A DNA stretch of 56,312 bases, counting the filler, from Basidioascus undulatus (Eukaryota): assembly GCA_000826855.1 (NCBI GenBank). It is 4 parts of 4 records of this genome, joined end to end, with 100 filler letters (N's around TTAATTAATTAA, not from the genome) between each part and the next. Parts side by side here need not be neighbours in the genome. Positions count along the whole stretch, not along the records: positions 42,315 to 56,312 come from JTLS01000765.1; 3 more parts are not named here. One strand, given 5' to 3'. A program made the position numbers and the translations under genes. Of this stretch, positions 1 through 56,312 are shown piece by piece. The notes under the pieces were generated by a model. That model saw only the letters and a list, made by a program, of their open reading frames with translations. It did not search any database and had not been told where the DNA came from. How positions within the stretch are numbered: the stretch's first letter is position 1; each line of letters starts with the position of its first letter.

Positions 1-209
1 CGTCAGCGATATCCTCCCCTGCGAGGGGGTCCTCGTTGAAGGCGACGGCCTTCTTCTTCTTCTTCTTCTTGAGGCCGACGTCGAAGCCAAACTCGTCGAC
101 TTCGGCCGTGGGCTGGGTGGCGGTGGGGTCGGCTTGAGGGTGGGGAAAGGGATATCAGCATTGAGGGCGGAAGATGGGCGAGGGAGGAAGGCGGTGGCGG
201 ACCAGACAT
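1..209 (-). CDS. SUI3: Translation initiation factor eIF2 beta subunit, 5' part (runs off contig end)
   Basis: ATG at 209-207, intron ~202-133, then MSADPTATQPTAEVDEFGFDVGLKKKKKKKKAVAFNEDPL: the first lysine box and FD..LKKKKKK..VAF.EDP pattern of fungal eIF2-beta. Confidence 0.75.
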
Positions 210-585
210 GGTGAGTGTGGGTGGGGAGAGCGGGGTGGCGATGGACTGGATCAAGAGTGTAGACTCAGATGCGCGGGTGCTGCTGCCGAAGGAGTGTGAG
301 CGAGCTTTTGAAAGAGTCAGACGACGACGGTGGTGGTGAGCGCGAAAGCGAGCAAGCCGGTCGCGTTTCTCCAAGTCTTCGGCCCGCGCACTTTGTGAGT
401 CAATTCAAGCGTCACTACAAGCCACCTGCTATGCTACCACTTTCGCGAAACAGATTACATAACCCGCCGGCCGTCTGCCCGCGAGCGCAGGCTCTGGCTG
501 GCGCCTTCTTCGCCCGACCAACTCCTCGCGCTCCCCACCGTCGTCAGCCTTGATCCCTACCCTCATCCGCTCCCTCACCCTCGCC
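210..585. promoter_or_regulatory. Short divergent promoter region between eIF2-beta and ATP3
   Basis: Start codons point away from each other, 376 bp apart; inferred from geometry only. Confidence 0.5.
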
Positions 586-1828
586 ATGTTCCGCCAGGCC
601 GCCCGTCCCGCCGTCCAGGCCGCCCGCGCTGCCGCCCCCGCGGCCCGCGACTTTTCCGCGTCCGCGACCCAGAACGCGACCCTGCGTGAGATCGAGGGCC
701 GCCTCAAGTCCGGTGCGTTTCTTGCGCGCATGGGGCAGCGCGAAGGGCAGGATGGATGGATCGCGGGCTGATGTGCGGTGCGGGATGAAAATGGGGGAAC
801 AGTTCGTAACATTGAGAAGATCACCAAGGTTAGTAGGGGATTCTGTGCAGGATACTGGTCATGGGCGGGCACTTGCGCGCGCAAGGTCGAGGAGCGCAGG
901 CGCAGGGGCTGCCTTCGCGCTCGCTCTCGAAATGACGCCTTCTCGGCCATCGCAACTCGGACATTCCTGCACTCCCGGGAGGCTCTGCAGAACACGGGGA
1001 GCATTGCGCACCCGAACCATTCGAATCATCGTCGTCCCCGACGTTCACATAATCCGGAAACCAGCACATCCTCACTTGCACACCCACATTCAACCACGCA
1101 TCCCCTCCCGTACTCGATGCTGACTTCCCGCCCTCACACGCCGTCGCCGCAAACAGTCCATGAAGATGATTGCCTCGACCAAGCTCGCGCGTGCCCAGCG
1201 TGCGATGAACACTGCCAAGGTCTACGGCGAGTCGAACCAGGGTGCGTCTTCCTTTTGTCTCCCCCTCTCATCCCTCACCCCCATCCCCTCCCCCGTCCCA
1301 TCCTCCTCACACACCCGCTCCCCCTTGCCCGCGTGCAGAGCTCTTCAAGAACGCCGAGGCGAGCGAGGCCGAGGGCGGGAAGAAGCTCTACGTGACCATC
1401 TCGTCTGACTCCGGTCTCTGCGGCGGTATCCACTCCGGCCTGACCAAGTACACCAAGCGCGCGATCGCCGCCGAGGGCGGCGACGCCGAGACGGGCCTCG
1501 TCGTCGTCGGCGACCGCTCGCGCAACCAGCTCCAGCGCTCCAACGCCCAGAACCTCCGCCTCACCTTCAACCAGATCGGCAAGCAGGTCCCCACGTTCGG
1601 CGACGCTGCGGCCATCGCCGACACCATCATCAAGAGCGACGTCGAGTTTGACCAGGTGTGTGTGTGGGATGCGGGGTGGAGGGACGCTGCGCTGTGTCTG
1701 GTGGGCTGAGACGTCTTTTCTCGACGGCCCCACGCAGATCAACATCGTGTACAACAAGTTCGTCTCGGCCATCTCGTACGAGCCCGCGGTCTTCAAGGTC
1801 TTCAACGAGCAGGCTCTTGTCAATGCCC
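586..1828 (+). CDS. ATP3: Mitochondrial ATP synthase F1 gamma subunit, 3'-truncated
   Basis: Exons 586-712, 803-828, 1157-~1241, ~1339-1656, 1738-1828 give presequence + [38 protein letters not shown]...SSDSGLCGGIHS...YNKFVSAISYEP. The conserved C-terminal helix exons are not found downstream. Confidence 0.93.
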
Positions 1829-1901
1829 GTTCGTCCCATTCCCCACCCTCTCCACCCCGTCATCCTCACCGCCCCCACCAACCTTCCCCGAAGCAGCGTA
1901 C

Positions 1902-1981
1902 CAGTTGACCGTAAAGTCAGGGTTGAAAAAGCCCGTCTCATCGGCAACCGCCGTATTATTCGCGCTGCAGTACCGGACCAT
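1902..1981 (-). CDS. Isolated first exon, possibly of an OST-alpha/TMEM184 (DUF300) family gene
   Basis: ATG 1981, MVRYCSANNTAVADETGFFNPDFTVNW, then a good GTACGC donor at 1901-1896, with a pyrimidine-rich leader upstream. Resembles my recollection of basidiomycete OST-alpha N-termini; family call unverified. Confidence 0.45.
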
Positions 1982-2556
1982 GACAATGTGGCCCGAGCGG
2001 CGGGTATATCGATCGAAATTCGAGCGTCAGATGAGGGGTTGAGATTGAGCGAGCGGAGCTGTCCAGCAGCGAGAGGGTGAGCAGGGAAAAGTAAGCGATG
2101 GTGTTGGGGATGATGAGGTTAGGAACAGAAGACGAGGTGGTCGAGGAGGCATTGAAATGCGCAGTCGTTCCCGGACCGCGACTTAAATTAGCTCGCCGCG
2201 ACGCGTTTTCTTTTGACAAAAAACAACACGTTCGGCATTGGTCTTGACAGCAGAGTCCAGACATTGTCCGATTGATTCCTTCATAGATATTTTCAAGATT
2301 ATTGACTTCATATCCTCCCCAACACCGCTCATGCCCAGCGCTGGAGTACGGCGTGTGTGCGGGGCTGCGCTCGATGTTAGCCGGCCGATGAAAGCTGATC
2401 CGGGGATTTCTTTCGCATACCATCGCTCGAGATTGATATGATCTGTAATATGTAATTCAGACCCACATTGAAAATCAGAGGATCCGATCCAATCCATCCT
2501 CTCTTGCAGGGCACTAGCATACCTCAATTCCGTCTGTCCATCTGTCCGTCTGCCCA

Positions 2557-5114
2557 TCACCCATCCCCATTGCCGCCCGCCAGTTTCCTCACCGCCCTCC
2601 TTACCCACGCCCTGCCCGACCCCGAACTCGTGGGACTGATCTCCTCATAGCTTCTCCCGAGCCTGAACCCGTCCTCGTCATCGTCGTCCCCATACCCATA
2701 CCCGTCCTCCCTGATCCCAACCCCGCTCGCAGTGCTGCCCACCGTCAAGCTCCGCGCGCCGAGCGCGACGCCCGCCCGCGCGAGGGGGGCGGTGGATGTG
2801 GACGCAGAGGTGGATGCGCTCCGCGCGAGGGGCCGCGGAATGGAGGCGGGCGCGGTGTACGGATCCGGGTACAGGTCGGAGGAGGTGGTGGTGGTGTTGG
2901 AGTGGGAGGGGCCGGAGCAGAGTGCGATGGGCGCTGCATGCGCTATTGTGCTGTAGAGCTCGGTAAAAAGGTTCAAGGGCGCGATGCGCAGGTGGAGCGT
3001 GTAGGATACGGAGATGTTGCCGCATGCTGTGTGTCGAGCGCACGAATCTTCGCCCATCAGTCACGCACTCTCCACCGTGCATAGAGACAGAAAGACAACA
3101 CTCACAGAAGCTCGGCATGAGCTCCTCCAGATCCGGCACCTCCCCACTGAGCGTTCTCCGCACCTCCCCATTTTCCGCCTCCTGCTCCTCCCCCCAGTCC
3201 CGAACAGCCCCGCGCGCCTTGATGCGCTCGTGGACCGCACGGCGCTTCCCGACATTCACCTCGATCCGCTGAAGAAGGTGCACGTCGATCGCGCAATTTT
3301 CGCCCTGCGTCTGCAGCTGCGCGCTGCTGCTCGGCTGGCGCTTGGAGGAAGAGAGAGCGGGCGCGGAGGGGGAGGGGGAGGGCGGCGAGGCATAGACCCG
3401 CAGGAGAGGTGGGTGCGCGGTCGTCAGGGTTAGGCGGAAGGGGAGTGGGTCGGTGCGGGAGAAGGAGGGTGGGTCGGCGAAGGAGACCTGGGTCGGTCGC
3501 GGAGCGGAAGAAGAACTCCGTAAGTCTCTGTGGACACGGCAAGAAAATATATAAAAAAGCGCACGAGACAGGATATGCTGGAGGGATCGCCGCGCATCGA
3601 GTTGCCCGGGCGCGTCGGGGTGGAGCTGTACATTGGCGTCGGGGACGGGGGGCGACTGACAGGGTTGTACAAAATTGGCATGGAGACGCTGTTGAATGAG
3701 AAATGTAACATCAGCACCATGCGATGGGAGAGGTGAGAGAAGGGTTGGTTGGCACGGACGTCTTACCCAGCCGCAGCCCGTGGCGCTGCAGCTTGGCGAA
3801 GACGCGGTACTGGATCTCGCCTGTGAACGCTCCATGAGCGGGGACCTGCACGTTTTCACAACGTTTGTCAGCTCACCACAGACTTCATGAGACGGTTAGC
3901 GTAGGATGACGCACGAGGTATGAAGGCGGGAGGACGCTCGCGGGCCAGCCTTCCCACGGGTTGGAGTACGTCGGGAGCGTGAGCGTGAAGGGGTATCGGT
4001 TCGGCGAGGACGAGTGGGAGGTGGGCGGGTGGACGGAGTGTTGGGGCTCGGAAGGGGGCCAGAGTACCTGGAGGTTCGGGCGTCCGTTAGGAGTGAGGAG
4101 ATGGAGGAGTGGAAAAGACGCACCTTTTCTTGCCATACCAAAGTTCGCTCTTCCGCTAAACCTGTCACGCCACGCTCAGACAACGTGGTGGTACATCGGC
4201 CTTCCAAGACGACCACGACACGCTTGACCTATGGTGTGCGGAGAGAGATGGTGTCAGTACCGCGGCGACCCTTCACAGTACGCCTTCAAGCTGCCCCGCC
4301 CCAGACGCTTCCCATCTCTAGCACTCCAGGCTTCCCCCCATAGTCGCAGACGCACCTTATCTATCCGCTCAAGCTCAACATGACCATGGATCTGCGCGTT
4401 CGCCCCGAAGACGGGCACGAACTGGCTTGCGCCCGGGCGGAGGAGGGTCAAGCAGAGCGGGCTCGACTGAGCGGTATATGAGAGTGGTGGCGCATGCGTC
4501 TCCTCAGGGCCGCTCGAGACGGGCGAGGGGGTGGGCGGCGGGAGATAGGTCGAAGGGGAGGCGGTGAATGTCCGCGAGTAGGGCTGATGTGCTGGGGGAG
4601 AGGTCGACTTCCTCGAAGGCGTGCTTGGCCAGGCCGTCGAATACTCGCCCACCCACGGCGTGATACCCGAAGATGAAGGCGCCGGTGATGATACGACGGA
4701 CGCGGACCCGCCCAAGCTCATCGCCGCGACCTGAGCGTGGAGGCTGCTTGGCTCGCTCGGGCGCCTGAGCACCTGGACGTCCGCAGCTCCCGCCCCTCCA
4801 ACTGAAGAGGGACTCCTCGACCCCGATGCAGCTTCGTACGTATACGGGGGGCTTGCGTCATGAGCGTGGTGCTGCTGCTGGGCAGCATGGGCGAGGAGGA
4901 GCGCCTCGAGATTGGGCGGCGTGGGCGATATGGGCGTGTACTTTGGCGCAGGGGTGTGGGCCCCTGAGGGGAGGTCGTCGGGCCCAGTGTGGAGTCGGAG
5001 TGGAAAGCGATGGGTTGGGGCAAGGTGGGCGGGGGCGGGTGCTGGAGGAGAGGAAGACGTGGGGATGGGAGGCAGCGGGCGTGAGGCGCGTCGTTGAGGC
5101 GGGTTCGAAGACAT
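2557..5114 (-). CDS. Arrestin-fold-like protein with long Pro/Ser-rich N-terminus (multi-exon)
   Basis: ORFs 4254-5117, 3885-4216, 2678-3859 and 2557-3057 link through GT-AG introns; motifs IHGHVELE, VVVLEG, YPFTLTLP...LPPSY, IQYRVFAKLQR, ISVSYTLHLRI. One junction near 3540-3575 unresolved. Confidence 0.55.
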
Positions 5115-5827
5115 CACCGCCGACGGTGTAGGCGTCGGTGCCGTGAAAAATAATGATCAGGATCCGATGGATAGCTCAAGCGTGGAGGCTGAGGAAAAGA
5201 GACAAAGAATGGTGATAAAGGTCCTCAAGGAAAAAGCGTCTTCGGGCAAGCAAGCTGCCAGGGGCCGCAAGCTGCAGGCAAAGACGGGCAGGGTCCACAC
5301 ACGGCAAGGCACGGCTGCGTACCTAGTTTATGTCATCGGATCAAAGGTGATAAGACGTTGAAACACGTGTAAACCGGCTGCAGGAGGACCAAGTAGGCGG
5401 AGCTGCACTCTGCCTTTGCTCTCTGGCTCGCCGCTCTTCTTATGGACGATGCGACAAGGTGCCGCACGGTCTTGGAACTGGGAACATGGGAATGGAGCAT
5501 GATAGGGCCCGGAACCAGCGCACGAGTATGGCAGAGACACCTTTCTCGTGGGTACGCTCGGACATCGCATCGAGTGTATATGGCATCATGTCAGACAAGA
5601 CGGCCACCGACCTCTGTGCACTGGATCTCAGAGGTCCCCGAAGTACAACTTCAAATTTTCAGTGCCATGCCAGAACCAAAGCCGCCACGTTGGACACAAA
5701 GCTACGGGTCCGCGACGCCAGCATGCCCGCGATCAGTCTGACCAATTCCGTCGGACCTTGCAACTATTCTCATATCCACATTCTAGACATCATAAGATCA
5801 CGCAAATCTAAAATATGCATGATGAAT

Positions 5828-8800
5828 CTACACTTTCTCGTCCGGCTCCGAGGCCTTCTGGGGCACCAGGTGTGCCGGCGACCACCGTCGCTCCAAGGGG
5901 GCACGAACGAACTTCCAGGTCTCGGCGTCTGGCACATCACGGTGGACATGAGCCCCAGAACGAATCAAAACAGTAGAATATTGAAGCTTACAGATCAGGT
6001 ACAAAATGATGTTACTGCGTAGAACCGGGTTAGCGGCGCAGCTGAACAGTGAAAACCGGCCGCGGACGCACATGACGATGATCGCCCATTCCCATGAAAT
6101 GCTCTTGTGCTTGAAGACGATAGTGTTGAGTTTAGGGATGTAGATGATAGGCTGTTTTCACATGTCAGCTTCACGTATTCGTTGGCCGACACCCAGAAGA
6201 GCAGCTCACGAAGACGGTCGCGCCCAGGACCACGCAGGACCACAGCAGGAACGGGTTATTGCGGAGGCCAACGCTGAAGAGCGAGCGGCCGAGGTGCTTG
6301 CACTGTTTCGTTGGCCCGAATTAGATATGAACACACGAGAGAAATATTGGGGAAAGTCTCACCTCTAACGCGTGAACGAGCCAGACTGCGTTACAGAGCC
6401 GCAGTCAGCATCGATCATGACGCGTGCAAAACACATGTGCGCACCAAGCGTGAGCGCGACAAAGACGGTCCCACGGGCCTCTGTGATTACATTGTTGACA
6501 AGTCTGAGCTTAAAGCAAGGTAGACTAAGTCGACTGCATGACGCACCGTAGACCAACTTGCAGCTGTCGTTGTACGGTCCTGCGTTGCAGTCGTGTCCTA
6601 GCTCGCCGTTTCCGAATGCGAACTAAATTGTGGAAGTCAGTACCCATTTAGATTTGGCATCCAGCGAGCTCAAGTGAACCCACCAACACAAGAGCCCAGT
6701 CAACGATGAAAAGAACGCCCAGAATCCACCCGTAGCTGAAAATGTCAGCGAGGTAAATCCTGGTGCTGTGTCGGTCCATTCCTTGCATGTCAGTTTTCAA
6801 TTATAGCCTATGCGAGCGGATTGACGGACAACATGGACTTGAAGAAGAGAGGTGAGCGCCGCATAGAGTCCACCGGTGCCGGCTCCAGACCCAATGCGAA
6901 CGCGGGCGGCCCGACGGTTGCGAAGATCTGTTCGACACCGCAGGTGAGTGCTACTCCACCAAGAAGGGACTGCGAGTGACGGACAAGGTAGAGAATCCCA
7001 ACAGTCGAAGCTGGAAAGATTTGCATCCCATCGTCGTCCTTGATCGCCAGAGCAATGAGCAGAAGGAAGGGGACGCTGACGTTTCCTGCAGTGCGTTGAA
7101 CGGGAAGGAGGGAGAGCATGAGCTTCAAGGAGCGGAAAGTTTTGAGATGATGACGAGCCTGCAAGCATGTAGGACATGAAGTTGGAGAGATTGATGAAGA
7201 CTGCACGTCCCTCACGAACGGCTGTCAAGATCGTTGCAAAGTTGTCGTCGGCGAGGATGATGTCCGAAGCTCTAAACCCAGCCAGCGATCAGCAACCTCA
7301 ACATTTACGTCCCCTTAGAGTGCCAAGTTGTGGCCCACCCTTTGGCAACGTCCGACCCTGGTTGAATTGAGAAAGTTCCGTCAACACCTCTCTCTCGGAG
7401 CGAGGCTGAGGGGCGAACGCAGAATACGCACCGGCTTTGCCCATTGCAAACCCGACATCGGCGCGCTTCAGGGCTGGCGAATCGTTCACGCCGTCGCCGG
7501 TCATGATGACCAAGCGGTGCCGGCGGTGAAGGGCATCGACGAGGTTGACCTTGGTCTCCGGAGCGCAGCGGGCGATGACCACTGGAAGCTCGGGAAGCGC
7601 GTCGATTTCGGCGGAGGAGAGCGCATCGAACTGTGCGCCTGTTAAAAAACACCAAAGCGTTCAGGACCTGACTCTGAAAGAAGCATAGCTGCAGGTGCAC
7701 ACCGGTCATCACAGCTCCTGCGCCATGGTGCGGCTGAAGAATGCCCACAGTCCTGGCGATTGCTGCAGCCGTGGCGGGATGGTCGCCCGTAGCCATGCGC
7801 TGAGAGAACGATCTGTAAGATGCTTTGTAGAAACCCGAAAAGGAATGCCGCACGCACAGGAATGATGCCTGCTGAGTGCGCAAACTCAACGGCTCCTGCA
7901 GACTGTGCACGAGGAGGGTCACTACGAAGCAGGATCAGTTAGTATCACATTCAAGAAAGCAGGACGTGCCGTAGCGCTCACTAGATTCCAACGAGTCCGA
8001 TGAAACACATCTCCTTCTCAGTCTCCTCACGTTTCAGCTGTCCAGCAGTTGAAGCCTCTTCTGGCGAGAGTGGGCGGCAAGCGAGCGCGAGGACGCGCAG
8101 GCCTTGCCGCGCAAGCTGTCGAAACAGATCAGAATGGACATGGCCGAAAAGGTGGGCCTTGCGCTCGTGGCGTACCTCGTCCATTTTGGTCATGATCTTC
8201 TCCGTGAACTCAAAGTCAAGCGGTCCCTTCGAGTCCCCGACGCCGAGGGAGGTGCAGCGCTCCAGAACACGCTCGACGGCGCCCTTCATGTCTGAGAAGC
8301 GTTCCGCATCAGCTTTCTGCCATTCGGAGGCCTTATCAGAACTACGCTTACAAGCGACGGCCGAAGTGTCGTCGATCACTTGCGGAAGCTTCCAGATGGT
8401 CGACATGCTGGTGGGTGGCGGGACAGTCAGTTGGCGGTGCTGCTGTGCTCATGCGGACAGTATCGGCCTCATACCGTTTGCTCGAGGAGTCGAAAGGATG
8501 TTCAACCACTGTTATGTGGTGAACCACAGCAAAGTGAAGAAACTCGAGGAGGCTCAGACTTACAGAGCTCGAAGGCCGTCCCGACTTTGGCCTCGGTCGT
8601 CAAGCCGGGCTTTCCCAAGCCAAGGCGGTGAGCAAAGACTTGCAGCGCAACCTGCCCATCGGCCATTGAATTAAGCAAGAGCTTTGCATTTCAGCAAGCA
8701 TAAGCAGACGCACCTCAGTCGGATCCCCGTTACTTTGCCAGCTATCGTCCTCCCCATCGCCGGGGAAGACGGTCGCCATGTTGCAGAGCGCCGCGCATTC

Positions 8801-10768
8801 GGTGAAGCGCTTGAGCTCGGGGTCAAGCGTTCCAGGCAACACTGGCCCACCGCCGGAGGCAGAGACGACGCCGCCGTGAGGGTTGTACGGGCTGTCGATA
8901 CACAGTCAGAACCGCCTGGAGAAGCCAAAGCAAGCAAAGGGCTTACTCGTTGCCATTGCTGACATCGTACAGCTTGCCTCCGGGCTCAGCGGTGGTCCAG
9001 GGAGTCCACACCTTGCTGGTGACCATGCGGCCGACCGTGATCGTGCCAGTTTTGTCGGAGACGATGTCGTCTACGGCTGCGACGGTTTCGATAGCATCCA
9101 TTCGGCGCACCAGGGCGTTTTGCTTGGCAAGCGTGTTGGAAGCGACCTGTGCAGCAAAATGCGCATCAGCACTTAACTTTCATGGCCTTCCTCAAGTACA
9201 CTCACAGCCAGAGTCAGCGATACAACCGCAGTAAGAGACGCAGGGATTAAGCCTATCGCTGTAGCCACAGCGTACCTGCGATGAAGATATCAGCACGACG
9301 AAGGTCGCATAGAGAGACGCTGAAAGCGACGTACAGACCGAGCGAGGAGTTGACGCCCTTGAAACCGGAGGAGGCGATGACGATAAAAGCGCAGAGGATA
9401 GCGAAAGACAACAACCAGTACGCAAGCTTGTTCTGCAGACCAAATCGGAAAGTAAGACATACGAGCATGGCCTGCGCTGCTGGATACTTACCAGCTTGAT
9501 CTGCAACGGCGACGTGCCTTCGATGCCCAGCTTCGTCCGGATTGTTTCGAGGAATTTGGCCCAGCCGACCTTGTCGGACTCGGCCTTCGAATCGAGAGCG
9601 TCCGCAATGCGACCGAGCTCCGTGTACATTCCCACCGCCGTGACGACACTGGGAGCATAGAATCGTTAGTACCATCGTGATTGCGAGAACCAATCCACAG
9701 TGGGAGAGGCGGTTCATACCAACGTGCGCGTCCTTTGGTGACGATTGTACCAGAGTAAACCTATGCCGTTATAGTATTCAGTTACATCTGAAACACAGTG
9801 GGACTCTTAAATGAAAGGCTTACGAGGTTAGTCCGATCGCCGATGGGGACGTCGGCTTTGTCGATGGGGTCACAGGTCTTGGACACAGGCAGCGACTCGC
9901 CAGTGAGCAGCGCCTCGTCCGTCTCCAGGTTGCACAGGTAGCCCGGAAGTATACGAGCGTCTGCAGGAATGACGTCGCCGCTGGTTGACGTGGTCAGCTG
10001 GGTGGTCAAAAAGCATGATCTCCGAGAGACACACTTCTTCACAAGAATGATGTCGCCCAGCACGACGTCTTCGGTCGGTATCTCCATCGCTCGACCTTCA
10101 GCACCCCCATCGCTCGGGTCATGGCGGGTGACGGTGGCCATAGGTGATCCCCTATATTTTGAAATGTGATCAGCAGTGCTTCAATGGAAGATCTTCAGGA
10201 TTCGTTTACACTGAATCGAGCGCGGCCACAGTCTTCTCGGCCTTCCACTCTTGCGACCAACCGGTGTACTGCAAGCCCCTCGAGGGATTTATTAGGTTCC
10301 GTACCATGCGATGCGGAAGACTCGTAGCTCACCGTATTGAGCAGAATCAAGAACGCAATGACGCCTCCAGAGATCCAGTCCTTGGTCGCGAAGGAAACGA
10401 TCTGTGGGTGCAAACCAACGCGCGAACATACATCTGACATGAACATGGAATATCGCGCAAACTTGACATACCATAGCAGCGATCAGGACGATCGTCAGGG
10501 CATTCAAAATCTGACGAAGAAGGATGGCTAGCGAGCTCGGCCGCTTCGGCGGTCGAAGTCGGTTCGGTCCATGCTCAGCGAGGACCTCGGCTGCGCGCGA
10601 ATGTGTTTGTCCCCGAAGAGGATCGACACGATGAAGTTCGAGAACTTGAGTCGCTGGCAAGGTGTGCGGCAGGGCCGCGGGCGCTTCGGGTGAAAGAGCT
10701 GCGACAACGGGCTGAGCCCGCTCCGCGTCGATAGTCTTCTCTACGTCGACCGTCTCGAACGAACCCAT
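5828..10768 (-). CDS. ENA1: ENA-type (P2D) Na+/K+-exporting P-type ATPase, many introns
   Basis: [19 protein letters not shown], phosphorylation motif DKTGT (9056-9042), [40 protein letters not shown]-terminal [22 protein letters not shown]. Confidence 0.9.
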
Positions 10769-11472
10769 TGTGCGTTAGTTATTTGCGTTCAGTTTGGAGG
10801 CCAGAAGAGGCTGGGTCGACCGAGGTAATGTAGCAAGCACGAAGCGTTATCAGTTTTGAGGCCTGCGCGTGAAGCGCGGTACGCGCGGGTCTTCACTTTC
10901 TTGGCGTAACTGGGCCGAGCGAAGGGAACAGGAAAAGGCCGAGCTGCAAACCGAAAATAAAATTTTGATGTGATGCAGCCTAAAGGTTGCAAACACAGAA
11001 GAGAATACAGACAAAAAGACTTGGTCGTGTTGCCGTAGCCGCAAGCACGCAGTCTGAGGAGCGCAGTTGCCGAACGTCGACGCACAGTACCCGTCCAAGG
11101 CCCGCCCTCGCGGGAGGAATGGTTCTCAAGACCTCCATGCATTCGAGCTTCTGCGGGCGTCAGTGTTCCAGTGTTAACAGGTCCGTTGCGACCCTTTTTG
11201 AATGCGTGCTACCCGAAAGTCGGTGGGCCTCACTCCTTGTCGTACGTGTAAAGCGCAGGATCCCGCCCAGCATGGACAAAACATTCGATGATCAATTCTC
11301 TGAGGCTACGAGGATCCCACCTTGTCGAAGCTGGGTTAATAACCAATACACGCCAAAATGGCGTCCGCATCCTAGGCTCACAGACACCCGATCCGCAAAA
11401 AGGCAAAGCAAGTTAAGCGACCGACCGACACCCTCGCCTCCGTTGGGAGCCCCATCCTGATCCTGCAGTCAC

Positions 11473-13962
11473 TCAGTCCCTCAGCAGCGCCTGCACGATG
11501 TGGCCGACCCGCAAGTGCCTTAAGTCCGTGTACGTCTGTCACCGATCGGTGCGTGAGTCTCGATGGCCGGACTCGTTCGATAGAAGAGCAGAACCACAGC
11601 GCACCTGTCCGCAACCCACAAAGAGGATTGGCTGTCCAGTCACGTATGTCATCGACAGCGCCGCGCCGACCTCTGACCGCCATATCACCCGTCAGCCCGT
11701 CTTCACACCAAAGAACTCAGGTCGCAGAACACGGACTGTCGTCGATCGTATCAAACTTGGTCAAGATCATCCCGTCGATCCCGCGGCCGGATCCGGCGCC
11801 CGCGGCGGCCGAGGACGAAAAGTCGCGGAGCGCGCGGTCGAATTTGGAGAGCTGGTCGACGGCCTCGTTCCCCACGAGCGCTTCGCCCACGAAGAGGATC
11901 TTGTCGGGGTGGTTGACGGAGACGAGCTGTGGGTGGAGTAATAGGAGGGTTGTATCAGATTGTGTGGTGGTGTGCGAGGAGGGCAAGCTGATAAGACGAG
12001 GCGGACCTTGGCGAGTGCGCGCATCAGCGGCTGCGAAAGCGGCAGGGTGTCAGCTTCAGACAAAGCAAGAGAAGGCGGGAAGATAGAATTCGAAAGCGTA
12101 CCTCGTTATCCTGCATCCTCCCCGCCGTATCGATCAAAACGACGTCGAAGCGCTCCTCGCGCGCATGTGCTATCGCGTCCTTCGCGATGCCCGCCGCGTC
12201 CTTCCCGTAGCCCTTCTCGAACAGCTGGACCTCGCCGCGCCCCGTACCGGCGTCAAGGAGGGAGAGGTTGCGGACGTGCACGCGGAGCTGCTCGACCGCG
12301 CCCGAGCGGAACGTATCGCACGCGGCGATGAGGACGCGCAGGTTGTTCTGCAGCAGCCAGAAGCACACTTTCGAGAGGTTCGTGGACTTGCCCACCTGTG
12401 GCAGTCCACCCATACAGCACGTTAGCAATTGCCTTTCCGAAGCGCAGAAGGGGGCAAGGAGAAAGGAAAGGATGAAGGGAAAGGAAGCGAAGGAGAGAAA
12501 GACGCACGCCGTTGACCCCGCAAAAGACCAGCGAGTAAGGGTCCGGCTTCGCCGCGACCGAGCTCGCGGACAGCGCGGGCTTCGCCGCGCTCCGCTTGCG
12601 GTTGATCTCGAGAAGGATGTCGGTGCTCGTCTTGGGCGTGAGGATTCGCGTGATGGCCGCGTCGAGCGCGGTGCGCACCTCGCTCTTCACCGCTAATTGA
12701 TTCCACCCCATCCACGGTCAGTCTCGTGTCCGCTCTCCCCGAAGGATGACAAAGGAGAAGACAAGGGCAGAGGAGAAAGCGCACACGTGAAGCTTCCCAA
12801 CTTCTTCCCCACCAGCCCCTTCTCCACGCTCTCGCACAGCTTCTCCGCAATATCCCGCGCCACATTCTTCCTCATCAGATGCTCCTTCATCGCCGCCAGC
12901 GCCGGCCGCACATCCTCGAGGCTAAGCGTCTTGCTGCCGGTAAGCCTGGCGAAAAGGCTCCCGAACGCGCCCTGCTGCTGCTTCTGCTGGGGCGCCGCAG
13001 TGGCGACGGCGGGGATGTCGAACTCGAAGTCGAGCTCGTCCGCGTCCGAGGACGCGTCGAGGTCGGCCACTTCGTATAGCCCTGAGGAGGTGCGCGTGCC
13101 GAGGGCGGAGGCGGAGACGAGCTCGGAGAGGTCGGACGGGGTGGCGGCAGGGGAGGAGGTGGTGGATGGCTTGTCCGTGCTGAAGTCCAGCGCGTCCATG
13201 TCCGCAGTGGTGATCTTGTCCCCCCAGCGGCGCATCTCCTTCTTGGGCGCCTTCTTCGGGCTGTCGGTCCTACATGGTCCGCCCGTATCTCTGATCAGTC
13301 GGATGCAGTGGGCAGGAGCATAGGGGAAGAAAAACGCACTCGGACTCCGGACCAGGCGTCGAGCTCCGACTCGCACTCCCTCCGCCCGCCCCGCCCTTCC
13401 CGCCCCGGCGCCCACCCCGACCCGCTGGAGAACACCGCAGGCGCGCCTTGAGCGCCTCGACGTTCTTGGCTATCTCCTGGGCGTCGACGGTGGTGGTGGA
13501 TGAGGTGGTGGGGACTACGAGCGGGAAGGGGTCGGTGAGCGGGTGATTCTGGGTGAAAGGAGGGTAGGGGAAGACGCACGCAGAGGAGCGTCGGTGGATG
13601 CCGAGGAGGCGGCGGCGGCGGCCTTGGCTTGCGCTTGAGAAGCGCGCGAGCGATTCTTCTTGGCCTGTTGTTTCCCATCTCACCCATCAACTTCCCTTCC
13701 TCGCCATCAACCCGGAGCAACCAATAACGCACCAGCGCGGCCTTGTCCTCAAGCCCCTTGAGGACCTTATCGAAGATGGCGTCCCAGCCCTTGAAGAGCG
13801 TCTTGAGCGCGTCGGGGCCGAGCACACGCGCGGCGTCCTTGCCCGAGAGGGAGGCGACGAGCGTCGCGAGCACGGGCTCGAAGAGCGAGAGGAAGAGCTG
13901 CTTGATCGTCTCGAGGAGCTCGTCGACGTACGTGAGCTGGAGCATGCGCGAGTAGGCGACCT
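11473..13962 (-). CDS. SRP101: Signal recognition particle receptor alpha subunit (5' end off contig)
   Basis: [16 protein letters not shown] (SRX domain), [70 protein letters not shown]; stop at 11475-11473. Confidence 0.95.
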
Positions 13963-14008
13963 GCATGGCACCCAGAGTGAGCCCACGGGGAGGGGGGGGA
14001 GGGGGGGC

Positions 14009-14108
14009 NNNNNNNNNNNNNNNNNNNNNNNNNNNNNNNNNNNNNNNNNNNNTTAATTAATTAANNNNNNNNNNNNNNNNNNNNNNNNNNNNNNNNNNNN
14101 NNNNNNNN
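14009..14108. other. Artificial contig linker N44-TTAATTAATTAA-N44
   Basis: Exactly 100 bp, six-frame stop cassette, identical to the other two linkers. Confidence 0.99.
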
Positions 14109-14304
14109 TGGCCACGAACCACGCACTCACGACCGCACCTTCCCGCTTGCTCACCGTCTTTTCTCTTGCCCTCCCCGCCCCTTCGCCGGCGTTCACGCGC
14201 GTTGCTCGAGCTGGCATCGCGCGTGTCCGGGCTGGCCACGAACCACGCACTCACGACCGCACCTTCCCGCTTGCTCACCGTCTTTTCTCTTGCCCTCCCC
14301 GCCC
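14109..14304 (+). repeat. Direct repeat, 72-bp identical copies at 124-bp period, at contig start
   Basis: tggccacgaaccacgcactcacg...ctccccgccc at 14109-14180 and 14233-14304. Confidence 0.95.
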
Positions 14305-14356
14305 GCGCCAATCACCTCGCTATCGAACACCTGCGTCCTCGCTACCGACCCGCCCA

Positions 14357-17300
14357 ATGTCGTCGTCGTCGAGCAGGGAGGAGCAGCCCGCGTGGACGGT
14401 CGTCAATGAGGCGCGCCCATTCCCCTGCCCGGTCTCCCACCGGCACACGCACGCATCTGACACCCCTGCCGTTCCCCCGGGCTGGCACTTGGACTCTTGC
14501 AGGATCTCGGTGAAGCTCCGACGACGCAGGAGCTGCGGTCTGCGCTCGAGAAGGGCTCGGACGAGGTCAAGCTCGAGACCCTCCGCCGCATCATCGTCCT
14601 CACCCTCAACGGTCAGCCTCAGGTGCGCTGTCTGATCTACTTGTCGCGGGGGTGACTGTTGGTAGCTAAACGCGCGGGACGGGGGCAACCACACAGCCCC
14701 AACTCTTGATGCCGATCATCCAGTTCGTGCTGCCCAGTCGGAACAAGCAGATCAAGAAGCTGCTGCACTTCTACTGGGAGGTCTGCCCTAAGTACGATGA
14801 CGCTGGCAAGCTCAAGCAGGAGATGATTCTCGTCTGGTGCGCTAGGCTCTTCCTGTTCCTTTATCTTCTGAACTGCACACCTCACACCCCTGCCTCCCCA
14901 GTAATGCCATCCGAAACGACCTTGTCCGTCTTCCCACCCGCCCACTCCCTGCCCCACTCCCTCGCTCACGCCCCATCCTCTCCCTCCCCCCTCTCCAGCA
15001 ACACCCTAACGAGTACATCCGCGGCTCCACTCTTCGCTTCCTCCAAAAGCTTTCGGACTCCGAGCTGCTCGAGCCGCTCGTACCGACCGTGCGCGCGTGC
15101 CTTGACCACCGGCACAGCTACGTTCGGAAGAACGCCGTCTTCGCCGTCTACACCATCCACCGCCAGTTCGACTACCTCATCCCCGACGCCGCTGAGCTAC
15201 TGCAGGCGTTCCTCGGCGCTGTGCGTGAAGTGTCCCTGGGCAGTCTGTTCGGGGGAAAGGCGGGACGCTGACGAGAGGATTCACTGGCTGGGCGAATGGG
15301 CGGCACCTGCAGGAGTCGGACGCGACCTGCAAGCGCAACGCATTTGTCACACTCAACGCCATCGCGCCCCAGACCGCCATCGAGTACCTGTACTCGGTCT
15401 TCGACCAGGTCGCGACGTTCGACGAGCTCATGCAGCTCGCGGTGATCGAGCTCATCCGCAAGGACTGCCGGGACGACTCGCCTCAGAAGGTACGTGCTGC
15501 ATGACTGTGGGGTGCGGGACTGGAGGGAATCGAACAAGGGTGTTCCCGGGGGCGGCATGGAGCTGATTGGCTGCCACGGGGTGGATTTACAGGGCCGCTA
15601 CATCCGCACCATCTTCGAGCTCCTCAATGCCCCGTCCCACTCGGTCAAGTACGAGGCCGCCACGACCATCACCGCCCTCACCCAAAACCCCGCTGCCGTT
15701 AAGGGTGCGTCCCCATTCAAACCGGCTGGAGCGCTTCAGAGAATGCTAAACCCCCTATGCCCATTCAGCCGCCGCCTCTGCCTACATCGAGCTGATTGTC
15801 AAGGAGTCCGACAACAACGTCAAGCTCATCGTCCTCTCGCGCTTCAACGACCTGCGCCAGAAGCACGAGCACGTGCTTGACCCGCTCGTGATGGACATTC
15901 TCCGTGTCCTGTCTGCGTACGCCGATGCTTTCGCGTTCTCGATGTCGGTTGGCCGTGGTGGCTGACGCTTGGGCTGGAAAAACCGGGCAGACCGGACATG
16001 GAGGTCAAGCGCAAGGCGCTCCAGATCGCGCTGGACATGGTCTCGAGCCGGAACGTCGAGGAGGTCGTGCTCTTCCTGAAGAAGGAGCTCACCAAGACTG
16101 TCGAGTCGCAGGAGTACGAGAAGGTGCGTCCATCCTTCCACTTCCCATCCCCTTCCTCGTATTCCTCAGCATCTGACGAACCCCCATCCCCCCAGAACAT
16201 CGAGTACCGCCAGCTTCTGATCCAGTCGATCCACTCCTGCGCGATCAAGTTCTCCGAGGTAGCCGCGAACGTCGTGCACACGCTCATGGAGTTCCTCGGC
16301 GACTCGAACAACCCCTCCGCCGTCGACGTCATCTCCTTCGTCCGCGAGGTCGTCGAGAAGTTCCCCGGCCTCCGCGCGTCCATCACCGAGAAGCTCTTCC
16401 ACACCTTCGCCGACATCAAGAGCGGCAAGGTCTTCCGCGGCGCGCTGTGGATCGTCGGAGAGTACGCGGAGAACGAGCAAGGTGCGTCGCCCGTCCACGT
16501 TCATCCGTCGCAGTACAGGCCGGCCGGCCGGCTGAGATGAGTTGTGCGGGGGTCGAACAGAAATCAAGGAGACGTTCGAGCGGATTCGGCAGGTGCTCGG
16601 CGAGGTGCCCATCCTTGCGTCGGAGCAGCGGCTACTGGACGAGGCCCAGGCTGAGGGCGCCACGGAGGACGATGCGGCCCGCGCGGAGGCCAAGCCGATC
16701 ACCACCACACGTGTCCTCGCCGACGGGACGTACGCGACTGAGACGACGTACTCGTCTGCTAACGACGCGGCGAAGCTTGCGGCTGTCAAGGCTGCCAGCA
16801 AGCCGCCTTTGCGCGGTGCGTCTTGGTGGGATGGGCTGTCCAGTCCAGCGAGTCACTGACACGACTGGCGATGGGGACACAGGCCTCATCCTTGGCGGCG
16901 ACTTCTTCACCGGCTCCGTCCTCGCGTCCACGCTCGTCAAGCTCGTCCTGCGCTTCAGCGAGCTATCCTCGGACGTGCAGGCGACGAACTCTCTGCGCGC
17001 AGAAGTGCGCTGTCCTATCTCTCGCACATGGTGGCAATCTTGGCGGTGTACTGACACTGCGCTTCTTCCCGCAAGGCCATGCTTATCATGACGTCGCTCA
17101 TCCGCGTCGGGCAGTCCAAGTTCGTCTCGGCGCCCATCGACGAGGACTCGATGGAGCGAATCCTCTCATGCGTGCAGGCGCTCGCGGACGCCCCGACCAA
17201 CGCGATGGCCAGGACTGTCCGGGAGGTCTTCCTCAAGGACACGAAGGCGGCGTACGCCAAGATGGTCGCACACGAGGAGGTGCGTTGGATCGGTGCTCGA

Positions 17301-18781
17301 GTAGCGGACGAGGAGGGTGGCTGATGCGGCGGGGACGGGGCGAGCAGAAGAAGGCGGCGGAGAAGCGGGCGAAGGACGCCAAGCAGGTCAAGGTCCAGCC
17401 GGATGACGTGATCTCGTTCAGGCAGTTTGCGAAAAAGACGGCGGATGGGAACGTGGACGAGGTGCGCAACAGTAGTTGACTTCCTTGTGCGGATGAGCAT
17501 GGCTAAGCAGACGGAACGTTGGACACTACAGTTCGAGCTGGACCTCACGCGGGCGACGGGTGCGGGCGAGATCAAGGACGACTTCCTGTCCAAGCTCAAG
17601 CGGATCGTGCAGCTTACTGGTAAGTAAAGCCGTGCGGTCGAGTGCGAGAGGGAGTTAGTTGACCCGACCACGCTCCAATAGGCTTCTCCGATCCGGTCTA
17701 CGCCGAGGCGTACGTAAACGTGCACCAGTTCGACATCATCCTCGGTCAGTCGCAGCGGTTACCCCTCAAAACATGCGTTTCCTTGACAACGGGTTCCCAT
17801 TACAGACGTCCTCATCGTCAACCAGACAAGCGAAACGCTGCAAAACCTCGCGATCGAGTTTGCGACGCTCGGCGACCTCAAGCTCGTCGAGCGGCCAGGG
17901 CAGCAGACGCTCGCGCCTCATAGCTTCCACAACGTCAAGGCGACTGTCAAGGTCCGTTGACGGTTCATAGTGCCGGGAACAATATCAGGACAGGTGCTAA
18001 CGCCGGTTTGGCTGGCTGGGATAGGTCTCCTCTACCGAGACTGGCGTAATCTTCGGCAACATCGTGTACGAAGGACCGGGTACGAACGACAATGTCTGCG
18101 TCGTGCTCAACGACATCCACATCGACATCATGGACTACATCAAACCGGCGTATTGCAACGAGGCTCAGGTGCGTTCCGGTGCAGGGTGCGCGCGGCGAGG
18201 TACTGGCTGATGAAGCCCACGTCGCTCCGCAGTTCCGGTCAATGTGGAGCGAGTTCGAGTGGGAGAATAAGGTTCACGTCAACACGTCAATTACGTGAGT
18301 TTCTCGTTTCGCACGCCAACGCGAGCACGGACGCTGATGTACGCTGCTTGGCTTGTTGCAGCGACCTGCGCGTCTACCTCAGCCACATCATGCAGTCGAC
18401 CAACATGTCTTGCCTCACGCCCGAAGCAGGCCTATCGGGCGACTGCGGCTTCCTGTCGGCCAACATGTACGCTCGCAGCGTGTTTGGTGCGTCGCTCGCT
18501 TTCTTCCCGTTCACCCCCTTTGAAACGGTGCAGCTGAACCTGAATCTCGACCGTAGGGGAGGACGCTCTGGCGAACTTGTCGATCGAGCGACACGAGGAC
18601 ACGGGCGCGATCCAGGGCCACGTGCGGATTCGGTCGAAGACGCAGGGCATCGCGCTGAGCTTGGGAGACAAGGTGCGTTCCTGACGCGCTGTGTCTGCGC
18701 GCTTTGCACAATCCGCTGACGGCCATTATCTCGGGCCGTTGGATGCAGATCTCCCTTGCCCAAAAGGCGGTCGCGATCTAG
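14357..18781 (+). CDS. SEC26: Coatomer beta subunit (beta-COP), about 20 introns
   Basis: [116 protein letters not shown] 18779-18781. Confidence 0.97.
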
Positions 18782-19084
18782 ATCACGAAGATGTCGGGTT
18801 CGGTGAGGTGGAGCTCGAGTGGTGGTTGTTGACGGACTGAGCACGCGTTGTACATCCTCTATTCTCGCGCCCTTGTTTGACTTACATTTCATCTTTCGGT
18901 ATTTCTCTGCATCACTTGGGTCTCAAGGGTTGGGATGTCTGTCCACAATAACTTTTCAGAGTGCGGGCTGTGTATGGGTCGAAAGGAGAACTTAATAGCC
19001 CGATACATGACACGATGTAAGAGGTAAAGCAGATGCATAAACAACAGTGCATCGCCAACAACCCAGCACAATGCTTCATGTGCC

Positions 19085-22000
19085 TCATGCATCATCAGTC
19101 GCCTCCGTCATCGCCTCGGAGCTAGCGTAGTCTAGCAGCATCCCGAGACCACCGCCAGCCTTCTCCGGACTGGACGACCGCGACCGAGTGCTCGTCGTCT
19201 CCGTCGTTGCCTTCCCTTTGCCCTTCGCGACGCTTGTCGTCTGCTTCTTTCCGGGTCCCTTCGCGCTGCCCTTCGCGGAAGACAAAGACGGCTCGGCAAC
19301 AGCGTCCTCGTCTTTGCTGCTGCGATGCATGGCACGCTTAGCGGCGGATACAGGCGTGTCGTTTCCGGTCGACGAGGGCTGCTCGTCCTTGCTGCTGCAA
19401 CACGTGGCGCGCTTGGGAGCGGCCACAGGCGTGTCGTTCGCGGTCGAAGAGGTCTCCGCGTCCTTGCGCTGCACGCGGGTAGAACGCCTGGACGTCGTGG
19501 GCGATGTTGGCAGGTTGGACTTGGCCAGCGAAGACGTCTGCGGCGGTTGAGGCACGTCCTTCGACCTAGTCTGGCGCGTGGTCGAAGCGGGCTGCGCCTT
19601 GCCCCGCTTCTTGGTCTTCGTTGGGGTGATTTCCTGCTCCTGCTTCTGCGAGGGCGGCGCGTCGGGATCGTCAGACAACTCAGAGTCATCGCCTTCGTCG
19701 TTGAAGCCAGAGACGCGCACGGGCGCGGTAACGGCTGGTTCGGTGGGTGCGCGGGTAGCCGGAGGCTCGAGGGCGGGAGAGGATTGAACAGCGGGCGGTG
19801 ACGGGGCGGTAGGGGACCGAGTAACATCCGCATGCGAGGGGCCGGATTGAACCTCGGGCTCGATGTAGGCGGTAGCAGGGCCCGCAACATCGTCCGCGGG
19901 CTTAGACGCGTCTGCAGCAGGCTCGACGGACGCGGCAGGTTTCGGAGGTGCAATAGGCTCGATAGGCGCCGTAAGTTCGGGAGGCGCTGCGGTAGCTGTG
20001 GCTTGGGAAAGAAGCGTGGGAGGACGGTCGACCTGGACGGGAGGAGTGGGAGGACGCTTCGCCTGGACGAGAGGACTGGCTGGACGGTCGACTTGGACGG
20101 GAGGGGCGGGAGGAGCGGGAGCAGGGGCATCCGGTGCGGAGGGAGCCGTGCTGGAGCCCGGAGCAGCAGCAGCGACGGGCGGTGCAGGCTCGACGCCGGA
20201 CATTGGCTGGTCTTGCTTTGGCGCCTCGACATTCTGTTGTAGTTGCCTCGTCAGCCTCGTCTGCACATCAATCCGAAGCGCCTAGCTCAGCCCCTTACCG
20301 GCTGCTCCACTCCTTCTTCCTCGACCTCTCCTTCCTCCGGCTCCTCGCCCTTCTCGAGGGGCGACTTGCCCGTCCGTTGGCGTTTCGTTGTGGGCTCCGA
20401 CTCCTGCTTGGCAGGACTGGCCGGGCGGGGCGGCGGTGGCGAGGGCGGGCGCGCGTCCAGAGCAGGTTGGGGGAAAAGAGGTGGGCGGCGCGCCTCCACA
20501 GAAGGTCGCTGCGGGGGAGGTGGGGGAGGGGTACGCCTATCAGAATACTTCGATGCGCGATGTTGACGGTCAGAGCCGTCGCGGCGATCGTCGTGCCGCC
20601 GGTCGCCGTGGTCGTGCCGCCGGTCGCCGTGATCGTGATGGCGCTCTGGATAATCGCTGCGATGCCGCGAGTGCTCGCGGGAGTATCTGCGCCGCGAGCC
20701 GTCCCGGTCCTCCGAACGGCCGTATGCGTCTCGGTCGCGCCCGCTCGGGCTGCGGCCGCGCCGACGGTCGTACTCGCCCGGAACATCGCGGTCGTTCTCG
20801 CGCGGGTGCTTGTACTCGCGACGCTCTTGCTCGATCGCGGCCTCGCGCTCTTCGTATTGCGCCTGCCGGCGTTCCGCGTCGTAGTCGCGGCGACCGACCA
20901 GCGGCGACCTCGAGCGCGACTTGGACTTCTGCTTCCCGTCCTGCGGTGCGCGAGCCTTCGATGGCGAGAGACGCGCGTGGGAGGAGGTGGGGGGCTGCAA
21001 TGGCGATACGGGGCGGGGAGGGAGGCCGTGATGAGGGGGCGGAAGATGGGAAGGGGGCTTGGGCGGGCTACGCGAGCGCCGTCCGTGGTCAGACGGGCTG
21101 CGCGAGCGCTTCCGCGCGCCGCGGTTCGCAGGCGGCCCCGGACTGCGGCCGCGCTTGTCGGGGCTGCGCATCGGCTGTGGTGGGCCCGCCGTAGGCTCGA
21201 GTTGGGTCGGGGGGTGAGGACGGGCAGGAAGGGACGGGTGCTGGGACAGGTTGAGCAGCGGGGCGTGGACGGCGGGGGGGAAAGGTGGGGGTGCGGCCGG
21301 TGCTGGAAGTGCGGGAGCGGATGGCGGAAGGGGTGGAGGTGGGGGCTGATCGATAGGCGGCGCAGACTGCTGGCGAGGATTAAGTAGAACCTCGTCGTCC
21401 GACATCTCCATTTCGGCGTCGTCGGAGCCGGGATGGCCGCCCTCGAGCCGTCCAGGCGTCGGACCAGTCGAGACGGTAGCCGCAGGCGTGGGGGCGCTTG
21501 CGCCGCGTCCAGAAGGCGTGGAGTCGACCCGGCCGCCCTTCGCGGGTTCGGGCCATGGCCCTCCGGACGTCGGCCGCGCGTGGGGCTCGCTGCCGGGCGT
21601 CTTAGCCAGGGCGTAGCCGGGCGTCTTGCTAGACGGATACCCGGACGTCTTCCCCGTCGCCCGTCCATCCGCCTTCGGCGTCTTCGCACCGAGGCTGCGC
21701 GCACCGGGCGTGCGCTCCCCGTTGGGCGGGTCGATCTCCATGTCCGCCTCGCTGTGGCTCGGCTTGATCTCGGGCCGCAGCGGCGGCGGCGCGAAGTCGG
21801 GGATGGGAAGCGCGGAGGGGAAGTGCTCGAGCACGAGCTCGATGCGCGTTTTGATGGTCGGCTTAGCGAGACGCGCGGTCGCTTCGGGCTTTGCGGACGG
21901 GGCGTACTTGGCGGTGACGGCGATGATGTGGAAGATGCGGGAGACGGCGTCTGCAAAAAAAAAAAAAAAACCGGTCAATCGGTTGAACGCGAAGACCTTC

Positions 22001-22953
22001 AGTGTACGGTGAAACGCACCTCCTACAGCTTTGCGAACCTCCTCCTCGGGCCCCTTCAGCCTGAATGTGCCCATCCACTCGCTCGACGCCCAGTCCAGAC
22101 GAGAGAGCGTGAAGTCAAGCTCGGGCGAGCAGGTCGCCGAGCCGAGCACGGTAGCCGCCGCAGCGATGACGTTCGGTGGGTGGATGAGGCAGTTGGTCGA
22201 GCGTTGGCTGCGAAGTTCATAGGAGCTCATGAGCATCTCATGCGAGCCTCAGAGGATCCAACGAGAAGAAGACGCACGAGTCGTTGACCCACCCCCACAC
22301 GGCGTCCTTCCCCAGCGGGCCCAACCCAAGCGCGTCCGCAGCGCGCGCGACGAACGCGTACGGGTTCTGTACGATGAGGTCGAACGCGAGGCTGCGGACC
22401 ATCTTGTTCTCGCAGTCGAGGACCTGCTGCGAGTACCGCTCGCCCTCGTTCTGCAGTCGGCGCAGGCGCGCCGCGTTGTCCTTGTCCTTGTGCAGCCGCG
22501 CCAGGCCGACCTCGACAAGCGACTTGAGCCGGTGATGCGCGTCCTCGGACTTGAACGCGATGAAGAGTGCGGCGAGGGCCGCGACCTGGGGGGAGGGTGC
22601 GGCAAGGTGAGGATCCAAGGGTTGGGCGCACGTGCTGGACGTCGGACGCACGAAGGTGTGGTGGTCAAGAAGAGAGTGCCGCATGTAGAAGCGGTGCACG
22701 TAGGTGGAAGCCGTCGCCAGGACCTCTTGCTTTCTAATCCCTTTCCTCATTTTCAGCTCACTCTGACTACTCCACAGACGAAGGCTCGCACGTACAGCCG
22801 CATGTTGACGCCGACGCGCATGACCATGTCGACGGCCTTGGCGCGCCCGACCGCCTCCAGGTCTCGGTCGAAACCGTCAATAATAGATGGCGTATCCCGT
22901 TCGACGTGCTCGGGCGTGAAGAGCCAGTCGGAAGGGAATGGGTCGGGTGCCAT
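19085..22953 (-). CDS. Transcription-type cyclin (cyclin T/K/L-like) with very long low-complexity C-terminus
   Basis: WLFTPEHVERDTPSIIDG, LATASTYVHRFYMRHSL, ALFIAFKSED, ENKMVRSLAFDLIVQNPY, WGWVNDS, CLIHPPNVIAAAA. A GTAAGG..CTGAC..CAG intron (~20298-20234) joins ORF 20287-22236 in frame to ORF 19085-20266. Confidence 0.85.
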
Positions 22954-23659
22954 GATGGGCGAATGCGAGGTCGAGGATCTGCGAGGGGCGATGTGCATGA
23001 GCCCTTCCGACCATGGCTCATGAGGTTCAGCTGCCGGGGATCCAGCGCTCTGCGGTAGCGCTGAGACTCTCCCGCATATGCCTCGCCCGTCCAGCCCTCA
23101 GCTGATTGCAGGAGCCGAGAGCCATCGTAGAGCAGCCGATCGTCCGGAGCAGACTCACGAAGTCCCCCTACGAAGGTTCCCGCCTTTGATCGAACCTTCC
23201 CGCGAGAGCGCCTCGTCTACAAACAAGTGCTTCGATGTCCGGGGGACCTTCGAAGGTTAGTGATCGCGGTAGATGATGAGCGTGAACGTGGTGAGTGCGA
23301 AATGGCATGGGAAGGCGACTTCGTCGCTGCGGCGAGTGTTCCGCGGGCCATGCCCAAATGATGGGCCTGACGCGTGGCTCGATAGCGCCAAACAACTTGT
23401 GGTCCCAATTGAGGAAGCGGCTCACACGCGCTTTGAATGTTGCGTTTATGATGATGGGGTGTACGGAAAACGTATGCTCTGCTTTGTATCTGGTAATGAG
23501 GCACCCTCGGCTGGGAGCGACCCGGCCCGGCTACCCTCAACAACGTTTTTGGCGTTGCTCCATCGCAGGCAACGTCCGCGAAGTACATGATACGGTAGAT
23601 CCGCTCGCTGTTCTGTATGAGGTGTATCTGGGTATCGATTATAAAGTATCTCAAAAGAT

Positions 23660-25207
23660 TCAAAGCTTCGACGTCTGCGGTACGCTGCCCTCCCCCGACT
23701 CCGCGCCCGTCTCCTGCAGCACCTCGCTCGGCGCCTGATCAACCTTCCCCTCCCGCTCCCCCTCCCGCGCGCCCGACTCCTTCTTCGACACCCGCTCCAG
23801 CACCCACCCCAGCACGTCCCGCGCGACGTGGAACTTGTCCTCCTCCGGCTCTTGGAACAGCTCGTGGAAGTGGCCCTGCGCCAACAACCCAGCGAGTCAG
23901 CAAAGGCGAGGGAGGAAGTGAGAAGAATGGATGGGCGAGAGAGAATGGGAGAGAGAGGATGGGAGGGAAGGGGAGGGATGGACGGACAGGGTAGGACTTG
24001 AACGTCTTGTCCTCTGACGGACAGTCGCGGACGAACTGCTCGGACGCCGCGCAGGAGGTGACTTCGTCGGCATCGCCGTGGATTATGAGGAGCGGAAGGG
24101 AGGACGGGAAGCGCTTGTAATCTTTTGTGGCGAGGTTGATGCCGCCCTGGAGGGATGGAGTGGAGCGTCAGCACGGCGAGAGAAGAAGGGGTGTTGAGGG
24201 AAGGGGACGCCGCACGGTAAGCATGTCGCCCACGCCACGCAGCTGCGCCCGGGTGCGCTCATCAGCTTCGGAAGGAGTGCGTGAAGCGGAAAGAAGAACC
24301 GCACCGTCCCAACAGGATCACACAGCTTGTCCGTCGCAAACTGCGCCTGGATCTTGGGGTCTCTGCATACGAGCTGCCCCCCGCCTCACTAGTTTAGCCT
24401 CTCCAGTCCAGGCCGCCCAATTGTGTCCACCCAAAACAACGAGAACGCACCTTCGGGTCCACCGTACTCCGCACAGTCATCGTCCGCGTCAACCTAGCCA
24501 CGAGCATGCCCGCCGCCCTCGTCACGCCCCATACGGGATGCGCCTGGCGGATGAGCGGGCTGCACGAGATCACGCCCGCGAGGGGCGGGAGGGGGATCGG
24601 CGGCGAGCGGGTGACGGTGCCGAGGGAGAGGCCGCCGCCCTGTCCCAAGTCCAAGTCCACCAAGCGTGAGACGCGAGTAGTTAGTAGAGAAAGTACGCGG
24701 GTTTAGCACGCACCATAGAGTGGCCCATGAGGAACAAGGGCAAAGAAGAGTCGTGCGATGCCGCAAAGCGCTGGATGAGGAGCGCGATGTCGCCGAACTG
24801 TTCGGGCCAGCTCGTCTGCCCCACGCCGCCCTTGCCAGGCGGAGGCTGCTGGTGCGCCGTCTTCCCGAATCCTTCACCCCGCCACTCCAGTATCAGTCTG
24901 CATGCCCTCCGTCAAGACAACGCCGTCCACTGCTCACCGCGCTGGTCGAACGCGAAGACCTCCACGCCCTCCGCAGCGAAGAGGGGGAAGATGTGGTCGT
25001 AGCGCTCGATGTACTCGGTGAATCCTACGCGATTCCCGGCTTTTCAGTCAGAGCGCTTGTGGAGGGGGCGGGAGGAGACGCACCGTGGATAAAGAAGAGG
25101 AGGGCCCGCGGGGAGGGCTGGGCGTGCCAGGTCTTGGTGTACAGCTGGACGCCGGACGGCGTAGGGAGCCACTCAATCGTCGTCTTCACGTCGGGGACAG
25201 TGGTCAT
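23660..25207 (-). CDS. Monoacylglycerol lipase/lysophospholipase (Yju3-like alpha/beta hydrolase) with C-terminal SKL
   Basis: LYTKTW...FIHGFTEYIERYDHIF, VFAFDQRGFGKT, nucleophile GHSMGG, IIHGDADEVTS, GHFHELFQEP; ends PQTSKL*. Confidence 0.9.
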
Positions 25208-26039
25208 CGTATCTATGTGTGGGTATGTATCTATATTTGGAGTGTTGGTTCGTGTGCAGTTGGGGAGAGTTCGTGGTGGACTGTGAGGTGAGAGAGGCAA
25301 CGAAAGGGAATCTTGCTTGACTTGCTTGCGTCGCGCCGCTGGCGATTTCGGCACATTCGATTGCCGGCGGCCGACGGGGCCCAATGCTTCACTGGGTTTT
25401 TTTTTGGACGCCGACTGTTTTTTTTTTTTACGTCGCTCTTCATCCACCAATCCGCAGCGTAGCCACCTGCACCCTCAAGTACATGCATTCGATCGAAAAT
25501 GCCAAATGTATATCGCCTGGCACCTTGCTTACCGTCGTAACGAGGTGTCGAGCCTCTCATTTATACCCCGTCCACAGCGCTCATGTGAAAAACTCTGGAA
25601 CACATAAAAGGTGGTGCACCGCTGCTGTATAAAGAGCGTGCCCCCAAGGTATCGCAACTTTCTGCGTTGTTGCACCGTTACACTTCTTTTTGTCCAAACA
25701 GCTCCCAGCTGGAACCTGAAACTATTTGTGCTCGAACGATTGCGAACACGTGTGGCCATGCACTTCATCTTCTTTGTTCCTAACGAACATCCGTCAAAAT
25801 ACCGGATGTCAAACCCCCCGTTGTCATGAACAATCCCTTGGTCGTCAAGATCTCCAAAGGAGCTGTGCTTCATACTTGTGAAAGGAGGAGCGGAACGACG
25901 GCCTCCATTGCGCCGTGCCTGTTTTCGGATAAATTGCCTTCTTCCATTTTCGAGCCTTCCCTGTTGATATTCTTTCCTTGTGCTGGAACCACATCCCGTT
26001 CCACAACTACCTCCTGTTCTCAGTCAAATCACTAATAAA

Positions 26040-27711
26040 ATGTCCTCCAACGCTGGCGGTGACTACCACCTCCTCTCCACCAAGTCCTCCCGCAGCCGGC
26101 CCTCCCCGCTCACTCTCCGGAACACGCCCACATCCACCTCCTTTCGCCTCGTCACCTCCCACACGCCCACCACATGCGGGCGAACGCCGGCCTCTTCCCA
26201 CATCCTCGTCTCCGCGCGGATCGTGCCGGGCCACTCGCCGGTGGGTCCCTGGGCAGGCCGGCCCGCCGAGGAGCGCCTGCGCCTGTGGGTCGTCCTAGGC
26301 AGCGCGACGGTCGTGCTCGTCGTCGTGCTCACCTTGCTTGCGAGCGGGGGGAGGAGGGACTTTTTGAGTGGTTTGGTGAGGGTGCCGGAGCGGGAGGGAG
26401 ATGCGTGGAGAGAGGTCGAGGGGAAGGATGGTGGATGAATGCTGGGAGTTTCAGAAGTCCGAGCACCGCGTGCGCTTGCGCTTTCTTCTGAAGAACCCCG
26501 TATTCGACGGAAATAAACGCCCAACAGCACGCCTCCTACTTCTCCGAGTACCCCTCGCACCCGAATGCCTCCCTCTCCAGCAAGCGGGGACACCTGCGCC
26601 CGCACGCTCACCTACTACCTCACGCCCGCGCTCGACCTCCCGTTGCACCTGCTCCGTGCCGCGCAGGCGTATGCGCACGCGGAGAAGAGCAACCGCACAT
26701 TATTCAGCGAGGACTCGGCTTGGGACAGGGGGAAGTGGAGCGAGTACTTTGAGCGCGGCGGCGCGGCGGGCTGGGGGAGGAAGAGGGCGAGGGGGGCAGG
26801 TGCGACCGGCCGCTGCTCGCTGAATAGAGGAGGTGCCCGCGCACGACGGACCATTGGGTGGGTTCGCGTTACTGTCCAGCAGAGAGATTTTCTGACAATG
26901 TCATTATTCCGGGTCATCTCCCCCGAGACAGCCCGCTTCCACCTCGGCGCAGAGGTGGGTCTTCTCCCACCCCGCTCCCACTGCGTTGCGCTTTCACCCA
27001 CTGACTCGCCTCCTTGCGCAGTTCGAGAACGCCTTCTCAGACCCCTTCGCGCACGACCTGCCTCGCCAAAAGCCCATCTTCCACTCCGCGCGCTCCGCAC
27101 TACACACGCTCCTGCGACCCTCCGCGTCCTTCCGCGCCCTCCTCTCCTCCGCGCACGCCTCCGACCTCTCCGCCTTCTCCGAGCAGCCCTGGCTAGGCGT
27201 GCACCTCGCGCGGAGGGACCAGCAACCCCTATCCTGGTGGTACCACGACCGCTACGTCCCGATCGGGCAGTACATTGCGGAGATCGAGCGCACCTGGCAG
27301 GGCGCAGGGGCGCAGCAGGTCTTCCTCGCTTCCGACGACCCTGCTGCATTGCTCGAGTTCCGGGCTAGCATGCCAGTCAACTGGACCGTACTCTCCCTCA
27401 CAGACCTGTCCCTGCTTTTCCCCTTCCCCCACAACCAGGCCGCCTTCGCTACGTTCCCTCTCGCGCAGCGCGTGCGGCGCACGCACGGCGAGCTACTTGA
27501 GATGGCCCTGCTGTTTGGAGGGGGATGGTGGGGCGAGCTAGGCGAGGGGGTGGGCGGCTTTGTGGGCACGCTCGGGAGCGCGGTGGGGAGGATGGCACCG
27601 CTTGGTCTGGGCCGGGAGACGGCGTTTGGGGAAGAGGGGGATGGAGAGGGGGGGCTGTGGAGGGACGTGGATGGGAGGGGGCAGATTGAGTGGAGGGCTT
27701 TTGCGCTTTGA
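26040..27711 (+). pseudogene. Disrupted type II membrane fucosyltransferase-like (GT23/FUT8-type motif) gene
   Basis: N-terminal TM (WVVLGSATVVLVVVLTLLA); motifs GVHLARRD, VFLASDD, FVGTLGSAVGR. Homologous-looking blocks need frame changes at ~26420, ~26565, ~26780 and cross a TAG at 26825-26827. Confidence 0.6.
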
Positions 27712-28112
27712 GGGTGAACTTAACATGAACGTTGCACTTCAATTTGAGGAAGGCAACTGGTGTTTGTGCGGTGATACCGCCGCGGCTCCGCAGCGTCTCA
27801 ACAGTTAGATAACAGCGATTTCAGCAGCTGTCCGCTCCGTTCTCATACGTTGATAGTGGCTCTAGCTCCGGCATGTCTTAGTCTAGAAGATAATCGACAC
27901 TGTATTGGCACCAGAAATTCGGAGAGAGGAATTCAATCGCCGGTAGACTCCGTTCAGTTCTAGATGCAACGCAATAATGCTTCATTGTCTCATTGTCCTT
28001 AGTCAAACGCAGTCCTCACGCCACTGACACTTAGTACACGGAAAATAAATAATACGCTCGTGGCCTAGTCCGCGAAGTCCATCCCGCCCCATACCACATC
28101 GCCCTCCTCATC

Positions 28113-28212
28113 NNNNNNNNNNNNNNNNNNNNNNNNNNNNNNNNNNNNNNNNNNNNTTAATTAATTAANNNNNNNNNNNNNNNNNNNNNNNNNNNNNNNN
28201 NNNNNNNNNNNN
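28113..28212. other. Artificial contig linker
   Basis: N44-TTAATTAATTAA-N44. Confidence 0.99.
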
Positions 28213-28347
28213 GCGGGTGGAGGCGATGGACAGGGAGCGGGAGGGGGAGAGGAGCGTGCTGCTCTGCGTGGAGCGCGAGGTGCTCGTCAATGATGATGCC
28301 GTGCCCGGGCGCTCGGCTTCCCCGTTCACGTCCTCGTCGGAGGAAGA

Positions 28348-28386
<39 letters not shown>

Positions 28387-28656
28387 CAAGCCCTCGTCGA
28401 CAACCGCAGCAGCGCGCGACCGCTTCGCAGTTGGCGCCGAAGACGCCTTTCCCTTCCCCTTTCCCCTTCCCTTCGCTCCCGCCTTCCTCCCTGCCCCCGG
28501 ACCACTACCATTCCTCCGATTCCTCGCCGGCGCCCGCGTCCGTGTCTGCGACGGCGCAGCAGCAGCAGCAGCCGGCGACGGCGTGGTCTCGCGGCTGCTC
28601 GCGCGGCTTGAGCTCGTGCTCGTGCTGCCCGTGCGGGGTCGAAGAGTCATAGCCAT
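28213..28656 (-). CDS. 5' part of unknown protein with basic patch and poly-Asp tract (probably nuclear)
   Basis: ATG 28656; MAMTLRPRTG...GRKAGAKGRGKGKGK...D12 tract; open to contig end. Confidence 0.5.
28351..28386 (+). repeat. (GTC)12 microsatellite encoding poly-Asp on minus strand
   Basis: Perfect trinucleotide run. Confidence 0.95.
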
Positions 28657-29612
28657 GTTTGATGAGCCGGTGAGTAAGATCCGGCGGGCCGGAGCGAGGA
28701 GGAGGCTAGGCGAGTCGGGAGTGTGAGGAGACCGGCGTGAAGTGGGAGGGAGATTGAGAGGTCTATAGCGGGATGGGCGAGAGTTCGGGGAAGATTTGAG
28801 AAGGGTACGTGGCTTTGGCTGGTGAATGTGAATGTGGAGATGGTGGGCACGAGGGCCAGGTTGAGTCGACGAGCGAGCCAGGTCTCCCGCTCTGCGTCCC
28901 TGCTCCCGCCTCGAGCTTGGCGAAGCCCCGGTCGCAAGCAGCAGCTCACGTCGCGTGGTGCGCAGGCCCTGAGACATTAAGCCAAAGCAGTCGCGGCGGA
29001 ATACAGCCGAATAATGATCGACAACCACCTACCCACATCCACCTCCGTCCTTCCCCCTACCTCCTCCCGCTCCTCGCTCCACAACTTTGCCCAAGCAGCC
29101 GCAGAACGGACATCGCTTTCGGCGCTCCCAGCGCGCCGGGTTGTGAGCGCGCATATATGCTTTGTAGCCGCGCACGATTCCGGCGCGGCGGTGGGCGGTG
29201 CGTCAAAGGCGGCGGAGGGGTCTCGATGGGTCGAGGCCTGAGGCGCGGCTGGTGAATGAGTTCAGGGTCCGTTCCGAAGGCGACCTAACCTGAGCTGTCA
29301 AACCCTCTCAATCGCGCTGGATGTATGTTTTCTTTCACTGTCTGAAGCGCAGGAAATTTGATTTTGATAACGCAGGAGCAAGAAGGCGAGAGAGAGGAAG
29401 AAGCCGGCTCGACGTCGCGATGAGCAGCCCGACGGTCGCCGCCTTCGGTTGCGCCTGGGATGGGACAGCGACAGTCGCTTTCGAGAGTCTTAGCCTGATA
29501 TACTGTCTTTTTGCAGATCACACGCACGCCCAAGCTTGGATGAACATTAACATTTATTGCAAAAAGCATCCCGCGATGTGCGCACAGTCTTCGAAAAAGC
29601 TCCACGCCTCGC

Positions 29613-31780
29613 TCACTCGGCTCCCGGCCTCGCCTTCCTGCCAGTATCGGTGCCCCTCTTCTTCTTCATCCCGAGCCTGACCACGCCATCCGGCCCCCCG
29701 CTCCCCTCCATCTCGAACACCATATTCTTCTTCTTGACGTCGATCACGTCGGTCATCGGCACGGGTGCAACGACCGATTGACCCGTGTACTTGCCGGACG
29801 CCAGGCCAGCGTGGAGGAGCTCGACGGCTGCGTTGACGTACGTCTTACATGTGTTCGGGTAGGTGGGATTGTAGTCGCCGAAGATGGGTTTGCGCGTAGC
29901 GAGAGTGCGGCGCGGGGTGTCGGACAGGTCGAGGATCTGCGAGACTTTTGCCGAGCCATGATACAGGAGACTGCGAATGTGGAGAATAATTTTGCTGGAC
30001 CTATTCACACCCGCAGCGTATTTTCAACTTAACCAATGAGCAGTTATAGACGCAGTCGGCCTGCCGAATTCAGGTGTGAGAAGCCGCACTCAAACGATTA
30101 CCATCGGAAGACGCACCCACCTTCTCAGGCTCGTCATTGGGCAGCAGCGGAGCCGCGATTCCGTACTCTGTGGCAGCACGCGTACTCTCCTCCGGGTCCA
30201 TGTAGTAAGCGCGCAGCTCCTCGTCTACCGTCGAGTGGCAACAGCGCACATTGCGGCGAGCATGCCGAGCGCTCTGTGCGCCTCGGCGTGAGGATATGTC
30301 TGTGAGAGAGATATCAGAACATTTAGTAAACGAGCTACGCAGCAGCGGTGGAACGTATCAGCCGTACTGCAAAAGCGCAGTAGCCGACCACATCAGCTTT
30401 CAGGCGCGGCGTGTCGTACTTCGCGTCCTGAGCGTGTCGTGTGGTGATCAGCAGTACGCTCAACCAGTAATAGCGCATGTTAGCGAACCTCAATCATTGC
30501 GTTTGCGAGAGTCTCGAGCTCAACTTCGATGTCGGCGCTGCTCATCTCCTTGAGGCGGACGCATAGGCAGTCTTGTAAAGCGAGAAAGTAAGTCCATAGG
30601 CCCGTGCGATGCTTCCATGCGACACCACTTACGAACTAGCCTGGAACCGGGGTTGACATGAGCGCAAGAACAACTCAGGCAAGGAATAATCAAGCGCGGC
30701 GCACCTATGGCGCACAGCACGCAAGAAGCTCTCCTCCAGCTTCGTACCTCGCATGTCATACGGGACGTCCTTCCATTCCTGCTACGCGAGCTCGGTGAGA
30801 GCAGCCGCGCGCCGGTACTCCTGCACCGCTTCGCCCGTGAGGCCCATGAGGCCTTCGCTGACAAGCTGCAGATTTCCCCCGATCCTACGGAGCTTCTCAA
30901 GCGGATTCGGGATGACCCTGGAGTCGAGATAGAACCACCGAGGGTCCTGAAGGAAAACAGCTCCAGCCGCACACAAAGAGCATGAAGGAAGAGAAGAAGC
31001 GCACGGTCAAGAATGCATCGCACAAGTCAGAGATCGTACCAGCCCGCCCGTAATAGCGGCCATCTGGCCATTGCTTGGCCTTGACCACGTACTGTTGCGT
31101 TCCTGCGAGTCAACGATCCACTTTACGGGACTCTCTCCTTCGCAGACGGTCCACAGACGTAGCTCCAATGCCTGCTGACTGGTCCACCAAGCGCCGAACA
31201 ACCTGCCCGCGGCGCTGTCTTTCGGCGGCCCACGCCCAGCGTTCACAAGTGGGATGATGCGCTCCGACGTCTAGCATGACGAGCGGGGCGCTTTACCCTT
31301 CTTGACGGATCCCTCCAACACTTCGACAGGCCTCCAGTCCCTCCCTAGCCGCCCCAAGCCGCGTCCAGCACACCATTCCGGGTCCAGCTAACCTCCCATA
31401 ACCAACCACTTCAGCGAGTCCGCACATCCCGCTCGCTCATCAACAACACGTGAACGAACCTCCGTAGCCTTCTCCGCATCCCGCCTGACCTGCTCCCACC
31501 GCTCGAGCTTGAGCGCCGCAGCAGCGTGGTTCGCGTAGAGGACCGGGCTGTTCGGGGCGAGCCCGATGGCCTCTGACCAGCGCGTGAAGGCGAGCGAGGG
31601 GCGGTCAGATGTGAAGAAGGTCTGGAGGGTTTCGGGGCCGTCTTCTCGAGCGTGACGCTGCTATCGTCCGGCCTGGGTGAGCTGAGTGAGCATCGAGAAG
31701 ACGAACGTTTCCTTCGGGTTCAGCCGTTCAGTCTCCTCCGGCAGAGGCGTCTTGTCGGTCGGTCCGCTGTCTTTGGCCAT
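29613..31780 (-). pseudogene. Degenerate TPR-repeat protein gene
   Basis: TPR-like WSEAIGLAPNSPVLYANHAAAALKLERWEQVRRDAEKATE-LDPEW. Apparent frameshifts at ~31720, ~31372, ~30240 and in-frame TAG at 30784-30782 (TELA*QEWKDVPYDMRG). Confidence 0.65.
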
Positions 31781-32225
31781 GAGCGCTCAGATGGTGGTGA
31801 TGGCAGAGCGCATGACGGGGAGGTGCGGAACAGCAAGCAAGGGGTCGCATCGATCCTGGCTGGCTAGTTGTCCCATTTGCCACGCGACCTCCTCGCACAG
31901 CGATGAGTACCTCACAGCACGTCTAGGTGATCGTCACTCGCAACGTGCAGACACCGCCGCAAGGTGTCCGACACCCCTAAGTCACTGACTAAGCAAATGC
32001 AAGCAACGTCGCTGGAACACATCATACGAGCAGATATCCACACCGTGAGGACGTAGGATCATCATCTATGGACCGCGGGTTCCCAGCGAGCGACGATGGT
32101 GATGAGTAGGAAAGGTTACAGGTATGGGCGCTGGGCGCTTGTGACATAAACGCCGGAGGAAGATGAACTGTTACACGCGAGACCGGAGGGGAAGACTGAT
32201 GCAGAGGACAATTAAGAAAGACAGC

Positions 32226-33419
32226 TCAGAAGTAGCTGTGAGGTTCGGGACGGCCGTCAGAACAGGGCGCACCTCCACGAGGAAAGAAATAGACGTACTC
32301 CGCGGACATGTCGATCTCGACCTTCTGGCCGGGCTCGAAAGCAGGCAGACCTGATACCAGAACGTTGAGCCTTATTGTCCTCCCCCCCCCCAAAAAAAAT
32401 AGAATAGTACTCACCCATGTAAGGGCAGCTCGCGCACCGGAACGCGTCGCCGAGATAGCAGCTTCCGCAGCTGCTCGTCTCGCCTTTCTTCTTCGCCTCC
32501 TCCACGGTCTTGAACCGCTTGACGCCCTCCGGCAGGTCGTCCGCCCCGTCGATCGTGACCACCTCCGCCTGCTTCTGAAGCTCCTCCTTCAGGCCGCACG
32601 AGCAGTCTGCGCACGCGCGCCGCTTCTTGGTTGTCGGGCACCGGAGCGGCGCGGCGGGCGCGGCGAGGTCGGACGCGGTCAGGAGCGAGGTCGGGTCAAT
32701 CGTGGGCGTGGACGCGCCGGAGGTGGTCGTGGAAGTGGACACGGCCCAGATGGAGCTCGCCGCAGAGGAGGGCTTGGCGCGCCTGGACTTGAGGGAGAAG
32801 GTCTGAGAGGGGGTGTAGGAAGGCTTAGAGGCGGAGAGCTGAGGGGTGGTGGGATATTGGTCAGTGCGCGAAAGTCGAAGAGATGGAAAGGGTGTACGCA
32901 CAGAGCCCTTCGGTGCAGACTCGGAGACAGTGAACCCAGCGAGCTTCAGCTCTCGCCGAAGGTCGGTCTCGGCAGCGTCGTCGACGCCTGACAGGTTCAG
33001 GAGACCGTCGGGCTTGAGGGAGGCGAGGAGGGTAGGGAGGAGCGTGGCGAGAGAGGGAGCGAGCGCAGTGTAGTCGGAGGAAGAGAGAGCGGCGTGGATA
33101 GCGGAATAGTGGGTAGCAGGAAGAGAGGTGGCTGCGGTTCCCGGACGAGAGATCAGTCGTCTGCCCGTATCCCACGCTCACGCGAGGTTCCCCAACAAAG
33201 ATTGGACTTACCGCCGTCGACAATACGGTCATACATCTGCTTCTCCACCTCCCGACCCTCGCTCAAGCGCTCCACCAGGCCCTGGTACTCCCCGTTCTGC
33301 GCGGTTGAGGGGGACCCAATCGCAAGCACCGCGCCCTGTGGCGACGGCACGGCGACGAAGCCCTTGGTGGGTGCGGAGGAGACGCTCTCCGAAGGCAGCG
33401 CGACAGCTGTGGGCGACAT
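32226..33419 (-). CDS. DRE2: Fe-S cluster assembly protein Dre2/anamorsin
   Basis: C....[12 protein letters not shown] and [31 protein letters not shown], with an N-terminal methyltransferase-like region (LKPDG). Confidence 0.95.
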
Positions 33420-34306
33420 TGGTGGTGCTGGCGGCGGGGAAATATATATAAAAAAAAGGTTATTGTGGGCGGTACTGAGTGTAGCGGGTGATGGTGCAAG
33501 CTGATGGTGGGAGACTCGGGGAAAGGTGTGGAGGTTGAAGCTCAGCAATCACTCTCGCTCGCGGCTGACAGAAATTCGGTGTCGTGCGAGCGAATCGCAA
33601 TCGCCGACAAGGCTTGTAATCAGATTACGATCAGAGGTGGGCTTGAGGTCGTTTTCTTGGACATTTTCATTGGTTTATCATCATGGCCAGGGGTGGACAG
33701 ACCTCTTCAGGCCTTTTGACCCCTGTTCGCACGATTTCACAGCTTGTGGAAGGGAGCCGGGGAATACGCGCTCGCTTGTGCTCGCCGTGGCCATGGATCA
33801 ATCAGTGGGCGTGCATACGGACGTTGAACTTCCGACCTCTTCGCGCCTTTCCAAGGAATCGTTCCGCTATGACGGATGCTACATCAGACCATGTTGCTAA
33901 TCTGAGCACGACATAAACGGTGTTACCCAAGTGTTAACTAGTCTACCTGTCTACCAGCGTAAGTTCTTTCAGTTCGTAGCTGGACACCTGCTTTTGCTTC
34001 CCGCCTGACGTGGCGAAAGCCAGGCAGTCACCGCCAACGTGCGCATAGATCTGATATGATACACGGACTCTTGGCTGAGGGATATTTGAGACAACCGAGG
34101 TCGTGAAAAAGGAACAGACGGTTAGGCATTGCAACGCGTGTATGCTCGCAGCTGGAGGTGAAGTACATACACAGACAAGACAGATTAGGCGAGTACACGA
34201 TAAGGAAAGGCTCGGAGACATAAGACATAACTATGGAAACTAGGTCAAGGTGACCAGATAAGGGATGAAAGTGAAAGCTCCCCTGTTACGAGAAGTGCGG
34301 GAAACT

Positions 34307-36182
34307 TCAAACGATGTCCGCGGGAGCCCTAGGCTTCTCTCCCCCACCCGTCGTACCAGGGTCGACCGGCGGCTTGGCTGGGGCGCCCCCTCCGGCAGGG
34401 GCGGGGGCGTTCGGGTCGACGGCGGTTGAGGTGGAAAGACGCGGGTCATGTGCGGCGGGGTGGCCCCCGTGGCCGTACCAACCAGAGTAGTCGTTGTAGT
34501 GCAAGCCGTGTGTGCGGTAGCGGTCGTTGTCTACGAATTGCGCTCGAAGAGGTCCACCGGGGGACATGCGGGGGTCCTGATATCTCCCGGTTAGTGGATG
34601 AAGGTGACAAGGGAGAGAAGACGGAGGTAACAGCCCACCGTTGCATCTTGACCCGGGCTGACACGCCAGTACCTGCAGGAGCAGACAAGTCAGACTGGTT
34701 GCACTCCTTAGTTATAAAGATGTGGTCAACATACCTCAGCCACTTGGAGAGGTAGTAGAGACCCGCTCCTAGCGCAGAGCCCGCAAAAGGTCTGCATTTC
34801 GGAGAGACAAGTTTAGCTTCGCAGTCGACGAGCATGGGACTGACCTACCCGACCCAATAGATCCAGTGCCGATTGTCGAATCCGGTGATGACTGTAGATT
34901 TCAGGAGAACCGTTTAGTTTCGGCCCGAGCGACATGTTGGGTGACACTCACCAGCCGGCCCAAAGGAACGCGCGGTGTTCAGAGATGCACCTGCAGGGCA
35001 AAGTCAGTCACCGTCCGGATCCGGGGAGAATGTACAACTTACCCGTGAAGGGGACCAGGACCAAACACGACACGAAGATCATGAGGCCGATTCCGACCTG
35101 TTCAAATCTTGTGAGCGAAGCCAACACTGCCGCTGTCGAGAGGAAGACGTACCGGTGCCCACGGTGTGGTCCTGTGCTTCTCAGCGGCGATCATGAGAAG
35201 GGCAAGCGTGACCGCAGCGGTATAAAAGATCTGATACGCAAGTCAACAGGGGAACAGCCGTGAAAACAGCGATGGTTCTCACTTCGAGCCAGACTGCCTG
35301 CGCACGGTTTGCGCCTGCGCCGGGCGTCGTCGACACTGCGAGTGGGCCGGGGGTGATGCCGGCGACGATCGCGGCAGCGACGATGCTGGCAACAATCTGA
35401 TACCAGACATGGGCTACCATACAACAGATAGAGATGAATGCGGCTTACTTGCGCAATGAAGTAAAGCACGAAACGCAGGAAACTGATGCAGCCGGTGACC
35501 CAGAGTGCGAAGGAGATCTACACAGGCTGATAAATGAGAGTGCTCCTCGTGCCTACCGACTCGGTATGACGTACATTCGGGCTGAAGACACTGTCTCCGT
35601 TTTTTGAAATGATCAGCTCGCTATCCCCATCATCCACAAGAAACTCGCGTACCTGCCAGTCCAGCGGTAGAACGTCCATCCCGCAGCGATGTATGAGAGC
35701 CCCCATGCGGCGGCGATCAGCCAAACCTGGTCGTTGTTGGGGTTTATCACGCGGTTGCTGCCCCCGTAGGACTCTACTTGGGCGAGGCCGGTCGGTCCAC
35801 TCGCCGCGGCGGCTTGGATGACGCCGTATCCTGCAGAAGTCGAGCCTGTCAGCCTCGAACGGTACGGGGCGCAATCAATGCTCTGACCTAGCATCAAGAA
35901 TGCGGTAGTTCTGATTTCCGAAAGTGTAAGCTACGGCTCATTGGCTTCCTTGGGACTACACAAACTGCCCGCATACCCGATGAACTCCCCAGCCACTGCA
36001 CAATGTCTCACCGTCAGCAACGAAGTTCGATTGCCCAGCGGCACCGGCCCCCCCTGCAAGATCGACTCACTCGCTCTGAAGTCCCTCCTGATATTCCCCG
36101 CAAACGAGGCGTTGCGTCTGTCAGCGTCTGCCCGCGCTGGGGCATCGGTCTCCCTGCGGCCTCTTTGTCCAAAAAGCGGCAT
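34307..36182 (-). CDS. Aquaporin (MIP family) with SPN / NTA pore motifs
   Basis: AGEFIGTTAFLMLGYG, GSVFSPNISFAL, YFIAQIVASI, AEKHRTTPWAP, GASLNTARSFGPA, HWIYWVGPFAGS. Confidence 0.92.
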
Positions 36183-37649
36183 GATGGGCACTCGTGCGGC
36201 AATTGCGTGTAGTCGACGAGGCGAATTCGAATGTGACGGGGACGAGAGAGCAAAAGCTGAACGGGTTTTTGTAGGGCGTGAGGCAGGACCTGCTCTTCAA
36301 GCTCTTTTCGTAGGGAAATCCCTCTGGCGCTCTGGAACACGCGGAGACGAAGCGGAGCGATGAGGCGGAAGCAGACCTATTCGGGTGTAAGAGCGAGTAC
36401 GGTCATCGTCACCATTTGCGCACTGGGTGAGCTGGCCCTTCGGATGCAGGTCTACTGCCAGCGAAAGGCTGGGTGTCCAGGGCTTGACTGGAAAAATTGA
36501 CCTGCGGCGAGCATGGTCCTTGTTCCACTGCGAACTGCGAACGAGACAGCCTCATACTGCCAACGGCTGCGAATCGTCGTCACTTTCGACAATTATGGTT
36601 CGAGAATGAGCTGGTCTGCGTTGGTATGTAATGAATGAAAGCTTTTCAGATGCCAAAGAGAACAGCAGCGCGAGGTTCTCAGTCGTCAGCGAGCTCACTT
36701 ACTCTGTCTACACGATGAGAAAGTGCACCTTCGCCTTTCTTACGGGGGTGATAAAGTGCCCTCCTGGAAAATGTAGTTCAGAGTTTGCTTGCTGGCCTAC
36801 TGGTGTGCGATCTATCGTTGTCTTCCTAGACTACTAGGCCACATCCTCGAGGATATCTACATCCGCCTTCAGTGTGACATCTCCTTGCGAGACCTCTTTG
36901 CTCCACACATTCTCGACGCCAGTAGTCCTCTCCCTCGGCGTAGCTTCGCACGCGACGCGCACAGTAGTGCGCCAGGCATCCATCCGGCACTCCCGCAGGT
37001 GTGGGTACGGATAATTGCTGGAAGACACGCCTGCGACTCCGAGCGCGCGTACGTGTACCTTTTTATCTAGTACTCCGTGAATGCCGACGCCAAGTACGAC
37101 AACCTTCCTATTGCATACTGGTGGGCTGATCGTGTCGGCACATGCCAAGACGTTGCCGTAACGAGAAACTGATCTTTTTTGCTCAATCTTTCTTGCTCCG
37201 TTTGTTTTTCGTTTATACATACTCAGCGTTAAGGGCTCGGACGATTTGGAAAAACTCACCTGTGAAAACAGCGTTGCATGTCGGAGCCGGAAAGTGGACA
37301 TGGAAGACGCTTCGAGGCGCCGGCCATCGCTAGTGACGCTGCGTCCTGCTGTGCAGCGAGTGAACCGCCCCAAGGTCGGCATGACAGTTCAGAAACGATG
37401 ATCCAGATAAAGTAAACAGATCGTAAAATGTTTGTGCGCTCAAGTCGTAGAAAACGCTAGCCGGGAACTCTTCCAAGCCAACGACAGGGTCGAAGTTAAG
37501 TGAGCGGAAACAGGATGCGACATTGTGCCTTTGCAAGTCTGTCTGTGCAAACCATTCATCTGGAGTGTGTCACGTAAATGGGCAGCGTAGGAAAGGTGTG
37601 TTTCCCTTGAGTATTTCCCTTGAGTAACAATGTATGCGTGCAATCCGCA

Positions 37650-38603
37650 CTACTTCCTCCGCTGCTTCTTATATTCCGGACCGTCCCCAGGCGGCGCCAG
37701 CATCTCCCTCAACTTCGGCACCTGCGCCTTCATTTCCTCGGTCCAGTACTCTTCGTCCTCATCCCCTATGCGGACAGCATTCCAGCTTACCGCATTAGCG
37801 CATTCCCGACTTCCCAGACTCACCGAGCACCAAATTTCCGCACCCGTTCCGCCAGCTCCAAAGTGCTGCTCACTGCGTCCTTCACCCATCCGCCATTTCC
37901 GTCATTTACAAGCGCCAAAAGCGCGGCGTCCCGCCAGACGAGGAGGACGAGGTCGCGGATGGCGGCGCCTTCCCACGTCGTCGCGACGGTCCGGTCGGCC
38001 CAGCGAAGCTGGACGGGACCGTACATGCAGTCCTGCTCATTTAGGGAAAAAAATCAGGTCACGTCGTCAACTTAACCATATCCATGTGAGAGAGCGGGAT
38101 TCTGACGTACAAGTCTGTTTCGGATCCCGCATGATACTCCCTAGCGGCCATCAAGCAGCGATGGACGTCCTGCATCTGCACGCGCTCGTCGACGCCGATC
38201 CTCCACAGCTTCGCGACCCACTCGACCAGCGCTTGTCCGATGCCCTCCGCCTGGTGGTCCTGCAGTGGAAATCACTCAGGCATTGCACTGTGAGTCACAG
38301 GGGCAGATCCCTACTCTCAAAGCTCACTCACCAAGATCGACCTACCCTTATGTCCCAGCTCTTCCACTCCTCGTTATACGCGCTCACATCGTCCCTAAAA
38401 CCGCGTTTCTAGCCCATCAAGTCGTAGTTCTGCTTAGCCGCCGCATCCTTGGCGCCGGAGGCCTGCTCGCGCTGGAAGTCCGCGAGATCCTCTTGAGGTA
38501 CGCGAGGTCGTCGTCCGGCACGGCGAAGAGGAGGAACCGCCGCGTGAACTTGAGCTGCTGGGCGGGTAGGAGGGACGAGAAGGAAGATGCTGGATCGGGA
38601 CAT
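37650..38603 (-). pseudogene. Probable pseudogene of an uncharacterised fungal protein
   Basis: Coding-like exons with GT-AG introns (LVEWVAKLWRIGVDE, IRDLVLLVWRDAALLA), an apparent frame switch near 38490 and a TAG at 38411-38409. Confidence 0.45.
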
Positions 38604-38918
38604 GACGCGTGGCAGAGTAGCAGGATATGGTGGTTCGGTGCAGGAAAGAAGACGCGTCGCAAAGTCGTGCTTTGACGCGTGCTCCATTTCTTTCGCTTTG
38701 ATTACATAAGCGACTGCCTGTGAAAGGCGTCTTCAATGCGTTCTCTCAAAATTCGACAGCTACGCTTAACCAGTCAGTCGTCTGCGAACTCTGACAAGAG
38801 GCAGCGGAAATCACCCTCCCGAATCTCAAGCAAAAGCACCGCATCAATGCCGGTCTTCTCTCTCCTTCTCCATCTCTCCCTACTCCTCTCCTCTCCCCCC
38901 GCTCTCCATCTCCACGCT

Positions 38919-41900
38919 CTAGAACCGCACCGCCGCGCTCTTCTCCACGCCCTCGATGTCCACCTTGTGTCCGACCAGATCCCGGATGTTGTTGATGCCG
39001 TACCTGCACAACGCCAGCCGGGCCGACAAGATCAGTTTCCCAGAGTCCTCTAAAGGACCGACCGCGGGAGTGGGAGTGGAGAGGGAGACAAAGGGAGGAA
39101 AGGGGAAGGGGAAGGAGAAAGACAAATACACACTTGATCATCGTCGGCCGCTCCAGACTCAGCCCGAAGCCAAGCACGCGCACGTCCTCGGGGATGCCCA
39201 TGGGGAGGAGCATCTCGGGGCGGAACATGCCGCTCTGTGCCATCGAGCCACCCATCCGTCCATTCATCCATCCGTTCCCGAATCAGCACCTCCCCCGCTC
39301 ACCACGCGATGTCAAACAGCGGGAAGGGGAGGGGGCGCACGTTGCCGATCTCGACCCACTTGCCGAGGCCGTTGTGGTACGCGAAGATCTCGAGTGAGGG
39401 CTGCGCGCGAAAGAGCGTGAGTGGGGGAGGAGAGCAGGGAGAGAACGGGGAGGGGGAGACGGACCTCTGTGTACGGGTTGTAAGCCGGCTTGAAGCGCAG
39501 CTTGGTCATGCCCATCTTAGCTGTAACGCCCATCCCACCTCCCAAATCAGCCTTCCTCTTCCCTACTCCTTCCCCATCCCTTCTTCAGCCTTCCCGCAAA
39601 CTGACCAAAGAACACCTCCATGAACCTGTCCGCCCCACCTTCTTATCAGCTCACTCGCCCCTCGCCCTCTCCCGCTCCCCATCCTTTTCCGCCCCAAAAC
39701 AGACCCATAGTACGACCGAAAACAAACGCACCCGATCAAGTCCCCAAGCGTGAGGTTCCGGTCCGCGACGACGCCCTCGACCTGGTGGAACTCGGCGAGG
39801 TGGGTCATGTCGACCGCCTCGTTCCGGAACACGCGGTCGATGGAGAAGAGCTTGGCAGGCTTGTCCCACCCGCCCGCACGGGAGGCAAGCTCGTACAGGC
39901 ATGCGGAGGAGATGGCGGTAGTGTGCGTGCGGAGCTATTCCACAACACGTCCAAGTTCCCCAGCACATCCAGGTTCCCCAGGGTCAGCGATGAGCGGAGG
40001 GAGAAGAAAAGGGGAAGGGTAGAGAGGGATAGGGAAGGAAGGGAGAGGGGAACGCACCAAAAGCTTCTTAGCCTCCGCATCCGAGAATGGCGCGCGGTAC
40101 CCGATCGAGCCGAACCCGCCCTTCTCGTGCACCTCCTTGACGCGCGCAAAGTACGCCGGGTCGGGGTCGCCGGCGGTGCTAGGCTCTATTTCCATTATCC
40201 CACAATCCCCACGAATCACACCAATCCCGACAATCCAGCAATCCCAGCGATCTCATCAGCGCCCGAACGAATAAGGGGGTCGCAAGTGGGGTCGGAGGGC
40301 GGAAGGGAGGCGGGGGAGAAGAAGGAAGACAGAAGGGGCAAGAGGGAGGGGAGGAGCAGGAACGGACCCTTGATATAGAACGTATCCTGCATCTCGCGCG
40401 CGACATGCTGCTGGGGCACGAAAAGCGAGTCGAAGCACCAAAACGACGACTCGACAAACTGGTTCGTCGGCATCTCCCGGAATCTATTCCACCCACCAAC
40501 CCATCAACACACCCTTCCATCAGCTCCCTTTCCTCCCATACCTAAAGAGCTGAAAAGGCGAGGGAGAGGGAGAGGAAGAGGGGAAACTTGAGGAGACGCA
40601 CCCCATCTCAAAGAAGATGTTCCGGAACTCTTCGCGGACCTTGAGGAGCGGGTGAAGCGCGCCCCCGTTCGGGGGGGCGCCTGCTGCCGCGAAGTTGTAC
40701 TTTTTGAATTGGGCGGTCTTCCATGCGCCGCTGCACACCCACATCATCAAATCAGAAGGAGGCGAAGGGACAAGGGAGAAGGCGGGAGAATGGAGAAGGG
40801 AGGTGTGGGGAGAAGGGGGAAGAGAGAGGGAGGACGCACGACGCAAGCATGTCCGCCGTCAGGTCCGTCTCAAGCTGCTTCACCTCCGTCGCGAACTCGG
40901 GGCCCTTCTCGACCGAGAAGTGGAGGGTCTTCCTTCATTCCCACCATCCTTCCACACATCAATACCCCATCACCGGCTTCCGGAAAGGGAAAACGGAAGA
41001 GGAAAAGAGGAGGGGAGTGGAGAGGAGGGGGAAACGCACTTCTGCACAGCCAACTTGCGCTTCCGCAAGTCCGCAAGCTCCTTGTCCCCCCCGAGCTCCT
41101 TCGGGAGCGTGCCCGTCGACGCGACTGTGCTGAGAACGGGGATGATGCTGTCTGTAATTTGGGGGACCTGCAGAGCGGTTGATTGAGCAAGGCAGAGGGG
41201 GTAATGAGGCAAGAGGGAAGAGGGAAGAGGGTAGGAGGAACGAGGAAGGTAGAGGGGATAGGAGGATGGAAGAGGAGGCAGACACGCACGGCTTTCACGA
41301 ACTTGTCCCCCTTCTTCGCAATCCACTTGTTCTTGAACGCCCGACCCTGCCCAATCTTGGTCGTCTCTTCTCCAAGCTTGGACTGCACACCACATCACCA
41401 CACCACACCACACCGTACCACACCGCACCACACCATACCGCACCACAACTCAGCTCTCCAGACGCAGGGGAAGATGAGGAGAGGTGAGGGAAACGCACCT
41501 TGAGCTCCGCAACGCTCAGCCCCTCGCCCTCGCCCTCGAGCGGGAGCGCCCCCCACACGCGCGCCTCGTGGCTTCCCGAGGAGCGGAGGAGGGACCCTTC
41601 TTCGGTCAGGACGTGGGTGATCGTCTCGTGGTGCTTGTAGGCTATCATCTGTCCCGCACCACCCAGACATCAGTCTCCTCTTCTTTCTTCACCCGTTCTT
41701 CCCTCTCCTCCGCTCTTTCCGGGAAGAGAGGCAAGGGAAACATGGGCAGCAAGGGGGGTTCCCGGAACCCACCTCCCGAGACTGCAAGCTCGCCAACGCA
41801 GCCTGCACGGCGGGCTGGTCCTCGGGGGCATCGAGGGTGCAGCCGTCGAGCTGGAGTGCGCGCGAGTCGGGGATGCTGGAAGACGGGGAGGACGCGAGGG

Positions 41901-41946
41901 TGTTGAGGATCAAAGACTGCAACGTCTCGGTTGATGGGGGTGCCAT
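38919..41946 (-). CDS. FRS2: Cytoplasmic phenylalanyl-tRNA synthetase alpha subunit
   Basis: [115 protein letters not shown]. Confidence 0.97.
41387..41447 (+). repeat. Imperfect (CACCA)n microsatellite within an FRS2 intron
   Basis: About 12 degenerate pentamer copies. Confidence 0.85.
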
Positions 41947-42214
41947 GCTGGGCAGATAGCGTGAAGGAGTGTGGGTGGGTAGAGTGTTGAAGGGAGAAGG
42001 CAAGCTCGAAGCGAGTCAAGTGCGGCTAGGGCCGCAAAGGTATCGGACGGTGAGTTCAAGCGGAGAGATGCGTGACACAGCGTCTCCCGCGCATGGAGGT
42101 TGGGCGTCTTCCTGTCTTCCCGCTTGCCTTGGCTTGCCGTTTGCCTTCTTCCCTTCGAATTCCCATCGAATTCCGCCAGGATGTGGCTCTCCTCCGCCCC
42201 CGGCCCCGACCTAA

Positions 42215-42314
42215 NNNNNNNNNNNNNNNNNNNNNNNNNNNNNNNNNNNNNNNNNNNNTTAATTAATTAANNNNNNNNNNNNNNNNNNNNNNNNNNNNNN
42301 NNNNNNNNNNNNNN
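42215..42314. other. Artificial contig linker
   Basis: N44-TTAATTAATTAA-N44. Confidence 0.99.
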
Positions 42315-42617
42315 GGGCGGGCGGGCCGATGGGCCAGTGGGGCGTGGAAAGGGTGAGCGAGGCACTGTGCTCGAGGGCGAGGAGGGTCGCGGAGGATGGG
42401 GCCGGAGATGAGGATACGATTGGGGCGTGCCCATTTAGTGCGAGGGCTGCGGAGGCGGGGGTGGAGTATCCGGGGGGGAAGATGGATGGTGAGTTGGCTT
42501 TTTGTTCAGTTTCGGGCTGTGAACAGTTGGCCCGGATTGCTGATACGCCATGGGACAGATATCTCGGTACTGGTTGCGGTGATTGCTGGAGATGAACACG
42601 CGTCTTCACCTCCATAG
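42315..42617 (+). CDS. PTC7: 3' end of PTC7-type PP2C protein phosphatase
   Basis: CPFSARAAEAGVEYPGGKMD|DISVLVAVI with intron 42489-42558, matching the GGKxDDIxV C-terminal motif. Confidence 0.75.
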
Positions 42618-43249
42618 CAAGCACTTCCTGTACGTTCTTCCCTCTCCGCCTTCCTCCCTTCCCTCCACTCTCTGAGCCCCCTCCTACACAGATGCCTTCC
42701 CTCCTTTGTCTCGCCATCTTGTTGTTGTTCCCCACCCCTCACCCGGACAATACAATTCCCCTCCTCTTCCCATTCCCTTCCTCCTCCGCGCCTATACCAT
42801 GTAGATCCCCTTTCTCCTACTCTCACCTCCTCCCTCCCATCCTTCATCCGCAAAACCCTCGTATCCTTGGACCTCCCCCGCCCGCCCCTGATTGAGAAGT
42901 GTATCCGCCGCTGTGCCGCCGCGCTTTTTTGAGCTCTTGGGCTCTTGGCTACCTCTTTGCTGGAGCGAGTATGCATTGGGGCATGCTGCCGCTGCCGCCG
43001 GAGGTGTGCTGCAGTGCTCGAGCTCTGGCAGCTCGTGGACAACTATTGCCGGGTCGCGTCTGCAGCCGGCCTTTCTGTCAGATAAGCCATGCAGCTGGGC
43101 AGCACGTCTTGTTTGGTCTGTTTCTCTAGTTGTGGGCCTGCTTGCAGTCGCAGGCAGCGGCACGATGGGAACCTCGCGTGTACAGTGCCCTATACCACCT
43201 CTTCCCACGTCGCTCGCAGCTCCCGCCTTGCACCCGCTCAGCCTCTGCT

Positions 43250-45960
43250 AATTTTTGAAAGAAGAAAGGGCTTAAAAAGGCAGCATAGATATTTTTAAAC
43301 GCAGAATAAATATGTTTCTCAATTAAGTTGAAGTAAAAAAAAGAGCGGGGCGTCATCGTCCGGAACAGTGACCAGACCAGACTCCTTCCGCACCGTGCCC
43401 ACTGGGGAAGTAGGAAGCACTGCAGGAAGCACTATCAAAAGTCTATTGAGCATGGTAGGTGCCCAATTGTGCCAGCAAAAGGTTCTGTCTGGTAACTGGC
43501 AATGTTGGAAGGCTGCCACTATGAATGCTGGACTGAGTGTCCACCCGCTGGATAATTCTCTATGGGCTGGACAGGATGTCCGCCAGATGGACAGGTTATC
43601 TTCTCGCTAGACAGCTCCCATGGACTGGATAGAGTGTCCGCTTGGCAGACAGAACGTCCACCTGACGCACAGAGTGTCTGCCCAATGGACAGCAGGCCCG
43701 CCCGCTGGACAAATCTCCACTGGCTGGGCTGTGTTCACACAATGAACCGATTGTCCGCCTGCTGAATCAATTTGCTGGAAAAATCTTCTGGGCTAGACAG
43801 GGTGTCTGCCTGCTGGACACAGTGTCCGCCCGTTGAGAGGTTCTCCACGTGGCAGAGGAGTTTTCCCACACTGCCGAGGGTTTCTCCACCCCATTGCGGA
43901 TGTCTCCATGCCATGGAAAGATTCTCCATTTGGCAGAGGGTGTCTCCAGGTGATATAGAGGTTCTCCATCAGGCGAAGAGGTTCTTTACACAGCGGAGAG
44001 GAGTTGCCCCCCACTGCTGAGGGGTTCTCCACCCCGGTGAGCACATCTCCATGCTATGGAGAGATTCTCCATCTGGTGGACAGTGTCTCCAGGTGGCGGT
44101 GAGATTTACCCTCTGACAACATTGCCAAGAAGCTGCAAGCCATAAGGGGCGAAATAGAGGCATCAGAGCAAAGGGGCAAACAGGGGTCAGGGTGGTAGAG
44201 ATCTACATAATGTAGATGACTTTTTGTTGTGGGAGTTGGGCTGTATTGTAGTTGTATGTCTGTAGCACCAAGGTCCCATTTTCAGTGCACTTTAATTTGC
44301 ACGAGAAGGTGAGAAACAGGCAAAAAGCTGTGATTTCTTCGACCGGTTCCGACTTCATTGACGGATAATTGGCTCCAGATCCCCACGAACACTACTGACG
44401 GCTGCTGTGCAGCAGCCCCCATTCTTTCAATGTTGCCTCCAAAAACATGTGCACTCACGGGCATGGTTTTGGAACATTATAGTGTAAATGGGAGAGTGAA
44501 GATGAAAGGTTGAGGAATGTGGCCCAACCCAAGCCGTCTCTGAAAAGCCAGCATTTGAGCTGTACTTTGCACTCGAAGCAAAATTGGACGCTTTGTTCTG
44601 TTGCCCCTCTTAGAGCATGCTCCTTAACAGGACTGTGGTGTGCTTTAAGTTGTAACAACTTCAGAAGTATATCTACAGTTTCCTTTGAGACTGCAAAGCT
44701 AAAAAAAAAATGAGTGCTGAATTGAGTAAACATGAAAACTTGACCCTTGAGTTCAGTGCATCTTGCCTTTCAAGCCCAGCCTCCAAGCCCCGCTTCTGGA
44801 GGTCAGTTGCCTGCAACCGGAGCAGGGGCTTGTGTCGAGCAGAATCCTGAACCCGCTTCCCGTGTTGGCCGGGGGATGTGGTTGTAGGGTACACCCATGG
44901 TTTTCTTGATAGTGCTTTGCGGGTTTAGACAGCGGAAGGACTAGTCCCTCATTTCCTGTTTCAATTCCCCTGAATCAGCTTGGAAGTGCGCACAGCATGC
45001 TTAGTCTCCGTCAGCAGTTTACGCGCATTATATATATGAATTCAACTTGTCAGTTCAAGTGCTTGATTCTCTCAGTTTACTTGTGTCTGCATTTCAGCTG
45101 TAAGTTGCCCCTTTGCCAGTCACAGCCAAATTTGCCAGCATTGTGTGCATGCTGACAAGCTTTGACAAGTACTGAATATGCCTGCTTCTCTTTTATTGAC
45201 TAATCTGTATAGTTATGCAATATTGCCATTCCGCTAGACAGGTGCCGTCAGAACGGTCAATGCTGCTTGCATTTGCAAAGTTTGGTCCTTTCCTCAGGAC
45301 CAGTTAGGCTTTGTTACAATTCTGCTTTGTTACAATTCTGGTGATTTTGACACTACCCATCAAGTGTGAGCTTCTTCAATCTGATCCACGTTGTAGGGAT
45401 GTCAGGAGCACATGGGCAAGTGGGACAGGCTCCTCCAGGGTGCCACTTTTGCATACTTGCTCTTCCTCAGCAGTTGCCTAGACATTCTTTACATGGACTT
45501 TGGCTGACATAGGGGTGAAGTGGTCTTGGGTGGGCAAGATTGCTATCGCCCTTGATCTGGTTCTTTCCACCAAGCATCAGCACTCCAGGCAGAATCAGAA
45601 GAGCAGAACCAGTAGATCTTACATTCAGCTGTCTGGCCTTCTCGAGGCAGCTGGAGTGCCTGAAGTTGAAAAATTACTTCTTGCTTCCATTTCAGGGTCT
45701 GGGTGCTGTCCCTTAGAAACACCAAGATATATTTGATTAGATTCGCGGTGGCCAATTGAGTGTACTGGTGTGATTGCAGGTTTGTCGTGCTGATTTCCAG
45801 ACTTTGCTAAGGGGCGTGGATGTGAGAATGGTTTTCATCGTAAAAGTCTGATAGACCCAGGTGCAGGTAAAATCTCATTCTGCATTGATGTACATGCCAA
45901 TGCCCCACCTCTCTCAAGCACTCCAACATAACTCAATGGATCCATAGCATCTTTAATTGT
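43250..45960. mobile_element. Lower-GC, CpG-poor repeat/transposon relic (family unidentified)
   Basis: Compositional shift, TpG/CpA excess, no credible ORF, internal repeat array. No transposase motif recognised. Confidence 0.45.
43528..44115. repeat. Degenerate ~20-bp palindromic-unit array
   Basis: GGACA-n3-TGTCC-like units at 43530, 43550, 43569, 43589, 43609, 43627, 43647, 43667, 43687, 43707..., grading into GGAGA-n-TCTCC units; higher-order duplicate ~43835-43952 / ~43975-44096. Confidence 0.85.
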
Positions 45961-47535
45961 ATGCAATACCAAAAGACTCTTGTGGATGGGGAATCGGACC
46001 TGCCGCACGCAGTGACGGCCCTCTCCCTTAAGTATCTTACACACACGCACACACTAACAGCTCCTCTGAGTAGCATGTCCGATTGCGCGGATGCGCCTAC
46101 CTCTTGCATCGTATGCTGCATTACTTCCAAGAGCATCTTGATTGTTGATGCTGATGCAAGACGTGTTTTGGCATCGCCACTCTTTCCAGGAGTGCAGGCA
46201 CCAGCCATCGGATTCCATCTTCGACGTTCGACGCTGCTCGCAGCCGCAGCGAACGATGCAGACCTCATATGCGGTTGAGACCCAATCTCGGCAGCCCCAC
46301 CGTCGCCCTGATGCAAAAGCTGATATCTTGAAGATTGCCTCTTAATGATTGGCTCGGTCATAGAACTCGGTCATAGAACAAATCATGATAATGATTCAAC
46401 CTTCTCGAGCTTGCACGCTTCGTGCTGCAGACTGCCGCTACGGGACCTGGTGTGTTCCAGGCCAAGAGCATATTCGACCCCTCCCTGAATTCCAAGAAGA
46501 TTGAGGTTCGCAATCACCAAACCCAGTCCATCACCGACCGCGATCGACAACCTTCCTGACAATCCTGTGATGGACACGTGAAACTCTCTCTTCTCTGCCG
46601 TCGTTCAGGTCCCTTCTCGTCTCCTCTCGCACATCACACTCGACCATGTCCATCGCACGCAAAGGGGAGTAGATGGCGCACCAACCGTCCGCACCGCGAC
46701 TCAACCATGTCCACACGACGCCGGCGGGCAGCTCGAATGGAGGAGGAAGAGGAAAGCTGGCGCAGGGTCCGGGACGACCGCGCAGGCGGTCGTCGGCTTG
46801 CGAGCACCTGACGCTCAGGTCGCATATCGATACTACTGTGCCGCGCCCGAGTGTGAAGCAGAACCATAGCGCTGGAGGTAACGGGAACGGAAGGACCTGG
46901 AACGGAGCGCATGAGGTACGTGCAGTCCCCCTCCCTCTTCCCATCCCCCAGGCAGCTTCACACCCACCAGCCCTGCCACCACCAGCCGAGCACCATCCCC
47001 CTCCCCATCCACGCGCTTTCCGCAACCTCCAGCGCAAGCCCGCCCCTAACCTCACCCTCCCCGCGCACACCCCCCGCCAACAACGGACATAAGCTCCCCG
47101 CCGCGTCCCCCGCGGCGGTGCTCATCGACGGGAGGGTCGCGCACGTCGCTACGCCGTTTCCTTTTGGAGAGCCGGAGGCGGAGGGGTTGAAGGATCGGGA
47201 GGGGGCGGGGGCGATGTGAGGAGAGGCGTGCGCGATAGGGTGCTTTTGGAAGTAGTAATGACGAGGGTTCGGTCGTCTCGCCTTTTCGCTTCCTTTGTTG
47301 TACCATGAATACTAGCACCTCAAGGGATGAATGTGGTACTGCTTGTCTGATGCGGTCAATGAAACATCCCTGTTAGAGCCTGGCAGCCAACCGCAGCGAG
47401 TCCAATGGGTTGAAACGTATTCCCATATGGCCCTGTCAGGCAACCGTGCGCTCAAAAGGAAAGGATCCCATGGTATCCTTATCGAACTTTTGCTGTGTAA
47501 GACTGGATCACTGCACACCACGAGAAAGCGCGGTC

Positions 47536-48456
47536 TCAAAGCTTGGATCTATCCTCGAGCAGGTCCGCGTTCGCGCTCGCCACTTCTACAAGATAGCGTC
47601 CTTCCGAATGCGCAGGGTCAGCGGAGAAAACAAAAGCGCGTACATCCGCGTGATTCCAGGACACGGCTGCAACATGAACTGTCATAAGCGTCTGGGCTGG
47701 GAGGAGATGAAAGCGTGCTGCACGTACTGTTGTACCATGACTGGCGTTGGTAAAAGGTTTTGTCAGTTCAGCCGCAGCCGAACCGGAGAGCTCAGGGATG
47801 ACTGCATACCGTTTCCGGGGGCGTGAGTATAAGATGTCGCATGAAGTCCTGTGCAACAGACTACCGTCAGCTTAGCCACTGCGTGCCAGCGGGATCAGTC
47901 GCAAACGTACCCCATGCGATACCACAACCACGACCTCCTCCTCCCTCTCCCACAACCAATCCCTCACCCACCTGGCCCTCTCATCCACCACCTGCTTCCC
48001 AACCCCACAGCGGCCCTCCTTCCGCTCCCACCCCTCCCCCAACTGCCTTACGACCTCCTCCCCGAACTCCTCCGCAAGCCTCGAGCGGGGCGACCCCGTA
48101 TCGCACTGCGACCCGCCGCACTCCTGGAGCTCCGGCAGCAGTACCCGGGGGATCTCAGGCGGAAAGTGGAGGGCCGTTTGGAGCGTGCGGCGGAGAGGCG
48201 AGACGACGATGAGGGTTGAGGAAGGGGAGAATGGGGGCAGCGCGCGGGAGAGGCGGGCGGCTTGCACGTAACCCCAGGTTGTGAGAGGGGGATCTGGGAT
48301 GGATGAGGGGTCGTGGTAGTTGTTCGAGGATGGGTGCGATGAGAGGTTGTGCTCTGCCTATGCAAGTCGGTTGACAGTCAGCGCAGTAGCTCGACTTGAT
48401 TGCTCGATAGTCAGTACCTGGCCGTGCCGGATGAGATAAAGTATCTTCGGAGGCAT
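47536..48456 (-). CDS. Histidine phosphatase (phosphoglycerate mutase-like) with C-terminal SKL
   Basis: MPPKILYLIRHGQAEHN, DPPLT..G..QA, VVSPLRRTLQTA, LQE...CDTG, VVVSHG; 13-nt exon 47740-47728; ends DRSKL*. Confidence 0.9.
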
Positions 48457-48639
48457 ATTCGCAGATCAAAAGGTCAGTACAACAAGAGAGATGGTCGTGG
48501 TTCGTGGTCAAGGGTCAAGCAGTCGAGATTCGACGCAGCTCGATTGCCGACTTCCTGAGCCGGCTTCGCACGAGCCGGCTCTTGTTCTCCACCATCGCGT
48601 GTCTTGTTCGCGTCGCCCTCTCTCGCTCTCGCTTCCACC

Positions 48640-49566
48640 ATGGCCTCTTCCGCCCGGCAGACCGAAATCAATGCCGCGGATCTCTCGCTCGCGCAGCTGG
48701 CGGAGGAGAAGAAGCAGCTCGACGAGGTGCGCCCGCCCCTCCAGCGCTCAGAAGACGTGGGCAGCGCTCACGCGATGTGGACGGCGTGTGCAGGAGCTCT
48801 CGCACTTGACGCAGAGCTTTGCGCAGCTCAAGCGCGCGCAGGCTCAGTTCCGGAGCTGCGTCGCTAACGTGGAGTCTGTCAAGCCGGCGAACAAGGGTGT
48901 GTTCGCGTCGCTTGCATCCCGTCCGCGCTTTTAGAGCTGATGAGAGTGAGGAGGACGAGCAGACAAGCAGATCCTCGTCCCGCTGACAACGTCCCTATAC
49001 GTGCCGGGGAAGTTGATGGATGTGGAGAATGTCATCGTGGATGTGGGGACTGGGTACTACGTGAAGAAGGTGCGCCCATCCTCAAGCTGGGGGTCGGCGG
49101 GAAGGCGGAGGAGCACCGCCTGCTGACGGTTGTTTCGCTGGACGGGCAGACGACGGACCAGGCGAAGAAGCACTACTCCGATAAGGTGTCGTTTGTGGGG
49201 AAGAATTTGGAGCAGCTGCAGACGGCTATCGAGCGGAAACAAGACGTGAGTTTGCGCAGGTCCCTCTCTCCAGGCTGGTATGGTGGTCGGCTGGTTGGTG
49301 TTTGCTCGGCTGGTCGGCGAAGATTACATGCGTGGTCTTCAGGGGGCACTATGTCCTTGGGAGGAGGCGCATGGGCAGCGAGGATGAGAGGGCGTCGACG
49401 GCGCGCGGGAGGATGGGAACCGACCGTATCGCTCCCGCATGGTACAACCCTGAACCGGTCTTTGCTGACACCCTGACCCCTCTCTCTGTGGACTCTACAG
49501 AACGTGAACACCGTCCTGCAAATCATGCAAGCAAAGATTTCTGCGGGAGAGAAGATGGAGGGTTGA
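48640..49566 (+). CDS. GIM5: Prefoldin subunit 5
   Basis: DLSLAQL...[50 protein letters not shown]. Confidence 0.95.
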
Positions 49567-50227
49567 GGGCGACGACTGCCGGGTTGCCAGACGGGCGCGC
49601 TTCTGTAACACCATATCGCATCTGCACACGCATCGTCACCGCAGAGGTCCGGGGGGAAAGTTTGCAAGCGCTTTCAGCTGAAACTGTGTGTATTTTTGTT
49701 GTGGAAGCCGAGCGTCATTTGGCGGGCATCCCAGTCATCTTCGCTAGCAGAAGTGCCTCCGGCCGCGGTTTGAATTTCACCTCGTGCCCTCACTGACTTG
49801 TCAACGACGCTTAGGCGCCTCGCATCGTGCCCTCATGCCACTCGCTGCTCGATCGAAGTTGGACCAGCCGGTATGCATCCCCTTATGCGTGTCTCTGATC
49901 TCATATGCGTCCCGTCCCATTTATAAACTACCGATACCAACGAGCATAGTACTAACTCGGCGTACCCTTCGCCGGGTGGGCCGAGCGACACTACTGTGCT
50001 TGAACCGTCGCGCCAGTGGACATAGCTCACATTCCCTGACCTCCTCTTTCGCTCCGACGCCTCGAGCTCGCTCTGCAGCTGCAGGATGGTCCTCTCCTCC
50101 TGCCCATCATCACCACCGCGTCTCTTCTATAACTCCTCGCCGTCCCGGCCGCGCGTCTCAAGTGCACCGCCCCGTCGAATTCGAACCTTTCCACCACACT
50201 CGCTTCACCCTTCACACTCTTTTGCAA

Positions 50228-51592
50228 ATGCTGAACTTTAAGACTGTTGCCGCTGCCGCGGCCCTCGTCGCTGCTCTTCCTGCGGCGGTCAACGCCCACG
50301 GCTATGTCAAGGGCGTCAAGATCGACGACGCGTGGTACGACGGCTGGAACCCGGTGAGTATGATGGGTTTTGGCTGCATGGGGGGGGGGGCTGCTGACCC
50401 GTGAGGATGGTTTTTGCTATGAACGATAGTGTAAGTCGTTCATATTCACTGCTCGGAACTGTTGGACACCGAAACTGACCGTCGCCTGGCAGTCGAATCC
50501 CCCTGGCAGCAGCCCCAGCCGTCCGTCATGACCCGCCGCGTTGCGACTGACGGCCCGAGTGCGTCCTCATACCCCCCCTTAGCGACATGTCCCTATCTGA
50601 ACCCGGCACGATGAACAGTTCTCTCTGCCTGGGACTCTAACCTCCGCTGCAACTACGACAACGGCGACAACAACTGGGCGGGCTTCACCGCCAGCGCCAA
50701 CCCTGGCAGCTGGGTCACCTTTTTCTGGGACCGGGTGCGCACGATAATCCTTACTCGCAATTCTAATAATGGATCGAGGCTGACTGGGAACTTTACAGTG
50801 GCCGAGCGACCACCGTGGCCCCGTGAGCGTGTACATTGCCCGCTGCGGTGACGGCCAGGACTCGTGCAACGGCTTCACGGCAGACGGCAACGTCTGGTAA
50901 GTCGTGATCCTCAGGCATCTGCTCTAGCGCACCTGTTGACTGACTCGATATTCCTTACAGGTACAAGATCGCGGAGGATGGCCTGCACGACGACGGCACC
51001 TGGGCCTCCGACAAGCTCGTCAGCCGTACGTTCCCCTGCCTCCTCTCGCAAGCCAGTCGAGCTCACCTTCTGGCATGGCACAGAGGGCGCCTCCTGGACC
51101 GTCCAGCTCCCCTGGAATATTCCCGCCGGCTCCTACCTCGTCCGCGTTGAGATCCTCGCCGTACGTCTTTATTCCCAAACGACGGCCTTAAGCCTTGAAG
51201 CTGACGATTGGGGGGCCACCCGAATGCAGCTCCACGACGTCGGGAAGCCGCAATGGTACCCGACCTGCGCGCAGATCCACCTCTCCTGGGGCAACGGCTG
51301 GCTGCCCGACGGCGCCGTCTCCATCCCCTCGATCTTCACCAGCGCGGAGGACGGCCAGAGTGCGTCGCAGTCTCCTTCCTGTCTTCCTCCATTCATCACA
51401 CATGCATGTCGCCTTTAGCGCTGACCCTCCGTCCTTCTTTCAGGCATCTACGGCAGCATCTACGAGCAGCACGGCGGGTACAAGGTCCCCGGCCCGGGCG
51501 TCGCCAAGTTCGCTGCGCGCTCCATCGAGGTCGAGGCGCCGGCGGCGCAGCACAAGCGTATGGTCCGCCAGCACCGCGAGCAGTCGCACTGA
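50228..51592 (+). CDS. AA9 (GH61) lytic polysaccharide monooxygenase, secreted
   Basis: Signal peptide ending AVNA|HGYV (His1), WPSDHRGPVSVYIARC (second His), WYKIAEDG, IPAGSYLVRVEILALH, PQWYPTCAQI (axial Tyr), YKVPGP. Reading frame needs a 1-nt exon at 50430. Confidence 0.95.
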
Positions 51593-51987
51593 GCGCCGCG
51601 CGTCATATCACACCATGGTCGCGCTTTTCCTGCCTTTGCTCTCACATCTTTGTCCTAATACATTGTATCTTCCGTCGGCTCTCCTGGCGTACCCTGCTTC
51701 TATTCGCTCCGGACGGAGCGCCTTTCGGTACAGGTTACTACATATATCCTACCCCACCTCATCCCCTGATACCCTCCCATCTCGGATAGTTCTGTTGCAT
51801 AAATCGTTCGTGATCATGTGGCTTACAGCGTGAACTACCCTGCTTGGTACTGTGCCGGGTTGGCAGAAAGCGTCCGTTTTGTGTTCTTAGGCGCCACGCA
51901 AAGCGCACGAAACCCGGAGCTCGCAAACCGGCGTATGGCAAGACAAGCACGTATCATGCGCTCCTCAAACAAGCATCTCGAACGCCC

Positions 51988-53530
51988 TCACTTGCCTGCC
52001 CCGCCCGCTCTCGCTCTCCCCCACCGAATCCCGACCGCCTTGCCTTGCACCTCGCACTTGCCCTTCCTCTGAATCTCGTGCGCGGCGCGCTCCGCCCCCG
52101 CGCGATCCTTGAAGTTCACGATGCCCATCTTCCCACCCGGAGGAACCGTGACGGACTTGATGTCGTCCGGGAAGGGCATGGCCGCTGAGAGATCTTCAGA
52201 GGTTGTCGACGGCGGGAGTGGGAGGAGGTAGAGGGACGTCTGTTGCGCGGGAGCTTTGGTGAGAGGGAGGGAAGGAGAAGGAAGGAGCGACGCACGATGC
52301 TCGTGTCGGCTGGAGGAGGGGAGAGCGCCAGCGTCGGTGGCTTGTGCGGGACTGGGAGGGACGTCGCGATGCCCGCGACGGGGGGCATAGTCGCGCGAGT
52401 GGCCGGGCCGGGAGAAACAGCAGCAGCGGTGACCTTCTTCGCCTCCGCTTTCGGCTTCTCGCTCGGATACGGGGCCGTCAGCGCCAGCTTCTTGAGGATC
52501 TCCTTACCCTTGTTCTCTTGCCGTCCGAGCGCGGTCGGGACGAGGGGCTCGGAGGAGCCGACCATCTGTAGCAGTAATCAGCATGCCTGCACGGCACGAC
52601 AGACAGGGTGATAGCAGCGCACCTTCGCTTCCACGTTCTGCGCAAAGTACTGCCTGAGGATTAAGGAACGCTCCAGTCAGTCTCGGTTGCGGAGAGGTGC
52701 AAGAGCGGCACGGCACCACGCACTTGTTAATGTCGCTCGTGGGCGCGGCGGCCATTCTGCCGAGCGCCGCATCGCGCTCGTTCGCGGGCAGGGTGTACTG
52801 AAGGTCAAGGAGGGTGATCTGGCAGATCTGCATTACCCCATCGCGTCCTGCACGTCAGTCCTAGCCCGGCCGGCGCAGAGGGGAAGCCTGAGAGGATTGT
52901 GAGGGAAGAGGGAGGCGTACATTCTTCGACTTCGCGCATGTCTGGCAGATAATCGTCTTCCGCCACGGCTGGCCCTTGCCGTTCGAGATGGAGAAGACCG
53001 TGAACGGGCGGGTGCACATCTTGCACTCTGTTCCGAAAGGTTGCTGTTATCGAGACCCGCCATTCGCCGTGTCCGTCAGTTCCCGCAGAGTCGAGGTAGG
53101 GACTTCGGCTGGGTGGTGGGAGGGACTGAGGTGGATAGCGTACCTTGCGCATCTCGATGTACCGGTTCGGGCCGTACGCTGCAACCCACCAAAGTTCCCT
53201 CGCGTGAGCCGGGAGAGTCACGCCGCCGAGGTAGAAACAGGACGCACCATCCTCAGAGATAATAGGGAACTCGGCCTCCTCTTTCCACCATCAACGACGC
53301 GTTACCCCATCAGCCACCGACCGTCTCACGTCAGCTGCAGAGCTCGGAGCGTAGGGCGTGAGGCCCAGAGGACAGTGTGCGCACCCCATCCTTGCTTGTT
53401 AATGTCCGCCTGTCACCCCAAAGAGTCATACGTGAGTATATCGCGATCCAAACGAGGTGCAGGATGGGAGAAGACGCGAAGGGTGCAGCGCAGGGGCGAG
53501 ATGGACCTTCGGGCCGTAGTTGAAGCTCAT
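51988..53530 (-). CDS. SLT11: Divergent pre-mRNA splicing factor Slt11/Ecm2/RBM22
   Basis: [49 protein letters not shown]...[41 protein letters not shown]-terminal RRM ending IRWGR. Confidence 0.88.
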
Positions 53531-53955
53531 GCTAAATGTTCCAAAAAGAAGAGCGCCCGCGAGCAGGAAGGTGTCGGATAGTATAGGCGATGAACAGAGA
53601 GAATCGCGGTGAATAGCGAGCAGATGGTGAGGGCGTGAGGCGAGGCCAGATGGAGAGCGCGAACGCGTGACGCTCGCGTGTGCCGGGCCGGCAGTGCCTG
53701 ATGAGGTCCTCGTTAAAATGCTTTTTGGGCTCGCTCGCGCGTCCATGTACGATTGAATCACGATGGACATAGAGATGCAAGATACATTACTAAGAAAAGT
53801 CAAGGCAAGGAGCCGGGCGTGAGGGGAATATAGCCGGCACCCACCGTCAAGCGCACACCTGCAGAGCGCTTCGTGCTTCGCTCAACGCATACATCCAAGT
53901 TGTCCATGTGAATGATCAAAAGTGCTCGCAGAATACCCTCCCAGTTGGTCTGCTA

Positions 53956-54890
53956 CTACGCCGCCTTCCCGATACTCTCGATCCGCTTCTGCTTCACCAA
54001 ACTGCGGAAACCGCCCAGCGCCGCATACCCCACAGCCGCCGTCGCAGCCAGCCATTTCCACTGGCGCCCCCCGACAACAATTATCAGCTTGCCGTCCTAC
54101 TAGAGCCTGTAGCGCTTCAGGACCCCGACATACCCGAGCTCCCCAAGGCACGCGATGCCTCCGCGCCAGGACGGCCATGTACGCGGTCTCGAGCGCGTGT
54201 GCAAGGATCATGAATACCCAGGCGGCGCGAACGGTGCGCCAGCTGCCCGTAAGGGAGCGTATGCGCTCCGCGATGGATGTGGGAGAGGGCTGGAGGGTGA
54301 CGTAGAATAGGAGGAGGATGAGGGGGACGATGTGCAGCGAGGGGAGGATGAAGGTCGTTATTTGGGGTTGGGCGGTCTGTGAGTTTGGGGCGCGGGCATT
54401 GTAGAGAATGCGGCATGACCTTTCAGTTGCGCTGCGAAGGGCTGGGGATGAGGAGGAGCAGGTGGAAGACGCACCATCCCAACGCCCTTCATCGCCTCCT
54501 CACGCATCTCCAGCATCCGGCCTTTCACCTCCCCGAACTCCTTCAAGGGCGGCTCGAATGCGACGCGCGCCTCCGTATTCTCCCCCCGCCCACCTTCACT
54601 CCATCGCAGAGTCATGCCCTATTCACCCGAAGCTGTCAGCCTTTCCCTTCCTGTTCCATCTTCGGTTCCCGCTCCCCCAGAACGGTACCTGCGCATCCAC
54701 CCTCGTAAGCTGCACATCGTGCGGCTTCCTCGCCCCCGCATAGTATTGGGCATATGCGACCCTGCGTTCATGCCCAGTCAGTATGAGCCGGCCTCTTCCC
54801 AAAAGAGAGGTGGACGGACAGCGTGTCCTGGTGCGCCCCCATGTAGGAGCAGATCCAGGCGCTCTTAGACGCTATGGGATCTGACGACAT
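53956..54890 (-). CDS. DUF2470-like domain protein with C-terminal transmembrane segments
   Basis: ICSYMGAHQDTL.AYAQYY, RVAFEPPLKEFGEVKGRMLEMREEA, then hydrophobic AWVFMILAHALETAYMAVLARRH. Confidence 0.65.
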
Positions 54891-55074
54891 GCTGTATGGC
54901 TTGAGCGTGTGTTCAAGAGAGTGGAAGAAGGTTGAGAGTGGGATGATAGGGAGATGAAGGGATGGGAGAAGGTCGCGAAGGAGCATGAGCCTCCCCGCGA
55001 GCATGAGCCTCCCCGCGACGCACGGAATCCGGCAAGCTCAATGCCGCGGGCCCGAGCAGCTCCCTGCGCTATGT

Positions 55075-56312
55075 CTGTCAGTGTTATAGTGGTCCTGGTG
55101 TTTGAAGTAGTGATACTGGAAAACTTCTGATATGCCATGTTCAGACAGCCCCATATACAGATTCAGGTAGTGTCGAGGGGTGAAATTTCCCTACTCCAAC
55201 AGAGGACACAAGAAGTCTGTCCATCATCTGGCATCTCCAATGCTGATAACTTGGATGACCTTTAGACACAGGTGAACATTCACAGTCCAACTTCAGGAGT
55301 AAGTACACAGACCAACCAAAGGAGTAATACTGCAGACACAAACTGCACTCAGGATTCATACCCGGCACAACCAGGACCAAAGCCCTCTGCAAAATGACCA
55401 ACCCCAACCGAAGACCCTACCTGCTTCCATGGCATATGAGAGTCTGGTCTGCCGGAAGGAAACAACCTGTGAATATGGCTGTCTTCTTTTTTTATACAAG
55501 AGCACACAGAAAACACCTTGCATTCTTTCTGACATCCCCCACACCAAGAAAACTTAGACCAATAGCACCCTGCTAGGCAACAAGGCAGGGAAGGTGGTGC
55601 TGCTGGGGCATGTATCTTTGCCATGGCAGGCCTGGATCATGGAGTGGTACAGTTGCATGTCCTCATTTATCTTATCTTATCTTGTCTTTTCTTGCCATCC
55701 TCTGCTCTTTCAGAGCATGTGTCATGGTCACAGTCCTGTCATGACAGTTTTTTGCCAATGCACCTTTTCTGCCACAGACATTTTCTTGTCATGGGCATTC
55801 TTCTTCTGGATAGACGTATGTCTGGAAAAATAGAAACACAGCTGGAATCTAGATGGGTTGTGTCTGGGAAAATAGACATGTGTCAGGAAGTGTCTGAACA
55901 TTCAGACAGGGTGCCCAACCTTGCATTAAACACTGTCACCAGCAGAAGGACTGTCCTTGACTGAAGGTCTGTCCCTGAATTAAGGAAAGTGCTATGGATA
56001 ATCCTTGAAGGAAGGACCATCCCTGTATTAAGAACTGTACATGCCCTAGGTCTGTTCCTGTTTCAAGGCTAATTCCTACCCTGAGGATTGTCCCTACAGG
56101 ATCGACAGAAGGGCTGTCCTTGGGGAAAGGACAGTCTTCTAAGGAAGGATGGTCTATGAAAGTAGGATAGTGTCAAGAAAACGAGCTGGCAGGGGCAGAC
56201 TGCAGTGGGGACTACCAACAGAGTGGGTGGCTGTCATGAATACCCTCCCTCCCTTCACCAAGGACATCTACACCCTCCCCTACCCTCTCCCTATTGTCAC
56301 CTTCCTTTGTCC
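55075..56312. mobile_element. Strongly CpG-depleted repeat relic running off contig end
   Basis: Sharp boundary; 7 CpG counted in ~1230 bp; stops in all frames; contains an 18-bp array. Confidence 0.6.
55945..56175. repeat. Degenerate 18-bp palindromic-unit array (AAGGAC-T-GTCCTT core)
   Basis: Cores at 55946, 55964, 55982 and onward, about 12 degenerate copies. Confidence 0.75.

Follow-up and report, generated by a model that had tools for sequence, protein, structure and literature searches.

Exons of a single nucleotide have been described in both fungi and plants. In Fusarium, CYP621A P450 genes contain a one-nucleotide exon (Nelson & Syed 2026, PMC12940212); according to the portions of that report available to us, this exon is a G (AG-G-GT) that forms the middle base of a Gly codon, is conserved in at least 20 orthologs and is supported by SRA reads. 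One-nucleotide exons of APC11 and VPS55 are found across land plants (Yu et al. 2022, PMC8831610), and for Arabidopsis APC11 it was proposed that the flanking introns are recognized by intron definition and removed one after the other (Guo & Liu 2015, PMC4674806). Exchange of the single base for another one reportedly leaves the splicing of APC11 unaffected. The accessible text of these two plant studies describes such exons as routinely mis-annotated (PMC4674806, PMC8831610), and for VPS55 it reports isoforms with and without the single base (PMC8831610). For soybean APC11, aligners had to be supplied with the one-base exon in the form of an annotated junction (PMC8831610). In the mushroom-forming fungus Coprinopsis cinerea, a long-read annotation gave 13 exons of 1 nt in 13 genes, together with 57 exons of 2 nt and 27 of 3 nt (PMC12230235). 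This is a genome-wide count in which, in the text at hand, the genes are unnamed and no lytic polysaccharide monooxygenase (LPMO) is named. Taken by analogy as a prior, these counts would suggest roughly one gene per thousand with such an exon in an intron-rich fungus, of which the present one appears to be an example. A related arrangement, the stwintron, has been described in Pezizomycotina, where, in the excerpts available, two U2 introns within a short span are removed in consecutive reactions (PMC9024468, PMC12403724, PMC5587772).

We analyzed a stretch of 56,312 nucleotides from Basidioascus undulatus (GenBank assembly GCA_000826855.1), made of four parts joined end to end and referred to here as the window, in which an earlier note had proposed a frame-essential exon of one nucleotide. 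The exon falls in an AA9 LPMO gene at 50228-51592 on the + strand, as do all features of the gene given below. We consider it likely that T50430 is a constitutive one-nucleotide exon of this gene. Exon 1 (50228-50353) ends in phase 0 with ...GGC TGG AAC CCG at 50353 and is followed by intron 1a (50354-50429, 76 nt), which has GTGAGT at 50354, CTGAC at 50394-50398 and TAG at 50427-50429. The candidate exon, the T at 50430, comes next and is followed by intron 1b (50431-50492, 62 nt), which has GTAAGT at 50431, CTGAC at 50475-50479 and CAG at 50490-50492. After intron 1b, the sequence continues with TCGAATCC from 50493 (TC GAA TCC), and the T would be the first base of a Phe codon, T|TC. We found that the coordinates and motifs given in the earlier note for both introns and for the lone T are all present in the sequence. 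Two complete introns, each with a donor, a branch point and an acceptor, lie exactly one base apart; the base is required for the frame, and the residue that it helps to encode is conserved. Both introns are of normal length, as the note had also held: they fall within the gene's own range of 58-84 nt and within the 50-79 nt peak of the signal-defined candidate introns of the window (58/153).

Intron 1a is the less regular of the two, and none of the gene's seven other introns is as atypical. It is the only one of the eight with a TAG acceptor, and the distance from its branch A to its 3' end is 32 nt, as compared to 14-25 nt in the five other introns with a CTRAY branch motif (14 nt in intron 1b). 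A GAG is present 8 nt past the branch A of intron 1a, and a run of 11 G is found inside this intron at 50380-50390. Homopolymers of this length are a frequent place of assembly error; because the run is intronic, its length has no effect on the reading frame.

In several respects, this locus is like CYP621A as presented in the parts of the Fusarium report available to us: a fungal nuclear gene has one base between two short GT-AG introns, the two introns and the base together measure 139 nt both in F. graminearum and here, roughly double a usual intron, and both the frame and a conserved motif depend on the base, which gene predictors miss (PMC12940212). In contrast, the CYP621A base is a G in the middle of a Gly codon and is backed by orthologs and reads, whereas the candidate LPMO base is a T, the first base of a Phe codon. 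The plant exons share with the proposed LPMO exon a constitutive single base between two canonical introns; they differ in that, in the available text of those papers, they are proven by reporter constructs and RT-PCR and conserved across land plants (PMC4674806, PMC8831610). When we searched the literature for micro-exons together with lytic polysaccharide monooxygenase, we found no paper linking the two, and the same search with AA9 returned only the Coprinopsis work. The proposed exon is the first LPMO case found in the literature searched, while the phenomenon and the proposed mechanism have already been published. The description of one-nucleotide exons as very rarely reported is a fair one, but it needs updating, since the precedents, in the portions seen, now include the fungi Fusarium (CYP621A, PMC12940212) and Coprinopsis cinerea (PMC12230235).

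To describe the gene as a whole, we built a model from canonical splice signals, which has nine exons including the T, a CDS of 828 nt, and 275 codons plus a stop. Its eight introns are packed into 1.4 kb, and the six beyond introns 1a and 1b are 58-84 nt in length and all GT...CAG. Exon 1 begins with an ATG and a hydrophobic, signal-like leader, continues with His1 (HGYV...) to ...GWNP, and aligns with AA9 N-termini. The exon after the T (50493-50558) begins with the TC that completes the Phe codon, continues with ESPWQQPQPSVMTRRVATDGP, and fits the family motif [ED]x P [YW] xx P x P ... R+V..DGP. Intron 2 (50559-50618) separates it from the exon at 50619-50734, which, like the exon at 50961-51025, is placed by the gene model and by alignment with relatives. 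Between these two, the exon at 50799-50896 contains WPSDHRGP with the second copper-binding His and is followed by intron 4 (50897-50960); this exon is placed by the gene model and has a Pfam AA9 match below the curated cut-off (E 2.1e-4). The exon at 51084-51160, which ends ...YLVRVEILA, is placed by the gene model with Pfam and PDB matches, and intron 6 (51161-51229, 69 nt), which is in frame and stop-free, separates it from the exon at 51230-51359, which contains LH...PQWYPTC with the conserved Gln, Tyr and Cys and is placed by the gene model and Pfam AA9. The last exon (51444-51592) ends with a TGA stop at 51590-51592. Retention of intron 6 would add 23 residues between EILA and LH in the enzyme core without truncation.

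Membership in the AA9 family was assessed with Pfam and PDB searches of exon pieces. The piece at 51086-51358, which reads through the in-frame intron 6, matched Pfam PF03443 with 47.6 bits (E 2.4e-12, cut-off 27.8), while the piece at 50799-50894 alone scored 21.7 bits, under the cut-off. AA9 chains in the PDB also match exon pieces. When we aligned the spliced model with relatives, we found that it aligns end to end with no gap at the exon joints, and that its ...AVNA|HGYV..., WPSDHRGP and PQWYPTC segments align to the invariant H, H and Y columns of the relatives. The signal peptide cleavage site was placed by eye. We take the aligned His1, second His and Tyr to be the residues of the AA9 copper site, so that the protein has the N-terminal His, the second His and the Tyr of the family in addition to its Pfam match. 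Because of the Pfam and PDB matches, the gap-free end-to-end alignment and the His, WPSDHRGP and PQWYPTC motifs, the gene is apparently an intact AA9 LPMO. The nearest named relatives of the protein are from Cantharellales and other Agaricomycetes, and the G+C content of the window is 52-66%; taken with the eight introns in 1.4 kb, these features suggest a basidiomycete.

The reading frame gave a first measure of how much depends on the single base. As had been claimed, the T is essential to the frame: the 275-codon AA9 frame opens only with T50430, and its inclusion gives GWNP-F-ESPW in frame with the downstream AA9 motifs WPSDHRGP and PQWYPTC. If the span is instead spliced as a single intron and the T is omitted, the frame is shifted and a stop appears at codon 55, 12 codons past the junction. 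Reading through from exon 1 without splicing meets a TGA at 50402-50404, and reading onward from the T without splicing is a dead end of 33 codons. Comparison with relatives, described below, calls for one residue at this place, most often Phe, and no base other than T gives a Phe codon with the TC that follows. To see which other splice choices keep the frame, we enumerated GT and GC donors with AG acceptors before 50495 and found 14 single-intron and 40 two-intron combinations that are in frame and stop-free; the enumeration was later extended to acceptors downstream of 50495. A candidate exon of 25 nt that begins after the GAG acceptor at 50405 is excluded by an in-frame TAG and is absent among the stop-free combinations. 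The argument from the frame, as it had been made, holds in that the T restores the frame, but it had overlooked four single-intron GT/CAG choices that do so as well, one that uses a donor at 50358 and three that use acceptors at 50509, 50512 and 50518. Further in-frame single-intron combinations use GC or poor GT donors, or AAG at 50435. It is because of homology, and not because of the frame, that we reject these four choices.

To compare the junction with the same region of related proteins, we ran a profile search that returned 114 proteins and aligned 115 relatives with the model. In 67 of the 115, the nine columns around the junction are free of gaps, and 56 of these 67 have Pro at -1 and an aromatic residue at +4. 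Phe occupies the junction column in 40 of those 56, Tyr in 7, Thr in 4, Asn in 3, and Trp and Asp in 1 each. The spacing from His1 to the junction column is exactly 19 residues in 55/56, which equals the spacing in the model with one Phe, and none of the aligned relatives has an insertion in the junction columns. One relative, L001, is a complete intronless ORF on a metagenome contig of 1596 nt and reads ...GWLPFESPY... where the model reads GWNP-F-ESPW. In the best solved structure, PDB 4eis ('polysaccharide monooxygenase-3'), QPYQDPY is in register with the junction with no gap. This AA9 protein, which was compared to the window protein by sequence only, via the profile of relatives, resembles the model in having an N-terminal His and P-aromatic-x-D-P-Y at an equal distance from His1.

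These columns bear directly on the splice choices that restore the frame with a single intron. The weak donor GTATGA (50358-50363), joined to the acceptor ending at 50492, would define one in-frame intron of 135 nt with no micro-exon, and the resulting mRNA, AACCCGGTGA-TCGAATCC, would encode ...GWNP-VI-ESPW..., in which Val-Ile replaces the Phe. This product is stop-free, and the donor has a G at +5; however, it must outcompete GTGAGT 4 nt upstream as well as a perfect GTAAGT inside the intron, and the intron is about twice the usual length. At the protein level, the product is one residue over the spacing of 19 kept in all but one of the 56 relatives, at a place where no relative has an insertion, and it loses the conserved aromatic residue. 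We consider use of this donor highly improbable. Donor statistics from candidate introns of the window collected without a donor filter (405 short candidates, mostly false) were too noisy for judging GTATGA.

The other three choices join the donor at 50354 to one of the in-frame CAG acceptors in 50507-50518, which end at 50509, 50512 and 50518, and remove one long intron. The product, as the main form or as a minor isoform, would lack 6 to 9 residues (FESPWQ...) and with them a conserved motif. All three choices are in frame and stop-free, and a gene predictor could select any of them. The CAG ending at 50492 provides the first AG past the branch, 14 nt from the branch A, as compared to 31 to 40 nt for these three acceptors. 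The DNA that would be skipped (TCGAATCCCCCTGG after the junction) encodes E-S-P-W-x-x-P-x-P in frame, a motif of the family whose presence would be unexplained if this DNA were intronic, and without it the spacing shared by 55 of the 56 relatives would be lost. We therefore regard a long intron ending at one of these acceptors as very unlikely.

We also sought closer relatives in which the same gene structure might be seen. An HMMER search of every protein gave 19 hits at E <= 0.001, and the closest protein, P0002, is 47% identical to the model; because it is only 47% identical, we conclude that no ortholog is present in the libraries searched. A word-index protein search for longer proteins with the piece at 51086-51358 gave 49 candidates, none of which scored. 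P0002 and P0050-P0057, the closest relatives, are nine gene models of 220 residues on contigs of up to 156 kb. All nine begin past the ...DGP motif and so are without the His1-bearing N-terminus; this part is probably encoded by an upstream exon left unjoined by the gene caller. When we looked for the AG-N-GT layout in genomic DNA of relatives, it was found in 0/7 loci; this is a weak negative, as none of the seven is an ortholog and their identity to the model in the main tblastn segment is 23-38%. In four of these loci, which are from metagenomes (L004, L005, L007 and L008), one intron follows TTCAA, 5 nt on from the first base of the Phe codon; in the other three (L009, L010 and L011), the distance to the one intron is 11 nt, and L010 and L011 are identical there. 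Intron positions near the Phe motif thus vary between lineages. The N-terminal intron at L004:2866-2916, at the same place in L007 and also in L005 and L008, is GTGTGT...TAG and about 50 nt in length; on read-through it keeps the frame and meets no stop in L004 and L007, and its counterpart in L005 and L008 has stops.

To estimate how often such a layout would appear by chance, we defined a pattern of two short introns one base apart, each with GTRNGY, CTRAY and YAG, and searched both strands. There is one match in the window across both strands, at 50354-50492. In first-order Markov simulations of the window, 3/100 contained any match to this pattern, with a mean of 0.04. As a second control, we shuffled the interior of the 139-nt span in 200,000 trials while keeping the donor and the 3' end, and we found the full internal layout of branch, YAG, N and GTRNGY in 186/200,000 shuffles, 60 of which had T as the N. 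The loose form, AG-N-GTRNGY, was present in 5,730/200,000. By these controls, the layout goes beyond what would be expected by chance. The sequence AGNGTRNGT occurs 19 times in the window as compared to 9.4 expected, and most of these are ordinary donors.

These controls are what a reading with one long intron and a damaged frame has to contend with. By this account, 50354-50492 is a single intron of 139 nt, the internal TAG-T-GTAAGT is coincidental, and the frame is broken by a deletion of one base, whether through a mistake in assembly or sequencing (such as a TT at 50493 given as a single T) or through a real, recent frameshift that made the gene a pseudogene. The signals at the two ends of the span, 50354 and 50492, are excellent, and one-base exons are rarer than frameshifts and assembly indels. 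Against this, the internal layout would be a coincidence of about 1 in 1000 in the shuffled spans, and the intron, like any single intron of 135-165 nt here, would have roughly double the length of the others in the gene and would fall beyond the peak at 50-79 nt. The remaining exons and splice sites of the gene are all intact, and the base supplied gives exactly the majority residue of the column, the Phe of 40/56 relatives. We judge a single intron with a lost base to be unlikely. Because of the protein comparison, the two complete introns and the chance controls, the one-base-exon reading put forward in the earlier note is supported; the splicing of the mRNA itself we infer from these lines of evidence.

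A nested arrangement of the two introns was also considered, since stwintrons are documented in fungi in the portions available of two reports (PMC9024468, PMC12403724). Read as a stwintron of the [D1,2] type, the locus would lose 50354-50429 as the internal intron, so that G50353 and T50430 come together in a rebuilt donor. The junction left by this removal, CCG|TGTAAGT, does hold both GTGTAA and GTAAGT. However, with G50353 as the first intron base the frame is shifted and a stop appears at codon 61. In a stwintron, as described in the accessible text, the donor, branch point or acceptor of the external intron is split by the internal one, and no exon base between the two is retained, whereas here neither LPMO intron breaks a signal of the other, each being complete with its own donor, branch and acceptor, and one exon base is kept between them. 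We give almost no credence to a nested twin intron at this locus.

For the one-base exon, the proposed course of splicing would start from a pre-mRNA with two separate, ordinary U2-type introns of 76 and 62 nt, each recognized by intron definition, as short fungal introns usually are. Intron 1a has its acceptor within the region of U1 binding for intron 1b, and U1 pairing at the donor of 1b would cover the last bases of 1a, so that both introns could not be engaged at once. Sequential removal is thus the most likely course, in either order, and either first step would leave the other intron flanked by ordinary exon sequence, as ...CCGT|GTAAGT or as ...GATAG|TTCGAA. The mature mRNA would read ...AACCCG-T-TCGAATCC... 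(junction GGAACCCG-T-TCGAATCC) and encode ...GWNP-F-ESPW..., in which the T would restore the conserved aromatic residue 19 residues past the copper-binding His1. The suggestion that the two introns are removed sequentially is a reasonable one, and the same proposal was made for Arabidopsis APC11. In contrast, the idea that skipping of the T serves as an NMD-linked on/off switch for the enzyme is unsupported, its sole basis being the premature stop that T skipping produces.

To look for the origin of the two introns, we compared the introns of the gene with each other. The global alignment of introns 1b (50431-50492) and 4 (50897-50960) has a score of 14.5, the top of 28 intron pairs, of which the next scores 8.0, and this score was reached by 1/1000 interior shuffles. 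The two introns share GTAAGTCGT, CTGCT, CTGTTG and ACTGAC in the same order. This likeness is a weak hint that one of them may have arisen by intron duplication. Introns 1a and 1b are unlike each other, with a score of -7.5 as compared to -10.2 +/- 3.5 for shuffles, and copies of intron 1a or 1b elsewhere in the window were limited to chance matches of 9-14 nt. One could suppose that a recent intron gain left the one-base exon behind as a scar: a copy of intron 4, since diverged into intron 1b, would have inserted a single base downstream of a preexisting intron, possibly with occasional unproductive skipping of the T. We hold such a history to be rather doubtful. Under it, the junction region would look like a local hotspot of intron turnover, as the single intron of the relatives is 5 or 11 nt away, and as the tblastn match of a relative such as L004 to the model is a single segment with no break other than its one intron, where the window gene has eight introns.

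With the T as an exon, the LPMO gene would be added to the few nuclear genes in which an exon of one base has been reported, namely plant APC11 and VPS55, Fusarium CYP621A and the 13 Coprinopsis genes. Automatic annotation that overlooks the T has three poor choices: to lose the His1-bearing N-terminus, to delete the conserved surface-loop motif or to call the gene a pseudogene. Catalogs of LPMOs in fungal genomes serve enzyme discovery, so annotation errors at micro-exons matter in practice. The value of the LPMO case is accordingly a practical one for annotation; its conceptual weight is modest, and it opens no new question. With its clean splice signals, the locus would be a convenient substrate for asking how two spliceosomes handle introns one base apart.

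We also searched 14 long ORFs of the window with Pfam and found only a CIAPIN1 match and a weak RRM match. The ORF at 32260-33177 on the - strand matches CIAPIN1, which acts in Fe-S biogenesis, with E 1e-20. On the strand opposite the LPMO gene and just past its downstream end, the ORF at 51991-52503 (-) weakly matches an RNA recognition motif with E 7e-4, below the cut-off.
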